This document shows positions 1 through 64,000 of a DNA stretch of 64,000 nt, one piece after another. Location: positions 2,699-66,698 of the IMG/VR virus record IMGVR_UViG_3300045581_000978; one strand, given 5' to 3'. The notes under the pieces are model-generated. The model did not search any database. It saw nothing but the letters and a program-made list of their open reading frames with translations, and was not told the DNA's origin. The first letter of the stretch is position 1, and the number at the start of each line of letters is the position of its first letter. Source of the DNA: a virus. The translations under genes were made by a program, and so were the position numbers.

Positions 1-115
1 TCTTCTTCTTAGGTTTCGTCTTCTCAATAAGTAAATTATATAATTCATTAAAAGTTATGTCCTCTATAATTTCCTCATTAACATCACTGTCTAAAATACT
101 TTCACCCTTGCTCAT
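1..115 (-). CDS. 5' part of a late gene running off the window edge (MSKGESILDSDVNEEIIEDITFNELYNLLIEKTKPKKK...)
   Basis: Translated by hand from ATG at 115; AATAAATA late-type promoter at 123-130 (-), 7 nt upstream; not in the ORF track because truncated. Confidence 0.6.
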   Translation of the reverse strand, partial: MSKGESILDSDVNEEIIEDITFNELYNLLIEKTKPKKK

Positions 116-152
116 CTAATGTTATTTATTGTTTTTAGCATAAATACTAATG

Positions 153-902
153 ATGACCAGCAAATCCCCTGCGCGCAAGCGCAAAAATGCGGGTATAGAG
201 GCTATATCAGAGATAGAGCATTCTATACAGAAAAACTGGCTTTTTAATTTCAAAATTAAAAAACCTTTCTACTTCAACTCTAACCACAAAGCATTTTATG
301 ATTGTATCAAAAATGAAGATACAAATATGGTCTTTGTTGATGGACCGGCTGGTAGTGCAAAGTCATATATAGCAGTATTAGCTGGCTTGGAATTAATTAA
401 AGATCAGAAAGCAGAGGGTATAACCTACATAAGATCGGTAATTGAATCTGCATCAAGATCGATAGGAGCTTTACCGGGTGAGGTTGAGGATAAATTTTTG
501 CCTTATGCTATGCCTCTGATTGAAAAGGTAAAAGAAGTTACAGATGACGGTACTTGCAGATTGTTACAAACAAATAATATTATACACGCTGTTCCGGTTA
601 ACTTTGTCAGAGGTCTTACTTTTAATGATAGTATCGTTATAGTTGATGAGGCTCAAAACCTAACAAAAGGAGAGCTTGTTACTATTCTTACACGTTTTGG
701 TAAGAATACTAAGTATATTGTGTGCGGCGATCTAAAGCAATCCGATATCGGCAAGGCTTCAGGTTATGATGAAATATTCAATCGCTTTAATAACAAAAAA
801 TGCGTGGATAATAACATCTACGCATTTAAGTTTGGTGAGACGGAAATCGTTAGAAGTAAAATTCTAAGATTTATCGTCGATATATTAGAGGCTAAACATT
901 AA
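153..902 (+). CDS. phoH: PhoH-like ATPase
   Basis: GPAGSAKS P-loop, IGALPGEVEDKFLPY, VRGLTF, IVDEAQN, CGDLKQSD, IVRS motifs; start 153 chosen over 150 from spacing to CATAAATA (139-146). Confidence 0.92.
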   Translation: MTSKSPARKRKNAGIEAISEIEHSIQKNWLFNFKIKKPFYFNSNHKAFYDCIKNEDTNMVFVDGPAGSAKSYIAVLAGLELIKDQKAEGITYIRSVIESASRSIGALPGEVEDKFLPYAMPLIEKVKEVTDDGTCRLLQTNNIIHAVPVNFVRGLTFNDSIVIVDEAQNLTKGELVTILTRFGKNTKYIVCGDLKQSDIGKASGYDEIFNRFNNKKCVDNNIYAFKFGETEIVRSKILRFIVDILEAKH

Positions 903-1555
903 TTACCCCATGAGGTTCCTGCGAATGGATTGCCCATTCCCTGAGTTACATGTGAGCCTACTCTTGCAGCACCTGGTGAGTGACTACTAGGTTGCTGTAC
1001 GGGTTCTGGAGATCCTACAGGTACAACTGCATCGATAGTCTCTTCTTCTGTAGCTAATGGAGCTGTTTTAGTGTTTGCTGCTTGATATAAACCGTAAATA
1101 GCAGAGTTATCTTCATGCTCAAACACTTCTACCTTTTCTACCCAGCATCTTCCATCGCTTTGTGAGTTTATAAATTCTTGCATTTTCTCAAAGCAAAATT
1201 TAGCAATTTTTTCGATACCAGTACCTTCCGGCATAATTCTAAGATCCAAGCCACCTTTTTCATCTAATTCCTTGAATAGTGGTAATAAAGGATCGTCGAA
1301 GGAAAGACATGTAGTATGATCAAACTGATGCTCAAAAAATTCTTTAATTGGCTTTAGACCTCCAAAATCCTGGACCCAGTTTTTATCATCTAAATGATTA
1401 CACCCAAACCAGAATTTAGCTTTTAATCTATAACCATGAAGTTTACTACATCTTTGCGAATTATTACCAGCATCCTTTCTGTTAAAGGCGGCATTTGGTT
1501 GTCTAAATGCGCATGAACCTAAAGTAATTATTTTAGTTGATTGATATGTATACAT
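899..1555 (-). CDS. queD: 6-carboxytetrahydropterin synthase (QueD/PTPS) with low-complexity C-terminal extension
   Basis: CAFRQ...CSKLHGY, WVQDFGGLK, FDHTT, GIEKIA, VEVFEHEDNSA motifs; folE and queC in window. Confidence 0.88.
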   Translation of the reverse strand: MYTYQSTKIITLGSCAFRQPNAAFNRKDAGNNSQRCSKLHGYRLKAKFWFGCNHLDDKNWVQDFGGLKPIKEFFEHQFDHTTCLSFDDPLLPLFKELDEKGGLDLRIMPEGTGIEKIAKFCFEKMQEFINSQSDGRCWVEKVEVFEHEDNSAIYGLYQAANTKTAPLATEEETIDAVVPVGSPEPVQQPSSHSPGAARVGSHVTQGMGNPFAGTSWGN

Positions 1556-1561
1556 AAACGT

Positions 1562-1589
1562 ATTGTAAATTAATTTTAGAATAAATCAA
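1562..1589 (-). promoter_or_regulatory. sigma70-like promoter of queD (TTGATT-N16-TACAAT, 6 nt to ATG)
   Basis: aatcaa 1584-1589 and attgta 1562-1567 on +. Confidence 0.7.
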
Positions 1590-1596
1590 CTACCTA

Positions 1597-1604
1597 TATA
1601 AATA
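1597..1604 (+). promoter_or_regulatory. T4-type late promoter TATAAATA, 5 nt before ATG 1610
   Basis: Exact T4 late consensus; gp55 encoded in window. Confidence 0.7.
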
Positions 1605-1609
1605 ATTAC

Positions 1610-2401
1610 ATGCAGAAGGCAGCAATGAGATCTAGTTTAATAACTAAAAAAGGTAAAAATAGCATATCTTATAAGTGGGTAGACGGTAAAAGAGTTTCTG
1701 TATGGTTAGTAGAAAATGGCGGTATAGAAAGAGTAAGAAGACTAATAAAATCCTACATATTGCAAGGTTTAGATCGCCATGAAATTAGAGCTAGGTTTAA
1801 TGTAAGTAGTAGTACGATGAAAAATTATATTAACAAATTACCCCTAAATTATATCCTACAGGAGGCTAAATCACGTAAATTAAAATCCAGAATAGCGAAA
1901 TCATTAGCTAATAAGGGCATTACAAAAACCACGAAAGGTAAAACTTACGCAGAGATATATGGTGATAAAATACCTAAATGTGGTTTTAGAAAGGGTATAG
2001 AAAATCCCAACTTTACAAGAAATAAGTATGTTGGGTGCAAGGTGAGTAATAGATCTGGTAAGAAATTCAGAAGTTCGTATGAGGTCATATTTAGTAATGT
2101 ATTAGAAGAAAATAATATTTCTTACGAATACGAAAAACATTTTACACTATTAAACAATAAGGTTAAAATTGTAGATTTTGTTGTTGGAGAGAAATTAATA
2201 GAAGTTACCGGGTATGCTTACGAAAAATGGCAAAAGGATTTTGATGAAAAAATATTTCTTTTACATAAGTCCTACCCTAACCGTGAGCTTATTATTATTT
2301 CTGATGATTCAAAAATTAATATACTTAAAGAGAAACATTCAAAATATAGTAAAATAATAAGTTTAAGTGATATAAACAATATCCTTTATCATCTTTGCTA
2401 A
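1610..2401 (+). CDS. Putative free-standing homing endonuclease (basic N-terminal DNA-binding region plus C-terminal PD-(D/E)xK-like nuclease)
   Basis: KGKTYAEIYG NUMOD-like motif; FRSSYE..NNISYEYE..VDF..LIEVTG nuclease-like motif; very Lys-rich; opposite strand to neighbours. Confidence 0.6.
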   Translation: MQKAAMRSSLITKKGKNSISYKWVDGKRVSVWLVENGGIERVRRLIKSYILQGLDRHEIRARFNVSSSTMKNYINKLPLNYILQEAKSRKLKSRIAKSLANKGITKTTKGKTYAEIYGDKIPKCGFRKGIENPNFTRNKYVGCKVSNRSGKKFRSSYEVIFSNVLEENNISYEYEKHFTLLNNKVKIVDFVVGEKLIEVTGYAYEKWQKDFDEKIFLLHKSYPNRELIIISDDSKINILKEKHSKYSKIISLSDINNILYHLC

Positions 2402-2412
2402 GATGAACTGTT

Positions 2413-3255
2413 TTAATTTAAAATATTAAAACTTTCTTGTAAGGTTGAAATTTGAGATTTTTTTTCTGAAATTAAAAATTCATTTTTAAGTTCCTGCCTC
2501 AACTTATCTATATCTGCTTGTGTTAATATGTAGGTATTTAAATCAGAATTGGGTGGTATTATATCTGTAATTATAGTTTTTAAATCCTTTTCACTACCTC
2601 TAGTACCTCTTTTTAGTAGCTTTAACCATGTAGTTGCAGTGTTTCGAGCAGCGGGATTAAAATTTAGCTTTTTATATATATCTGTTAACTTCATTAGAGG
2701 TTCTTCATATCGTTGAGGGCTTATTATTTGACCTTGGCTATCTTTCACCTTCACATCATATTTAAAGGTATTTTTTTCTACTTCAAATACATTGCCATAA
2801 AAAACGCCAGATAATGCAGGTGTAATATCTATTCTCGTAGCGGTAAATGGTATAATATATAGTATGGGGTTTGTAGTATCTTTTTTAGGTAATTTAATAT
2901 TAATTGTATTAACATTAAAGATACGGTTATATTCAGTGTCTAGTTCTTTTTTTAATGCATCGCTAGGAGATTTCGGTATATAATTTAAGAGTTTATCCGG
3001 TAATGCCATCCCGCCTTTAAATCCTGCTTTTGCGCCGCTGTAAGATGCAGAAAAAAGATCGGAATTAGGATTTAAAAGGTTTTTAGCTACATTACCTACT
3101 GCGCCTAAAGCTGCACCTCCTACTCCTCCCGCTAGTTTAGCGAGACCTTTACCTATATTCTTACCCGTAATTTTTGAGCCAACCGCTCTTCCTATAGTGC
3201 GAACAGTATCTAGAAATCCTTCCTGTAGTAATTCTTTCTGCGTAAGCTTAGACAT
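2413..3255 (-). CDS. Hypothetical late protein, possibly head-internal
   Basis: TATAAATA at 3264-3271 (-); N-terminus MSKLTQKELLQE|G; Gly/Ala-rich amphipathic segment. Confidence 0.6.
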   Translation of the reverse strand: MSKLTQKELLQEGFLDTVRTIGRAVGSKITGKNIGKGLAKLAGGVGGAALGAVGNVAKNLLNPNSDLFSASYSGAKAGFKGGMALPDKLLNYIPKSPSDALKKELDTEYNRIFNVNTINIKLPKKDTTNPILYIIPFTATRIDITPALSGVFYGNVFEVEKNTFKYDVKVKDSQGQIISPQRYEEPLMKLTDIYKKLNFNPAARNTATTWLKLLKRGTRGSEKDLKTIITDIIPPNSDLNTYILTQADIDKLRQELKNEFLISEKKSQISTLQESFNILN

Positions 3256-3272
3256 ATATTTTATATTTATAG

Positions 3273-3301
3273 TTGAAAAATGATTTTATTGAGGTTATAA
3301 T
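3273..3301 (+). promoter_or_regulatory. sigma70-like promoter of folE (TTGAAA-N17-TATAAT, 6 nt to ATG)
   Basis: Direct reading; back-to-back with late promoter 3264-3271 (-). Confidence 0.75.
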
Positions 3302-3307
3302 AATATT

Positions 3308-3976
3308 ATGGATGATTTTGAAGATAACGAAGTAATGGGCGAAGAGGTTAAGCTACCTAATGCTAATGGTAATGTTCCTCGTTCTGATAAAGAAAAGCAT
3401 AATATCATTAAGAGGGCGGCTAAGGCGTATGAGAGATATCTTGATGCTTTAGGATTTGATTGGAGAAACGATCCTAATTCTTCTAATACGCCTATGCGCG
3501 TAGCTAAGGCTTTTGTTAATGATATTGCATCTGGTTGTTATAATGAACCTCCTGCTGTTACGGCGTTTCCGTCTGACGGCTATGACGGTGTGATTGCTCA
3601 ATGCAATATTCCATTTAAATCACTCTGCTCTCATCATCACCTCGCGTTTACTGGAGTAGCTCACGTTGCGTATATTCCGTCAGTAGAGGGTAAGGTTATT
3701 GGCTTGAGTAAGCTTAATCGTATTGTTGAGTTTTACGCGCGTAGACCTCAAATCCAGGAAGGTGCTACTAAGCAGATTGCTGAAGCTATCGATAAAGTAT
3801 GTGAGAAGAATAGAGGGGTTGCTGTTGTTATTAAGGCACAGCATACCTGTGCGTGTCTTCGCGGCGTTAAACATGAAGGATGCTATATGATTACTTCAAA
3901 GCTTACCGGTGATTTCATGGATGATGAAAAGACTCGCACTGAATTCTATAAATTTATCGATATGGCTTCCAAATAG
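3308..3976 (+). CDS. folE: GTP cyclohydrolase I
   Basis: [46 protein letters not shown] motifs. Confidence 0.96.
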
Positions 3977-4000
3977 GAACTATATTATAATATAGTTATA

Positions 4001-4600
4001 ATGAATATATTTGTAACTGATAAAGATCCCGCGGTAGCGGCACGGGATCTTTGTGATCAACACTGCAGGTCTAAAATGCAAATTGAAGGAGCCATTATGT
4101 TGGCTCATGCTTTTCCGCAAGAGGTTCTAAATCATTCTTCAACTCCTAAGACTAAATCAGGTAAAAGCCGCAAGTCTGGAAAAGGTTATTTTAAGCATCA
4201 ATGCTCTATTTGGGCGCGCGAGTCTAAAGAAAATTTTATATGGCTAGTAAATCATACATTAGAGCAATTTAATGAACGCATGTATAGATGGCCTAATTCA
4301 GCAGAGCATTTTACAAAAGAATTTATTATATGGTGTAGTAAGAATGTTCATAATACTTTGATTGATAAAGTATGTCTTACACCTTTTGTGGTCGCTATTA
4401 ATCAAGATTCTATCTGTAGAAAAGTAATATCAAACTTCGACGACTTATCTGTTATAGAACAGTATAGAGCTTATATTAATTACGATAAAAAATTTGCTAC
4501 GTGGACAAAAAGAGAGATTCCTAATTGGTATAATCCACTTCAATCTGATCATCCGCAATATGATTTGACGACACATCAATTAGAGCATCAAGCTGCTTAA
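4001..4600 (+). CDS. Pyrimidine-dimer DNA glycosylase (DenV-like) family protein
   Basis: MNIFVTDKDP..AA...CDQH..KM.IE..IML, HQCSIWARES..NF.WL, YRAYI..DK.FA.W..R..P.W. Confidence 0.75.
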   Translation: MNIFVTDKDPAVAARDLCDQHCRSKMQIEGAIMLAHAFPQEVLNHSSTPKTKSGKSRKSGKGYFKHQCSIWARESKENFIWLVNHTLEQFNERMYRWPNSAEHFTKEFIIWCSKNVHNTLIDKVCLTPFVVAINQDSICRKVISNFDDLSVIEQYRAYINYDKKFATWTKREIPNWYNPLQSDHPQYDLTTHQLEHQAA

Positions 4601-4961
4601 TAAAGTCTTTACCTATAAGAACTTTATATTCGTTCTTAGAACGATTACCTATACTAAAGGGTACGTTATCAAACTCTGTATTAGCAAATTTCATTCTAAA
4701 AGAAACCACGGGTCTTTCCTCGACATGACCTGCACCAACGTTAATAGTAATCGTATCTTTAATATCTTTAATTAACCTCTTACCATCAACAGTTGTAAAG
4801 GTTACTTTATTTCCTTGCTTCATAATATCTTCACCATGAAGTACATTAAACGCACCGTTACCAGAGTCTACTTTAGCCTCTAGAGCGCCTATACCTTGTA
4901 GCTCTATTTTTTCAATAAGACCTATTACAGTAGCCTCAAAGAATGTTTTAAAGTTTTTCAT
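4521..4961 (-). CDS. Retropepsin-like aspartic protease (RimK-associated 'Zn protease' family)
   Basis: AKVDSGN catalytic motif, ERPVV, NRSKNEYKVLIGKDF; start moved to MKNFKTFFEA, which overlaps the upstream stop (TAATG). Confidence 0.75.
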   Translation of the reverse strand: MKNFKTFFEATVIGLIEKIELQGIGALEAKVDSGNGAFNVLHGEDIMKQGNKVTFTTVDGKRLIKDIKDTITINVGAGHVEERPVVSFRMKFANTEFDNVPFSIGNRSKNEYKVLIGKDFIKQLDALIDVSSNHIADDQIEVDYTN

Positions 4962-5398
4962 TAGTGACAATCGGAACAACCTCCACATTTACATCCTTGA
5001 GCAGCATATTCGCAACCTTCTGCATCCTCATATCCAGAGTTATGCATAGAACTAGTGTTACTGCACGGACAACCTTCATCTCCCCCTTGCTGGCTATATT
5101 CTAACCAGTTATAGGCTGAAGTAATATAATCTGAGGCCTTAGTGATTTTAGATGCTACCCAGCCTTCTAAACCTGGCATACTTTGAACCAACTCTTTTAA
5201 CTTAAGAGCTTGATCTGAAATTCTATGAAGTTCGGCTACTGCCATCTCTATCTCGCTACTATCATGATCATCACCATGCTCTATTTCCGCACCTGGCATA
5301 TCCATAGTAACGATAACAGGCATACCCTGCGACATATGCATTTCTGTTACTAGTCCATATGCATTAGCTATTCCTAATTGATCCTGTTTTCCGAACAT
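4961..5398 (-). CDS. Hypothetical virion-associated protein with Cys-rich C-terminus
   Basis: EIEMA..EL..I...A..L...LEGWVASKITKASDYI segment resembles conserved T4-like phage hypotheticals; ATTAAATA 5 nt upstream. Confidence 0.65.
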   Translation of the reverse strand: MFGKQDQLGIANAYGLVTEMHMSQGMPVIVTMDMPGAEIEHGDDHDSSEIEMAVAELHRISDQALKLKELVQSMPGLEGWVASKITKASDYITSAYNWLEYSQQGGDEGCPCSNTSSMHNSGYEDAEGCEYAAQGCKCGGCSDCH

Positions 5399-5402
5399 AA
5401 TA

Positions 5403-6005
5403 TTATTTAATACGGCTTCTTATATTTTCGTATGTTTTTTCTTTCAGTTCATCACTAATTAAATCTGACATACCCTGTTTAAATTTATCCAAATCTCCAT
5501 CAACAGCTAACTGTCTTAATTTTGATGCACTCATACCTTCTACCCCCTCTGAATCAGGATCTCTTTCACCTGCTGAAACAAATTCGTAAGTATTGAAGCT
5601 GAAGGGAATAATACCTTTTTTATCAGGCTTACCGTTATATGTTTCTACTACTTTCTCAAACTCAGGAATACGATCGCTACCTGCTACATGGATAATTTTA
5701 TTATATCCTTGTTGTTGCAGGTATTGTAATAAGGAAATAAATGTTTTGCCTTTATCTAATATATTGACACTCTTACTCATTTGTTTAAGAATTTCTTCTT
5801 TCTCACTATATGAAAGAGGATTCTTAACTTTATCTTCCGTGTGAGATGGAGCTATAATAGCATCAGCATTATTTTTAAGAGCTGTTTCACTCACAGTATC
5901 TATTAGCTTTTGATGACCTATTGTAGGAGGATTGTATCTGCCATAGGCTATTACAGCTACCTTATTGTCAATTTGCTCTAAGAGATACTGCTTAAATGTT
6001 TTCAT
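5403..6005 (-). CDS. HxGH-superfamily nucleotidyltransferase (phage 'cytidyltransferase')
   Basis: GRYNPPTIGHQKL, KNPLS, VAGSDR, SAGERDPD, GMSASKLR; start moved to MKTFKQYLLE at 6005. Confidence 0.85.
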   Translation of the reverse strand: MKTFKQYLLEQIDNKVAVIAYGRYNPPTIGHQKLIDTVSETALKNNADAIIAPSHTEDKVKNPLSYSEKEEILKQMSKSVNILDKGKTFISLLQYLQQQGYNKIIHVAGSDRIPEFEKVVETYNGKPDKKGIIPFSFNTYEFVSAGERDPDSEGVEGMSASKLRQLAVDGDLDKFKQGMSDLISDELKEKTYENIRSRIK

Positions 6006-7293
6006 TTTGCGGAGGTTGTGATGAGGCTTGTGCAGATCCTGGCTTACCAGTATTAAAGTTAACAGCACTAAATTCCTGTCTATTAACCATTTTTGTAATA
6101 TCTGCACCCTGATCATTTACTTTTGAAAGAGCAAATCCCTCTGGTGAGGTTGTCTGCCATACACCGGGTGATTCTTCGAGATAAGTTCCTAATATATCAC
6201 TCTTTGTAATATCGTTAAATATTTTTATGAGATTGTTTTTTAAATTTGCTACTGTCTTTGTAATTTCAAAAGCATTTTTAATAGAGCTTTTTAAAGACTT
6301 TAATTCCGATATCGTTTTTTTAGTCTCTTCTAACTTTTTAGATCTTCCTTTTTCACTTTTAAGACTTTCTAATTCTTTTTGTAATCTAAGAGTCATATAA
6401 TTTATAAACTCAGCTGCAGATACAGATGTATCTTCCAGGAATCTACCGGATCTTATCTCTGTGTTTATATAAGTCTTTAATAATGCAGTATAATCATCAA
6501 GCGCGCTAAAGTCAGTTTTCTCAGCAAGACCTAAAACGTACTTTTTCTTCTTCTTAACATCATTTAAGAGAAGTTTACTAAATTTAGATTGACCATTTTT
6601 AGGCTTACTTGCCATTACGTTAAATACAAACACCGTCTTGGAAGGAGAAAATTCTGATGGTGATGAAGTATATTTCTTAACCTTTAAAATACCGTTTTGA
6701 ACTTTATATTCTATATGTATAGCTACTCCTATTTTAGCAGCTAATATATCGCCACCATACGGGCTTTCAGGAGAAACAGCATATTTAATTGTATTAGGTG
6801 TGAAGGTAATAAATCTATTTTCATTCTTAACTCCATCAATTAAAGTAGGTGTTTCAAATTGTTTGAGTCTACTATCAAACATATAATCCATTTGATATAT
6901 ACCTTTTAAATTTAAAGAAGGAAGATATCTTAAAGCTAATGTGAGTTTTTCTACTAGACCTGGTGAATTACCATGATTTCTCTTTATGTCCTCTTCTGTA
7001 TAGTTAATTTTTGGATTTTTAGCAAACGCTGATTTACTTGCAACAAAAAAGCGATCATTATTATCTAATCCTGCTACTATAGCTGGAGCTCCATCAAATT
7101 TCGTGCTTATGACATAATCTGATTCATCAACGAAATAGGCTATAGAAGATTCGATTTGATTTAATGCCTCTATAACTCCTTGTTTACCTTTATTTAAAAT
7201 ATTTTCCTCCAAGTGATCAATATGCTTTACTGCTCCATCGATCGCATCAAAAAATTCTAAAAATAAATTATAATGTTGTTTAAATGTTTTCAT
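5992..7293 (-). CDS. DUF6267-like protein with ATP-dependent ligase/nucleotidyltransferase motifs
   Basis: HIDHLEE, STKFDGAPA (motif I KxDG), GIYQMD, PEGF (motif IV), TKMVNRQEFS (motif V). Confidence 0.7.
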   Translation of the reverse strand: MKTFKQHYNLFLEFFDAIDGAVKHIDHLEENILNKGKQGVIEALNQIESSIAYFVDESDYVISTKFDGAPAIVAGLDNNDRFFVASKSAFAKNPKINYTEEDIKRNHGNSPGLVEKLTLALRYLPSLNLKGIYQMDYMFDSRLKQFETPTLIDGVKNENRFITFTPNTIKYAVSPESPYGGDILAAKIGVAIHIEYKVQNGILKVKKYTSSPSEFSPSKTVFVFNVMASKPKNGQSKFSKLLLNDVKKKKKYVLGLAEKTDFSALDDYTALLKTYINTEIRSGRFLEDTSVSAAEFINYMTLRLQKELESLKSEKGRSKKLEETKKTISELKSLKSSIKNAFEITKTVANLKNNLIKIFNDITKSDILGTYLEESPGVWQTTSPEGFALSKVNDQGADITKMVNRQEFSAVNFNTGKPGSAQASSQPPQNENI

Positions 7294-8543
7294 ATATTTG
7301 ATAGATTGTCACTCAACTCTTGTTCTGATGAGCTTAGACTTTTAAGATTAATTTTGTTTGCGGTAATTTCTTGATTTGATTTACCCTTTACTAAATTTAT
7401 TTGATTAGGTATATCACCGCCAGAAGCGTTTCTTATATCGAAACTATAAACCCCCTTCGTTGTATTTATTATAATAGATATATGCTTTCTTTGATTTTTA
7501 CTATCTTTGTAATAAGGATATTTAACTTCTACTTCTTTTATATCTCCTATAAAATCATAAAGTTTATCTTTATTAGTTAAATCAGCTATTTCTAGGTCGT
7601 TTTTTACGTTTTTTTGCTTAACATATATATAACCGTAATCGAATGCTGACCCCAAAAAGTCAGTAAGCTTATCTATATCGGCCAAATCTGTAGTTTTTAT
7701 TTTCTCTTCTTGACCCGGTACTGATGGGGTTTTTGTTATATAATCCTCTAAACCAGCTATAACCCTATCTATATTAACGCCACCAGCTTCTAATAATTTT
7801 TTACCTATACTGTCACGCTCTCTATTTACAAACTTAACATTATTACTATCAATATCAAACATACCTTTTGCACCTGCATTTGATATGGTCTTACCACCCA
7901 CATTTTTTAAAGATATATAATATGGCTTATCATTAGTATCAATGAGAGTCAAATCAGAAATTTCATCACCTTTTTTAGAAGGACCCTTATCCGTTAAAGG
8001 ACGTCTTACTTGTCTATCAAATCCTCTTCCTTTATCAACATCCTTAAAAGAAACATCTAGAAAATTTTCTAGATTATCAAGTATAGCAGGTTTTTGTTCA
8101 TCTTCAGGATTATTAAAATAGTTATTTACACTATTTAAAATATTTCTCTCATACTCCATTCCTTTATTAGAGTGAGCTCCACCACCAAGAGTTATAATAA
8201 ACTCATTATCCGACATATCCCTTACTCTATAAGATTTAAACTTACTCGAAGGAGAACCAGGTTCGCCAGGATTTATAACATCTGTAACAAACAGATTAAT
8301 TTCATCTAGCGTGTTAAAGAATTTATTAATAAATTCTTCGTTATCTTTTACCTTTGTTTTAGGCTGGAATCTTATAGCTCCTCTTTTATCAGTACCTACT
8401 TTAAGATCAGGATTTACACTCGTAATAGCTTTCTTTACATCAGCTTTAGTAGTATATTCTCTTACTAAATGACGTGTTAAGCCTATAGGTCCTTTACCAC
8501 TCACTTCTCCAGAATATATTTTTTCTAAGTTCCAACTATGCAT
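7290..8543 (-). CDS. Putative PD-(D/E)xK restriction-like nuclease, late-expressed
   Basis: NKGMEYE ... ISDLTL ... YYISLK arrangement typical of PD-(D/E)xK folds. Confidence 0.5.
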   Translation of the reverse strand: MHSWNLEKIYSGEVSGKGPIGLTRHLVREYTTKADVKKAITSVNPDLKVGTDKRGAIRFQPKTKVKDNEEFINKFFNTLDEINLFVTDVINPGEPGSPSSKFKSYRVRDMSDNEFIITLGGGAHSNKGMEYERNILNSVNNYFNNPEDEQKPAILDNLENFLDVSFKDVDKGRGFDRQVRRPLTDKGPSKKGDEISDLTLIDTNDKPYYISLKNVGGKTISNAGAKGMFDIDSNNVKFVNRERDSIGKKLLEAGGVNIDRVIAGLEDYITKTPSVPGQEEKIKTTDLADIDKLTDFLGSAFDYGYIYVKQKNVKNDLEIADLTNKDKLYDFIGDIKEVEVKYPYYKDSKNQRKHISIIINTTKGVYSFDIRNASGGDIPNQINLVKGKSNQEITANKINLKSLSSSEQELSDNLSNI

Positions 8544-9237
8544 TGCTTAAATTATCTCTTACTTCCTTATCCTCTGTTGATTGTACTAAAAGATTTTGTA
8601 TTGCTTCAACTATCTTTTCTGGATCTACATTAGCAAACTCATTAACTACAGGCTTTAATATCATAAGCTCTTCTTCCGTGGGTGTATGCTTTAGAGATTT
8701 TAAAATAAGTTCCTTATAAAGCGGAAAAATTTCCTCTAAAGAAACTTTATTACCCTCACCCTCACTCTGTTCTTTATTAGCTTGTTTTGCTAGTTCAGTA
8801 TTCTGATCATTATTATTAGATTGTTGTTCTGTTGCATCAGCTGATTGTTCAGTCAACATAATATATTTTCTCAACAGTGCAATAGTTTTAGATTCAACCT
8901 TTAAACTACTATCAAGAGATATAATATTTTTAACCTCATCAATAACCTTAGATATAGGAATATTAATCATTTTTTTAATTGACTCTATTCTACTATATAT
9001 ATATTTTTGTTTATCCTTATCAAAGACCTTTGGATTAAAAATAAAAGCATTAGTTAGAATCTTAATAACATATTTTTCATTCTCTGATAGATTACTTTCA
9101 GGTGAATTTTCTACAGGTGCAGGGTCTGCAGCAGGTGCTACTTGCGTTTGTGGATCTGCATTAACTACTTCCTCACCTGGTACCTGCTCTTTATACAGAC
9201 GTAAATACTTACTCAATAGATTATTGGTTTTTTTCAT
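8536..9237 (-). CDS. Hypothetical late protein with apparent internal duplication
   Basis: ORF track; LLSKYLRLYKEQ and LLRKYIMLTEQ segments each precede a low-complexity linker. Confidence 0.65.
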   Translation of the reverse strand: MKKTNNLLSKYLRLYKEQVPGEEVVNADPQTQVAPAADPAPVENSPESNLSENEKYVIKILTNAFIFNPKVFDKDKQKYIYSRIESIKKMINIPISKVIDEVKNIISLDSSLKVESKTIALLRKYIMLTEQSADATEQQSNNNDQNTELAKQANKEQSEGEGNKVSLEEIFPLYKELILKSLKHTPTEEELMILKPVVNEFANVDPEKIVEAIQNLLVQSTEDKEVRDNLSNA

Positions 9238-9241
9238 TTAA

Positions 9242-9655
9242 TTATACCCTTGTCATTTGTACAGAAGCTGCGTCTACTTTTTTTCTAAATTGATCAGCTA
9301 ATTTGTCTGCAGCGTCCGCCATTTTTCGCTTTGCACCGCCTAATTTCCGCGCTGTTGGACTTAAAGCTTGTTTAGCTAAGCTTTGATCCGGTATACCTGC
9401 AATCGCTCCTATAGCTGAAATTACAGTACTGGAATCCTCAGCTTCTTCTTCAGAAGGTTTAGTAACGCTCTTAATTTCAAGCTCAACCGTTCTACCATCT
9501 GGTAATTTTACTAAAAGAATATCTTTAAATACTTTAGCTTCTACTTCAACACCTAATTTAATTAGCATGCGCTGCAATGTTCTTTTTGCATCTATTAAAG
9601 AATCTAGATCTACATCAGGCGTGTTACCCTCTACAATTTCGAGAAATTTACTCAT
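9242..9655 (-). CDS. Hypothetical late protein
   Basis: AATAAATA 9661-9668 (-), 5 nt upstream; N-terminus MSKFLEIVE. Confidence 0.65.
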   Translation of the reverse strand: MSKFLEIVEGNTPDVDLDSLIDAKRTLQRMLIKLGVEVEAKVFKDILLVKLPDGRTVELEIKSVTKPSEEEAEDSSTVISAIGAIAGIPDQSLAKQALSPTARKLGGAKRKMADAADKLADQFRKKVDAASVQMTRV

Positions 9656-9663
9656 GAATATAT

Positions 9664-10110
9664 TTATTTAAATAGAGCAAGTTTATTGGATACTTGCTTA
9701 AAGTAAATATCCTTAAGATATTTTAAATCATTCTTTTTTACATATTTCATAAACTTTCGAAAAAAAGCATTACTTTTTTCACTATTAAATATCTCCATAA
9801 CACTAAAAACCTCTTTGATGATGTATAGTTCTTGAAAATCTAATTTAGTTTCATCTATAAAAAATACAGGCTTATTAATCTTGCAGCATTTTTTAAAATT
9901 GCAAATACTAATTATTATATTATTTATTAATAATTTTTTTGTATCCGGATTAGCAATACAATATGGCATATTGTATTTTTGAGTCTCTACAGCTGTTCTT
10001 CTGAACGCGTCTTCAATCGCACTGTTTAAAGATATAGTTCTTTGGCTTTGACACTCTGAGATTAATGATTCCGTTATAATAGTCATCGCGTAAAAGTACT
10101 TCTTCGTCAA
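9664..10110 (-). CDS. Hypothetical protein (start uncertain)
   Basis: ORF track; overlaps the GIY-YIG gene, true start may be 10086 or later. Confidence 0.45.
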   Translation of the reverse strand: MTKKYFYAMTIITESLISECQSQRTISLNSAIEDAFRRTAVETQKYNMPYCIANPDTKKLLINNIIISICNFKKCCKINKPVFFIDETKLDFQELYIIKEVFSVMEIFNSEKSNAFFRKFMKYVKKNDLKYLKDIYFKQVSNKLALFK

Positions 10111-10435
10111 ATTGTATTTTAGCTTCTCTATATGCTAGTGCAAATTTAGAATCGCATAGCTCTAATATTTCAAATTTAAAATTTTCTTTACCGTATTTTA
10201 AAATATCTTCATTTAATTCACGTGATGAGGAGGTATATTCTTTCCAATTTGTTTCAATTACCTCGCAACGCTTATTCTTTTTACCTTTAAGAGGTTTTCT
10301 CTTTAAGATAGATTTACATTGTTTCTTACCGATGTATTTACGGTTATTAGTTAAACATGTTATTTTATATATAAATCCGTAAGGTATATTACCTTCTTCA
10401 ATTATAATATTCGTAGACCAATGACCTAAATCCAT
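10013..10435 (-). CDS. Stand-alone GIY-YIG nuclease domain protein
   Basis: YGFIYKITCLTNNRKYIGKKQ, WKEYTSSS, FKFEILE, YYNGII. Confidence 0.8.
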   Translation of the reverse strand: MDLGHWSTNIIIEEGNIPYGFIYKITCLTNNRKYIGKKQCKSILKRKPLKGKKNKRCEVIETNWKEYTSSSRELNEDILKYGKENFKFEILELCDSKFALAYREAKIQFDEEVLLRDDYYNGIINLRVSKPKNYIFKQCD

Positions 10436-10656
10436 TATTTTTTATTTATTTTTTTACGCTTTTTACGTTTTTTACGCTTTACTAACCCCGATCGAGAGTA
10501 AACAGCACTACCTTTAGGTATTCTAGCATCACCTGGTGCATAAAAATCTGAACCAGAAATACTATCAGGCGAAAATCCTCCTGGAGAAGATCCAAGTGCA
10601 CCGGCAGCTGTCATACTCTCGTAGAAATATTTTTTAAATGTTACAGTTGATTTCAC
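10435..10656 (-). CDS. Small late protein with polybasic tail
   Basis: GTG start; TATAAATA at 10666-10673 (-); ends KRKKRKKRKKINKK. Confidence 0.65.
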   Translation of the reverse strand: MKSTVTFKKYFYESMTAAGALGSSPGGFSPDSISGSDFYAPGDARIPKGSAVYSRSGLVKRKKRKKRKKINKK

Positions 10657-10675
10657 TATATAATGTATTTATAAT
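10647..10675 (+). promoter_or_regulatory. sigma70-like promoter of uvsY (TTGATT-N17-TATAAT) overlapping the opposite-strand late promoter
   Basis: Direct reading; 6 nt to GTG 10682. Confidence 0.7.
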
Positions 10676-10681
10676 AATTCT

Positions 10682-11077
10682 GTGGAATTGCTAAAAAGAT
10701 ATAAAGAAGAAATCGGAGCTGATTTACTTATTACTGATTTTAATATAAAAGATATACAGTTAAAATTACCTTCTCGTAAGCATTTCTGGGCTGCACGGTT
10801 AATTGATGCTAAAATTACTCTACAAAATCTTCATAAAAGAAAAAAATCTCTGAAAAAAGATTTAGTTGGTAGAATTATTGCTGAGGCTCCTGTTAAAATT
10901 ACTCAACAAACAGCAGAAGCAGCAGCAGAATCTACAGATGAACTAAGTAATATAAACGATTCTATAAAAGAATATGAATTTATTATTGAATACTTGGAGA
11001 AAGTAGAGAAAATAATGGGTGGAATGGGATATGATATTAAAAATATCATTGAGATACAAAAATTAGAGCAATTATGA
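10682..11077 (+). CDS. uvsY: Recombination mediator UvsY-like
   Basis: Size, helical composition, C-terminal YDIKNIIE; immediately upstream of uvsW as in T4-like phages. Confidence 0.7.
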   Translation: MELLKRYKEEIGADLLITDFNIKDIQLKLPSRKHFWAARLIDAKITLQNLHKRKKSLKKDLVGRIIAEAPVKITQQTAEAAAESTDELSNINDSIKEYEFIIEYLEKVEKIMGGMGYDIKNIIEIQKLEQL

Positions 11078-12525
11078 TACAGTTTGACTACTCTAAGTCT
11101 ACGCGCAAGTTAATTATTAAGTGCGACGATAGAGATATATTTGAAAATATGCGGGAACATTTTAGTGTTGAAGATAAAAACGCTATTTTTATTCAAAGAC
11201 GCTTTAGATCGCGAGGAGTTAAACTTCCTTCACGTAAGTATGTAATTACACCTACAGGTTTATGCGATTTAGGATTATATTGGGAGGTGAGACGTTATCT
11301 AATAGCTAATCAAATTACAGAAGATATAAAAATATCTGATAAACTGAAAGAAGGTCTGAATATAGGTAGAGATATTGATATATATACTGATTTCTCACTA
11401 GAGTTGAGAGATTATCAGAGTGAGGTCATTAAGAAAGCTATTAAAAACGGTTGGGGTACTTGTGTTTTAGGTACCGGAGCAGGTAAAACATTAACGACAG
11501 CAGCTTTAATTGAAAATTACTACCGCAATTCAAAAAATAAAGATCTGTTTAAGTGTATTATGATTGTACCGGATTTAGGCTTGGTACAGCAGACCTATGA
11601 TGAGTTTTTAAAATGTGGTATTTCCTTTAAAGTTACTAGATGGACGGGTAATAATAAACCAGATTTAACTTCTAACGTTATTATTTGCAATATTCAAATA
11701 CTACAATCACAATTCGAAGTTAATGAGTGGGCAAAATTTGTAGATCTTTTAGTAGTTGATGAGTGTCATAAGATAAAACCTTCGAATAAGATTAGTAAAA
11801 TTATTAATTTAATCAAAACAAATCATCGTTATGGGTTTACAGGCACTCTTCCATTAGATAGTATAGAAAAGTGGTATATAGTAGGTAAGCTAGGACCTGT
11901 TTTGTACGAGAAAAATAGTTATGAGCTTAGGTTAGAAAGCTATCTTACTAATGTTGAGATTAAAATATTAAATCTTAAGTATACTAATCAAATAGTACCT
12001 CGACTTACTGATAGTGCTTACAGAGATGAATTAAATTTTATTTATAATCATGAAGGTCGTAATAAAATTATTGCAGGCTTGGGCAATAAACTACAAAACA
12101 ATACACTTATACTTGTTAATCATATAGCTCATGGTGAATCTCTGCTTGAGATAGTTAAAAATGTTTGTAAGGATAAGAGAGTATTCTTTATTAGAGGTGA
12201 AGTTAGTGTTGATGAAAGAGAAAACATTAAAAAGCTAATGGAGCTCTATGATAATGTTGTGTGTATAGCTATAAGCGCTATATTTTCAACAGGAGTTAAC
12301 ATTAAAAATCTTCATAATATTATGTTTGTATCTGGAGGTAAGTCTTTTATTAGAACCGTACAGTCTATCGGCCGTGGTTTACGGTTACATGATAATAAAA
12401 CTAAGCTAGTAATCATCGACATCTGTGATAACCTACATTATAGTAAGCTGCACTCAGAGAAAAGAAAAAATATTTATAAGGCAGAAAAAATACAATATAT
12501 AGAAAAAGATATTGATATTTTATAA
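11074..12525 (+). CDS. uvsW: SF2 DNA helicase UvsW
   Basis: LRDYQ, GTGAGKT, DECH, GFTGT, FSTGVNI, QSIGRGLR. Confidence 0.92.
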   Translation: MIQFDYSKSTRKLIIKCDDRDIFENMREHFSVEDKNAIFIQRRFRSRGVKLPSRKYVITPTGLCDLGLYWEVRRYLIANQITEDIKISDKLKEGLNIGRDIDIYTDFSLELRDYQSEVIKKAIKNGWGTCVLGTGAGKTLTTAALIENYYRNSKNKDLFKCIMIVPDLGLVQQTYDEFLKCGISFKVTRWTGNNKPDLTSNVIICNIQILQSQFEVNEWAKFVDLLVVDECHKIKPSNKISKIINLIKTNHRYGFTGTLPLDSIEKWYIVGKLGPVLYEKNSYELRLESYLTNVEIKILNLKYTNQIVPRLTDSAYRDELNFIYNHEGRNKIIAGLGNKLQNNTLILVNHIAHGESLLEIVKNVCKDKRVFFIRGEVSVDERENIKKLMELYDNVVCIAISAIFSTGVNIKNLHNIMFVSGGKSFIRTVQSIGRGLRLHDNKTKLVIIDICDNLHYSKLHSEKRKNIYKAEKIQYIEKDIDIL

Positions 12526-12545
12526 ACGTATATAATAATAAAGGT

Positions 12546-12983
12546 ATGTCTAAAGAGAACTATTATGTGGATCCTACTGAATTTAAAGAGTCATTACGTA
12601 GGTACTATGCTACTGACGTCTTGACAGACGATTTAGCTGAAAATATTAAAAAAATAGCCTACGGTTTAAGTTATAATAGTTCTTTTATTAACTATACTTA
12701 TAAAGACGATATGATAGGTGATTCTCTTATTAAGATGTACTCCGCTCTTAAGGGTAAAAAGTATAAATTTAGTGCAGATTCTAATCCGTTCTCTTATTTT
12801 ACAACTATTGCATTTAATGCTTTTGTAAATCGTATTAAGAAAGAAAAGAGACATCATGAGGCTGAGCGTAATTACAGGGATAGAGTATACGAGGATCTAA
12901 TGACCGATCCTAAATCCGGTAGTAGTTCGATTTATGTTAAGCCTATGGGAGGTGAAGACGACGATTTCTATGATCAAGATTAA
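12546..12983 (+). CDS. gp55: Late-transcription sigma factor
   Basis: YYVDP.EF, IAYGLS...FINYTYKDDMIGD, NPFSYFTTIAFNAFVNRIKKEK. Confidence 0.9.
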   Translation: MSKENYYVDPTEFKESLRRYYATDVLTDDLAENIKKIAYGLSYNSSFINYTYKDDMIGDSLIKMYSALKGKKYKFSADSNPFSYFTTIAFNAFVNRIKKEKRHHEAERNYRDRVYEDLMTDPKSGSSSIYVKPMGGEDDDFYDQD

Positions 12984-14019
12984 TAAACCTAAAGTTGCAG
13001 TCGTTTCTGACCTGCATTTAGGAGTGCACACTAACAGTACGCAGTGGCACTCTATAGCTATTAGTTGGGCTCGTTGGTTTAGAGACGAGCTAAAGCGACA
13101 AAAGATAAAAGATATCATATTCTGTGGAGATTGGTATCATAATAGAAGTGAGATATCTGTTAATACCTTGCAGGTATCGGCCGATATTATAAAAATATTA
13201 GAAGATTTTAATATTATTGCTTTAGTAGGTAATCACGACATCTACTATAAGAACAGAACAGATGTTAACTCTCTTTCAATCTTTAAAAATAGTAAAAATT
13301 TTACTGTTATAGATAGATTTACGGTAGTAGAAGCATTTGATAAGGTGATTAGTTTATGCCCTTGGGGTACCGCAGTTGATCAGATAGTAGATTGTGATGT
13401 AGTATTCGGTCATTTTGAGATTGAATCCTTTAAAATGAATACTTTTAAGGATTGTGATCATGGTTTAGGAATAAAAGATCTCTTATCTAAGAGCTCATTG
13501 ATTATTTCTGGGCACTTTCACTTTAGACATGAAAAATCCTTTAAGGATGGTAAGATTTTATATGTAGGTAATCCCTTTCAAATGGATTTTGGTGATTGTG
13601 ATAACTATAAAGGTTACTATACTCTTAATCTTGATGATATGAATTATGAATTTACAGAAAATATTATATCTCCTCACTATAAAAAGATATCTCTTAGTGA
13701 CCTCGTAAGAGCAAAGACGATAACACCGGCTATTAGCTCAACTTTTGCTAATAATATAGTTAAATTTAAGATAGATAAGAATATCTCGCAAGAAGATTTG
13801 AGTATATTAATGTCTAAGCTTAATTTACTTAAGCCAGAGTCACTTCACGTAGAATATGATGTATCTGGCACTGCAGTCACAGGAGATAACACAGAAAAGG
13901 ATCTATCGGGTATAGATATTTCGTGCGCTATAGGAGAATTTATAAATTTATTGGAGATTGATAATAAAGAAGATATACTAAGTCATACTTTAGAGTTATA
14001 TCATAAGTGCATTGCATGA
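12970..14019 (+). CDS. gp47: Mre11/SbcD-like recombination nuclease
   Basis: SDLHLG, CGDWYH, GNHD, GHFE, SGHFH metallophosphoesterase motifs; start MIKINKPK. Confidence 0.9.
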   Translation: MIKINKPKVAVVSDLHLGVHTNSTQWHSIAISWARWFRDELKRQKIKDIIFCGDWYHNRSEISVNTLQVSADIIKILEDFNIIALVGNHDIYYKNRTDVNSLSIFKNSKNFTVIDRFTVVEAFDKVISLCPWGTAVDQIVDCDVVFGHFEIESFKMNTFKDCDHGLGIKDLLSKSSLIISGHFHFRHEKSFKDGKILYVGNPFQMDFGDCDNYKGYYTLNLDDMNYEFTENIISPHYKKISLSDLVRAKTITPAISSTFANNIVKFKIDKNISQEDLSILMSKLNLLKPESLHVEYDVSGTAVTGDNTEKDLSGIDISCAIGEFINLLEIDNKEDILSHTLELYHKCIA

Positions 14020-15824
14020 AAAAAGTAAATTTTACCAAAATAGTAATTCAAAACTTCTTATCCGTAGGCGAAACTCCGGTTGAGGTTGAATTCCGTAAAG
14101 GATTACATATTTTAACAGGGGATAACAAGGATAAGCCCGATCGTCAGAACGCTGTAGGTAAGTCTACGGTTGCTGATGCTATTTATTTCGCTGTTTTCGG
14201 TGAGACTCTACGTGAAATTAAGAAAGAACTTATTACTAACAATATTACAGGTGGTAAGGCTCAAGTAGAATTGTTTTTTGACGTTAATTCACCAAAAGGC
14301 AATAATAAATTTCATATTGTTAGAACTCTCTCCCCTACAAAAGTAAGTGTTTATAAGGATGGAGTTGATAAAACAAGAGATAGTATAGCTAATACAACAA
14401 AATATATTTGTGAGGTACTTAGTGCATCTCCCGCCATCTTTCAAAACTGTGTCATAATGACTGTAAACAATACTGTTCCTTTTATGGCTAAGAACAAGGT
14501 AGAAAAGCGCAAGTTTATTGAAGATATCTTTGGTATGGAGGTATTTAGTAAAATGACTTCAGCCTTGAGACAGGACTATAACGATATTAAACGAGAGTTT
14601 GATGTTAGTAATTCTAAGCTTGAAGAGATTAATAAAAACCTTATTAACTATAATGAGCAGAGGCAGAAAATCTTAGATAAGAAGGAAGAAAAGCGTAAAT
14701 TATACCTAGAAAGGCAATCTGCAAATGCTTCTGAATTAGATAAACTTAGATCTGAATTACATGAAGATATAAATCTACCGTCTGTTGACGATATTAAGGA
14801 AGTAATTGATAAATTAGAACAAAAATTAACTGATACGGACGATTTGCTTTCCAATCATATAGATGACCGTTCAAATAAGAAAGCTAATCTACTACATAAG
14901 AAGGATATTTATAAAAAAATAGGAACAGATGATGATACCTGCCCTATATGTCTAAGAGCAGTTCAAGATCATGATAAAAATCATATTGAAAGTGAAAAGG
15001 AGAAATTAAAACTCGAGCTCATCGATATGGCTGGTGAAATAGAGACCGTTAATACAGAGATTAACAATCTTGAAAATCTTAAACAACGAATTAAGAAGGC
15101 TATTCAAGATAAAAATAAACTAATTAACGAAACCAGTTTAAGTATACAACATAACAATAATATAAAAACAAGAATCAATCAATTATTATTATGGCAGGCA
15201 GAATTAGTTGAAGATTTAAACGCTTTAAGTAGTACAAGCACTGAGTTTGATGATCTTATAACTGATACAGATAAAAAGCAGGTTGATCTAGCTGATCAAG
15301 TTAAAGAAATATCTAAGAAAATAGGAATCTTAGATGTAGTAAAATTTGTTATTAGTGAAGAGGGTGTCAAGTCATATATCGTTAATAAATTACTCGAACT
15401 TCTTAATAATAGACTATTTTATTATCTCAAACAATTAGATTCTAATTCGATTTGCGTATTTGATGAATATTTCGAGGAACAAATTGTTAACGATAACAAT
15501 AAAATATGTTCTTACTTTAACTTCTCCGGCGCCGAGCGTAAGGCTATTGATTTAGCGTGCTTGTTTGCTTTTTCTGATATAAGACGCATGCAAGGCGGCG
15601 TTAGTTATAATATTGCAATATATGATGAGCTTTTTGATTCTTCTTTTGATGAGAAGGGTATTGATCTCATTACCAATATCCTCAAAGCTCGTGTAGAAAC
15701 GCTTGATGAATGCTCTATAGTTATATCACACCGCAAAGAATCGATTAAAGAAGTAACCGGAGATGTTATTTATCTTGTTAAGGAGAACGGCATCACGCGT
15801 CGAGTTGACTATCTAGACTATTAA
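14016..15824 (+). CDS. gp46: Rad50/SbcC-like recombination ATPase
   Basis: QNFLSVG, NAVGKST, CPIC zinc hook, FSGAE signature, YDELFD, ISH; ATGA overlap with gp47. Confidence 0.92.
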   Translation: MKKVNFTKIVIQNFLSVGETPVEVEFRKGLHILTGDNKDKPDRQNAVGKSTVADAIYFAVFGETLREIKKELITNNITGGKAQVELFFDVNSPKGNNKFHIVRTLSPTKVSVYKDGVDKTRDSIANTTKYICEVLSASPAIFQNCVIMTVNNTVPFMAKNKVEKRKFIEDIFGMEVFSKMTSALRQDYNDIKREFDVSNSKLEEINKNLINYNEQRQKILDKKEEKRKLYLERQSANASELDKLRSELHEDINLPSVDDIKEVIDKLEQKLTDTDDLLSNHIDDRSNKKANLLHKKDIYKKIGTDDDTCPICLRAVQDHDKNHIESEKEKLKLELIDMAGEIETVNTEINNLENLKQRIKKAIQDKNKLINETSLSIQHNNNIKTRINQLLLWQAELVEDLNALSSTSTEFDDLITDTDKKQVDLADQVKEISKKIGILDVVKFVISEEGVKSYIVNKLLELLNNRLFYYLKQLDSNSICVFDEYFEEQIVNDNNKICSYFNFSGAERKAIDLACLFAFSDIRRMQGGVSYNIAIYDELFDSSFDEKGIDLITNILKARVETLDECSIVISHRKESIKEVTGDVIYLVKENGITRRVDYLDY

Positions 15825-15838
15825 GTAAATATCACCAT

Positions 15839-17053
15839 ATGTTAGTACAGCCGTTTGCTAATCCCTTCACATCACCGTTTGTAAATCCGTTTGGAGGTAG
15901 TATAGCGGCACCTAAAGTCGAATTAAACCCTCAGCCTCGCGAGCTTTCTTTACCTAGATATGTTAATTATTTAGCTGACTATTCAGGATGTGGTTACTGG
16001 AGAATTATTTGGCCTGAAAATCATATTAATGAAATGGGTATAGGTTGTTCTTCCTCTTTAACAGCTATGGTGTTTGATCCTAGATGGTATAGAGGGGTTA
16101 AGGCAGTTAAGTTACAAAGGCAAGCGTCTGACGATCAACGAGAATTTGTTAAATACCTTAAAGAGGTTCAAAAAGAACATAAATTCAGATTAATTTACGA
16201 GGTAGATGATGTTGTCTTTAAGGAAGATATTCCTGATTACAATAAATTTAAATTCGCATTTGATAATGAATCGATTCGTACTAACTGCATTGAAATTATT
16301 AACTTATGTGATGAAGTAACGGTTACTTGTGAGTATATGAAAAAATTATACCAGGAAAAAACCGGCAAACAGGAAATAACTGTTGTACCTAATTTTGTTC
16401 CTTATAACTGGATGGGTTATGTATATGATAGACGTAAGGTATATGATGCCTATGATAAGCATAAGAAAAAACCACGCATACTTTATACTGGATCTGGAGC
16501 TCATTATGATGTAGATAATAAAAATGGGGGTATAGATGATTTTTCTCATATTTTAAGTTTGGTAGAAAAAACAATCGACAAATATCAGTGGGTATTCGTT
16601 GGTTCCTTCCCGCCACCTCTGGCTAAGTATGTTCAGCAAGGTAAAATCGAATTTCATAACTGGCAGCCACTAGCTGTATATCCACAATTCATAGCTAATC
16701 TTCAAGCACAGGTTATGATTGCTCCTTTACTAGATAATAGCTTTAATAGGTCTAAATCTGATATTAAATTCATTGAAGCCTGTGTATTAGGTCTTCCATG
16801 CTTTGTGCAGGATATGGAAACCTATAAAAATGCACCAGAGTTCCTTAAGTTTAAGACTGCAGAAGATCTAGAGCATAAATTAGAAATTCTTCTCAAGAAT
16901 AAAGCCAAATATTATAGCAACGTTGATATTTATCGTAAAATAGGTGAGCAAAGATTCCTTGAACGCCCAGAAAATATAGGTTGTCACTTAGAAGTTCTTA
17001 ATACGCCTTACGGATCTCCTGAGAGAAAATATTTAAAGCGATGGAATAGTTGA
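15839..17053 (+). CDS. GT-B fold glycosyltransferase
   Basis: DYSGCGYWR, YEVDD, CDEVTVT, VVPN, APLLDNSFNRSKSDIKFIE. Confidence 0.7.
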   Translation: MLVQPFANPFTSPFVNPFGGSIAAPKVELNPQPRELSLPRYVNYLADYSGCGYWRIIWPENHINEMGIGCSSSLTAMVFDPRWYRGVKAVKLQRQASDDQREFVKYLKEVQKEHKFRLIYEVDDVVFKEDIPDYNKFKFAFDNESIRTNCIEIINLCDEVTVTCEYMKKLYQEKTGKQEITVVPNFVPYNWMGYVYDRRKVYDAYDKHKKKPRILYTGSGAHYDVDNKNGGIDDFSHILSLVEKTIDKYQWVFVGSFPPPLAKYVQQGKIEFHNWQPLAVYPQFIANLQAQVMIAPLLDNSFNRSKSDIKFIEACVLGLPCFVQDMETYKNAPEFLKFKTAEDLEHKLEILLKNKAKYYSNVDIYRKIGEQRFLERPENIGCHLEVLNTPYGSPERKYLKRWNS

Positions 17054-17077
17054 ATTTAGATAGAATAAGGTTATAAT
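17050..17077 (+). promoter_or_regulatory. sigma70-like promoter of gp43 (TTGAAT-N16-TATAAT); -35 built from the upstream TGA stop
   Basis: Direct reading; 8 nt to ATG 17086. Confidence 0.7.
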
Positions 17078-17085
17078 AATCTTAT

Positions 17086-19653
17086 ATGTCTTATCGAAAT
17101 TGTGTATATAGCAGCCGAACTCAATCAGTTCGGCTCTTTACCTGGGATGCTGATGGTAAGCGTATTCAGTGTGACGCGTCTGTATCTCCTTACCTGTATG
17201 TTGAGGATAATGCCGGTGATAAAACTACAATTTTTGGTACTAAGGCTAAGAAGAAGACGTTCAATAACGGTTATGAACGTAATAAATTTTTACAGGATTC
17301 AGGAATTAAAAGAGTATATGAGAATCTACCTGTAATTCAGCAATACTTAATTGATTCGTTTTGGACTGAGAATGAAAAACCTGAATTTGCTAAAAACAAG
17401 CTTAAAGTTACCTTTATAGATATTGAGACCTACTCTGTAGATTCATTTCCTAATATTGATGATCCAGATCATACCGTGAACGTTATTACTTGTTATGATA
17501 ACTTCACAGAAAAGTTTCATACGTTTGGCTTAAAGCCTTATAATGGCACTAATAAAAAGATAAAATACACTCACTGTAAAAATGAACGTGATCTGTTTAT
17601 AAAATTTATCGAGTATATCGAATCAGATTACCCGGATGTTCTAAGTGGTTGGAACTCAGAATTCTTTGATATACCTTATATTGTTAACAGGTGCGAGAGA
17701 ATATTAGGTCAAGAGTATGTAAATAGACTCTCACCTACAGGCAATGTATATTATCGCGAGGTAATGGGTAAGTTTGGCCGTCAACAAAAGCGCTATTATA
17801 TTGAAGGAGTTGCTTGTATCGACTACTTGGACATTTATAGACGATTCTGTCTTAAGCTTAGAGAATCTTATAAGCTAGATGCAATCGGTGAGATAGAGTT
17901 AGGTGAGCGCAAGGTTGATTATGGTGATATGAATTTATCTACTCTTGCAGATACAGATTGGACTAAGTTTGTTGATTACAACATTCAGGACGTTAATCTT
18001 CTTGTAAGACTAGAGGATAAGCTTCAGTATGTGGTGTTATTAAGAATGTTAGCTTATGTAGGTTTAACTACTCTTGAAGGTGCTATGGGTACTATATCCG
18101 TTATTAACGGCGCGCTAACCATTAGAGCAAGGAAGCGTAAGGAAGTATTATCGACCTTTATTCGCAATCAAGGAGCTGGTAAAAATCCTGGTGCGTATGT
18201 AGCTGAACCTAAAACCGGATTTAAGAATAACGTAGTTTCATTCGATGCTAACTCGCTATACCCTAACGTTATGATCTCTTTAAACCTATCACCAGAGACA
18301 AAAATCGGTAGAGTAGAAAAGAACGACAATGGTAATGTTAACATATATCATGTCTCAGGAAAGTGTATTGAGCTTACACCGGAGAAGTTTGGTACATTTT
18401 TAAAGTCTGAAGAATGTTCCTTAACCAAAGCAGGATTCTTGTTTACTCAAAAGAAAAAAGGTATTATACCTGAGTTTCTAGATTATTATTATAACGAGCG
18501 AGTTAAGATCAGAGAGGAACTCTTTAAGGTTAAGCAGCAGCTAGCAAGTCTTAAAAAGAGTGATAGTAATTATACTAATTTAAAGTATGAAGTTGAGAGG
18601 CTCAATACAAAGCAGATGGTTATTAAAATTCTTATTAACTCTGCATACGGTTATATGGGTAACAAGCAAGCACCTATCGGTGATGATGACATCGCTTCAT
18701 CAGTTACTCTAACAGGGCAAGCAATTATTAAACAAGCTGGTAAGTTGCTCCAAGAATATCTTACTGAAAAATTTAATGTAACGGATCAAAACGTACTGGA
18801 TGAAAGCTGGGTATACTCTGATACAGACTCTTGCTATTTCTCCTTAGATTGTATTAAGGATAGAGTACCCATTAAAGCTAATGAGGATATTAACCCTGAG
18901 TTTTATAATGTAGTAGGTGATATTGAAAACTATCTCAATAAAAATATTACTACCTGGGCTGAAAAAACCTTAAGAACAAAAGATAGTAGGTTCGTATTTA
19001 AGCGTGAGTGTATAGCTGATGTAGGATTATTCCTTCAGAAAAAAAGATACGTTATGCATATTCTTGATGACGAAGGTATTAAGGTAGACAAGTTTAAGTA
19101 TACAGGGGTTGAGGTTGTTAGGACGTCTATGCCTAACGCAGTTAAGCCTTATGCAAAGAAGATTATTGAAACAATGCTTTTAACCCAATCTCATCATCAA
19201 ACTAACAAGGTGTTAAAGGAGACATATGAAGTATTTAAAACTCTACCTATCGAAGACATAGCATTTGTTATGGGTGTTAAGGGCTATGAAAAATACGCTA
19301 CTCAGTGTAAGGAGTTCAATATAGCGAAGAAGACACCGGTTCATGTTAAGGCTGCATATCTTCATAACTTTATTAATAAGAAGCTTGAAGTAGACAAGAA
19401 ATATGAGGAGATATCTTCCGGTGACAAAATTCGTTTTTACTATACCTTACAACCTAATAGATATGGTATTGATGTAATTGGATTCAAATATAATAGACCG
19501 GATGAATATGAGGAGTATTTTAAGGTCGACTATGAGAAGATGTTTGAAAAGATTCTATATAATTCTATTGAAAGGTTCTATGACAACGTTAAGTGGCAGA
19601 TTAGAAAACCTACCGATAATGTTCAAACAGAGCTTTTCGACTTGTTTAACTGA
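17086..19653 (+). CDS. gp43: Family B DNA polymerase
   Basis: DIET exonuclease motif, SFDANSLYP, KILINSAYG, YSDTDS, KKRY; C-terminal ELFDLF clamp-binding-like peptide. Confidence 0.97.
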   Translation: MSYRNCVYSSRTQSVRLFTWDADGKRIQCDASVSPYLYVEDNAGDKTTIFGTKAKKKTFNNGYERNKFLQDSGIKRVYENLPVIQQYLIDSFWTENEKPEFAKNKLKVTFIDIETYSVDSFPNIDDPDHTVNVITCYDNFTEKFHTFGLKPYNGTNKKIKYTHCKNERDLFIKFIEYIESDYPDVLSGWNSEFFDIPYIVNRCERILGQEYVNRLSPTGNVYYREVMGKFGRQQKRYYIEGVACIDYLDIYRRFCLKLRESYKLDAIGEIELGERKVDYGDMNLSTLADTDWTKFVDYNIQDVNLLVRLEDKLQYVVLLRMLAYVGLTTLEGAMGTISVINGALTIRARKRKEVLSTFIRNQGAGKNPGAYVAEPKTGFKNNVVSFDANSLYPNVMISLNLSPETKIGRVEKNDNGNVNIYHVSGKCIELTPEKFGTFLKSEECSLTKAGFLFTQKKKGIIPEFLDYYYNERVKIREELFKVKQQLASLKKSDSNYTNLKYEVERLNTKQMVIKILINSAYGYMGNKQAPIGDDDIASSVTLTGQAIIKQAGKLLQEYLTEKFNVTDQNVLDESWVYSDTDSCYFSLDCIKDRVPIKANEDINPEFYNVVGDIENYLNKNITTWAEKTLRTKDSRFVFKRECIADVGLFLQKKRYVMHILDDEGIKVDKFKYTGVEVVRTSMPNAVKPYAKKIIETMLLTQSHHQTNKVLKETYEVFKTLPIEDIAFVMGVKGYEKYATQCKEFNIAKKTPVHVKAAYLHNFINKKLEVDKKYEEISSGDKIRFYYTLQPNRYGIDVIGFKYNRPDEYEEYFKVDYEKMFEKILYNSIERFYDNVKWQIRKPTDNVQTELFDLFN

Positions 19654-20269
19654 GTGAACAGTGCTTACCTCTTCTATGTTGCCATAATCCTTTTGTATTC
19701 ATAACTCTACCGCAGATTGAACATTCTATAGTCATTCGAGGTGTCCTAACAGCATTTTTCATTGCTTGTTTATGAGCTTTGGACTTAGGCTTTCCTTTAT
19801 GTGCAAGACTTTTTTTCTTTTTTGTCTCTTTTGACTCTTTCAAACCTTTATGACTATCACTCATTCGACGCCTTACCTCTTCAGACATTTTTTGACCTTT
19901 TTTAGCCCTACTTATTTTATGCTTAACTTCTGCAGTTTGCATAATAGCTTTACTATCTGTTAAATTTAACCAATGATCCATGTAGATGATACCACTTCGA
20001 CTTATAAACTTCTTCTCCCATCTAGCTGCATCTTCCGCGCTGGTAAACGTCTTTCTTATCTGTTTAACATCTGGATTACCATACTCTTCTAGTAGTTTAT
20101 GAACATTTTTTGAGGACGTCATATAAGTCACTAATAGATCATCCGGATGACATCCACTATCATACAAGCACTTATCTTTACGCGCATATCTCACACCATA
20201 ATAGTGTTTGTTTAATTTAGACCAAGAGAGATAATAGCAATAAGGTGTATAAATATGTTTATGCTTCAT
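19646..20269 (-). CDS. Free-standing homing endonuclease (Seg-like N-terminus plus NUMOD3 repeats)
   Basis: YTPYCYYL...YYGVRYA, Y.TSS, WE, WLN; repeats KISRAKKG, RMSDSHKG, KSLAHKGKPKS; C-terminal CxxC..H. Confidence 0.8.
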   Translation of the reverse strand: MKHKHIYTPYCYYLSWSKLNKHYYGVRYARKDKCLYDSGCHPDDLLVTYMTSSKNVHKLLEEYGNPDVKQIRKTFTSAEDAARWEKKFISRSGIIYMDHWLNLTDSKAIMQTAEVKHKISRAKKGQKMSEEVRRRMSDSHKGLKESKETKKKKSLAHKGKPKSKAHKQAMKNAVRTPRMTIECSICGRVMNTKGLWQHRRGKHCSLS

Positions 20270-20292
20270 AATTTGTAATTTTTTTGTGAAGA

Positions 20293-20322
20293 GTAGTTAG
20301 GGGTTGCAGCCCCGTGAACTAC
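20293..20322 (-). promoter_or_regulatory. GC-rich stem-loop in the endonuclease leader, just downstream of late promoter ATTAAATA (20326-20333)
   Basis: GTAGTT-CAC-GGGG-CTGCAA-CCCC-T-AACTAC on -. Confidence 0.6.
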
Positions 20323-20358
20323 AATTATTTAATCAATCAGTAAAGAACTTCGATTAAA

Positions 20359-20376
20359 TTCGATCTTTTTAGTTGA
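20359..20376 (+). pseudogene. Displaced duplicate of the gp43 3' end (FDLFS-stop)
   Basis: TTC GAT CTT TTT AGT TGA versus functional TTC GAC TTG TTT AAC TGA at 19636-19653. Confidence 0.6.
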
Positions 20377-20405
20377 TTTACGATTAAGGTAAAATAAGTA
20401 ATTTT

Positions 20406-20654
20406 ATGGAATACTTAGATAAACCCGCCCTAGATGATACGCCGAGAGCACACCCTGCATACTTTAGGGGGAAAGCTAAAGGTATAAATGACGTTCTCAA
20501 AATTGTTTCTGATATTATGTTAGGTCTAGACAATGGAACTGGAGCTAATAACCATCCGGGTATTGAGCAAATGAGACAAGCTTTATTAGTATGGAGAGAA
20601 GAAATTAATAGTTCATTCGGTAAAAAGAGTGGAAAAGATAAACAACCTAGTTAA
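20406..20654 (+). CDS. Hypothetical protein
   Basis: ORF track; 82 aa, co-directional with neighbours. Confidence 0.7.
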   Translation: MEYLDKPALDDTPRAHPAYFRGKAKGINDVLKIVSDIMLGLDNGTGANNHPGIEQMRQALLVWREEINSSFGKKSGKDKQPS

Positions 20655-20662
20655 TATAAATT

Positions 20663-21010
20663 ATGCACAAAATTAAAACTATTATCGATCATATCGGTAG
20701 AACAGTAGTCGGCGGTGAGGTTAGTCAAGATGAAAAAACCATCACTCTTAACAATCCAGTTATTATTCACGTTCAACCTAATGCACAAACTGGTCAGCTG
20801 CAAGTACAATCCTTTCCATATATTTTTATGGAATTTTTGACTACAGCTTCTCGTGAAAAAAATCATTGGACGTTTAATAAATCAAGTGTTGTACTTTCCG
20901 AAGTAGAGCTTGACGAAAAGATTATTACACAATACAATAATATTAATAATCCTCCTGCGGTTGCTCCTGCACAAAGCGAACCAGAAGTAATTAAGCTTTT
21001 TGAAGATTAA
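20663..21010 (+). CDS. Hypothetical protein (small beta-rich, Sm-like size)
   Basis: ORF track; followed by intrinsic terminator; ends VIKLFED. Confidence 0.7.
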   Translation: MHKIKTIIDHIGRTVVGGEVSQDEKTITLNNPVIIHVQPNAQTGQLQVQSFPYIFMEFLTTASREKNHWTFNKSSVVLSEVELDEKIITQYNNINNPPAVAPAQSEPEVIKLFED

Positions 21011-21031
21011 TTAAAATTAAAAAAACTAATT

Positions 21032-21065
21032 AAAAAGCGGGCCTTAAACTGGTCCGCTTTTTTTT
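21032..21065 (+). terminator. Intrinsic terminator, possibly bidirectional
   Basis: AAAAA-GCGGGCC-TTAAACT-GGTCCGC-TTTTTTTT. Confidence 0.85.
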
Positions 21066-21069
21066 GTTA

Positions 21070-21097
21070 TTGATTATGATATGTTATATACTATAAT
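21070..21097 (+). promoter_or_regulatory. sigma70-like promoter of uvsX (TTGATT-N16-TATAAT, 6 nt to ATG)
   Basis: Direct reading. Confidence 0.75.
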
Positions 21098-21103
21098 ACT
21101 GTT

Positions 21104-22198
21104 ATGGAAAAAGATGTTAAGAGTGCTTTAGATGAAATTGATGATGTTAATCCTTTCGCGACTTATCTTAGTGATAGTACGCTTAGTAGAGTTGGAGGTT
21201 GGGTGGATACAGGTAGTTACGTTCTTAACGCAATTATATCAGGCTCCCTTCACGGAGGTATACCAAAAGGTAGGGTAACCATGCTAGCAGGTGAATCAAT
21301 GACCGGTAAATCTCTCTTCGTGCAGAAAATTCTCGCTAAAGCGCAAGCAGAAGGCCTTACACCGGTAATTTTTGATACGGAAAACGCTATCGATCCGGAA
21401 GGTGCTGCTAGACTTGGATTAGATATTACTAAAGTAAAGTATGTTCCTTGTGTTAGTATAGAGCAAACTCGTAATGCACTGTTTAAGTTTTTATCTGCAG
21501 TAAAAGAGAAAAAACTAGAAGGTAAATTTATTGTTGCTATCGACTCACTCGGTAACCTTCAATCAGAATTAGAGTTAGCTAGAATGGGTAAAGATAGTAC
21601 ATCTTCTGATATGGGTACTAAAGCTCGTGCAATGAAATCGTTAATGCAAACCTGTACTAATTTAGGTGCAGTTACTCAGACAACTATTCTATGTACTAAT
21701 CACGTTTATGATGACCCATCTGCAATGTTTCCTTCTATTGAAAAGCATATGCCGGGTGGTAAGGCGTGTGTTTACCTACCATCTGTAACAGTACAACTAG
21801 CTCGTAAGCCAATGAAATCTGACGACGGTAAAACTACAGATGGTGAATTGGCTGTTGGTCAAAAATCGTATGCAGGTATTATTATTAGAGCTCTTACTCG
21901 TAAGAATAGATTTATTAAGCAGTATCTTGAAGGAGAGATGTATCTATCTTTTGCTAATGGATTAGATAGATATTACGGTCTACTTGATCTCGCTGTAGGT
22001 CTTGGAGCTGTAATTCAGAACGGATCAACTTATGCTCTTGAAGATGGTACTAAGCTCGGTTATTATAAATCGTGGCGCAAGGATTCTAAGCTTTGGGAAG
22101 AAACTATTTTACCTAAAATAGAGGATAGAATTAAGAAGGAATGGTCCTATAGTAATCTAGAAGAAGAAACTCCTGAAGAAATAGACACGGTAGATTAA
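21104..22198 (+). CDS. uvsX: RecA-like recombinase UvsX
   Basis: DTGSYVLN.IISG, GESMTGKS, FDTENA, IDSLGNL, NHVY, GG. Confidence 0.92.
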   Translation: MEKDVKSALDEIDDVNPFATYLSDSTLSRVGGWVDTGSYVLNAIISGSLHGGIPKGRVTMLAGESMTGKSLFVQKILAKAQAEGLTPVIFDTENAIDPEGAARLGLDITKVKYVPCVSIEQTRNALFKFLSAVKEKKLEGKFIVAIDSLGNLQSELELARMGKDSTSSDMGTKARAMKSLMQTCTNLGAVTQTTILCTNHVYDDPSAMFPSIEKHMPGGKACVYLPSVTVQLARKPMKSDDGKTTDGELAVGQKSYAGIIIRALTRKNRFIKQYLEGEMYLSFANGLDRYYGLLDLAVGLGAVIQNGSTYALEDGTKLGYYKSWRKDSKLWEETILPKIEDRIKKEWSYSNLEEETPEEIDTVD

Positions 22199-22200
22199 AA

Positions 22201-22509
22201 TTAACCTACAGCTACTAAAGCAGTTTGGGTAAAATCAGTTGGTCTATTGAACACATAAACCCCTTTTGGATCAACTGATCCCATACCCAACTCTACAAGA
22301 TCTTGTCCCATTGCTATATACTTTGTTTGTAAAGGACGATCTCTTTGTATCCAGTTCTTTACTTTGATATTATCATAGTCAGCATAAAACATTACATCAT
22401 CTTCGTAATTTCCATTAAATTCAACAAAATCTGATCCTAAATTATAGTTTTCGTTTAAAGTTAAATTTGCATACAAGCTTTCTAACAAGAACATATCTCT
22501 CTTTTTCAT
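22201..22509 (-). CDS. Hypothetical late protein
   Basis: Start MKKRDMFLLES at 22509 fits ATTAAATA (22515-22522); alternative GTG start at 22530. Confidence 0.55.
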   Translation of the reverse strand: MKKRDMFLLESLYANLTLNENYNLGSDFVEFNGNYEDDVMFYADYDNIKVKNWIQRDRPLQTKYIAMGQDLVELGMGSVDPKGVYVFNRPTDFTQTALVAVG

Positions 22510-22612
22510 ATAGGTATTTAATCTCAACACAGTAAATACTATTTATTTTTTTTTCTTTTATATTTTTCGAAATCTGCTGGAATTACTTTCATTATAGGTT
22601 ATAATAGTATTT

Positions 22613-23398
22613 ATGGAAATGGACAGTAAAAATATGGATTCTGAGGTGAAAGGCTCAAAAAAGTTAGTACTGTCATTTAGTGGAGGTGCTGACTCATCTG
22701 TTCTGTTGTTTATGGCAGCAGATAGAGGATATGAAGAGATTCATACCGTTACTTTCGATTACGGCCAAAGACATCGCCGTGAGATGCAGTGTGTACCTCT
22801 CCAAAAGTGGAATCTGAAAGAGAAATACCCTAACGTTAAATTTACTAATAAAGTACTTGATGTTACATATCTTAAAGACATATCGCCAACCTCATCTCTT
22901 ACGAATTTAGATATTGATAATCCAGATATTAGTCAAATTGCAGGTGATGCGCAACCGGTTTCTTATGTACCGTTTCGTAATCAGATGTTTTTAACGATCT
23001 GCTGTGCATATGCGGAGAGTTTAGGTGCTAGTTCTGTTTGGTATGGAGCAGCTCAGGTAGATTCTTTAGCAGGCTACTGGGATGGATCAACAGAATTCGT
23101 TGATTCTATAAATAACTTAATACAACTCAACAGAGAACATAGAATTTTTATTGAAGCTCCATTGCTCTCCATGTCGAAAGCAGATATTATACTAGAAGGT
23201 ATAAGACTAGGTGTTAACTTTAGAGATACGTGGACGTGTTATAGCAATCGAAAGGATGAATTAGCAGACGCAACAACACCATCAAGTAGTTTACGCGTTC
23301 AAGGGTTCATTAGCGCTGGATACAGAGATCCTATCAAGTATATTCAGCAAGATAAGCTTGATAGGATATATGAAGAAAATAACTGTATAGAATTATAA
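22613..23398 (+). CDS. queC: 7-cyano-7-deazaguanine synthase QueC (variant lacking most Zn ligands)
   Basis: SFSGGADS PP-loop, FDYGQRH, SSLT, YVPFRN, YWD, APL..MSK, TWTCY; promoter TGGAAT-N16-TATAAT at 22578-22605. Confidence 0.9.
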   Translation: MEMDSKNMDSEVKGSKKLVLSFSGGADSSVLLFMAADRGYEEIHTVTFDYGQRHRREMQCVPLQKWNLKEKYPNVKFTNKVLDVTYLKDISPTSSLTNLDIDNPDISQIAGDAQPVSYVPFRNQMFLTICCAYAESLGASSVWYGAAQVDSLAGYWDGSTEFVDSINNLIQLNREHRIFIEAPLLSMSKADIILEGIRLGVNFRDTWTCYSNRKDELADATTPSSSLRVQGFISAGYRDPIKYIQQDKLDRIYEENNCIEL

Positions 23399-24760
23399 AC
23401 CGTAACGTCTCAATTCATCTAATTGATACGATGTTTTAGGTTTATATCTCTCTTTGAAAGATATACTCTTTTTATCAGACTTAGCTTTATATGAGTCTTT
23501 ACGAGTTTGTTCTACAATATAGGAAGCAGTATAACTTTCAGTTACTGTTTCTTTTTCTGTAAAGCCTCTTTTCTTAGCTATCCCTCTCTCCCAATCCTCT
23601 AATTCGCCATCGTCATCAAGATCTGCTTTTTTAGCATTGAAAGTTTCATTATCCTCTTCTTTTGGACCATTAAAATAAAGTTTAGCATCCGCAAGTGCAT
23701 CAGCTTTATAATCGCTATTATATTGAGGGCTATTAATTATATAATCGATATAATATTCATCTACTTTAGATGCTGGGTTATAACCAGTAGCATGACCACC
23801 TGTTAAGTCGACAGATATCTCACCAGTAGAAGGGTCTCTTCTAGCAGTATAGGTAAGAATACCATCCACCTCTTCACCGTCATCACCTATCCATACAGTT
23901 TCGACTTCACCATCATACTCATCGCCTCGCATTGCTGCATTATAATCCTCCTCACTCACATCCTTACCTGTAAGACTAGGGTCATAGAACTCCTCAGGCC
24001 CTATTTCTTCATCTTCAGACATCTCACTATCTTCCATTTCTTCATCTTCTGTACCTTGCGAAATAGGCTTAACAGCCGACGATAAATAAGCTGCAATTTT
24101 TTCATAACCAGGTTCGTTAGAGATTTGACCAATAAATGATTTTAATGTAGCAATATCTTTAATTCTATTAGCTACTCCCATTACCTCATTAAGAGCTTCC
24201 TCCTCAATATCGAATCCAGGCTCTCCTAAATTTGAAGCTATTTTTGCAAGTATATTAGCAACAGCTGTTTTGACGAGAATAGTTTCATCAGAAACAATAT
24301 CCGTTAACGCGTCGTCCATTTGTTTACCGGACTTAACCTGTCTCATTTGATTTGCAATCTCCTGTGAAGCAGCTTGTGCAGCATATTTTTCTTCCTTACC
24401 TCTATTAACACCTACACCACTAATAAAGTCATCTAGTGTTGAAGAAACTCTTTCAGATATTTCATCAGATTTAGCATTAATTTCTTGCTGTTTCTTTTTT
24501 AGAACATTAAGCATTGCTTGTTTTTTGCCAGTAAATCCAGGAGCTTTTTTAATCATTACAAGTTCTTGATCATCAATAATGTCCAGCATGTAGAGAATCT
24601 CTCTAATAAACTTAATTGTATCAAGAGGTGCGGAGCTCAATCCTCCTGCTCTCATCTTTGATGTTATATTTCCAAATGAAGGATGCGCTCCAGCGTAAGG
24701 AGACATTTTAGCCTCATTTAAAATACTTACCCTGGCTAGTAGATCTTTGAACGAACTCAT
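23393..24760 (-). CDS. Acidic late protein, probable prohead core or internal protein
   Basis: TATAAATA 24767-24774 (-); MSSFKDLL..ILNE|A; acidic linker; EF-hand-like DLDDDGELEDWE. Confidence 0.6.
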   Translation of the reverse strand: MSSFKDLLARVSILNEAKMSPYAGAHPSFGNITSKMRAGGLSSAPLDTIKFIREILYMLDIIDDQELVMIKKAPGFTGKKQAMLNVLKKKQQEINAKSDEISERVSSTLDDFISGVGVNRGKEEKYAAQAASQEIANQMRQVKSGKQMDDALTDIVSDETILVKTAVANILAKIASNLGEPGFDIEEEALNEVMGVANRIKDIATLKSFIGQISNEPGYEKIAAYLSSAVKPISQGTEDEEMEDSEMSEDEEIGPEEFYDPSLTGKDVSEEDYNAAMRGDEYDGEVETVWIGDDGEEVDGILTYTARRDPSTGEISVDLTGGHATGYNPASKVDEYYIDYIINSPQYNSDYKADALADAKLYFNGPKEEDNETFNAKKADLDDDGELEDWERGIAKKRGFTEKETVTESYTASYIVEQTRKDSYKAKSDKKSISFKERYKPKTSYQLDELRRYGL

Positions 24761-24778
24761 ATACTATATTTATACAAT

Positions 24779-25096
24779 ATGGAACTAAATTGGCAGGATT
24801 TTAACGAAATGTCTCATAGTAAGTTGTGTAAAATACCAGGCATTGGTAAAAAAGCAGCAGATCGAATTATAGCTTGTAGACCCTTTAGATCTAATAACGA
24901 TCTATTTAAGGTTAGAGGGCTAGGTAAGAAAACCTTAAGCAACCTAGGTATAGAGAAAACTAAAAAAGAGCGAAAGTCTTGGTATCTTATGGAAGATGGT
25001 ATTGAATATCCTAACTCCGCATTAGCTAGGAATAAGATTACAGGTAAAATAGATTTTTTCTGGAGGATGCCTCGTGAACAACGTGAATACTTATAA
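24779..25096 (+). CDS. Helix-hairpin-helix (ComEA-like) DNA-binding protein
   Basis: IPGIGKKAADRII..RPF and VRGLGKKTL HhH pair. Confidence 0.8.
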   Translation: MELNWQDFNEMSHSKLCKIPGIGKKAADRIIACRPFRSNNDLFKVRGLGKKTLSNLGIEKTKKERKSWYLMEDGIEYPNSALARNKITGKIDFFWRMPREQREYL

Positions 25097-25130
25097 GTTG
25101 CTTTTTAAATGTACCTATTATAATAATTTT

Positions 25131-25181
25131 ATGGCTAAACACTATATAGAGAGATCGGAGGTTAATTTATGTGTGCTATAA
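25131..25181 (+). CDS. Putative 16-aa leader ORF (MAKHYIERSEVNLCVL) overlapping the amidotransferase start
   Basis: ATG 6 nt after TATAAT (25119-25124), the spacing seen for other genes here. Confidence 0.4.
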   Translation: MAKHYIERSEVNLCVL

Positions 25182-25849
25182 TGGGCTCTAGTAAGCTCTC
25201 TATGTTTGAGGTAATGTATCAAGCTAATCTACCTAGAGGTAATTTTGCTTCTGGATTAATGGGATTAACTAGCAATTGTGATCAATTAATCTTAAAACAA
25301 AAAGGTACATTAAATTTTGAATCGATGAAGCTGGATGATTTCAGCTTAGATAAGCACGTGGATTATTATATCGGTCATGTACAAGCTCCAACTTCTGCAA
25401 AAAGAGAATGGGCTCCCGATACATCTCATCCTTTTGAGTCGTTGTCCTGGGCTGTTTTTCATAACGGCGTGTTAACAAATTACGAAAAAATACGCGCTAA
25501 TTATATAGACTGGGACGTTAATCCTGTTGATACAGCTGTAATACCTAATCTTCTTCAGCATTATACTGAAGAATGCCGAGGTGAATGTCCAGGTCATGAA
25601 ATTATTAAAAAAGTTCTTAATATGCTTGAAGGTACTTTTGCTCTATGTATGGTTGATACAGATAGCAATGATGTATATCTTGCAAGACAAGGCTCTATCC
25701 TACACTATAATGACAAAGGAGATTTCTCTACACTTAGCGGTGAAGGATTTAAGTTACTCCCTGAAGGAGTAATTTTAATGCTACGTGATAATAAGGAGTG
25801 GGTAGAGGTAAATCGCTTTGATGTTAAATCACCATTTTTATTTTTATGA
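25169..25849 (+). CDS. Class II (Ntn) glutamine amidotransferase
   Basis: N-terminal MC, RG..ASG, GH..APT, HPF, HNGVLTN, VDT, GTFA; SD GGAGGT at 25157-25162. Confidence 0.85.
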   Translation: MCAIMGSSKLSMFEVMYQANLPRGNFASGLMGLTSNCDQLILKQKGTLNFESMKLDDFSLDKHVDYYIGHVQAPTSAKREWAPDTSHPFESLSWAVFHNGVLTNYEKIRANYIDWDVNPVDTAVIPNLLQHYTEECRGECPGHEIIKKVLNMLEGTFALCMVDTDSNDVYLARQGSILHYNDKGDFSTLSGEGFKLLPEGVILMLRDNKEWVEVNRFDVKSPFLFL

Positions 25850-26496
25850 GAACATTTTATTTTTCAGCAACTAAAGGATTAAAGAAAAACACTCTGCTTT
25901 TTAAAACCGGGAGCGAGGAGTTTTTCTTTAAAACAAAAAATACTGATGCAATAGCTAAAGTATATAATAAAGCTATTGATTTCGCTATTCAAGAAAACGC
26001 AGATTCGTTAGTATTATGTCATGACGATGTAATAATAGAATCTAATTTAGAGAAAAAAATTCCTCAAATGTTTGACAAATACGATGTGTTCGGAGTAGCA
26101 GGAACAAAAGAATGTAAACTCGAAAAACCTATTTTATGGCATATAATGGGTGGTGGTTTTACTGGTAATAATCTTAGAGGTGCAGTAGCCCATGGCTCTC
26201 AAGAAAAAAAATCTATGACTTTCTTCGGACCCTATCCATCTCGCGTCATCATGATAGATGGAGTCTTTATGGCTATAAAGAGAGAGGTATTTACACAAAT
26301 TAGATTTGATGAATCATGCCCAGCAAAATTTCATATGTATGATTTAGATTACTCTTTACAAGCTCATAAAGCTGGATTTAAGGTAGGTGTAAGCGATATT
26401 ATGATTACACACGCTTCACCCGGGCTTAAAGAGTTTACCTCTGAGTTCAATGAGGGACAAGAATGGTTTGTGAATAAATGGAAAGGTAAATTATAA
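25846..26496 (+). CDS. GT-A fold (GT2-like) glycosyltransferase
   Basis: YNKAI, LCHDDV, GVAG, IDGVFMA, FDE, FHMYDLD, H.S.G. Confidence 0.75.
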   Translation: MRTFYFSATKGLKKNTLLFKTGSEEFFFKTKNTDAIAKVYNKAIDFAIQENADSLVLCHDDVIIESNLEKKIPQMFDKYDVFGVAGTKECKLEKPILWHIMGGGFTGNNLRGAVAHGSQEKKSMTFFGPYPSRVIMIDGVFMAIKREVFTQIRFDESCPAKFHMYDLDYSLQAHKAGFKVGVSDIMITHASPGLKEFTSEFNEGQEWFVNKWKGKL

Positions 26497-26500
26497 GAAA

Positions 26501-27817
26501 GTGATTAAATTAGACTTAGATTATTTCGAGAGAGTTATCTGTTATAAAGCTCTACTCGATTCTACATATCTTGCTTCGATAGTTGACTATGTTAAGCCTG
26601 CTTATTTTAAAGATAAGAATATAGCAAACGTATTCAATATTATTTCTACGTTTTATGAAAATCGTAACAAGCTACCTACCTTAACAGAAGTCAAAACATA
26701 TCTTACTACTGACGAGCTTAAAGAGTCATTTAAGAGTCTTGTTGATACTTTAAAGGATATTGATAAGAATATCGATAAAGACGAGCTTTACTCTAATACA
26801 GAGCGGTTTTTAAAAGAGAAGGCCGTTTACACATCTATGCTCGATGTAGCTAGCGATATAGCAAAAGGTAATATTGATACTTCGCAGATCTTAGATAAAA
26901 TAGAAAAGTCCTGCAATATAAATCTCGTTACTGATACTGGGTTCGATCTTCATAACGATGTAGAGGTTCTTATCGACGATCTTTGTAATGTTCAGCGCTC
27001 TATACCTAGTAATTGGGAATGGTTAGATGATGCACTTAACGGAGGGTTCCTTGAAAACGGTAGATCTCTTTATGTATTTGCAGGAGAAACCAATATCGGT
27101 AAATCTATCTTCTTAGGTAACATTGCATCTAATATAGCTAATCAAGGTAAGAATGTTCTCCTAATAACTTTAGAGATGTCAGAGCTTCTTTACGCTAGAC
27201 GTATTTGTACGAACGTAAGTAAAATACCTCTCAAAGACCTTTCATCTAACACACACTCTTTAAGACAAGCTATTAAGGAACAGAAAGAAGGAGGTTCAGG
27301 TAGAATCTTTATTAAAGAGTTTCCACCCTCTACTATTACACCGAACCAACTTAAAGCATTTGTAAAAAAGCTAACAGATACTGGTGTTCCTATTCATGCT
27401 ATTGTATTAGATTATCTTAACCTGTTACACTCAACAGTAGGTTCTAACTCCTATGAGAGAATTAAGAACGTAACCGAACAGGTGAGAGCCATGTCTTATA
27501 TTTTCAATTGCCCTATCATTTCTGCAACTCAGCTTAATAGATCAGGCTTTAATACTGACAATCCTGATCTAGCTACTATATCCGAATCAGTAGGATTAGC
27601 CGCTACTGCAGATGTTATTGTCTCTATCTTCCAGAACGAGGAAGATAGGGATTTAGGAATTATTAGATTAGGTATGATGAAGAATAGATACGGACCGAGA
27701 GGACATACTCAAGCGATGCGTATTGATTATTCTACTCTTACTATTACTCAAGCAGCAGATGCAGCTGTTAGTAGTGATGACCTGACTCTCAATGCGTTGC
27801 AGCTATTAGCGGGTTGA
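26501..27817 (+). CDS. gp41: Replicative DnaB-like helicase
   Basis: GETNIGKS, ITLEMSE, IKEFPP, LDYLNL, SATQLNR, SESVGL..TAD, KNRYG. Confidence 0.93.
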   Translation: MIKLDLDYFERVICYKALLDSTYLASIVDYVKPAYFKDKNIANVFNIISTFYENRNKLPTLTEVKTYLTTDELKESFKSLVDTLKDIDKNIDKDELYSNTERFLKEKAVYTSMLDVASDIAKGNIDTSQILDKIEKSCNINLVTDTGFDLHNDVEVLIDDLCNVQRSIPSNWEWLDDALNGGFLENGRSLYVFAGETNIGKSIFLGNIASNIANQGKNVLLITLEMSELLYARRICTNVSKIPLKDLSSNTHSLRQAIKEQKEGGSGRIFIKEFPPSTITPNQLKAFVKKLTDTGVPIHAIVLDYLNLLHSTVGSNSYERIKNVTEQVRAMSYIFNCPIISATQLNRSGFNTDNPDLATISESVGLAATADVIVSIFQNEEDRDLGIIRLGMMKNRYGPRGHTQAMRIDYSTLTITQAADAAVSSDDLTLNALQLLAG

Positions 27818-27846
27818 TTAAGTTCCTTATGAGTATAAATATGTAA

Positions 27847-28290
27847 GTGACTCAAGAAGATAGAGACAAATATAAGAAGATTAAGGCTAATCTCGAATTA
27901 TATAGAAAAGGTAAAACAGATTTTTCTATAGAAGAGCTTAACGACTTAAAAATCCATCTACTCAAATATAAAGATACCTTACAAACTACTCAGTTTTTTG
28001 AAGGTGCTCTTAAAGAGTATAAAATTGTCAGTTGCTTTGCAGAACAATTTCATGATGAGTTGCAAGATCATATGATTAATAAGTACGGAGCGGCGATTGT
28101 AATAGTTGTTGTACTTAAAGATAAAAAAATATTATTGAAGAAAAATCCTAAGACCTGTAGTTTGGATTTATGTGCGTTAGCTAAGCTTTTAAGTGACGGA
28201 GGATGCATAGATTCTACAGCTAATGTAGCTGAAGGAAATATTACAGAAAAGTTTTTAAACTTAACCAAAACCTTTAAGCCATGTATATAA
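27847..28290 (+). CDS. Hypothetical protein resembling an isolated DHHA1 domain
   Basis: LDLCALAKLLSDGG....VAEG.IT..FL resembles the DHH-family C-terminal domain; TATAAATA 27834-27841. Confidence 0.5.
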   Translation: MTQEDRDKYKKIKANLELYRKGKTDFSIEELNDLKIHLLKYKDTLQTTQFFEGALKEYKIVSCFAEQFHDELQDHMINKYGAAIVIVVVLKDKKILLKKNPKTCSLDLCALAKLLSDGGCIDSTANVAEGNITEKFLNLTKTFKPCI

Positions 28291-28595
28291 AATCTATCTC
28301 TGTAAATCCTTCGCAAGACATAATTGATAGAGAAAGCGAACATATATTATTATCGTTTTGTTCTTTCTGTACTCTTTTAAAAGGAAAAAAACTATCATTT
28401 CAAAATGTCTTTATTTTAATACTACAAGACGAGAAATTAAAAAACATACTAAAAGACCTTTTAGGAGTTGATTCTACTTATGAAATAGTTAAAATATTCT
28501 TGGAATACGATCCCACAATTACTAAAAGTAAATACATTACAAAATATCTCAATAATCGAAATAAAAATAATTTAAAAGCAATAAGAAATAATTAA
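28281..28595 (+). CDS. Hypothetical protein
   Basis: ORF track; in replication operon. Confidence 0.65.
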   Translation: MYIKSISVNPSQDIIDRESEHILLSFCSFCTLLKGKKLSFQNVFILILQDEKLKNILKDLLGVDSTYEIVKIFLEYDPTITKSKYITKYLNNRNKNNLKAIRNN

Positions 28596-28612
28596 AACGG
28601 TTTTAAACCAAA

Positions 28613-29275
28613 ATGTCTCTCACAGAAAAAGAAAAAAGCATTTATAACTCTTACCTAATAGCTAGTAGAACAGTACAAAACAAGCCCTTTAAGCTTCGAC
28701 AGGATTTTACTTCTATTGATAGTCAGGTATATACAACTCTTAAAAAGTTGGGTCTCTTTTTTAATAAAAATAACAATATTAAACAAGTAGACTTTTTTAC
28801 TGCACCGTTTAGCTATTATGGCGCAGATAATTTCTTCGACATACACTTTTTCTTAACACCAAAAGCTATAAAGTGTTACTCTCTGTATATAAAGAAAAAA
28901 GAGACACAAGATCCGGACAACGCAGACACCATAACTAGTACTAAAAATTGCTGTGTATTTATATATAAGTACTGTAAAGAAAATAATCTAACACTACACG
29001 AATATAAAAATATTATCAACGGTACAACTCCGTTAGTATTACAGCATTTGCGTGATCACAGTATTAACTTTTATACCCTGCACGGACTACAATGCGACAG
29101 AACAATAAGGCAGGTAGAACCTGACTTGCTTGAGTTCTTTATATCCAATTTTGAAAACTTGTTAAATGAAACAAGAATAAATTTTCAGCGCTCTATTAAA
29201 CTTAAAGTGATAGTTCGCGAAGCTCTTTCAATAATTGAAAATCAACTGTTGAAAAACAAAACAAATAAACTATAA
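28613..29275 (+). CDS. Hypothetical protein, possible gp59-like helicase loader
   Basis: 220 aa, basic, directly upstream of gp32 as T4 gene 59 is; no diagnostic motif recognised. Confidence 0.5.
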   Translation: MSLTEKEKSIYNSYLIASRTVQNKPFKLRQDFTSIDSQVYTTLKKLGLFFNKNNNIKQVDFFTAPFSYYGADNFFDIHFFLTPKAIKCYSLYIKKKETQDPDNADTITSTKNCCVFIYKYCKENNLTLHEYKNIINGTTPLVLQHLRDHSINFYTLHGLQCDRTIRQVEPDLLEFFISNFENLLNETRINFQRSIKLKVIVREALSIIENQLLKNKTNKL

Positions 29276-29298
29276 TAAGAGAATAACAAATAAAAATT
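29249..29298 (+). promoter_or_regulatory. sigma70-like promoter (TTGAAA-N16-TATAAT) plus A-rich leader of gp32
   Basis: 22 nt between -10 and ATG: aagagaataacaaataaaaatt. Confidence 0.65.
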
Positions 29299-30153
29299 AT
29301 GAGTACATTTAATACATCGATGTTTCAATCAATCAAAGACGCACTAGCTAAATCAGATAACGAAAACGCACCAGCAGTTTATAACGAAATTATGAAGACC
29401 TCTCCAGGTAATACATATACCGTTAGACTGCTACCATTCGCTAAAGACCCTAAAAATACATTTTTCCATTATTACAATCATGGTTGGGTATCTTTTGCAT
29501 CCGGCCAATACGTTCAGGCCCTCTCTCCGTTGACTTATGGAGAGCGTGATCCAATCGCAGAAGAAAGATTCCGTATTCTCCGTACCGGAACTGAAGACGA
29601 GAAAGAGAAAGTAAAAGCGATTAAGAGAGTTGAAAAATATCTCGTTAATGTTTATGTTATTGACGATCCGAGTAATCCAGATAACAACGGTAAAGTTAAA
29701 TTACTTAGATACGGTAAGCAGCTTCATAAAATTATCATGGAAGCTATTGAAGGTGAAGACGCAGAAGAATTCGGTCCACGTATCTTCGATCTTGGATCTA
29801 ATGGTGTCAACTTTAAGATTAAATGCGAGAATCAAGGAGAATATCCTACATATGTTTCATCTCGTTTTACATCAGCAGGTAAGCTCAGCTTAAGTGAAGA
29901 TGAGCAGAAGAAGATTTACGATAGTGTGTTTGATCTTACCAAAGTATATAGTCTTAAATCATACGACGAGCTTAAGCAAATGCTTGATGAGCATTTCTAT
30001 GTAAAAGGAACTTCAGAAGAAACTGCTAATGTATCTACTTCATATAGTACTCCTTCTTATACTTCAACTTCACAAACTAAAGCTGAGCCTGTTACCTCGA
30101 CATACACCTCGTCAGAGGATGAGATTGATGAACTACTTAAAGACCTAGTATGA
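29299..30153 (+). CDS. gp32: Single-stranded DNA-binding protein
   Basis: VRLLP, HGW, NVYVIDDP.NP.NNGKV...RYGK, FD...G.NF.IK, Y.SS.F, acidic tail EDEIDELLKDL. Confidence 0.9.
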   Translation: MSTFNTSMFQSIKDALAKSDNENAPAVYNEIMKTSPGNTYTVRLLPFAKDPKNTFFHYYNHGWVSFASGQYVQALSPLTYGERDPIAEERFRILRTGTEDEKEKVKAIKRVEKYLVNVYVIDDPSNPDNNGKVKLLRYGKQLHKIIMEAIEGEDAEEFGPRIFDLGSNGVNFKIKCENQGEYPTYVSSRFTSAGKLSLSEDEQKKIYDSVFDLTKVYSLKSYDELKQMLDEHFYVKGTSEETANVSTSYSTPSYTSTSQTKAEPVTSTYTSSEDEIDELLKDLV

Positions 30154-30587
30154 ACCTTACCCCAGACGAACAAAATGCATTAGTTCAGTTCTTCGGGACG
30201 ATGCATGCCCAGGCCAAACAAACAGATGAGATGATTGTCGGGTCGTCTAAGTTTGTCAACCCGGTAAGCCCTACTATTAGAAGAGAGCTCGAACAAGTCC
30301 TTAGAAGTAATGTAGAAGCTCCACAACCAGCTCCACAGCCGGTATATGTTCCACAAGAGCCTATACCGGCCTATGTCGAGCCTGTTACTCCGCAGCTTAC
30401 TCCTAATGTAAATACAGTACCAGAAGGATATAAATTACCTAGTGCACCTGTTGTAGTATACAAAACTGTAGAGGTTGATATACTGGAAGTATTAAAAGAA
30501 ATAAACTTGAATTTAGGTAGGATAGCTACTACAATAGAAAAACACAATGGCAGTACAAAGAGAACTAAAGCTACCAAATCGGCTTGA
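30150..30587 (+). CDS. Hypothetical protein with Pro-rich linker
   Basis: ORF track; overlaps the gp32 stop. Confidence 0.65.
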   Translation: MNLTPDEQNALVQFFGTMHAQAKQTDEMIVGSSKFVNPVSPTIRRELEQVLRSNVEAPQPAPQPVYVPQEPIPAYVEPVTPQLTPNVNTVPEGYKLPSAPVVVYKTVEVDILEVLKEINLNLGRIATTIEKHNGSTKRTKATKSA

Positions 30588-31284
30588 CTGGATACGGTTT
30601 CTAGAGTCGATATCAAAAATAAACGAATCTACAATACTAACAACACAAGAAGGCGATCCTGGTTTAGTAACCTCATTAGTTTCTTCAGCCGATAATACTC
30701 TAATATTATACGGTGAGATGTCTGGTGTTACAGCAAACTATAACGGCAGTATTAACATACCCGATATTAAAAAGCTAGTTAGAGTTGTTGATTCTATTGA
30801 TACGCAAGACCTGCTACTTACTATAAACAGTAATAGTATTGAGTATCGAGGTAAGTCTCTTAAATTTAAATATCACCTATATGAGGATGGGTTTCTTTCA
30901 AAGCCATCTATTAATGTAGATAAGATAAAAGGCTTTACCTACGATATTAAATTTACTCTTAAGAAGGAATCTATTAATTCTATTATTAAGGGTAGTACGT
31001 TTGCTACTGAAACTAATAAGCTATATCTTTATACTCAAGACGGTAGATTAAAGGGAGAATTAACAGATAGAGCTAGACATAATACAGATGTATTTGCTTT
31101 AGACCTTGGTGAAGCTGATTTTGATCTATCACCTCTACCCGTTAACTTTGATAATATTAAGTTACTTTCATTTATCGGTGAAGATATTAACTTCGGTATT
31201 AATACAGAATACGGTGTTACTGTCATTGATATTTTAAACAACAATATTAAATTAAAGTATATTATAACATCTCTTACTCAATGA
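30547..31284 (+). CDS. gp45: Sliding clamp
   Basis: FL.SISKIN.S N-terminus, IPDIKKL, KFKY; about 245 aa two-domain clamp size; replication context. Confidence 0.7.
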   Translation: MAVQRELKLPNRLDWIRFLESISKINESTILTTQEGDPGLVTSLVSSADNTLILYGEMSGVTANYNGSINIPDIKKLVRVVDSIDTQDLLLTINSNSIEYRGKSLKFKYHLYEDGFLSKPSINVDKIKGFTYDIKFTLKKESINSIIKGSTFATETNKLYLYTQDGRLKGELTDRARHNTDVFALDLGEADFDLSPLPVNFDNIKLLSFIGEDINFGINTEYGVTVIDILNNNIKLKYIITSLTQ

Positions 31285-31622
31285 ACCATATTAAAAATAA
31301 AATAACGACACTTTCATACTTTGTTAAACGCTTAAAAGATTGCGGCTTTAATGTTTGGAAGATATGCAATAACTATGCTCATTCAGACCCTCGTAAGTGG
31401 ACTGTTATGATTGATCCTGGTAATGCATCTATTTTTGTAACTTGTTATGAGAATAGAGATTTTAAGAGTGAAAAAATGTTTGAGTTTAATGATGGTGGTA
31501 GATTATTTCCTAAGAACTTTTCATTAAAGACATCTTCTATCGAAGTGGTAGTTACAACTCTTATTCAAAGAGGTGTTACACAAATAGAAGATACCAATAA
31601 ATATAGTAATGAGCCAGGATGA
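31281..31622 (+). CDS. Hypothetical protein
   Basis: ORF track. Confidence 0.7.
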   Translation: MNHIKNKITTLSYFVKRLKDCGFNVWKICNNYAHSDPRKWTVMIDPGNASIFVTCYENRDFKSEKMFEFNDGGRLFPKNFSLKTSSIEVVVTTLIQRGVTQIEDTNKYSNEPG

Positions 31623-31896
31623 TGAATCGTTTACAGATGAGGACATTAGAGAGCTTATAAAGGATGCTCTTAAGCAAGGGTATGAAAATAAAAAAGCATT
31701 TAATAAGGAACTAAAAATCAATTCTGCACTCGCTTCAACCCTAAAAGAGTTTTTAGGCAACTTTATAGTTATAGGATACGATCTTAATGACAATCCTCTA
31801 ATAATAAAGTACGCCAAGACTCAAATGGAGAAGGATGCATTAACTTCATTAGCAATAAAATATATATCTAGGTTGATATATGAAAATGACAAATAA
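31609..31896 (+). CDS. Hypothetical protein
   Basis: ORF track; AATAAATA 31596-31603, 5 nt upstream. Confidence 0.65.
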   Translation: MSQDDESFTDEDIRELIKDALKQGYENKKAFNKELKINSALASTLKEFLGNFIVIGYDLNDNPLIIKYAKTQMEKDALTSLAIKYISRLIYENDK

Positions 31897-32179
31897 TAAG
31901 CCAGTACCAGGCCGAGTGTATGCCGTACATACTGGAACTTATGCGGGTCAAATGCTACTATTTATAAAGACAGAATCTGTTGATTATTGTTTTTTGTCTA
32001 TACCTGAAATGAATAACTTAACTATCCCCCATGCGATATTCGAGCATGGTTTAAAAAATAATATAGTAAAGTATGCTGAGACTGTTCCTAGTTATGTTTT
32101 AAAAGTATCTACAGCGCAATACAAACAAAATGAGCGTAAAGGCGTTATTAATAAGTTTAATAAGCAGCAAAACGCTTAA
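31880..32179 (+). CDS. Hypothetical protein
   Basis: ORF track. Confidence 0.6.
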   Translation: MKMTNNKPVPGRVYAVHTGTYAGQMLLFIKTESVDYCFLSIPEMNNLTIPHAIFEHGLKNNIVKYAETVPSYVLKVSTAQYKQNERKGVINKFNKQQNA

Positions 32180-32219
32180 TTAAATTGATTTTAAAAGGAA
32201 CTATGTTATATTTAATTAT

Positions 32220-33098
32220 ATGGCAGGTACTTTAATAATAGATGGAAACAATCTTGTGCATCGAACGTATTGGGTAGCTAAAAATCAAGCTATTCGTACC
32301 AATACAGCTAATACTCCTGAGCAAATTAATAATTTCCATATTTACTTTACTTTAAATGCTATTTTTTCCTATGTAACTAAATTTCAGCCTGATAAAACCA
32401 TCGTGGTATGGGATGAAAAACTAGTTTATAGGGTTAACGAGCGCAAAACCATGTTCGGTGATTATAAAGGTGGTAGATCTACCGATAATTCACCACATCA
32501 AAACAACAATACCATTAAAAGTATGTTGCGTTCACTAGGAATCGCTTCTATTTTTCCTAGTGAATTAGAAGCTGATGATATTGTAGCGTATATCTGTAAA
32601 AATTATGATGGTCATAAGATGATTGTGTCAGTAGATAAGGATTTTATACAGTTAATTGATAAAACTACCTCATTATATGACCCTATTCGAAAAATAGAGT
32701 ACAATTATCAAAATTTATATTCTTTAATTGGATATTCTGACGTATCATTATGGTTTAAGGCTAAATGCCTCGCTGGTGATAAGTCAGATAATGTACCCGG
32801 TATTCCTAAATTTGGTAAAGCTAAGATTAAGAAGTATCTTGAGGGTCAGATAGAACTATCTGAAGACGAACAGGCCATTTTTGATCGTAATAACTCTCTT
32901 TTTAATCTTAATAAAATAACAGATAACGAAGCTGAGCAAGAATATTACAAAACGCAATTAGAAGTAAAAGTTGAAAGTAATTGGGATGAATTTATAATGG
33001 AGTGCAAGAACAGAGCGTTTAATTCTATTCTTAATAAGAAAGAATCTTGGTATTCTCTGTTCTTCCTTCGCAATAAACTTCAATCACTATTTACATGA
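32220..33098 (+). CDS. rnh: 5'-3' exonuclease / T4-type RNase H
   Basis: IIDGNN, WD, YKGGR, EADD, SVDKDF.QL, GDKSDNVPGI; promoter TTGATT-N16-TATATT 32185-32212. Confidence 0.9.
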   Translation: MAGTLIIDGNNLVHRTYWVAKNQAIRTNTANTPEQINNFHIYFTLNAIFSYVTKFQPDKTIVVWDEKLVYRVNERKTMFGDYKGGRSTDNSPHQNNNTIKSMLRSLGIASIFPSELEADDIVAYICKNYDGHKMIVSVDKDFIQLIDKTTSLYDPIRKIEYNYQNLYSLIGYSDVSLWFKAKCLAGDKSDNVPGIPKFGKAKIKKYLEGQIELSEDEQAIFDRNNSLFNLNKITDNEAEQEYYKTQLEVKVESNWDEFIMECKNRAFNSILNKKESWYSLFFLRNKLQSLFT

Positions 33099-34150
33099 TC
33101 AATGTTCCAGAAGAGTATGTAGTAAGTAAGTTCTTTCAATACATTTACCAGCCTAGATTTAATAAGTTTAATAATACATATCAGGGCGGGTGCTGTATAT
33201 GCAGAGAGGGAGGCTCTTTAGGTAAGAAGCGTAGGTGTTATTACATACCTAAAAACGATAATATATTTTGCCATAACTGCGGATGGTCGAGCAAGCCTCT
33301 TAAGTGGGTTATGGAGGTATCAGGTAAGACTAATGCTGAAGTTATTGAGGAAGTAAAGCATTATATCGATGAGGATGATATAATTGAATCTACTGAAGAA
33401 GAGCCTATTAAAATAGTTACCGAGACTCTTCCTAAGAACTCTATTAACCTATCTGACCCTGTGCAGAAGAGGTTTTATCAGAATAACCCTATAGTATCCA
33501 GCTGTTTAAAATTGATTTTAGATCGTAGGCTTGATACTGCTGTTAATAGACCTGATGCTCTTTATGTATCACTTACAGATAAAGTGCATAAGAATAGACT
33601 TATACTTCCATTTATAAATGAAAAGAAAGAGATAGAGTTTTATCAATCACGTACCGTATTGCCAGGAGATAGTAAAAGTAAGCCTAAGTATATCTCAAGA
33701 ATAGGCGCAGAAAAGACTCTATTTAATATAGATCGTTTGGATAGTAATTACCCTGACGTTTTTATCTTTGAAGGACCGATTAATGCGTTCTTTACAAAAA
33801 ATAGTGTAGCTGTAGCAGGTATTACTGACAAAGGTACAGCTACGTTTACAAAGAGACAACAGCAGCAAGTAGATACAGTATTAAGATGGTATAATAAAGT
33901 GTGGGTATTAGATAGTCAATGGACAGATACTGCATCGTTAAACAAGAGTGAGATTTTATTAAATGCTGGTGAAAAGGTGTTTATATGGCCTGAAAAAATA
34001 GGTAAGCGCTTTAAAGATTTTAACGATATTTGTATCGCTGGTAAGATAGACGAAATAACTCACGAATTTATAAATAAAAATTCATATACCGGTCTAGAAG
34101 GTATTATTAGACTATCAGAGATAAAGCGTTTTGCTAATTCAAAAACGTAA
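33095..34150 (+). CDS. gp61: DNA primase
   Basis: Zn finger CCIC...CHNC, RLILPF, YQSR, KY, FEGPINA, TOPRIM LD, KDFND. Confidence 0.9.
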   Translation: MINVPEEYVVSKFFQYIYQPRFNKFNNTYQGGCCICREGGSLGKKRRCYYIPKNDNIFCHNCGWSSKPLKWVMEVSGKTNAEVIEEVKHYIDEDDIIESTEEEPIKIVTETLPKNSINLSDPVQKRFYQNNPIVSSCLKLILDRRLDTAVNRPDALYVSLTDKVHKNRLILPFINEKKEIEFYQSRTVLPGDSKSKPKYISRIGAEKTLFNIDRLDSNYPDVFIFEGPINAFFTKNSVAVAGITDKGTATFTKRQQQQVDTVLRWYNKVWVLDSQWTDTASLNKSEILLNAGEKVFIWPEKIGKRFKDFNDICIAGKIDEITHEFINKNSYTGLEGIIRLSEIKRFANSKT

Positions 34151-34155
34151 TGCAT

Positions 34156-34590
34156 CTATACATATTTGAACGAAGGATTCTCTGTCTGTGAGATATAACC
34201 TCTAAAGGACTCTGTAAGAGCAGCAAGTTCAGTAGCAACACGGGCAATTTTACGCTGCTCTGATTGTTTCATTCTATCAAAAATGGTATCTGGCTCTGCA
34301 TTTGCTAGTTTAGTTTGAATAGAGTCGCCACTTGTACCATTTAAGAATTCAAGAAACTGATCACACTGATCAACCCATCCCTGCAACTCTTGCGACATGG
34401 CTTGCGACTGTGCAGTTTTAATTTTCGCAGCTTGTGCCGTTAAATCAGCTGCAGCAGAACCTTCCGGTGAGGCTGTCTGTACATCGAATTCGCTAGGATC
34501 AGTACCCTTATCAAGTGTAGATACCATCGCAGCTCTTTCATCATCCTGCTCATTTAAAATTTTGTAAAATTTACTAGCAAACTTATTCAT
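34156..34590 (-). CDS. Hypothetical late protein, possibly head-internal
   Basis: AATAAATA 34596-34603 (-); MNKFASKFYKILNE|Q. Confidence 0.7.
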   Translation of the reverse strand: MNKFASKFYKILNEQDDERAAMVSTLDKGTDPSEFDVQTASPEGSAAADLTAQAAKIKTAQSQAMSQELQGWVDQCDQFLEFLNGTSGDSIQTKLANAEPDTIFDRMKQSEQRKIARVATELAALTESFRGYISQTENPSFKYV

Positions 34591-34623
34591 ATGTTTATTT
34601 ATTCTCTAACATAAATATTTATA

Positions 34624-34950
34624 ATGAATAGTGCAAATAATCCATATAGTACAACCACAACAAATTCTCCTAGTTTAAATATGGATGTTACAAATCAATT
34701 TAAACAATATAAGCAGGATGAAAAACTACATGCTTCTAAAAAAGTGCTGCCACACCCTTCAGAAGTACTTCAAGAATATGTAAGTGAGTTATATATAGAT
34801 TTGTTAAAGATCAAACAGACTATTAAAAATACTGAAAACGAGCCCGGTATTAAACAAGAAGATATCAATGAGATTTACAGCATTATTGAGGAAATAGCCC
34901 AAAAAATTACAATGGAACTACCTAATTCTATTGATAAGTTATATCTATAG
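34624..34950 (+). CDS. Hypothetical protein
   Basis: ORF track; CATAAATA 34610-34617. Confidence 0.65.
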   Translation: MNSANNPYSTTTTNSPSLNMDVTNQFKQYKQDEKLHASKKVLPHPSEVLQEYVSELYIDLLKIKQTIKNTENEPGIKQEDINEIYSIIEEIAQKITMELPNSIDKLYL

Positions 34951-34964
34951 CTTATAATAGATAT

Positions 34965-35381
34965 ATGAGAACAGTATTGCTATCTTTAGCTATAGTCGCG
35001 TTAATAAGTGTTGGTGCAGGTTTTGTATTGAAAGACTTTATAGGTTTTTGGCAAGGCGTGGTAGGTGCTACTATAATTCAATTTTTAGCTTTCTATCTAC
35101 CATTTACAGGAACGGCCCCTAAAAATAACCAAGCAGCAGATGATGCTGCAGAGAGTATAAAAGAAATTATTGATCTACAGACTATACCTATTAACTGCCC
35201 TTGCGGTAAAAATACATTTACCGCGCCTATATTTTTTAATATCGAAAATGAATTTACCTGTGAGAAGTGTGGCAGCGGATTTAAAGTGGAACCTACCTAT
35301 GATGTTGTACTGGTTACCGAACCGGTTAACATTGAGAATATTTTTAATAAGCTAAAGGAACAGAGCGATAATAAGGTATGA
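34965..35381 (+). CDS. Membrane protein (two N-terminal hydrophobic helices) with C-terminal zinc ribbon
   Basis: Hydrophobic residues ~3-47; CPCG...CEKCG; promoter TTGATA-N16-TATAAT 34931-34958. Confidence 0.7.
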   Translation: MRTVLLSLAIVALISVGAGFVLKDFIGFWQGVVGATIIQFLAFYLPFTGTAPKNNQAADDAAESIKEIIDLQTIPINCPCGKNTFTAPIFFNIENEFTCEKCGSGFKVEPTYDVVLVTEPVNIENIFNKLKEQSDNKV

Positions 35382-35620
35382 ATACATTTAAATTTAAACT
35401 AAAAGATGGCTCCGTAAAGGAGATGACTATTGATGAACTTACCAGATGGGCTTGTTTGCTAGAAGGAATAGATCAAGTAGCTAAAAAATATGAAGATCTA
35501 GGTGAGAGTATGGATACAGATGACTGGATTAAGCCACTAGCTTTTCAGAAGTATATCGAAGAGAGATTTCACTCTATGCGACATGATCTTGTGGTTGAAG
35601 CCTCGCTTGGTAGATTGTAG
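35378..35620 (+). CDS. Hypothetical protein
   Basis: ORF track; ATGA overlap. Confidence 0.65.
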   Translation: MNTFKFKLKDGSVKEMTIDELTRWACLLEGIDQVAKKYEDLGESMDTDDWIKPLAFQKYIEERFHSMRHDLVVEASLGRL

Positions 35621-35621
35621 T

Positions 35622-37940
35622 CTATCGTACATCGGTAATACCAAAAGCTAGATCACAATCTGAACCCGTAAAGGCTATTTCTAGTACAGTTCCAGCTATA
35701 GGCTGTGGTATGTTAATAGTACATGAAGAATTAGTTACTAAAATAGGATCTAGAACCGCGGAAGTAATAAGATTTCCATTTACATATACGGAATATTGTG
35801 TGCTACCCGCTATACCACCTATTACGTTAAATTCTAAATCTATTTCCTCCACACAATTAAATCCAAATATAACGCTATTTATTGGTCCAAAACCTGGTAT
35901 AAACTGCCAATCATCTTCACCTGTAGATATAATAGAGTTTGCAAAATAATCAGCAATAATATCTTCCGTTCTCCATGGTGCATAACCTAAAGTATATGTA
36001 TCCTTACCACTTAATATACTAAATACACTATCTAAAAAAGGAATATATACTTCTACGTCACATCCACAAAAAGTCCCGCCGAAGTTTAATACTTGTGCAT
36101 CAACGCTCATTATACCATCTTGATAACTAATAGAAGCGTTTACGGGATTACATCTATCTGTGGCTCCAGTAATAACAGCCATAGACCCGTCTCCAGTTAT
36201 AAGAGGTGTATTATTATAGAAAAACTCCCAACTACCCAAACTATCATTCCACTCTATACTTACAGGATAAGTAAGTGAGTTAAATCCATTGTATATACCA
36301 GAAATAAGAGAGCCAGATAACGTAAGATATTCAACTCCATAACCAACGTCTTCAAACTGAAGACAAATATTTGTCTGCTCTGTACTACATATAGTTTCTG
36401 ATTGCGGTATTCTTGTATCAAGAATTACTTTCCAGGATGTACCTGTGAAAGGAGAGTTAACAACTAGATCGATATAGTCATTACCTGGATATGCAGATAC
36501 ATTAGTTAAAATAGTATTTCCAGAGATAGAACCAACTATACTTTGATTATTAGCAGAATATAATCTAGCGTTATAATAATTAAGGGAATCTAGAGGCGTA
36601 TTAATATAATCCCAAGACTGTGTTGTATCAGGAAATACATATCCAGTATCTCTAATTGCGTCATTATTACTGTTATATACTAAGACTCTATACGGGCTAG
36701 GTCCATAAGGGAAAGCAGTTTTATCAATTTGTGAGGTAAAATAACTTATATCTATTTTTTCAAAAAATGTAGAACCTTTTAAATTTACACGTATTCTTGT
36801 AGTATTACCATCTACGTTTGGTGTAGTATAAGTATTACTAAAGAGAGTTATAAAGCTATCAGGGTATAGATCTACTTCTTGATCTATATTACATGGTATT
36901 AGCTGAGGCGCTGAAAGATTAAATGTTAACGGAGTTGTAAAAGGAGATTCTATATTCTCCCCCCATGTATATTGGTAATATAGAGAAATTAAATTACTAG
37001 TATTAGCAGAAGTTATATCGGTATATAGAGTTGTATTATATAGTGCTAGAGGAAACGCAAATCTAGTTACATGAAACGCTAGATCATTATAGGTGAGTAC
37101 TGCACTATTAATATTATTAAATATACCTGAATCAAATGGGGCGGATATATTATTATAAAGAGTTATAACACTATACTGCTTAGTAGTATCATCAATCCCA
37201 CTATATACAGTAGATGGTTTAAAGCGAGATAGATTAGTTGAACTACCTACACCACATACTAGGGGTTTTTTTACATCTGGGTAGGTATCACCAAAGGCTG
37301 GAAATTCATCATTGTTTTGAACTAATAGCAGATTATATTCATCTACTAATCTACCAACTTGATTAGTATTTTCTATATTAGGAATATTGAAAGTCTTAGA
37401 AGTAACAGGTAAATAAAAACTTGTATTATCTGGAGTTTTAAATTCTACATTAGAATCATATTCACCGGAATGATCGACTGAAACTCTGTATTCAAAATTT
37501 ACGTTCTGCCCTACTCTTACACCTACTGCTTCTGGAAAAACTGCTCGAGCAAAACCTGTCTTATTGAAGGTCTTAATACAAAACTCATTTATAGTTTCAT
37601 TCTGAAGAGAAATAGGTGGCGAACTGTATATAGAATAATAAACTTGCGTACTTGTATCAACAGTATATAATTGTATATTACCACTAGGAATATCTAATAA
37701 CGAACTATTTATACACGGAGTTAAGACACCAGATAAAGTATAATCGTTACTAGAGGAAGAATTGGTACCAAAATCTACAAATGAAACAGCGCTTAAAATA
37801 GAATTAGTAGATAAAAACTCTAACCCCCCTGATAAAATAGTATTTTTACACCACCCTGTATCATTAACGACAACATCGTTATCGCGTACTACGAGTCTAT
37901 ACTCTCCACATAATCCAATATTGTAATTAATTTCACTCAT
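35622..37940 (-). CDS. Virion structural / tail-associated protein
   Basis: Ser/Thr/Asn-rich beta composition; N-terminal GEYRLVV..GW.KNTIL..G motif common in tail proteins. Confidence 0.6.
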   Translation of the reverse strand: MSEINYNIGLCGEYRLVVRDNDVVVNDTGWCKNTILSGGLEFLSTNSILSAVSFVDFGTNSSSSNDYTLSGVLTPCINSSLLDIPSGNIQLYTVDTSTQVYYSIYSSPPISLQNETINEFCIKTFNKTGFARAVFPEAVGVRVGQNVNFEYRVSVDHSGEYDSNVEFKTPDNTSFYLPVTSKTFNIPNIENTNQVGRLVDEYNLLLVQNNDEFPAFGDTYPDVKKPLVCGVGSSTNLSRFKPSTVYSGIDDTTKQYSVITLYNNISAPFDSGIFNNINSAVLTYNDLAFHVTRFAFPLALYNTTLYTDITSANTSNLISLYYQYTWGENIESPFTTPLTFNLSAPQLIPCNIDQEVDLYPDSFITLFSNTYTTPNVDGNTTRIRVNLKGSTFFEKIDISYFTSQIDKTAFPYGPSPYRVLVYNSNNDAIRDTGYVFPDTTQSWDYINTPLDSLNYYNARLYSANNQSIVGSISGNTILTNVSAYPGNDYIDLVVNSPFTGTSWKVILDTRIPQSETICSTEQTNICLQFEDVGYGVEYLTLSGSLISGIYNGFNSLTYPVSIEWNDSLGSWEFFYNNTPLITGDGSMAVITGATDRCNPVNASISYQDGIMSVDAQVLNFGGTFCGCDVEVYIPFLDSVFSILSGKDTYTLGYAPWRTEDIIADYFANSIISTGEDDWQFIPGFGPINSVIFGFNCVEEIDLEFNVIGGIAGSTQYSVYVNGNLITSAVLDPILVTNSSCTINIPQPIAGTVLEIAFTGSDCDLAFGITDVR

Positions 37941-39135
37941 TTATGTATATAACGCTTAAATTTTGTACACCAGTATATAGACCTATAGGGGTTTGACTAC
38001 TGTTAGAATATGAAGTAAGACCATCATTAAGTGTCCATCCTGATATATAGTCTGTAAGTTGCACTATACTACTTAATCCATCTGTATAGGTAAAATAGCC
38101 TGTTCTAGTTAAAATGGTATTAGTTTCTACAACTTTAATCTTATAACCAAAGTTATAAAGATCTGGCAAAACAGCAATGTTTTCACATTTAGGAATCTCA
38201 ATAGTGTTCACACCTGCAACACTACCACCTAAAACATTAACTTTTAATCCTATTAAATCGCTACCTGACTTTCTTGCTGGGTATGGATCCGTAACCGGAG
38301 GGTATACAGATATACCCGGTTCTTCTAGTTCAAATATCTCCGGAACTGACGTAATACCAGGTACTAAGGTATTTTCATTTAAAGGTAATATAACAGAGGT
38401 ATTTGTAAAAGTTGTTGAACTCAAATTAGGATTAATAGTACCTTCAATACTTAAATTTTTAAGATATATATTTCCTATAGAGTTAACATTACTTGAACTA
38501 ATAGGAGTAGCAAAAGATACACCAACTTTAACATAAGAGGAAACAGGCACACTGAGCGTAATATTTCTTTTAAAAATAGGCTGGAAGTCTTCGTCTGGAC
38601 TATTTCTATAATCTATATAAAGCGTACTACCTACATTCCCCAGTCTCGCACGTACAGTTTTAAAAATAGCGGCACTCTCAACAATTGAAAATGTAGTATT
38701 AAGAGAAGTAAGTGGAACATTATACGAAAAATCAGAATACTTATAATCTGGCGTACCGCCACGCATAATTACAGAGTTTTTAGATATGCTTGAACTACCT
38801 ACACCATCACGTATAAAGCTTCCATCGAAAGCAGATGCAGCGAATAATCCTGTAGTATCAAATCCTACTGCTAATATAGCTCCAGATATACCCGGCTTTA
38901 CACTATACGGTAAATTAGTGCTTGATAAGCCAGAATAACCTAGATCTATACCAGTGCTTCCTCCAGAAAGCTCGTAATTTTCTGACATCAAAAATACAGT
39001 AAATCCTGCTTCGGTGCTAGGATTGCCGCTTATAGCGTAATCAAATGACCATACAATATCATATAAACAAGAATAACTATCCTTAGATGCTAAGTTAATA
39101 GCTTTAGAGTTGTTATTCAAAAGTGGATACTGCAT
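37933..39135 (-). CDS. Virion protein with L-type (ConA-like) lectin domain
   Basis: WSFDY..AGFTVFL..LGYSG..GAILAVGFDT..VGVSFA; GATAAATA 39142-39149 (-). Confidence 0.6.
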   Translation of the reverse strand: MQYPLLNNNSKAINLASKDSYSCLYDIVWSFDYAISGNPSTEAGFTVFLMSENYELSGGSTGIDLGYSGLSSTNLPYSVKPGISGAILAVGFDTTGLFAASAFDGSFIRDGVGSSSISKNSVIMRGGTPDYKYSDFSYNVPLTSLNTTFSIVESAAIFKTVRARLGNVGSTLYIDYRNSPDEDFQPIFKRNITLSVPVSSYVKVGVSFATPISSSNVNSIGNIYLKNLSIEGTINPNLSSTTFTNTSVILPLNENTLVPGITSVPEIFELEEPGISVYPPVTDPYPARKSGSDLIGLKVNVLGGSVAGVNTIEIPKCENIAVLPDLYNFGYKIKVVETNTILTRTGYFTYTDGLSSIVQLTDYISGWTLNDGLTSYSNSSQTPIGLYTGVQNLSVIYINE

Positions 39136-39149
39136 ATTATATATTTATC

Positions 39150-39362
39150 CTACAGTCCTTTTACAAAGACACAAGTCATCCCTTTCTCTTCATCCTTAAA
39201 TTTAGTTACGTGTACTAATTTAAACCCCATCTTTTTATACTCACGAAAAACTACCTTAAAATACTTAACATCTATATTAATAATGACGCTATTACGCTTC
39301 TCATCTACTAACACAAAATCAGTAAACTCTTCACCAAAGCTATATATACGTGCACTGGCCAC
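39150..39362 (-). CDS. Small hypothetical late protein
   Basis: GTG start, AATAAATA 39369-39376 (-). Confidence 0.6.
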   Translation of the reverse strand: MASARIYSFGEEFTDFVLVDEKRNSVIINIDVKYFKVVFREYKKMGFKLVHVTKFKDEEKGMTCVFVKGL

Positions 39363-39374
39363 GTATAATATTTA

Positions 39375-39533
39375 TTATTTTAAATGGTCTTGAACCTGTT
39401 TTATCTTATCATATAAGATTTTAACCTCTTCATAAGATATATCTCCACCTATAGTAATATTATAAGTTTTGAGTATCTTTTCCAATAGATCAAAGTCCTT
39501 AGGCTCTAATCCCTCTACAATTAATTCATTCAT
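39375..39533 (-). CDS. Small hypothetical protein (52 aa, MNELIVEGLEPKDFDLLEK...), absent from the ORF track
   Basis: Translated by hand; fills the gap after the tail-fibre gene; possible fibre chaperone. Confidence 0.6.
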   Translation of the reverse strand: MNELIVEGLEPKDFDLLEKILKTYNITIGGDISYEEVKILYDKIKQVQDHLK

Positions 39534-39534
39534 A

Positions 39535-41208
39535 TTAAAGAGTATAACCTATAACACGTATATTATAACTTTCACTTGATGATGTTGAATCATTAACTCT
39601 AAATGCAGCGGTTAAGTCACCTGTAGATTTTGCTGAAAGCGGTATAAAGCTTTGCTGCGCATTACTAATTCTATCACCACCACCTGAAGCTTCTGCTATA
39701 CCAATAACATATTCCGTTGAACCCACAGTTTGCGGTGATCCAGTATTGAGTAGACTTATATTAGGAGCAGCAGTAATAATACGTTTACGATTACCGCTAT
39801 TAGGATCCTGCTTAGTTATAACCGTATCAACAATAAGGTTTTTAGCGTTTGAAGGTATACTATAAAAATTAGGTGAACCTACTCTAGCACCAGAATAATC
39901 CGTAAGGTAAGGATAAGCGGAAATAGTAAATGTAACGTTGTTTATATTAGAGAGGATTTCAGCAGGAGTTTGAAAGAATCCAATAGGTGAACATGATCCG
40001 TTATAAACAGGTCTCGTACCAGGTCCAGGGGTGGTAGTGGTACCGGCTGGATCTGTAACCTCGCCTGTTACTCTACCATATTCATCTGCTTCAAAACCGC
40101 CTAGAAAAGTAGTAGCGGCTGTTAGAGTTTGGGTTATACCTATATTTACTGTACCGGAAAGTGGATTAAAGTTTCCTACTTGCTGAATACCGTTAACGGA
40201 TGCACAAAGCGGGGAACTTACAGACATAGAGACATTTATAACTCCATCTGGTTTAGCTTTAATAATATAAAGCGCACCTGTAGCGCTAAGAGAAGAATTA
40301 GTACCAGAAGATACGCTATATAATGTAGAGCTGCCAGGTGAGTTCGATACCCCGTAAAGTGTTTTATTGATTAAATTAGGTACATTAAAATTAGTACTAT
40401 TACCACCGAATGTTGTTCCAATAACAGCAGAGAGCTCGGGGTAAGCAGATCCAGCAACACTTTGACCATTACATAATAACCACCCACCAGGAGCGTTTGC
40501 AGAAGAAACAAAAGGCATTATAGAACCTACAGGAACTATACCTGCTGAAGTATAAACAAAGTTTGTTGTTTCAATGTTTATAAATGGTACCCAGCTTAAA
40601 TTACCTGATATATCGGATTTAAGGTAGCTATTGTTAGTTATACCTGCCTGCGGCCAATTATAACCTACAGAATTAATGTTTAGAGTTCCTGGTAGGCTTA
40701 AGAAAGAACTATCTAAACCTTTAATGCTGTTAACAGCTATTTCCGAAGAAAGAGTTATTTTATTCGTATTACTAAATGTAATATTAGGCCCTACTATATC
40801 AGATGTTAAATTAGCAGAAGAAATTGTACCTACTGATACACCGTTGTTAACTATATTAATAGTGTCATCAGCTGAATAATATACGCCTCCTATTACTGAC
40901 CAATTATTAATATCAGTATAATCACCACCTAAAAACTCATACAACTTAAAAGTTGTAGTGGAGTAAGCTAAATCGCCTATACTCGCATCAAACAACGTAG
41001 TAACACTAGCTACACTACCTAAAAATTTACTACCACCGACAAGTATACCTCCTAAAGTTTGACCGTCTCCTACGTAGAGTTTTTTGGTATCTGTAGTATA
41101 CCCTAGCTCCCCTTCAGTGAGGACTACGCTTTGACGATCTGCATCTAAGCCTCTTCTAATTAAGAGCTTTAAGAGCGTATTTTCAAATATTTCAATTTTT
41201 TTAGCCAT
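39535..41208 (-). CDS. Tail fibre protein with tail-collar domain
   Basis: IRRG...GELGYTTDTKKLYVGDG N-terminal motif; PVGSIMPF..PGGWLLCNGQ..YPELSAVIG..FNVPNL collar. Confidence 0.8.
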   Translation of the reverse strand: MAKKIEIFENTLLKLLIRRGLDADRQSVVLTEGELGYTTDTKKLYVGDGQTLGGILVGGSKFLGSVASVTTLFDASIGDLAYSTTTFKLYEFLGGDYTDINNWSVIGGVYYSADDTINIVNNGVSVGTISSANLTSDIVGPNITFSNTNKITLSSEIAVNSIKGLDSSFLSLPGTLNINSVGYNWPQAGITNNSYLKSDISGNLSWVPFINIETTNFVYTSAGIVPVGSIMPFVSSANAPGGWLLCNGQSVAGSAYPELSAVIGTTFGGNSTNFNVPNLINKTLYGVSNSPGSSTLYSVSSGTNSSLSATGALYIIKAKPDGVINVSMSVSSPLCASVNGIQQVGNFNPLSGTVNIGITQTLTAATTFLGGFEADEYGRVTGEVTDPAGTTTTPGPGTRPVYNGSCSPIGFFQTPAEILSNINNVTFTISAYPYLTDYSGARVGSPNFYSIPSNAKNLIVDTVITKQDPNSGNRKRIITAAPNISLLNTGSPQTVGSTEYVIGIAEASGGGDRISNAQQSFIPLSAKSTGDLTAAFRVNDSTSSSESYNIRVIGYTL

Positions 41209-41211
41209 GTT

Positions 41212-42282
41212 TTATATATATTTAAAGATCGGTATAGCTACTACCCCTATAGAGGAATCAATAGACATATAACCTGCTGAAGTTAAAGATGTCTTTAAGG
41301 TACCGCCGTTAGGGTTACTGGATATTGCTGTTAATAGGGTTTGATTGGTAAATGTAGTTTGATCCCAGGCCCCGTTAAATATCGTATTAGAAGCTGTATT
41401 GTTGCCGGAGAGAGTATTGTACACTGCTGTATCTACTGCACTTATTTGACCGAAAGTATTAAAGGTTATGTTGCTAAAGTTAGTTGAACTAGGTGAAATT
41501 ATAGGCTTTAATTTCAATGTTGTAACATCAACATCAAATGAACCTGAATCGTATGTCTGTATTGACGTCGCTAGAGTATCACCTTGTATTATTAATCCTG
41601 GTCCTATAATTCCTGAACTCAAAGTATCAACAGTAACGGTATTATTAGGAAGAGCCGTTAAAGTTAATACACTTGAATTAAATCCGAATAGACTCGTATC
41701 TGCATTAACGGATAACTTAGTACCATCACCACCTGCTAGCCCGTTTCCTAGAGAACTTGAACTAATCCTATTTTCGTTAATAGGATTGAGTGAAATTTTA
41801 TTAGAGCTTATACTAATATATGTATTATCTACATTAGCAGATAACCCACCACTACTTACACTTAAACCACCTTGCGCATATACTACACTATCAGCTAATC
41901 TTGAAGGAGTAATACTATTTGACTTTATGGTTAATAAATTATTAACACCTGTAGATATATAGATTTCATCACCTTTTGTATTAACAGAGGCCCAGGATGA
42001 TAAGCTACTATAATCACTAGCGGTTAACTGCCATAAGACAGAATTATCATAAACAAAATCCCCTACTGCAGCATCAGTTTGACTGGTTCTAGTATTAGGA
42101 ACCGGGAGAGGTAGATGATTAATGTTACTTACTGGTACACCACCAAGTGCGACACCATTACCTATATAGAGACGTTGTGTATCTATAGCAAATCCTAACT
42201 CTCCCTGCTCAAGCACAACAGTTTTGCGCTGAGCATCAGGACCTCTTCTAATTTTAAGCTTTACTATAGTAACATCTGGCAT
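41212..42282 (-). CDS. Tail fibre protein
   Basis: IRRG...GELGFAIDTQRLYIGNG N-terminal motif; beta-spiral-like GGL/GNGL/GPGL repeats. Confidence 0.7.
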   Translation of the reverse strand: MPDVTIVKLKIRRGPDAQRKTVVLEQGELGFAIDTQRLYIGNGVALGGVPVSNINHLPLPVPNTRTSQTDAAVGDFVYDNSVLWQLTASDYSSLSSWASVNTKGDEIYISTGVNNLLTIKSNSITPSRLADSVVYAQGGLSVSSGGLSANVDNTYISISSNKISLNPINENRISSSSLGNGLAGGDGTKLSVNADTSLFGFNSSVLTLTALPNNTVTVDTLSSGIIGPGLIIQGDTLATSIQTYDSGSFDVDVTTLKLKPIISPSSTNFSNITFNTFGQISAVDTAVYNTLSGNNTASNTIFNGAWDQTTFTNQTLLTAISSNPNGGTLKTSLTSAGYMSIDSSIGVVAIPIFKYI

Positions 42283-42303
42283 ATTATTTTAAATATTTAG
42301 TAA

Positions 42304-42966
42304 TTAAGCAGTTCTTTGCCATACATACAAGCCAAACCCTGGTGGGGTTGTATTATGAGGTTGATTGCCTCCAGCTGACTGTGTACTTAGAGGATTGGTA
42401 ATAGTAGTGCTTTTATTTGTTTCAATACCGGTATTATTATCATCACTTGTTGTATCAGCACTTTTATTATTTCCAATACCATGAGTGTGGGAAGGCAATT
42501 CTAATTGAGTTAAAATATGATTATACTCACCAGTGTTATTACCAGGTATAAAAGTTTTAGATTCTCCTCTAGAATCAGTACCGGTACCAACACCTACGAT
42601 AAATCTACCCTGTGATATTAACGTCCAAGTAGTGCTACCCCATCCTGATCTAGTATCAGGATTAACATTATTATAAGTAAACAATACCGAATTTACAGGA
42701 TACATTACATTAAGTAAATTATAGATATCAAAATCGGTGCTTGCAGAAAGCTTTTGCGTTAAAGTTACACTAGTAGCTGAAAGAGTACCGCATATAGTAG
42801 CACCATTGCAGTTTGCCCCTAACTGTAAAGCTGTAGGAGTTCCATACCCGTCATAGATTTGTACTTGTCCGATGGGAGGTATACTCTGACCCCCAGCATG
42901 AAGTAATCCGTAAAACGTATCACTAGCGTTGACATTAGTTAAATTTGTAGCTGCTATACCTGCCAT
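42304..42966 (-). CDS. Baseplate / short-fibre protein (gp10 C-terminal-like)
   Basis: YPVNS..NP..W..I.QGRF.VG..GEYNH.LT..ELPSHTH..HN..PP....YVW.RTA; TATAAATA 42973-42980 (-). Confidence 0.75.
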   Translation of the reverse strand: MAGIAATNLTNVNASDTFYGLLHAGGQSIPPIGQVQIYDGYGTPTALQLGANCNGATICGTLSATSVTLTQKLSASTDFDIYNLLNVMYPVNSVLFTYNNVNPDTRSGWGSTTWTLISQGRFIVGVGTGTDSRGESKTFIPGNNTGEYNHILTQLELPSHTHGIGNNKSADTTSDDNNTGIETNKSTTITNPLSTQSAGGNQPHNTTPPGFGLYVWQRTA

Positions 42967-42980
42967 TGTATATATTTATA

Positions 42981-45008
42981 TTAGCTTATCTTTATTGCAC
43001 TATCAAACGGAGTTATGTATAGCTCTTTTTTAACCGATGTATTATCTATAGTGGTTAAACTTATAAGTTGTTCCTGTAAATTAAAAATATTATTAAATAC
43101 TCTGTTTAAAACAGTAACTAAAGATTTTTCATTCTCGTGAACATAATAATCCTGTGGTTGTATAAGCTTAAAGCTATTAAAGTCAAGATTATAATTATAA
43201 TCATCTAAGGTCAGTATATTATCCACATCATAATAACCTGTAAATCTTCCTATTAAGTTATTTTTAAGAGTTAATATATCTCTAACTACTTTATAGAGTT
43301 CCTTATTAATAGTAGATGTTTGGATATATTCCTCAGAATTTAACGTCATATTAACACTACCAAAAGCCTGAAGTTTATCAGTTTTTATAACCTGCTTAAA
43401 TGTATTAGTTTCGTTAAAGAAATAAACTCTACCATCTGTAATAAAGACTACCGAATCATATTCATTTTGAGTTGGTAAAAACGATATACCTTTATATGTA
43501 TCATTAAATAATACAAGATTAGGTACAGTTCTTTCTTCAGTAGAATACACATCTCTTACATCATATATATCAATAAAGTTAGTATTTTCTAAAGAACCCC
43601 AATTCCAGGTAGACTCGATAAAGGGTCTAGCTAGTAATCTCCATTGATTACTAGGCGTAATAGATATTCGCTCTTTTACATACTCTTCAGTACCTATTTT
43701 ATCACCCACTTTTATGGTTTTGGTACCAGAAACGTAATCTAATTGTAATTCTTGATAACGACCTATAAGAACCTTTGGTTTATTAACAAATAACTTATAA
43801 ACATTTCTATCAGTACATATATAATAGTAGTCAGTGTTAACCTTAGAAAACTCTACTGTATTTATAACTTCAGTATTTTGTAACGGAACTTCTACTGCTT
43901 TATGAACCTCGAGAATTTTATAACAATTTAAATCTATAATATATAAATTAAGCTGTCTGCTTTGTAAATCTCTAGTAAAAACATAGAGAGTATTGAAGAA
44001 ATTATTTATTTGTAAGGCAGCAACCGGCTCCTTAGATAAAGGTAAGCTAGTAATACGAGTAATATAATTAAAGTTAGTATCGAATACCTTTAATACATTA
44101 TTACCCGAATCGTTAATAATAATAACACTCTCGTTAGAAGTTATATGTTTAGGTGTCTTAAATAAATTTTTTGAACCTTGAGGACCATCTCCACCTAATA
44201 TCTCTATTAGATTGCGTTTATTAGCTAACGCTAAATCACCATTATAATAACCTGAAACGTCATACTTATATATAACGCTATTTAATTCATCTGTAATAAA
44301 AGCATATCCGTTAGAAAGAGTAATATCATTAAGCAAGCCAAATGCTAGCTCATTTTCATTACTTTCTATAAAGGGAGAATAAGTCTCGAGAATTTCACAT
44401 TCATTTTTATTACCGGAAAGAGTAGTAAAACCAGAGTCGGTAATAGCAAATACCGCGTAGTCAGTTGGAATATCATCTTTAAGTCTTGCAACAAAACGCT
44501 TAATATTACCAAGTTCTTTTATAGACTCAACCGAACTAGTAGAGAACGGAACACTTTGTACTAAGCTCGATACAGCAGTGAGTTTAGGAGTATTGCTATT
44601 AGGAATACATGCGTAGGAATAATCCATAACTTCTCCACCTGATAGTAATTTAACTGGTAAATCATTATTAGCCATGAATAGCTTAGTATATACAAATATA
44701 TTATTATCGTGAAGTTTTTTCAACTTATCTAAAAATAAGTTATAAGTCAAAAAATCATTACCACCAAACAATATACTATCTGCATTAAAAGGTAAAGTTA
44801 ATATTTCGTTTACATCTCTATCTTTTGAATAATTAGATAATAAGTAATTACACTCGAAAGTCGCAGTACTTGAGAGTGGTATCGATGTATTATCTACATA
44901 AGGAACTCCACTCAACACAGTAACATAACCTACATAATCACTACCAGATAATGTATTAAAAACCTGACCTTTAGTATAGAATCGTTTTTTTGATGTATAG
45001 TCTATCAT
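42981..45008 (-). CDS. Virion structural protein (beta-propeller-like)
   Basis: ITDE.N..IYK and INDSGNN.LKVFD NHL-like repeats; structural gene block. Confidence 0.55.
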   Translation of the reverse strand: MIDYTSKKRFYTKGQVFNTLSGSDYVGYVTVLSGVPYVDNTSIPLSSTATFECNYLLSNYSKDRDVNEILTLPFNADSILFGGNDFLTYNLFLDKLKKLHDNNIFVYTKLFMANNDLPVKLLSGGEVMDYSYACIPNSNTPKLTAVSSLVQSVPFSTSSVESIKELGNIKRFVARLKDDIPTDYAVFAITDSGFTTLSGNKNECEILETYSPFIESNENELAFGLLNDITLSNGYAFITDELNSVIYKYDVSGYYNGDLALANKRNLIEILGGDGPQGSKNLFKTPKHITSNESVIIINDSGNNVLKVFDTNFNYITRITSLPLSKEPVAALQINNFFNTLYVFTRDLQSRQLNLYIIDLNCYKILEVHKAVEVPLQNTEVINTVEFSKVNTDYYYICTDRNVYKLFVNKPKVLIGRYQELQLDYVSGTKTIKVGDKIGTEEYVKERISITPSNQWRLLARPFIESTWNWGSLENTNFIDIYDVRDVYSTEERTVPNLVLFNDTYKGISFLPTQNEYDSVVFITDGRVYFFNETNTFKQVIKTDKLQAFGSVNMTLNSEEYIQTSTINKELYKVVRDILTLKNNLIGRFTGYYDVDNILTLDDYNYNLDFNSFKLIQPQDYYVHENEKSLVTVLNRVFNNIFNLQEQLISLTTIDNTSVKKELYITPFDSAIKIS

Positions 45009-48000
45009 TTATAATCAATAAATTGAATGTCATTTATATTTACACCTATAGGCAATATAGATGCAGATTCTTGCAATATTAAATTTTTAATATTTGCCTG
45101 CATATCAGCGTTTGTAATTCCAGCGTTTTTTACATAAACATTAACCTTCTTAGCAGAACTGTCTTTTACGCGGAACTTAAAGTATTGTATAATTTCTTCA
45201 ATATTATTTCTCTGACCGGCAGGTATCGATAATACTAAATCATTTATAGGAGTATCGTAAATATTTAAAGCTAATATCTCATCATCAGAGAGAGGTCTGT
45301 TATATATAAACACATTCTTTAATTGTGTGTCTGTTAAATAATAATATCCCGGTTGTTTTAAGTAGGTTGCTAGATCTGTATTGTTATAAAATCCCGCCGT
45401 ACCAGCATAAAAATTATCATTAAGCACATCTTGAATAGCGTATTTACCAGGCTGAACAGTTAAATTTTCATATAAAACACCATCAACAAATAAAGTAATA
45501 TTACCTTGTATAGGATCAAAGCGATAAGTAAATGTATGATACCCTTTATCTAATGTCGAATAATCGAAAGTTATATTTTTTTGTAAGATATCTTCAGTAG
45601 ATAAGTAATTAGTTAATGTAAGGTTAAACCCTAAAGAATTTGTGTTTTTAGTTTGGTTTAAATAACTAAAATTAGTAGCAACATAACCTGTTTTTAGGCG
45701 CGATCCGTCTGCTCTATCTGGAACAAATCCTTTAAGTTCGGTATTTATGTTTAAATCATTTGATGGTATATATAACCCTATGTTATCATTATTATCTATA
45801 TAAACAATAACAATATCCCTATTAAGCTTATTACTAGATATTACACCAACGTACTGATTAATAATGTCGACACTTGCAAGACCCTTTAAGTTAGGTATAA
45901 TGTCTAATAAATTTAAGGAGGTTACTAAATCTAAACCATGAGTATATACTGAAATTTTATTAGTATTATGAATAATATAGATATTTTTATCATCAACAGC
46001 AATATCTATAATAGTACTATCGCTCTTAATTACAAATGTAACCTCATCTTTCTTTAAATCGTGTTTTGCTAGACCACCGCTACCGAGAATATAGTACACT
46101 ATATCAGGCGTATAGTACTTTACCTCGTAAGTTGGTAAGTTACGAACTATTCCATCATATACTAATATACTGTTCTTAATATTATATAAATTATTATCTT
46201 TCTCGTAGCTACTCTCATATGGAGTAGAAGTTAAAGTATCAACTACTTCTAATGTGTTTTTATCTATTTTTATAACATCATTTTCAGTATTAGAGTTTAC
46301 AAAATATACATATGAACCATCAAAAAAATAATTTATATAACCAACAATTTCTGGAATTACTTCCATCTTAACTTTTACGCCCAGTGTATTTACCTTATAA
46401 ACCCTACCCCCATTACATACGACATAGTAATCATCTAATCCTTCACCTTTTATAATGTCTAAAATATCAGTATCAAAAACCGTAGTATAGAGTAAAACTA
46501 AATCTGTATTATAAACTTTAAGAACTCTACCGCTATATGAATTAATAAATGGAGTTATTTTCGTATCACTAACTACACCAAATCCCTTATTGGTTATATT
46601 GCCGAATATCTGATAACCATAACTACCTTCAGGATCAACATACAGATCAAAAGAAACCGTGAAAGAATTACTATCGTTTATGGACTTTGCTACCTCAAAG
46701 ACATTGTATCTCGTACCATCATAGGTAATACTATTAGAGCTATACTGCTGAATATTATTATTAAAATCGTAAAACTCAGTAAATCCACTTACTGTAGGTA
46801 AAGTAGCAGATACAAACTCATTTATATCTTGACTACCTACCCTAACATATTTGTAAGTACAGTTCGGCTCAATACATAAATCGCTTTTTTTATCAAAAAA
46901 CGCCTCAGCAGCGACGTTATGATCCCTCGCGAAGGTCATAGAGTCGATAGGGTCTATATAAGATGGAGAAAAAACTGATTGTGATGATAGAGCTGCTCTT
47001 TTACTAATATAATCAGGATAGTAATATCTATCAACCCATATACCCTTGTTTAAAGTACCGCCTGATAACCAAGTTACTAGATACCTCCCATTATTAAACC
47101 CCGAAGTATTTTTTCTTAACTGATAAATATTATCAGCAAGTCTTGGTGTTAAGCCTGCTAAACTACCGTTATCAGCGAATTTTGTATCGTTTATATTGAT
47201 CTTAGTATAAGGATATAAAGTAGAGGGGGCAGTAAAAACGGTATCAAAACCATTTCTAATCTTAACATCTTTATCATACCATACATAGGTGAGAGCTATA
47301 TTATCATTACCTAGCTCTTGACTATTACCCGTTTGTAAGGACATGTATTCTCTAAACTCAACACCTGGCAATCCTTGAGGTGCATTAATCATATTAGTAC
47401 CTCTTTTAATATAATTTTTTTCAGAGCGAATATTATTGAGAGTTATATAATTTAAATTAAGTGCATCTTTAGACTCATTTATATTAGCATGAAGCAAATA
47501 TTGATCAGATCTATCAAATACACTTTTTTCTTGATTAATGGTTAAATCATTTTGTTTTTTAATATCGTAACTAATCCAAGATGAATACTCTTTCGGAGCA
47601 AGCTCTTTAATACTATAGTTTACCTTTATAACATTATCAATACCAGCTACCAACCCAGCACTGGTAATAGGAGTAAACGATAATATAGTCTTACCCTCAC
47701 TAAAACTAGTACTAGATAAACTTAATACTTTGTTGCCAGTTGATGTATTCTTGTATAGTTGTAAAAATCCGTCTGTATCGAGAACATAACGAAACATATC
47801 ATTCTGCTCCGCACTTATTATACTAACATCAGAATAATAATTTAAAAACGCAACTGAATTTTCTTCCGGTAGATAATTTAAGTAGTAATCTGACCTACCA
47901 GTATTATGCTTAACGCGTAAAAATAAATCATCAAGTATTTCTAACTCAAAAAAAGAATTATTGACAATAGATATTGCACTAGATAAAACAGCCCTACAAG

Positions 48001-48343
48001 CTGTTACTTTTGGATTTTTATTAACGGTATTATTATAAAAATATAGATATCTAGGACTCGAACCGTAAAGTGAGTTGAAAACTAATTGAGTAGTTAGTGT
48101 GCGTATCGGTTCCTCTTTTGTATCTAAAACAAACATATTACCTATATTTGTCTTAGATGTAAGATACTGAACTGTGTAGTTATTTATTGAACTATCAACA
48201 ATATTATTTAAAGCATTAATTTTATTAAAAGCAAATCCCTGTTCATAATTTTCTTTATATTGCTTAAATCGATAGAAGGGATCATAATAACTCGCACTAA
48301 GAGTATTAATTGCAGAGACACTATTTATTTCAAAATTTACCAC
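45005..48343 (-). CDS. Large virion structural protein with LamG/ConA-like segments
   Basis: FTVSF, YHTFTY.FD...G.ITLFVDG, IYNRPLS.DEI; AATAAATA 48351-48358 (-). Confidence 0.6.
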   Translation of the reverse strand: MVNFEINSVSAINTLSASYYDPFYRFKQYKENYEQGFAFNKINALNNIVDSSINNYTVQYLTSKTNIGNMFVLDTKEEPIRTLTTQLVFNSLYGSSPRYLYFYNNTVNKNPKVTACRAVLSSAISIVNNSFFELEILDDLFLRVKHNTGRSDYYLNYLPEENSVAFLNYYSDVSIISAEQNDMFRYVLDTDGFLQLYKNTSTGNKVLSLSSTSFSEGKTILSFTPITSAGLVAGIDNVIKVNYSIKELAPKEYSSWISYDIKKQNDLTINQEKSVFDRSDQYLLHANINESKDALNLNYITLNNIRSEKNYIKRGTNMINAPQGLPGVEFREYMSLQTGNSQELGNDNIALTYVWYDKDVKIRNGFDTVFTAPSTLYPYTKININDTKFADNGSLAGLTPRLADNIYQLRKNTSGFNNGRYLVTWLSGGTLNKGIWVDRYYYPDYISKRAALSSQSVFSPSYIDPIDSMTFARDHNVAAEAFFDKKSDLCIEPNCTYKYVRVGSQDINEFVSATLPTVSGFTEFYDFNNNIQQYSSNSITYDGTRYNVFEVAKSINDSNSFTVSFDLYVDPEGSYGYQIFGNITNKGFGVVSDTKITPFINSYSGRVLKVYNTDLVLLYTTVFDTDILDIIKGEGLDDYYVVCNGGRVYKVNTLGVKVKMEVIPEIVGYINYFFDGSYVYFVNSNTENDVIKIDKNTLEVVDTLTSTPYESSYEKDNNLYNIKNSILVYDGIVRNLPTYEVKYYTPDIVYYILGSGGLAKHDLKKDEVTFVIKSDSTIIDIAVDDKNIYIIHNTNKISVYTHGLDLVTSLNLLDIIPNLKGLASVDIINQYVGVISSNKLNRDIVIVYIDNNDNIGLYIPSNDLNINTELKGFVPDRADGSRLKTGYVATNFSYLNQTKNTNSLGFNLTLTNYLSTEDILQKNITFDYSTLDKGYHTFTYRFDPIQGNITLFVDGVLYENLTVQPGKYAIQDVLNDNFYAGTAGFYNNTDLATYLKQPGYYYLTDTQLKNVFIYNRPLSDDEILALNIYDTPINDLVLSIPAGQRNNIEEIIQYFKFRVKDSSAKKVNVYVKNAGITNADMQANIKNLILQESASILPIGVNINDIQFIDYK

Positions 48344-48403
48344 TTTAATATATTTATTTGATAATTCGTTTACTAGTAGAAAATACAGTAAAGGTAATAT
48401 AAA

Positions 48404-48922
48404 TTAAAGATTAGCTGCAAATATAGAACCATCTCCACCTTCTAGGCTTACAAACCCGCTATTACCTGTAAGCGGCAAGACTTGCATATCTAGAATAGAT
48501 AGACCAGATAAGCTATCGTAAAAAGAACTCCAATAGCAACGAACTGGTTGTTCAATATATACATACTTACCGTTATTCTTCTGTATGACAACATTTAAAG
48601 TGTATATTGCCTCGTAAGAATCGCTTTGATTTCTATAATCATGATTATAGACTCCTAAAATACTACCACCAAGCTTTCCATATAATACTTCATTAAATAT
48701 CGAACTAGTTCTATAGTTAAAAAATACATCGCGCTTATAAGTTTCTTGCTTAGAAGAATCACCCCAATTTATAGTAAGTAAATCTACTCTAAAATCACTC
48801 TCTGATACTCCTGTTAGAGATACAGATAGTGTAGTAGATCCTTTTAGTAAAATAGGATCAGCTACAAAAGTAATATCATTAGGAGAGCTGCTTATATTAT
48901 AGCTTACAGTAACAGTATTCAT
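48404..48922 (-). CDS. Virion structural protein (PKD/Ig-like)
   Basis: INWGD..H.Y motif; structural block. Confidence 0.55.
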   Translation of the reverse strand: MNTVTVSYNISSSPNDITFVADPILLKGSTTLSVSLTGVSESDFRVDLLTINWGDSSKQETYKRDVFFNYRTSSIFNEVLYGKLGGSILGVYNHDYRNQSDSYEAIYTLNVVIQKNNGKYVYIEQPVRCYWSSFYDSLSGLSILDMQVLPLTGNSGFVSLEGGDGSIFAANL

Positions 48923-51831
48923 ATAGAAAGGATTCCATCAGTAGAGGTTATAGAATAGGTGCCAGAAACACTATTTATAGAGGTGAAAATAGTACTCACA
49001 CTAGCGAAGTTAGTAGTTAAACATGCTTTATCTGACTTATAGAACTTAATACCTAAGAAGCGCGCTTCTTTATCTATTATATCAAACGTTATATCAAACA
49101 AATGGAATAGATTGTTATTATCGATGCCTATATAGGTTAGTTTATATATATCACTAAATGAATTATAAGATAGAACTGGTTTATCTATACTTACGATATT
49201 TACGTTAAAGTCATTATCGAATACCGCGCTAATATTAAAGGTATAAGAAAGAACCTCGTCTGTAGTGTTTTTAGGGTATATATTCTCCGAAACTCCTGTA
49301 TCAAAGTTATATCTAGTAATATTAGGATAAAAAGCTTTTGTGTTAGTAGCAGAAAGAGAATTTACTTGTTGTATAGTACAGAAAACAAGAGAATTGTCTT
49401 TCTCATTATAGAATTTATTGGAGAAAGGGCTAAAATCCTTATCAGTTAAAGAAAATACATTATTTTTTGTAGAAGGAGATACAAACTCACCATCTTCATA
49501 ACTAATTTTATCTATAACTATATAATTATCTGTTTCAACACATATATTATCATAGAATATCTCTATATTCTTAGGTGTGTTATAAACTTCTGCTTGTACT
49601 AGCTGTGAATACTTACCAAATATTACATTTAATGCACTAGATAAAGGTTGAGAGGAAGACTTAACCGCATTTTTAACAAAAATCTTACCCTCTAAGCTAT
49701 CTTTATACGACATTAACCTGTAAACATCAGTACCTGTAACTGAACTCAGTATAGTTTCACTACCCGGTAGTATATTATCATAATACTGATATGAACTACC
49801 ATAATTATAGTCATTAGTTAGTTCTACTATATCACTAAAGTAACCACAATCGTAATTATTTACTTGTCCTAGTTCGGTCTCTATCTCAAATAAATTTTCC
49901 GTTAAAAGAGGTTCAGCTCCTGGTTCAGTGATAAGAATACCGTTAGTAGGCTTATCACCTACCGCATTAACTAACAAGCTATAGTAGTAAATGTTGTCAT
50001 CCGACCCGGGATAACCTGGGTCAGTAGAAGATAAAGGATCAGGAAGGGGAGACCCATCTACAAACGTAAAGCTACCAGCATCTCGAAATGCACCTATATA
50101 ATTTCTATTGTCTAATGAACTGGTATAAAATCCTCCAAAATAATTAAGCTCTTGATATGGTTGAAACTCTCTAAAATACAGGTAATATGGTGAACCGCTT
50201 AAAAGAAAACTAGGGGTAGACGGATAATTTACGGTTAATGTTGATAGACCTGACCTTATCGTGTTTCCGCTTACACCGGTTAACGAATAATTAAAATTAT
50301 AACCGTCTTCGAAGTCATAAAATACATGGCCGTTTAATAATAAATTTAAAATAGGTTGAGTTTCAATCTCTTCTATTTGTTTAAATGATTGACCAAAACT
50401 ATCTTTAAACATGGCATATTCATTACCGTAAATATCTGTTTGATACTTGGTAATATAACCTTGGTTATATAGATCATTAAAGTTAAAACTATATTGATCT
50501 GCACTGACATCAGCTGATCTTATAGTTTGCTCTTTCGTATAATAAGGAGAGAAGGTTTGTTCTGTTCCTCTTATGTATGGGTCACCCGAAGCAAAGGAAG
50601 AAGAAGCATTCCTAATATCAGGTCTGTTGTCAAATATATAAACTAAGGGGTAATCTTCACTACTGTTTATAGAAACGTTGCCATAAATTTTAGGATCTGG
50701 AAAAACGTAAATTTTATCTAGTTCTAGATCTTGTTTTATCTCATAGGTAAAGTTATTAGCATTAATCTGAAATATACCCATCTTGTCTGGTTTGAAGAAC
50801 AAACCTATATCTCTCAATAACTTTATTTGATTAGATTCCGCAGTAGGGGTATATATGTTTTGAAGGTTCTGTATATTATTAGTAGGGGTATCGGCTGTAA
50901 ATAATAAACCAGATGTAGCCGGTGTTGTAGTAGTATCGATATAATACATATCTACACCAGCATACTTGTTCAGATATTTTACTTTTAGAGAAGCTTTTTG
51001 ATCTTCAGAGAAACCATCAAGATTTTCGCAGTTATTTCTAAGTAATTCTAGCGGATTTGTTGGATCACAAACCGCGCTATAAGTCACTACCGCATTAACA
51101 GCAAGAGGTATTTCTGTTAAAAATACATTACTCTTAAATACAGTAAAAGGATCTTCAAAAAATAAATCTACGGGTATACTTTCTCTGTTTACTTCAACAA
51201 ATGGTGTATCTATTGCACGTATATCAAAGTATTCAGAGTAAACATCAACAAACTCTAATATATCAATCTTGAGATTAGATTGCAACGAAGATAAAGAATA
51301 GTTAAGAGCAGAATATGTTGGGCTATCTTGAGAGGAAAAAACGTAATCATATATTTTTTCATATAATGCTTTTTCTACAGATAAAGCTGTACCTTTTATT
51401 TTGTTTCGCTCTATCGCAAATTTAGCTGTATCACGCTTTTCTTTATAAAATAAAATAATTTGCCTAATTTTTTCTACATAAAAAGGAATAGCTACATCTA
51501 GATCTACGGGGTTATTAAAATCGAGAGTAGATAAAAATTTAAGCTCCTGCTGAGTAGAGTAGGTTAAGGTAAGCTCTCTTAGGAAATCTACATATAGATT
51601 AATAAAATCGATTTCCCTATCTTGCGTTATACTATTTTTATATTCAGCCCACTGCTCTAGGTAATAGAGATAAAATTTATTATACAGCTCAGGTGTATAA
51701 TCTACACCCGTATTAGTAATAAACTCTAAAAAACTAAACGGAGCGGTATTGTCCTTAGTAACAGAATTATTCGTACTGCCTACTACAGAGCCTTTTATTA
51801 TAGCATTACTAAAGACGATCTCACTACTCAT
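48919..51831 (-). CDS. Large baseplate-associated structural protein
   Basis: 970 aa downstream of the gp6 cluster; AATAAATA 51838-51845 (-). Confidence 0.55.
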   Translation of the reverse strand: MSSEIVFSNAIIKGSVVGSTNNSVTKDNTAPFSFLEFITNTGVDYTPELYNKFYLYYLEQWAEYKNSITQDREIDFINLYVDFLRELTLTYSTQQELKFLSTLDFNNPVDLDVAIPFYVEKIRQIILFYKEKRDTAKFAIERNKIKGTALSVEKALYEKIYDYVFSSQDSPTYSALNYSLSSLQSNLKIDILEFVDVYSEYFDIRAIDTPFVEVNRESIPVDLFFEDPFTVFKSNVFLTEIPLAVNAVVTYSAVCDPTNPLELLRNNCENLDGFSEDQKASLKVKYLNKYAGVDMYYIDTTTTPATSGLLFTADTPTNNIQNLQNIYTPTAESNQIKLLRDIGLFFKPDKMGIFQINANNFTYEIKQDLELDKIYVFPDPKIYGNVSINSSEDYPLVYIFDNRPDIRNASSSFASGDPYIRGTEQTFSPYYTKEQTIRSADVSADQYSFNFNDLYNQGYITKYQTDIYGNEYAMFKDSFGQSFKQIEEIETQPILNLLLNGHVFYDFEDGYNFNYSLTGVSGNTIRSGLSTLTVNYPSTPSFLLSGSPYYLYFREFQPYQELNYFGGFYTSSLDNRNYIGAFRDAGSFTFVDGSPLPDPLSSTDPGYPGSDDNIYYYSLLVNAVGDKPTNGILITEPGAEPLLTENLFEIETELGQVNNYDCGYFSDIVELTNDYNYGSSYQYYDNILPGSETILSSVTGTDVYRLMSYKDSLEGKIFVKNAVKSSSQPLSSALNVIFGKYSQLVQAEVYNTPKNIEIFYDNICVETDNYIVIDKISYEDGEFVSPSTKNNVFSLTDKDFSPFSNKFYNEKDNSLVFCTIQQVNSLSATNTKAFYPNITRYNFDTGVSENIYPKNTTDEVLSYTFNISAVFDNDFNVNIVSIDKPVLSYNSFSDIYKLTYIGIDNNNLFHLFDITFDIIDKEARFLGIKFYKSDKACLTTNFASVSTIFTSINSVSGTYSITSTDGILSI

Positions 51832-51856
51832 CTTATATATTTATTTGCGAAAACTA

Positions 51857-54055
51857 TCACACAAACAAATTTAACTTACTATATAGTTTTTGAGCTACGA
51901 TATTAGAAATTATACCGCTTTCTTCAGCCCACGCATCATATGATGAATTATAAAAACTTAAAGTTGTATTTGTATCATTAAAATTAATAACACTATTAGT
52001 AATAATACCATCTATTTCAGGATTATAGGTATAGAATAAGTAGTAAAGAGGCATTGTAGTTACCGGTGCACCGCTAGGTAGAAGTAGATTCCATCCCCAC
52101 GTGTCATTGTAACTAGATAAAGCGTAAGTATTGTTAGCAGATAATGCTATAGAGGAAGCTGATAAAGGTAGATATGTATTAAGTAGTTTATAATTACCAC
52201 TAAATTTTTCAAAAGCTACAATATCTTGACCAGCTGTAACAGTGTAATTAATTGTAATTTCTTGACCTAAATTTTTACCGTATAATGAATTATCTAGGTA
52301 ACCAAAAGTTTTAAAGTTTTCTTTAAACTTGTTTTGAGTACCGAATAGTCTTGAGTGATTTATAGATAGTAAATCAACAAGACGCTTTAATTCTTTTGGT
52401 ACGTTAAAGTTATTACTACTAAATCTTAGATCTTCTGTATTTAGGGTAATCAATATTGATAATAATTGATCTATATTACTATAATCGAGAACAGCATTAT
52501 TATCTACAAAGTTAGTAATTTTTTCGTAAGTCACCTTACCTATTGTATCCTGTAAGGAGTCAATATTACCAAATATAGATCCAAGGAAATCATTAAATAA
52601 TACTTTCTTATCTAAAAATAAAGGCTGTATAGCTATGTCTTTAAAAACAGCTTCAAAATCAACATCTTCACCTTTTTTAGCTATGTTGTAGTAGCCTCCA
52701 GACGGATATACATTAAAAGTATTAGATACACCTGATACTATATTACCTTCTATATTGGCAGCTGCAGACAAGTATACGTTTTCTACAAGATTATTTGTTC
52801 TAGGTATTATATAACCCTTCCAAAAGCCTCCAGCTTCAAGAGAAGATAAAGAACCAAAATCAGAAAAGATATCAATACTATATTGTGTAACTCCATCCGT
52901 TAGTACTAAAGTCGTAAAATCAGATGGATATTGTAATAGTGGAATGTCTTTAACAGTAAAATTATCGCTATCTTTTACCTTTATAACAATACCTATTTTA
53001 CTCCCAGCAAATTTATTTTTATCGATAGGAAATAGTGTTGGAAGAGTACCTTCACCGTCTAGACCGTTTGAAGTTATAGATAGTTCAGCATAATCAGTAT
53101 TTTTAGCTACTGTAGTCTTATACCCTACCGTAGAAGTGTTTGCATGCGGCTTAAGATAACCACCATCGTAACCTAGTAATATATTTGTAAGAGTAGAAGG
53201 AAAATCATCTTTATAATACAATAGCTGGGTACCAGTTGTACCGCAGAAAAAAGAATCTTGATCGTCTTTATCTGTATGTATTATAGAGGTTCCTGACAGT
53301 TTAATGTAAATAGGTGAAGACGAAGTATTTATAGAAGAGACTTCAACAAACTCTGTTACTCCATTAATACCCTCGCTTAATATAAAGGTAGAAGAATAAG
53401 GGTAGAGATGACCGTAGTGAGTATTGCTTAAATTATTATCAAAATAATCCATCGCACTCCCACCTGATACAAAAGTTATAATACTTACCGGCTTCTCAAC
53501 ATTAAAATTATATTTGTTAGCTGGTATTGGTTCTGGAGCTTTAACTGAAGTAGGCGGAGCAAAAAAATCATCATTTTTTGAAACTTGTTCCTCTGGTATA
53601 GTATAATATTGCCAAGAAGTTGATCTAGTAACCAAAACAGGGCTAGTATATTTACCTGCAGTTAAAAATATATTGGTTGAATTAGAAGCAGATAACGAAA
53701 TAGCATCAGGAAGATAATTATAAACGTTTACTTTTTGGGTAAATATATCATAATAACCTTCACCGTTTCTATCATATAAGTAGCAAGTAACTTTATATTG
53801 TCCTGGCTCTTCATAGCTATGAGAAGCTGTTACAGCTTCGGTAACAGTACCATCTCCAAAGTCCCACACTATTCTCTTTCGCGAAAGAGTGTTTTGAGGT
53901 ATAGGTATAAAATTAGGGCTAAAATAATCTGTTAGTAAGTCTAATCTAGGTCTAAAGCTAAAAGGAGTAAAAGGTAAGGCATAGCTACTAGTTGATGTAG
54001 TGCCTGTAAAGTTATAGGTATCAAAATAACTATATATGGTGTTTATATCACTCAT
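51857..54055 (-). CDS. Baseplate wedge-associated protein with PKD domain
   Basis: WDFGDG....SHSYEEPGQYKVT; directly after gp6. Confidence 0.65.
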   Translation of the reverse strand: MSDINTIYSYFDTYNFTGTTSTSSYALPFTPFSFRPRLDLLTDYFSPNFIPIPQNTLSRKRIVWDFGDGTVTEAVTASHSYEEPGQYKVTCYLYDRNGEGYYDIFTQKVNVYNYLPDAISLSASNSTNIFLTAGKYTSPVLVTRSTSWQYYTIPEEQVSKNDDFFAPPTSVKAPEPIPANKYNFNVEKPVSIITFVSGGSAMDYFDNNLSNTHYGHLYPYSSTFILSEGINGVTEFVEVSSINTSSSPIYIKLSGTSIIHTDKDDQDSFFCGTTGTQLLYYKDDFPSTLTNILLGYDGGYLKPHANTSTVGYKTTVAKNTDYAELSITSNGLDGEGTLPTLFPIDKNKFAGSKIGIVIKVKDSDNFTVKDIPLLQYPSDFTTLVLTDGVTQYSIDIFSDFGSLSSLEAGGFWKGYIIPRTNNLVENVYLSAAANIEGNIVSGVSNTFNVYPSGGYYNIAKKGEDVDFEAVFKDIAIQPLFLDKKVLFNDFLGSIFGNIDSLQDTIGKVTYEKITNFVDNNAVLDYSNIDQLLSILITLNTEDLRFSSNNFNVPKELKRLVDLLSINHSRLFGTQNKFKENFKTFGYLDNSLYGKNLGQEITINYTVTAGQDIVAFEKFSGNYKLLNTYLPLSASSIALSANNTYALSSYNDTWGWNLLLPSGAPVTTMPLYYLFYTYNPEIDGIITNSVINFNDTNTTLSFYNSSYDAWAEESGIISNIVAQKLYSKLNLFV

Positions 54056-55859
54056 TCTCTACTATAATTTTGTTCTTTAACTTACTTATTTCGTAAAAGA
54101 AAGCATATTGAAAAGCTTCTAGAGTATAGTTTTGTGATGTAAATACTACATCATTAACACCGCATACCGGATTCCAAAAAACTAAATTAAGTTTAGGTAC
54201 ATTAAAATTAACATCGGTACGTCTTGTTTCGATATCCTTTACACCATCTACATTTTTAATGTTATTACTCAATTCACCTAAATCTATTATCTGACCTAGT
54301 TGTATGTTATTAAAATAATCCTTTATAGTGTTAATCACTCTATCAATTATTCTATCATTGCTTATTCTCGTATTAGCAGATTTTTTAATAACTAATGATG
54401 TATTATCTTTTAAAGTTACTGTATCCTTTTCTCCTGCTAACTGCAATCCTATATCAACCGCTTTATAAACAGGATCAGCACAAACTATATTATGTGTAAT
54501 ATCTTTTTTGTTATTGGCTTGATTTACTATTAACTGCTTTTGAGAAAAGTTCAGATAATTAGGTAGAGTTTCATTAATAATTGTAGCTGTTTTAGGAACG
54601 CAAAATAGATATACATTATTAAATGAAGTTGAGTTGGAAAAGGAAACCTGGTTAAAGAGTACTCTAGCGTCATCATTCGGTTTATTTAACCCAATAGAGT
54701 AAAAATATTTTAGATAAGTAGATGTATATTCATTGTTATCTAGAACACTTACACTTTTAACTATAACATTATAGTCTCTTTCTACGAAGTTTTTATAATC
54801 GTCTTTAGTAACCAATCTATTTTGCGCTGCAAATAGTTTAGGAGCATTTATTCTAATATCATCAACTGTTTCTGCATCTGAGATAGGCGAAGAAGAATTA
54901 GGATTGTTTGCTAGTAAGTTAGGTAACTGTGATACCGGTAGAAAAGTTACAGTTGAGTCATATATGTTATTGGATATGCTATTAAATGTAGGAGAGTTAT
55001 ATAGTACAAATTGATTACCGCCCATTAAGTTGGCACCCACAACACCATTTTCACCGTTAGATACAACATAATATATTTGTACGACATCACCTACCTTTAA
55101 TTTCTTACCATTAACGTCATTACCAAATTTAAACTCAAAGTTACCGTTCTCGTTTAATCTCTTTTCATATTTTCTTGACGTACTATTCTCTAAGAACAAA
55201 GATGCTGTCTCTTCCCACTCAGACCAGGTTTGAGTACCTGTATCAAATACAAATACAGAAAAAGAATTATCAGAAATAAAAGTATTGCTATCATTAATAG
55301 GTGAGTTATCAGCAATAGTAACTACTTCAAATGACTCGCCAGTAGCAGTATATGCAGGATATTCGCCTATATTACCTTGATATACGAAATTATTATCTGG
55401 GAAGATTTTTTCAACTACACCTGTCGTTGTCTTTTCAAAATTTACATCTCGTGTTACTACAAATGGCTGACCTCCCGCATTGATAGAAGAAAATCTCTTT
55501 AATGTATAAACTCCAGCCGGCATAGAAGCATTTCCGGATAAAGACATTACCGCGAGCGATGTTTGTTTGCCTATAGGCTTATATCCTATATTACTAACAA
55601 TCTTATTCATATTTTCATATAAAGAAGCTGTTGTAAAGGTTGATTCAGTAGAAGTAGTGTTTAAATAAAACAACAGAACATGATACATGTAAGCTACTAC
55701 ATCTATAAAAGCGTTGATGTTAGATCCTTCATATACTTGATCTCTAAATACCTCATTTTCATTTAAACGAGATATAATTAGATCCTTTAATGTCGTAGCA
55801 TCAAAAGTTGCGTAAGCGTCCCTAGGGAGATTGAATTCTGTAAAGTTTTTAATATTCAT
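54048..55859 (-). CDS. gp6: Baseplate wedge subunit
   Basis: FD..LK..I, YEGSN, IGYKP, FGNDVNG, Y.VSNGENG, ETVDDIR.NAP..F..QNR.VT..DY. Confidence 0.88.
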   Translation of the reverse strand: MNIKNFTEFNLPRDAYATFDATTLKDLIISRLNENEVFRDQVYEGSNINAFIDVVAYMYHVLLFYLNTTSTESTFTTASLYENMNKIVSNIGYKPIGKQTSLAVMSLSGNASMPAGVYTLKRFSSINAGGQPFVVTRDVNFEKTTTGVVEKIFPDNNFVYQGNIGEYPAYTATGESFEVVTIADNSPINDSNTFISDNSFSVFVFDTGTQTWSEWEETASLFLENSTSRKYEKRLNENGNFEFKFGNDVNGKKLKVGDVVQIYYVVSNGENGVVGANLMGGNQFVLYNSPTFNSISNNIYDSTVTFLPVSQLPNLLANNPNSSSPISDAETVDDIRINAPKLFAAQNRLVTKDDYKNFVERDYNVIVKSVSVLDNNEYTSTYLKYFYSIGLNKPNDDARVLFNQVSFSNSTSFNNVYLFCVPKTATIINETLPNYLNFSQKQLIVNQANNKKDITHNIVCADPVYKAVDIGLQLAGEKDTVTLKDNTSLVIKKSANTRISNDRIIDRVINTIKDYFNNIQLGQIIDLGELSNNIKNVDGVKDIETRRTDVNFNVPKLNLVFWNPVCGVNDVVFTSQNYTLEAFQYAFFYEISKLKNKIIVENE

Positions 55860-56344
55860 TATGCAAAGACGTATCCATCATTATTTAGTACACCGTTCAG
55901 AGTTATGCTTGGTATATTCAGAGATGGAATGCCTATATCAAGATCAATAACATATTCTTGATCATCCGGTCTCACTAATACCTTAATTCTGTTTACCACA
56001 AGTCTATCATCCTGTAAAGGCAACTCTGTTAATATTCTTTCACCTAGAAAGAATCCAGCTGTTTCAGAAACAGCATCAAACAAAAAATCTCTTAAATCTA
56101 AACCGAAATTAGGATTAAGTATCTTTTCACCTGGAGAAGTGGTTAATATGTTCTTAATAGCATTTAAAACAGAATTAACATCGTATATAGCAACTAAATC
56201 TTTTTTTTCTGATGCAGAATACAGTTCACTGTTAGTAGTATAACCATACTTTAAGTCAAAATTAATATCTTTATATAAGTACCCCTGCTTTAAAGCAGAT
56301 GATACCTGAGATGAAGGTTTAAAAGTATTTAAATTAATTGCCAT
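55859..56344 (-). CDS. gp25: Baseplate wedge subunit / sheath initiator
   Basis: YKDI, AIKNILTTSPGEKILNPNFG. Confidence 0.88.
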   Translation of the reverse strand: MAINLNTFKPSSQVSSALKQGYLYKDINFDLKYGYTTNSELYSASEKKDLVAIYDVNSVLNAIKNILTTSPGEKILNPNFGLDLRDFLFDAVSETAGFFLGERILTELPLQDDRLVVNRIKVLVRPDDQEYVIDLDIGIPSLNIPSITLNGVLNNDGYVFA

Positions 56345-56501
56345 ATTGCTCCATTAAGATATTAAAAGTTTCATTAAAAGATGATTCAACCATATAAAGT
56401 TTTTTAATGTATTTCTTAGCTTTATCTACGCTAGTAGAACAGCCTACCTTTTTACCAGTATCTTTTCTATAAACACATTTACCTTTTCGTTTATACGGCA
56501 T
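56334..56501 (-). CDS. Small basic protein (55 aa, MPYKRKGKCVYRKDTGKKVGCS...), absent from the ORF track
   Basis: Translated by hand; fills the gap between the 56505 gene and gp25. Confidence 0.65.
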   Translation of the reverse strand: MPYKRKGKCVYRKDTGKKVGCSTSVDKAKKYIKKLYMVESSFNETFNILMEQYGN

Positions 56502-56504
56502 AAC

Positions 56505-56777
56505 TTACCAATTTTTGCAAGAATAGTAACGCGGAGTTCCTGGCTTAGCAGTAGAGCATTTATGTCTTGCTCTAAAAGACTTTCTCTTTTTAGGATTAGA
56601 TTTTTTAATACGTAAGTTAGGATCACCGTAATGCACTCGTTTATAACCGGTTTTGGTCTTAACGCATCTCATATATTTTTTATCTGCTCTCGTAGAAGAC
56701 TGTTGTTTAGTAGTTTTTGTGCATCTAGCTCCTGCTTTTTCTTCGAGAATTTCTTCAACTAATAGGTTAAATTCCAT
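56505..56777 (-). CDS. Small basic Cys-containing late protein
   Basis: GDPNLRIKKSNP..RKSFRARH.C..RY.SC..W motif recurrent in T4-like phages; TATAAATA 56783-56790 (-). Confidence 0.75.
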   Translation of the reverse strand: MEFNLLVEEILEEKAGARCTKTTKQQSSTRADKKYMRCVKTKTGYKRVHYGDPNLRIKKSNPKKRKSFRARHKCSTAKPGTPRYYSCKNW

Positions 56778-56782
56778 ATAAT

Positions 56783-56803
56783 TATTTATATCGAGTATAA
56801 ATA
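56783..56803. promoter_or_regulatory. Back-to-back divergent late promoters TATTTATA-tcgag-TATAAATA
   Basis: Each exact consensus lies 5 nt from an ATG (56777 and 56809). Confidence 0.8.
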
Positions 56804-56808
56804 ATAGT

Positions 56809-57390
56809 ATGACTAAAAAGTATCTAACGCTCGTAGAGGCGTATCTCAGCAGATATCAACGTGGTGGCTTTCTCGTTGGTGATGTTTTTAAATTTAATGA
56901 TAACTTTAAAACTACTGAGCAATATAAGAAACTAGGGCTCAACACTAAAGAGATGATCGATCAGATGATTGAAACTGGTCTCAATGTCCGTGTTGTAGGT
57001 ATTAAAGATACTACTTCTCCTAGATTTCCAGGTAACCCTCAAACTTCATCTAACGATGTTGAGCTCACAATAGCTCTCGACACAGGCGGTGGTAGATATA
57101 CACACTATGTAAATATCTCACCGGAAATGGGTCAACCACTTGATATTTACCCTAATTTACCGCCAATCCCAGATGAAGTTCGTCGTAAGAGCAAAGTTAA
57201 TATTAAGCCAGAGGAGTTAGAGAAGATGGATAATATCTCTAATAAGACAGATAGAGGTACTGGTAGCTATACTGATACAGAAAGATCACTTCCTACTAAA
57301 AACACAGAAATTCCTTCTATGCCAGCAACTCCATCTATGGAAGTTAACTCATATACTAAGGAGTATATGTCTGAGCTACAGAAGTATTAA
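56809..57390 (+). CDS. Hypothetical late protein
   Basis: ORF track; late promoter; MTKKYLTLVE|A. Confidence 0.7.
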   Translation: MTKKYLTLVEAYLSRYQRGGFLVGDVFKFNDNFKTTEQYKKLGLNTKEMIDQMIETGLNVRVVGIKDTTSPRFPGNPQTSSNDVELTIALDTGGGRYTHYVNISPEMGQPLDIYPNLPPIPDEVRRKSKVNIKPEELEKMDNISNKTDRGTGSYTDTERSLPTKNTEIPSMPATPSMEVNSYTKEYMSELQKY

Positions 57391-57431
57391 TTTACTCTCT
57401 CGAGATTGATCCAACACGCAAAGCAGTTAAT
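57387..57431 (-). pseudogene. Displaced duplicate of the gp44 3' end (INCFACWINLERVN-stop)
   Basis: 11/11 aa identity to gp44 residues encoded at 58312-58344; begins immediately after the endonuclease stop. Confidence 0.9.
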
Positions 57432-58268
57432 TTAATCAGAAAGAACTTTTAAAAGTTCTTTCCAACTTGTAACATTAAACACCTCCCTATATTTGTGTAT
57501 TATACATCTCTTGCTTAGTTGCAGCTCTGTTGCTATTTTAGTAAGATTGGCTCCTTCTTTTACTAGAGTAGTAAATAGTTTAACCGGAAATTGTTTGTAA
57601 TTACCGTTTTTAGTATTTTGTTGTGTATTAAAGTAAGCAATATTATTATTTTTACAAAATTTTTTTAAGGTAATACCAGGGTAAAAATTACTTTTAAAAA
57701 AATTTATATTTACTTTTAATATTTTCGCTATCTCTTTATTAGATTTACCTTCACGCAATAAGGCTAAATATTTTTGTTGTGATATGTTTTTTGCCATGTG
57801 ATTATTTTTCTTAATAGATTTTCTCTTACAGTACTCAGCTAACGACTCATTTTTATAAAATCTCTTTTTAAGAAGTGACTTACTGCAGTTTAATTTTAAC
57901 GCTATATTTTTAAGTAAAACATTTCTCTCTAGATAATATAAAAACTCATTCTCGTATATTTTCTTTTTACAGCCAGACCTACCACCTTTACCACCTTCAC
58001 AAATATTTAACAGCTTTTCATTATTGTATAGAGATATATATTTTTTCTCTAAATCATAAGCTACTAGCTCGTCTTCTATATCTGCTACTAAATATATACT
58101 TATATCTAACCAGTTATACCCCGCTGCTAATAATTTATTTAATTTATTAAGATGGTGTTTATTTCTACATGATAGTGAACGAGCCCTACCCCTCACACCT
58201 TTACCTATATAAAATATATTTTTTGTTGTAGGGTCTATGTGAGCATAAATATAATACTTATTTTCCAT
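57432..58268 (-). CDS. Free-standing GIY-YIG homing endonuclease with three C-terminal HTH-like repeats
   Basis: YYIYAH.DP....FYIGKG...RA, AYDLE..YI, LLN..EGG.G; repeats IALKLNCS, IAKILKVN, IATELQLS; GATAAATA 58274-58281 (-). Confidence 0.85.
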   Translation of the reverse strand: MENKYYIYAHIDPTTKNIFYIGKGVRGRARSLSCRNKHHLNKLNKLLAAGYNWLDISIYLVADIEDELVAYDLEKKYISLYNNEKLLNICEGGKGGRSGCKKKIYENEFLYYLERNVLLKNIALKLNCSKSLLKKRFYKNESLAEYCKRKSIKKNNHMAKNISQQKYLALLREGKSNKEIAKILKVNINFFKSNFYPGITLKKFCKNNNIAYFNTQQNTKNGNYKQFPVKLFTTLVKEGANLTKIATELQLSKRCIIHKYREVFNVTSWKELLKVLSD

Positions 58269-58302
58269 ACAAGTATTTATCTCTTAATCGACTTTTTTTT
58301 AA

Positions 58303-59241
58303 TCAACTTTTTTCCAAATTTATCCAGCATGCGAAACAATTTATCTCTTTATCTAATACGTGTGCAGAACGCCAAAGATGATCAGCAATAATAGCGATCA
58401 TCTCTTTCTTTTTAAGGTCTTGAACTGGTTGCTGATATAGATAATTAAGATAATCTCTCATAAGCGTATCGTAATCGCCATAGAAAGCGCTTTCATTCTC
58501 AATAAGATGCTTTCTCAGCGAAAGTACATCCTTCTGCTCAATAGCAGAAAATATAGCTTTAAGCAAAGCATTATCTACACTAACCGTATTAATAGATAGA
58601 GTACCATCAATACAGTTCTTCTGAATTTCGTTAATAGTCTTGCGAAGATCGGGGAAGTTAGCCTTTACTAACTCAACAAATTTCTTCTTCTGTACTTCGT
58701 CTATTTCAATACCTTCCTGCTTTAAGATATTATAAACTCTCTTTACACCATCTTCAATAGTAGGTTTAATATCAAGAAACTGACATCTAGACTGCAGAGC
58801 AGGTATAATCTTATGCTTATAGTTAGCAGTAAGTATGAATCTAGTATACTTCGCGAAAGACTCCATTGTATTACGCAAAGCAGCTTGCGCTTGACCCGTT
58901 AGACCATCACACTCGTCAAGTATTACTACTTTTACCTTACCATCAAACGATTTAGTTTGTGAAAAGTTAGTGACTTTATGTCTAATAGTATCAATACCAG
59001 ATTCATCCGAAGCGTTAATATAAAGGTAGTTACACTTCAATACATCGTTAACGATGATACGCGCCAAACTAGTTTTACCAGTTCCAGGCGTACCTACAAA
59101 CAGTAGGTTTGGTATCTCATCGGTAAATCCGTTAATGATCTCACGCGTTCTATCTGACAATATAATGTCATCTAACTTCTGCGGTCTATACTTTTCCGTC
59201 CAGATCCCTTGTAGGAAACCACCTTTAATTACACTTTCCAT
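58303..59241 (-). CDS. gp44: Clamp loader large subunit
   Basis: WTEKYRP, GTPGTGKT, INASDE.GID.IR, ILDECD, LQSRC, FPDLRK. Confidence 0.93.
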   Translation of the reverse strand: MESVIKGGFLQGIWTEKYRPQKLDDIILSDRTREIINGFTDEIPNLLFVGTPGTGKTSLARIIVNDVLKCNYLYINASDESGIDTIRHKVTNFSQTKSFDGKVKVVILDECDGLTGQAQAALRNTMESFAKYTRFILTANYKHKIIPALQSRCQFLDIKPTIEDGVKRVYNILKQEGIEIDEVQKKKFVELVKANFPDLRKTINEIQKNCIDGTLSINTVSVDNALLKAIFSAIEQKDVLSLRKHLIENESAFYGDYDTLMRDYLNYLYQQPVQDLKKKEMIAIIADHLWRSAHVLDKEINCFACWINLEKS

Positions 59242-59252
59242 ATTATTTTATA

Positions 59253-59684
59253 TTACTTACCAGATGAACCAAATCCACTAGCACCTCTATCGGATTCTTC
59301 AGTTTCACCTTCTTCAACTACTACATCATAGTTTTTATATACAACGAACTGAGCAATTCTATCGCCTTTTTTAACTTCATAAGCAACATCTGTGTTATTA
59401 TAAAGCTTAATACCTGCGTTAGAACGATATCCATTATCAATGATACCTGGATGAGCTGAAATCCCGTGCAAAAATCCCATGCCACTGCGGCTTTCTACTT
59501 TTACCCAGTAACCAGGTGTGATATATGCGAAATCTAAACCAACATCTACTACAGCACTACCTCTACCAGGAATAGTTTTATCCTCTACACAATAGACATC
59601 GAACCCGGTATCAGACACATTGTTCTTTGTAGGGAGCTTAGCGTCTACACTAGTCTTTTTAAATTTTAACGTTACTACACTCAT
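59253..59684 (-). CDS. dut: Trimeric dUTPase
   Basis: GFD, RSG, GIIDNGY, GDRIAQ, RGASGFGSSG; promoter TTGATT-N16-TATAAT at 59691-59718 (-). Confidence 0.95.
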   Translation of the reverse strand: MSVVTLKFKKTSVDAKLPTKNNVSDTGFDVYCVEDKTIPGRGSAVVDVGLDFAYITPGYWVKVESRSGMGFLHGISAHPGIIDNGYRSNAGIKLYNNTDVAYEVKKGDRIAQFVVYKNYDVVVEEGETEESDRGASGFGSSGK

Positions 59685-59733
59685 AATAGTATTATAATAT
59701 TTGATATATGGAAATCAAGACTAAATATATAGT

Positions 59734-60180
59734 ATGGAAGAAGATTTAGATGTTGTAGTAAACGACATTATAGCACAATTAAAAGGAACTACCGCACTTG
59801 CAAAGAAGGAAGTGACTGAAGATCTTGATAAGGATAAGCTCGAAGATTTCATTATTAAGAATTCTGGAAGACTTATTACTAAGACCTTAGGTATTGTAGA
59901 TGATGTACAGACATATATCTCTTCTGCACCTGACGCTAAAGACGTTGCAGCATTAGCAGAACTTCTTAAGGCAGCTTCTTCATCTATTGAAGCTCTTAAT
60001 AAGGTCTATACTTCAATTGAGAAGAATAAGACTGTTAAAGAGATTAAACAAATGGATATTGAATCAAAAGAAAAGATCAATACTCAAGATACTACAGCTT
60101 TCCTCTTAACTAGAAAAGAACTAATGCAAGAGCTTATAGGTAAGTCTAAGCAAGAGGATGCTAAGATAGTTGATGTTTAA
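59734..60180 (+). CDS. Probable terminase small subunit (gp16-like)
   Basis: Helical 148 aa; P..KDVAALAELLK and AFLLTRKELM resemble the gp16 pattern; CTAAATA 59721-59727. Confidence 0.45.
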   Translation: MEEDLDVVVNDIIAQLKGTTALAKKEVTEDLDKDKLEDFIIKNSGRLITKTLGIVDDVQTYISSAPDAKDVAALAELLKAASSSIEALNKVYTSIEKNKTVKEIKQMDIESKEKINTQDTTAFLLTRKELMQELIGKSKQEDAKIVDV

Positions 60181-61805
60181 GGAAAAATACTATAAGTTTC
60201 ACGAAATTTAATAGCTTCATTAGGATATCTCGGTCTACCTATAGGTTGATTTGACTCGGTTTTTAATGGTCCCCAATAAGCCGCGAGACCTTTCCATATT
60301 TCATTACCCTTTTTATCGTAACCTGCAAGACGACCTATACTCCTCTGAGGGTTATCTTTATTTAAAAAATTAGTCTCGGCTATAATTATCGCTGCTTTAG
60401 TGTTTATATCAGGGTCAAAAAGCTGATTGAAAGAAAACGCAGGTTTACCATTTATAGTAGTTTCATTTCTTATTCCTGCCTTACTTAAAACGTCTTTATA
60501 ATTAGCATAATCTAAAGGCGATAATTGATAAAGCCCATTAGAATCGCCTACAAACCTATTTATATCTCCTTTTTTATCTGGTTGAAACGTTGATTCAACA
60601 TTAGCTAGAGCTGTAAAAAACCTTGCCCATTCCTCAACAGAACCGTTTGTAAATCCGTATTTTCTTGCATCCTCGGCATTAGGTATTTTACCTATAAGTG
60701 GCGAGCCTTGAAGAGCTTTTAATACTCTTTCATATTGATCACGAGCACTTAAAACTGTATTCTGACTAGGAGGTGAAACGGTTGGCGTTACACCTGAAGA
60801 TGTAGAAGATGAGTCACCACCCGAGCAGCTTAAGTCAATATCTCTTCTTTCATAATCAAAAGGCCACATTCCCCCTGTTGTTCTTGAACCACCTCTACCA
60901 TCTACGTTCTCTTGAATAGGCTCTCTACTAGTAACACTCAAATTCTGATTAGGATCATAAGGCGAGTATCTAGCGAGATGCTGATATTTTCTAAAGCATC
61001 CCCCTAAATCCGAAGCAACCTGCGAAAGAACAGAAGCACCAAACCCCTCTATACTAGTAATAGCCTCAATATCTGGAACATATACATACCCTGTAGTATC
61101 ATAATCTAGAGCTTTTCCTGCTAAGGCGTCAGCTATTAGTTTATCTTTTTTAGCTTTATCTTTCTCATAAATAATGCCAACAGATTGATTAAAAGCATCC
61201 TGCCCTAAAATCGCCATCTTACCTATCATATCAGATACTGCATCTGGTACTTGTTTTATCAAAGTATTTTTAATACCACCGTAAGTAGTTTTAAATAGAT
61301 CTCTTAATTCAGAAAAAGGCGGTATAGTAGCTGAATTACTGGCAGCTACATTATCTATAATGGAAGCTATACTCTCTGATGAGGCTGCAAAAAGATTACA
61401 CGGAGAATTTAAACAGTCCTTTAACGCGTTTTTTAAGCTATCTATAAAGTTTTTCTCTCTAGCACTAGCGCTAGCATAATAATCATTTATATTATCTAAA
61501 TTATTAAAGATATAAGTTACTCTGTCTACATGATATTCAAATATAGGATATTGCCCCATTCTTGTAGTGTAAAAATCATTAGTAGAATAATCTAAAAACG
61601 CACTACTTAAAATAAAAGTATTAGTAAATCTTTCTGCTGCATCTTCATCACCTCTAACGGCAGCGTTAAAGTCTATAGCTAAATCTATATCTAACTGAAG
61701 ATTGGGATCCTCCAAAAGATCGCAAAGATTAGTATTTCTTAATTGTTCTCTACTTATTGCAAAGCCAAATAATTTCTGTGCTAGATTGTTAGTGTATATT
61801 ACCAT
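60177..61805 (-). CDS. Virion protein with C-terminal SLT-type lytic transglycosylase domain
   Basis: LANVESTF.P, SNGLYQL, LFDPDIN motifs; next to hub gene. Confidence 0.7.
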   Translation of the reverse strand: MVIYTNNLAQKLFGFAISREQLRNTNLCDLLEDPNLQLDIDLAIDFNAAVRGDEDAAERFTNTFILSSAFLDYSTNDFYTTRMGQYPIFEYHVDRVTYIFNNLDNINDYYASASAREKNFIDSLKNALKDCLNSPCNLFAASSESIASIIDNVAASNSATIPPFSELRDLFKTTYGGIKNTLIKQVPDAVSDMIGKMAILGQDAFNQSVGIIYEKDKAKKDKLIADALAGKALDYDTTGYVYVPDIEAITSIEGFGASVLSQVASDLGGCFRKYQHLARYSPYDPNQNLSVTSREPIQENVDGRGGSRTTGGMWPFDYERRDIDLSCSGGDSSSTSSGVTPTVSPPSQNTVLSARDQYERVLKALQGSPLIGKIPNAEDARKYGFTNGSVEEWARFFTALANVESTFQPDKKGDINRFVGDSNGLYQLSPLDYANYKDVLSKAGIRNETTINGKPAFSFNQLFDPDINTKAAIIIAETNFLNKDNPQRSIGRLAGYDKKGNEIWKGLAAYWGPLKTESNQPIGRPRYPNEAIKFRETYSIFP

Positions 61806-61814
61806 ATTAATTGT

Positions 61815-63614
61815 TTATAGAGGTGAAGAAGTTGTTCCAGAATCGAGAAATTCAAGCAAGACTCCAGAAGCCTCGCCAGAGCCTTCAGGTAAAGGTGGTT
61901 CTGGTCTTGTTATATTAGGAACGGGACCCTCTAGCGGAACTCGAGTTTTAGGAGCTGGAGCATTGGTAGATGTACCTTGTGGATTACTTCTAGGGCTTGT
62001 TATTTCTTCACCGCCATTAGGTGCGCTACCTGTAGAGTTAATTCCTGGAGTACCTACATTTGAATTTTGTTGGTTGGATACTGATGAGTTTAAATCATAA
62101 AGTTTTACACAAGTAAATTCATTAAAATAATTACCGTTTTCAAATATATGATTTACAGATACAACATACCAATAACCACTTATTTCCTCTTTATTTTTTT
62201 CGTTAAATTTATCTCCCGACTTTTTATCTAGTTGTTGAGGATTTAAAGAAATAAATCTGTTAGGTTTTCTATAAGGCTGTCCTTTTACTCTAAAAACTAC
62301 TGCTAAATTATCAAAAACAAAGCTTTTTAGTACGGTATTTGTTCCATAGGCCAGAGCAAGATTAATATTTATATCGGGTTTTTGATATACTTTTACAGAT
62401 TCATTACCTTCAGGAATTTCCGGTAAGTTACAAGGATATGGCGAAACACAAATTTGCTCAAAAACTTGTCTAGTTTTTAAATAAGGTCTTATACTACCAC
62501 TTGTGCAACCGTCTCTTGATTCTTCTCTACACTCAGTAGTAACCCATTTTTTATTTTTTAATACATCGTTATAATTAACTCTTTTTAATTCATATTTATC
62601 TACAGTATTATCTGATAGATATTCAGCAGAATCGCTTTGTGCAATAACAAATTTTTCAGTTAGAAATATATTGTTATAATAATTATCTGCAGTCGATGCT
62701 ATAACTCCTGACGTCTTACTACCTTCTTTACTTACTGTATCAAAAAAATTCTGTATAGTACCTAACAAAGGAAACATTATAATTTTTCTAGCTCCATTAG
62801 TTGCTCTATCATTTTCAATTTTAATCATTCCAGGATCATACCAATTCTCGTTATCTATTTTTAATTCCCTTCCTTTAGGTAAAAAAGAAAAGTACGGATA
62901 TAGCGACTTTATAGCATCGTAAAATACGGTAGTATTATTTAAATTAACAATCGGGGTAAGAGCAATTGAATCACCAGCAGGTTCACCAGCTACTTCTATT
63001 TCCCTTAAAATATGATTATCTGAAGCAGAAAGGGTAGATATAGATAGAGTTTTATTAGATCGGATACTTGGTGATAAAAATTGAGGTGTTTGATCAAAAA
63101 CTGAAGGTACTTCTTCATTAAAAGTTAATAGATATCTTAGCAATTTATAAACAGGCACACTATTATTAAAAAAAGATTTCAGATATAAGTTATCTTTAAT
63201 CACTTTTGAGGTCTTTAAATTAAACACATATAACTCTTCAAAATTATAAGCAGAATTGCCATCTATCGCGTTTTGTTTAAAATCTTGTCCCTCTGTTAAA
63301 GCAGCAAAAAAGAATATATCGTCATATGTTGATTTTTCATCACCAAAACTTAAGCTTCGTAACTTAAAATAAAGTATAGGAGCGTTATTTGACGCGGCAA
63401 ATACATTTAATTTTTCTAAAATGTTATTGAAGTTAGTAAATATAATTTTACCGGTGTACCCTATATTCGCAAGATCATTACTTATTTCAAGATACTTTAA
63501 ACTACTATAAGCTATAGGTATAACACCTGTACTAGTGCAACCTTTTATTAAATATATTTCAACATCATAAGGGTTGCCATCTATTATAACTACATTTGTA
63601 TTTGTTTTTGCCAT
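61815..63614 (-). CDS. Baseplate hub protein (gp27-like)
   Basis: C-terminal F.VKG...R.P..FI...SGYWYV.SV.H.F....Y.N...C.K; start moved to MAKTNTN. Confidence 0.55.
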   Translation of the reverse strand: MAKTNTNVVIIDGNPYDVEIYLIKGCTSTGVIPIAYSSLKYLEISNDLANIGYTGKIIFTNFNNILEKLNVFAASNNAPILYFKLRSLSFGDEKSTYDDIFFFAALTEGQDFKQNAIDGNSAYNFEELYVFNLKTSKVIKDNLYLKSFFNNSVPVYKLLRYLLTFNEEVPSVFDQTPQFLSPSIRSNKTLSISTLSASDNHILREIEVAGEPAGDSIALTPIVNLNNTTVFYDAIKSLYPYFSFLPKGRELKIDNENWYDPGMIKIENDRATNGARKIIMFPLLGTIQNFFDTVSKEGSKTSGVIASTADNYYNNIFLTEKFVIAQSDSAEYLSDNTVDKYELKRVNYNDVLKNKKWVTTECREESRDGCTSGSIRPYLKTRQVFEQICVSPYPCNLPEIPEGNESVKVYQKPDININLALAYGTNTVLKSFVFDNLAVVFRVKGQPYRKPNRFISLNPQQLDKKSGDKFNEKNKEEISGYWYVVSVNHIFENGNYFNEFTCVKLYDLNSSVSNQQNSNVGTPGINSTGSAPNGGEEITSPRSNPQGTSTNAPAPKTRVPLEGPVPNITRPEPPLPEGSGEASGVLLEFLDSGTTSSPL

Positions 63615-63618
63615 CTTA

Positions 63619-63990
63619 CTACCTAAGTTGATTTGCAATACTATTTAATACATCTTCTACATTTTGAGGTAAGATATATTTATAAGTTATACCACTGTCT
63701 GCATAAAAAATATTATTAGGTTTGTTTAAGAGAAATATCAACCACCATAAAAATTGAGTACCGTATAATCTATGTGATAATATAGTCCACGGTATTTTAA
63801 CATCTAAATCAATAGTACCTAATATACTCTCATCTATATCTGCAGGTATATTCACTTTATTTAAAATATTATAAAATAGATAATCGCTACTTTCATTTTT
63901 TACGTTAAATATTTTAAAAATATTTTCATACCTTTCACGTGTTATGGAAGGTAAGTCTATAATATTATTTTGATAGTCTCCAGTATTCAT
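63619..63990 (-). CDS. gp53: Baseplate wedge protein (LysM-like)
   Basis: WTILSHRLYGTQFLWWLIFLLN. Confidence 0.8.
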   Translation of the reverse strand: MNTGDYQNNIIDLPSITRERYENIFKIFNVKNESSDYLFYNILNKVNIPADIDESILGTIDLDVKIPWTILSHRLYGTQFLWWLIFLLNKPNNIFYADSGITYKYILPQNVEDVLNSIANQLR

Positions 63991-64000
63991 TATAATTATT

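What the first reader, a model, noticed from the sequence alone, without database searches (positions are those of the whole stretch)
57387..58344. Homing endonuclease cassette that replaces its target gene's 3' end with a synonymously recoded copy (gp44)
Seen: gp44 ends ATA AAT TGT TTC GCA TGC TGG ATA AAT TTG GAA AAA AGT TGA (INCFACWINLEKS*). Immediately after the GIY-YIG gene's TAA lies ATT AAC TGC TTT GCG TGT TGG ATC AAT CTC GAG AGA GTA AAT TAA (INCFACWINLERVN*). Over 11 codons the protein is identical, yet 10 of 33 nt differ, all synonymously, in 9 of the 10 degenerate codons. That looks like more than neutral saturation. Inference: the mobile unit is [recoded gene tail + late promoter + endonuclease]. 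It inserts inside an essential gene with no intron or intein, keeps the protein intact, makes the allele immune to cleavage, and avoids a direct repeat that would delete it. A parallel case occurs at gp43. Established precedent: endonuclease elements carrying a replacement 3' gene end in fungal mitochondria, and integrative elements that restore target genes. I am not aware of this being described as a general strategy in T4-like phages.
Basis: partly seen in the sequence, partly recalled or inferred. Interest (0 to 1): 0.85.

Follow-up and report, generated by a model that had tools for sequence, protein, structure and literature searches.

The report
Phage homing endonuclease replacing gene tail
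A selfish endonuclease gene in an uncultured freshwater T4-like phage sits inside the end of an essential replication gene and brings its own differently spelled copy of that gene's last codons, leaving the original end behind as a relic, an arrangement known from yeast and fungal mitochondria that I did not find described for phages.

Summary
gp44 (clamp loader, minus strand 58303-59241) ends INCFACWINLEKS*. Directly after the stop of a 278-aa GIY-YIG-type ORF lies a second copy, INCFACWINLERVN* (57387-57431). The two differ at 10 of 33 nt, all synonymous.

In 33 of 80 related viral contigs gp44 abuts the convergent 193-aa gene, and it ends with the codon set of the downstream copy. So the downstream copy is the native tail and the translated tail is foreign.

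The window's gp44 switches its nearest relative at codon column 291, from its own clade to L029/L030. These are the only other contigs that carry this endonuclease, and they too keep a tail relic at the same junction.

Contigs of an independent sequencing run hold unoccupied alleles. In them 27-29 nt of native codons stand in place of 940-942 nt, which is the cassette.

A smaller second case at gp43 is confirmed, with an 18-nt relic after a different endonuclease.

The best reading is a homing element that replaces the host gene's 3' end, organised like yeast WHO elements and fungal mitochondrial mORFs. Cleavage and immunity are untested. Selection for the recoding is only weakly supported, and the arrangement is rare (2 of 102 GIY-YIG loci screened).

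The parts
58378..59241 (-). gp44-like clamp-loader large subunit: the native part of the gene (codon columns 1-290)
   Evidence: Pfam AAA 5e-17 and Gp44_lid 1.1e-10. PHROG 168, clamp loader, 4.1e-80. 76-79% nt identity to clade A loci L001-L013 over columns 13-290.
58345..58377 (-). Foreign or co-converted tract: codon columns 291-301 (LWRSAHVLDKE). It replaces the native LYKSAFV.DKE.
   Evidence: The maximum chi-square breakpoint falls at column 291. The 63 non-redundant alleles without the endonuclease all have Y at column 292. In run X3 the unoccupied alleles carry 27-29 nt of native codons exactly here.
58303..58344 (-). Translated replacement tail INCFACWINLEKS plus stop, spelled differently from the native tail
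   Evidence: It differs at 8-11 of 33 nt from the 13 native tails with the same residues, and at 5 from L029's translated tail.
58269..58302 (-). Spacer of 34 nt with GATAAATA (58281..58274) 5 nt before the endonuclease ATG
   Evidence: L029 has CATAAATA in the same place. GC is 0.206.
57432..58268 (-). 278-aa endonuclease gene: N-terminal GIY-YIG-type domain followed by three helix-turn-helix-like modules
   Evidence: Pfam GIY-YIG at E 0.013, below the cut-off, plus HTH families. The best fold matches are GIY-YIG nucleases. 48% identical to the L029 ORF. GC is 0.270 against 0.36-0.38 in the flanking genes.
57387..57431 (-). Relic of the native gp44 tail (INCFACWINLERVN*), untranslated. Proposed right-hand homology arm.
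   Evidence: It differs at 3-5 of 33 nt from native tails, which is within their own range of 0-5. It abuts the 193-aa gene as native tails do. Unoccupied alleles in X3 run straight through it.
56809..57390 (+). Convergent 193-aa gene of unknown function: the native right-hand neighbour of gp44
   Evidence: It lies within 36 nt of the gp44 stop in 33 of 80 loci. Its 3' end is nearest clade A, so no foreign tract lies to the right of the relic.
19646..20269 (-). Second case: a 207-aa endonuclease-like ORF (NUMOD3 plus zinc finger), convergent with gp43 and overlapping its last 8 nt
   Evidence: Pfam NUMOD3 2.4e-5. It is absent at this site in all 80 gp43 loci.
20359..20376 (+). Relic of the native gp43 end (FDLFS*), 29 nt before the next gene as in empty alleles
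   Evidence: The 18 nt are identical to the last 18 nt of gp43 in L247. The window's translated end is FDLFN*, with 5 nt different.

Best explanation
This is a homing element that invades the 3' end of an essential gene without an intron or intein. It does so by carrying its own replacement for the part of the gene it cuts off.

The occupied allele reads, in gene order:
- the gp44 body;
- the foreign codons 291-301;
- the foreign, differently spelled tail and stop;
- a 34-nt spacer with a late-promoter-like motif;
- the GIY-YIG-type endonuclease gene;
- the native tail relic;
- the neighbouring gene.

Inferred mechanism. The enzyme cuts unoccupied gp44 alleles in or next to the strongly conserved codons 291-302. 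The break is repaired from an occupied genome during co-infection. The left end pairs in the invariant KKKEMI..ADH block. The right end, which is the recipient's own tail, pairs with the donor's relic. Everything between is copied in.

The recipient's tail therefore becomes the new relic. The new translated tail keeps the protein intact, no longer matches the target, and shares no run longer than 5 nt with the relic. That should hinder both loss of the element by repeat recombination and repair that skips the endonuclease gene.

Shown: the anatomy, the foreign origin of the translated tail, the native origin of the relic, occupied and unoccupied alleles with exact boundaries, and the same junction in two genetic backgrounds. 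Inferred: cleavage, its position, immunity, and the role of the relic as a homology arm.
For: 1. Empty alleles. In 33 of 80 loci gp44 abuts the 193-aa gene, and the closest ones end ATT AAC TGC TTT GCT/G TGT TGG ATT AAC/T CT. GA. AGA GT. ..., which is the relic's codon set.

2. The relic lies 3-5 of 33 nt from the 13 non-redundant native tails with the same residues. The translated tail lies 8-11 nt from them. The native tails differ from each other by 0-5 nt.

3. Mosaic gene. Against the clade A consensus the window diverges by 20.6% before column 291 and by 41.4% after it; 6 of 2000 permutations reach that contrast. In the last sliding window L029/L030 become the nearest relatives, at 0.77 against at most 0.68 for any other locus. 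The reverse also holds: L029 is nearest L024-L028 along most of the gene and switches to the window at the end.

4. The two occupied lineages share rare derived letters in columns 291-312, at 8 of 66 sites against 12 of 828 in the gene body (Fisher P 3.6e-5).

5. A second tail copy occurs only in the window, L029 and L030. These are the only 3 of 81 sequences that carry this endonuclease.

6. In L029 the relic starts at the same junction, although the next gene downstream is a different one, a 171-aa ORF.

7. Run X3, from an independent study, holds two kinds of contig. One 506-nt contig carries the endonuclease N-half, the spacer and the foreign tail, and ends at 58375. Two others join 57433 to 58374 or 58376 through 27 or 29 nt that read as native codons 291/292-301.

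8. Logan contigs of X1 bridge both junctions with 0 differences. X1 may be the source sample.

9. The endonuclease gene stands out by composition (GC 0.270). Its N-terminal domain folds like GIY-YIG nucleases.

10. The organisation and proposed mechanism match those published for WHO elements (PMC7282813, section 10 read) and for mitochondrial mORFs (PMC3630166, passages read).
Against: - No cleavage data exist, so the target, the cut position and the immunity of the occupied allele are all inference.
- Context is available for only two lineages: the window, and L029/L030, which are near-identical.
- The other 11 full-length homologues could not be placed on DNA.
- L029's relic lacks 6 nt, and the endonuclease ORF reads into it in another frame. 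An intact relic is therefore not required.
- In the window the 193-aa gene could serve as the right-hand homology arm just as well as the relic.
- W292, which I first took for a mark of occupied alleles, also occurs in two alleles without the endonuclease, L165 and L167.
- X3 holds an allele with the window's codons 292-301 followed by a native-type tail. That tract may simply be a donor lineage's native flank rather than part of the element.
- The GIY-YIG assignment is below Pfam's cut-off, and no fold match reached E 0.001.
- The joints in X3 have short sides of 23-25 nt.
Confidence: 0.8

Rival explanations
1. This is an ordinary free-standing endonuclease gene. It arrived once through a sloppy, microhomology-type join on its right side. 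The relic is inert debris, and later spread uses the neighbouring genes as homology.
For: L029's relic is damaged: 6 nt are missing and the endonuclease ORF runs into it. The 193-aa gene lies directly beside the relic in the window. Free-standing T4 endonucleases are known to spread with flanking DNA (PMC2988022, passages read).
Against: The junction is the same in two backgrounds whose next downstream gene differs, the 193-aa gene in one and a 171-aa ORF in the other. The relic is therefore the only right-hand flank they share. The two endonucleases are only 48% identical, yet both relics are still readable and native-like. That fits renewal at each homing event better than old debris. The unoccupied alleles in X3 break exactly at the start of the relic.
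Confidence: 0.12
2. The different spelling of the translated tail is plain neutral divergence. The tail comes from a distant, more AT-rich donor lineage whose synonymous sites are saturated. Nothing selected for recoding.
For: Between the window and 46 distant relatives, 50.6% of same-residue degenerate codons differ in the gene body, so many differences are expected anyway. L029's translated tail differs from its own relic at only 5 of 27 aligned nt. The translated tail's new codons mostly end in A or T, and the cassette is AT-rich. The P of 0.012 was computed after the locus had been picked.
Against: 9 of 10 degenerate codons changed, against 0.506 expected (P 0.012). The translated tail lies 8-11 nt from every native tail, while native tails of different clades differ by at most 5. 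No identical run longer than 5 nt is left between the two copies (my reading).
Confidence: 0.45
3. Assembly chimera: two phage strains were joined wrongly, which created a false duplication.
For: The window is a metagenome contig, and related strains coexist in the same samples.
Against: The same architecture appears in contigs from two other metagenomes, L029 and L030. A second assembler's contigs bridge both junctions with 0 differences in X1. A 506-nt contig from an independent study (X3) spans endonuclease, spacer and foreign tail.
Confidence: 0.02
4. A spliced element, either a group I or II intron or an intein, restores a continuous gp44 that uses the downstream copy.
For: The downstream copy is in frame with the endonuclease stop codon and has no internal stop.
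Against: No Rfam intron family matched 56500-59500 at E up to 1. gp44 has its own stop and a length of 312 aa, like its relatives. The endonuclease has its own start and a promoter-like motif. Using the relic would duplicate 11 residues.
Confidence: 0.01

Closest known systems
WHO elements of Torulaspora and Lachancea yeasts (Coughlan et al. 2020, PMC7282813; Osborne et al. 2026 preprint, 10.64898/2026.08.13.744650)
   Same: - The endonuclease gene sits just downstream of a full-length essential host gene.
- Each integration replaces the host gene's 3' end with a resistant variant.
- The old 3' end is left downstream as a fragment, which is proposed to act as the homology arm.
- The host gene becomes a chimera whose 5' and 3' parts have different histories.
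- No splicing is involved.
   Different: - The yeast enzymes are LAGLIDADG/intein-derived with zinc fingers; this one is GIY-YIG-type with helix-turn-helix modules.
- WHO elements live in a nuclear eukaryotic genome and home in meiosis; this element is in a phage and would home during co-infection.
- WHO elements replace about a third of FBA1 and build clusters of up to 9 genes. Here 24 codons are replaced (5 at gp43) and there is one element per site.
- Cleavage was shown for WHO6; none has been shown here.
Mobile endonuclease ORFs (mORFs) of fungal mitochondria with a foreign C-terminal and a native C*-terminal (Beaudet et al. 2013, PMC3630166; Allomyces atp6, Paquin et al. 1994, seen only as cited there). 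Also C-terminal duplications of atp6 and cob beside endonuclease ORFs (PMC6279837).
   Same: - The order is gene core, inserted C-terminal, endonuclease ORF, then native C-terminal.
- The native copy matches close relatives and the inserted copy is divergent.
- One of the Glomus cases (atp9) has a GIY-YIG enzyme.
- Most differences are synonymous.
   Different: - These are organelle genomes.
- The inserted C-terminal is often in phase with the endonuclease ORF and has no stop. Here there is a stop, a spacer and a separate start.
- The duplications are longer.
Free-standing Seg/Mob homing endonucleases of T4 and 'intronless homing' (Edgell et al. 2010, PMC2988022)
   Same: - It is a GIY-YIG-type enzyme with a separate DNA-binding part.
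- The gene lies beside an essential gene.
- Flanking markers are co-converted.
- Presence and absence vary among relatives.
- It has its own late-type promoter.
   Different: - The T4 cases lie between genes, or split a gene into two polypeptides (mobE in Aeh1 nrdA, mobA in gene 60, seg in gene 43 of phage 25).
- A search of that review's text found no occurrence of 'duplicat', so it describes no replacement tail or relic.
Synthetic 'home-and-rescue' gene drives that insert into an essential gene and carry a recoded rescue copy (recalled from memory; no paper read here)
   Same: The design logic is the same: cut an essential gene, restore it with a recoded and cleavage-resistant 3' part, and avoid homology with the target.
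   Different: Those are engineered, RNA-guided and in insects. This element is natural and protein-guided.

Membership tests
GIY-YIG homing endonuclease (free-standing, Seg-like) | GIY-YIG catalytic domain | tested here: inconclusive
   Pfam PF01541 covers profile positions 1-75 of 78, but at E 0.013 and 16.3 bits against a cut-off of 22.6; for L029 the figures are E 0.0037 and 18 bits. The model has mean pLDDT 81.7. The best Foldseek matches are the GIY-YIG nuclease PD-T4-3 (E 8.5e-3, prob 1.00, 91 columns) and the I-TevI catalytic domain (prob 0.85, TM 0.51 on the target), and none reaches E 0.001. Y6, Y8, Y20, G22, R28, E74 and N88 are invariant in 12 homologues. Equating them with I-TevI's catalytic residues rests on recall.
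GIY-YIG homing endonuclease (free-standing, Seg-like) | Separate DNA-binding region | tested here: met
   Residues 100-278 are helical modules with weak GerE, HTH_7 and HTH_23 hits, all below the cut-offs. A PDB 'CAP repeat' matches at 1.4e-4. The helices appear in the model.
GIY-YIG homing endonuclease (free-standing, Seg-like) | Present or absent at one fixed site among related genomes | tested here: met
   Present in 3 of 81 sequences (window, L029, L030) and absent in 78. Occupied and unoccupied forms occur together in run X3.
GIY-YIG homing endonuclease (free-standing, Seg-like) | Site-specific cleavage of the unoccupied allele | not testable with these tools
   This needs protein and DNA substrates.
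Homing element that replaces the host gene's 3' end (WHO / mORF type) | Endonuclease gene directly downstream of a full-length host gene, followed by a fragment of that gene's 3' end | tested here: met
   The second copy occurs only where the endonuclease is present.
Homing element that replaces the host gene's 3' end (WHO / mORF type) | The 5' and 3' parts of the full-length host gene have different histories | tested here: met
   Breakpoint at column 291. The nearest relative switches in both occupied lineages. They share rare derived sites.
Homing element that replaces the host gene's 3' end (WHO / mORF type) | The downstream fragment matches the native allele of relatives that lack the element | tested here: met
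   The relic is 3-5 of 33 nt from native tails and the translated tail is 8-11.
Homing element that replaces the host gene's 3' end (WHO / mORF type) | The occupied allele resists the element's own endonuclease, and the fragment serves as the recombination arm | not testable with these tools
   Only indirect evidence: the junction is identical in two backgrounds with different downstream genes.
Homing element that replaces the host gene's 3' end (WHO / mORF type) | No RNA or protein splicing | tested here: inconclusive
   No Rfam family matched at E up to 1, and gp44 is complete with its own stop. No RNA data were examined.

The most novel reading that the evidence does not exclude
Phage homing endonucleases have independently arrived at the 'third category' of homing element so far credited to yeast WHO elements: invading a coding sequence without splicing by carrying a replacement 3' end.

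On this reading the replacement is actively kept out of register with the native sequence, changed at every possible third base. The purpose would be to destroy the target, to block repeat-mediated loss, and to force repair to copy the endonuclease gene. The left-behind tail would be a working homology arm that is renewed at each jump.

Two unrelated endonucleases doing this at two replisome genes within one 64-kb window would mean it is a recurrent and overlooked route in phages. It would also mean that short 'orphan' gene ends beside endonuclease genes are its footprints.
Probability: 0.35. Interest if true: 0.8.

Novelty: new variant of a known kind. Interest (0 to 1): 0.62.

Why it matters
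It would show that a homing endonuclease can enter an essential phage gene with neither an intron nor an intein, and without splitting the protein.

It would also extend an arrangement outside eukaryotes and to another nuclease family. A 2026 preprint (10.64898/2026.08.13.744650, passages read) calls that arrangement a rare third category of homing element.

Practical consequences:
- The 3' ends of phage core genes such as gp44 and gp43 can be foreign and can mislead phylogenies.
- Short untranslated gene ends beside endonuclease genes mark past invasions and locate the insertion site. Together with the conserved 33 nt that the cassette replaces, they point to the likely target, which makes the enzyme's specificity directly testable.
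- The layout is a natural counterpart of engineered 'recoded rescue' gene drives (that comparison is recalled, not checked).

Tried and rejected
**Searches that found nothing further**
- Megablast of 56700-59300 against cultured phages gave no match. The closest cultured gp44 is 38% identical and the closest gp43 is 31-32%, so no annotated relative could be used.
- I made three scans for more occupied alleles: viral contigs with a 3-sequence alignment, metagenome contigs, and viral contigs with a 12-sequence alignment. All returned only the L029/L030 contigs as full-length relatives. All other hits cover only the N-terminal domain.

**Ideas dropped**
- I first took W292 for a signature of occupied alleles. 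A pattern search then found two alleles without the endonuclease that also have it, so I dropped the idea.
- I checked whether the native tail is unusually conserved at synonymous sites. It is not: 0.444 of same-residue codons differ in the tail against 0.474 in the gene body.
- I checked for a foreign tract to the right of the relic and found none.
- Other insertions between gp44 and the 193-aa gene (38 of 80 loci, 259-1716 nt) are small non-endonuclease genes without any tail relic, apart from L029 and L030, which carry this endonuclease.

**Screen for the same architecture elsewhere**
- I screened 102 non-redundant GIY-YIG ORFs with flanks for translated repeats across the endonuclease gene.
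- Only the window (score 70) and L151, which is the L029 contig (score 49), show a tail copy.
- L203, L120 and L181 scored 46-54 through fibre-like or low-complexity repeats. The highest score among 150 mismatched control pairs was 42.
- The screen would miss relics as short as the one at gp43.

**Literature**
- Literature searches and text look-ups in PMC2988022 and PMC10448857 turned up no phage description of a replacement tail with a relic.

**Read coverage**
- In runs X4 and X7 no contig covered the endonuclease gene. I draw nothing from that.
Full report
**What is there.** On the minus strand the window carries four features in a row: a dUTPase gene (59253-59684), a gp44-type clamp-loader gene (58303-59241), a 278-aa ORF (57432-58268), and then 45 nt that repeat the end of gp44 (57387-57431). 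The stop of this repeat overlaps the stop of a convergent 193-aa gene (56809-57390). gp44 is identified by Pfam AAA and Gp44_lid and by PHROG 168. The two tail copies encode the same 11 residues with 10 of 33 nt different, all synonymous, in 9 of the 10 degenerate codons. The longest identical run between them is 5 nt (my reading). A six-frame scan of the whole 66.7-kb contig found no other run of consecutive shared 6-residue words within 4 kb.

**Where it comes from.** No cultured phage is close. Megablast finds nothing, gp44 is at most 38% identical to cultured phages, and gp43 is 31-32% identical to cyanomyoviruses. The runs that hold the sequence are labelled freshwater metagenomes. IMG/VR holds 359 gp44 relatives, of which the best 80 (69-88% amino-acid identity) were kept as loci L001-L080.

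In 33 of the 80 loci the gp44 stop lies within 36 nt of the end of the 193-aa gene. In 38 loci 259-1716 nt are inserted, in 3 loci 68-92 nt, and 6 loci gave no comparable distance. The closest empty alleles (L001, L005, L007, L008, L010) end ATT AAC TGC TTT GCT/G TGT TGG ATT AAC/T CT. GA. AGA GT. TCT TAA. That is the codon set of the window's downstream copy, not of its translated tail.
- Among the 13 non-redundant alleles without the endonuclease that have the same 11 residues, pairwise differences are 0-5 of 33 nt.
- The downstream copy differs from them at 3-5 nt.
- The translated tail differs from them at 8-11 nt.

The downstream copy is therefore the native tail left in place, and the translated tail is foreign.

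**The gene is a mosaic.** Codon-aligned sliding windows place the window's gp44 nearest clade A (L001-L014) along the gene. In the last window, columns 291-310, L029/L030 become nearest at 0.77, against at most 0.68 for any other locus. Against the clade A consensus, divergence is 20.6% before column 291 and 41.4% after it. The maximum chi-square breakpoint falls at column 291, and 6 of 2000 permutations reach it. The foreign tract is thus 24 codons, of which the last 13 duplicate the relic, and the native codons 291-301 are gone. L029 behaves the same way in reverse: it is nearest L024-L028 along most of the gene and switches to the window at the end. The two occupied lineages share rare derived letters (found in at most 15% of 63 native alleles) at 8 of 66 sites in columns 291-312, against 12 of 828 in the body (Fisher P 3.6e-5). 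To the right of the relic, the 3' end of the 193-aa gene is nearest clade A, so nothing foreign lies there.

**The other occupied lineage.** Only L029 and L030 carry a homologue of the 278-aa ORF. They are near-identical contigs from two metagenomes, and the homologue is 48% identical and 291 aa long. After it lies ATT TTC GCT TGC TGG ATT AAC TTG GAA TGC GTC AAT TAG. This is a gp44 tail that starts at the same codon as the window's relic but lacks 6 nt, and the endonuclease ORF reads into it in another frame. There the next gene is a 171-aa ORF rather than the 193-aa gene. A second tail copy was found in exactly the 3 of 81 sequences that have this ORF.

**Occupied and unoccupied alleles in reads.**
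- Logan contigs of X1, which may be the source sample, bridge both junctions with 0 differences (56600-58109 and 58091-59400).
- In X3, from another study, a 506-nt contig matches 57868-58375 with 5 differences and 4 gaps and stops at the foreign-tract boundary.
- Two other X3 contigs join 57433 to 58374 or 58376, skipping 940 or 942 nt. The 27 or 29 nt between read, in gene sense, as native codons 291/292-301 (..TAT AAA AGC GCG TTT GTT GTC GAT AAA G, and a variant).
- These are unoccupied alleles, and they fix the boundaries of the cassette. Their shorter sides are only 23-25 nt.
- X3 also shows a loose end in which the window's codons 292-301 are followed by a native-type tail (GAA ATT AAC GCG TTT GCG TGT TGG GTT AAT).
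- A 19-kb X3 contig of depth 44.7 is identical to the window over 58346-58415 but about 17% different further upstream.

The last two points raise two possibilities. Codons 292-301 may be a donor lineage's native flank that was co-converted. Alternatively, alleles that are resistant but lack the endonuclease may exist. I cannot tell which.

**The enzyme.**
- Pfam gives only sub-threshold GIY-YIG matches (E 0.013, and 0.0037 for L029), though these span nearly the whole profile, together with weak helix-turn-helix families.
- A model built on 12 homologues has mean pLDDT 81.7.
- Its best Foldseek matches are the GIY-YIG nuclease PD-T4-3 (E 8.5e-3, prob 1.00), the I-TevI catalytic domain (prob 0.85) and the UvrC GIY-YIG domain. 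None reaches E 0.001.
- The family is rare, with 14 homologues among 5.8 billion proteins.
- The gene has GC 0.270, against 0.36-0.38 for its neighbours.
- GATAAATA lies 5 nt before its ATG, and L029 has CATAAATA there. NATAAATA lies 3-8 nt before 15 of 68 ORFs in the window.
- No Rfam family matched the region at E up to 1.

**Mechanism.** The anatomy is the one published for yeast WHO elements. There the endonuclease cuts the unoccupied host gene, repair copies the element together with a resistant 3' end, and the recipient's old 3' end pairs with the donor's downstream fragment and becomes the new fragment (PMC7282813, section 10 read). Fungal mitochondrial mORFs have the same order of parts (PMC3630166, passages read).

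Applied here, the cut would fall in or near the 33 nt that the cassette replaces. Native alleles conserve these letters strongly: the majority codon has a frequency of 0.54-0.95, and Y292 is present in 63 of 63. The left arm would be the invariant KKKEMI..ADH block and the right arm the relic. All of this is inference, because nothing was cut here. The same junction in two backgrounds with different downstream genes favours a role for the relic. L029's damaged relic shows that it need not be intact.

**Is the recoding selected?** Between the window and 46 distant relatives, 50.6% of same-residue degenerate codons differ in the gene body. That gives P = 0.012 for 9 or more of 10, computed after the locus had been chosen. 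L029's two copies differ at only 5 of 27 aligned nt. The translated tail's new codons mostly end in A or T, as expected from an AT-rich element. I regard selection for recoding as possible but not shown.

**The gp43 case.** gp43 (17086-19653) ends ...ELFDLFN*. A convergent 207-aa ORF with a NUMOD3 motif and a zinc finger (19646-20269) overlaps its last 8 nt. In the six closest of 80 gp43 loci the gene ends ...FDLFS* or ...FELFS*, and the next gene starts about 30 nt later. In the window, TTC GAT CTT TTT AGT TGA at 20359-20376 is identical to the last 18 nt of L247's gp43, and it lies 29 nt before that next gene. So a second, unrelated endonuclease gene sits between a translated end and a native relic, although only 5 codons are involved.

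**How general.** Among 102 non-redundant GIY-YIG ORFs with usable flanks from viral and metagenome contigs, only the window and the L029 contig show a translated repeat of a gene end across the endonuclease gene. The screen cannot see relics as short as the one at gp43. The arrangement is therefore rare or mostly short. 'General strategy' is not established.

**Novelty.** The kind is known from yeast nuclei and from fungal mitochondria. A 2026 preprint calls WHO elements a third category of homing element, 'considerably more rare', and says they restore the host gene 'uniquely' in this way (10.64898/2026.08.13.744650, passages read). My searches found no phage account. The 2010 review of T4 mobile DNA contains no word starting 'duplicat', and a 2023 survey of phage nuclease genes uses the word only for repeats within endonuclease genes. 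I rate it a new variant of a known kind: a new host type and a new nuclease family.

Noticed in passing
window 19646-20376: Second replacement-tail case. A NUMOD3 and zinc-finger endonuclease-like ORF is convergent with gp43, and an 18-nt native gp43 end (FDLFS*) is left 29 nt before the next gene.
   Followed up: yes
window 20270-20358: The stretch between the gp43-side endonuclease start and the relic holds two things: a G+C-rich inverted repeat (aggggttgcagcccc) and a stretch (aaagaacttcgat) that loosely resembles native gp43 codons ..ACA GAA CTG TTC GAT. It could be an older, decayed relic.
   Followed up: no
window, 15 of 68 ORF starts (for example 1610, 23393-24760, 42304-42966, 56777, 56809): NATAAATA lies only 3-8 nt before the ATG, leaving no room for a ribosome-binding site if it is a T4-type late promoter. 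Transcripts may be leaderless or nearly so.
   Followed up: partly
window 9664-10435, minus strand: A 140-aa ORF consists of a SegE-type GIY-YIG domain only (Pfam 1e-30). It overlaps the next 140-aa ORF by 74 nt. It may be a truncated or frameshifted endonuclease gene.
   Followed up: no
L165 9276-9575 and L167 855-1787: Two gp44 alleles lack the endonuclease yet carry W at column 292 and some cassette-like codons (ATA AAT). They may represent a donor-type lineage or one that lost the element.
   Followed up: partly
run X3 laid on window 58346-58415: One contig end shows the window's codons 292-301 followed by a native-type tail. The abundant 19-kb contig (depth 44.7) is identical to the window only over these 70 nt. 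This hints at a resistant allele without the endonuclease, or at recent exchange of this short tract.
   Followed up: partly
protein P0005 (307 aa, homologue of the endonuclease): It has a 28-residue N-terminal extension containing ..SLAGLIWKES.., which loosely resembles a gp44 tail (..FACLINLEKS). In that genome the replacement tail may run in frame into the endonuclease ORF, as in some fungal mORFs. No DNA was available.
   Followed up: no
L001-L080, junction between gp44 and the 193-aa gene: The junction is a variable spot. 38 of 80 loci hold 259-1716 nt of extra DNA, mostly small minus-strand genes of two families that start MS.KKD..L.EAY. Apart from L029 and L030, which carry the endonuclease, none of these is an endonuclease gene or has a relic.
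   Followed up: partly
L203 and L181: GIY-YIG ORFs here are flanked on both sides by fibre-like, T/G/A-rich repeats. The endonuclease genes appear to sit between paralogous fibre genes.
   Followed up: no
window 5992-7293 and 5403-6116, minus strand: The word MKTFKQ occurs twice about 1.3 kb apart on the minus strand, once at the start of the 433-aa ORF. This is an isolated word match and may be chance.
   Followed up: no
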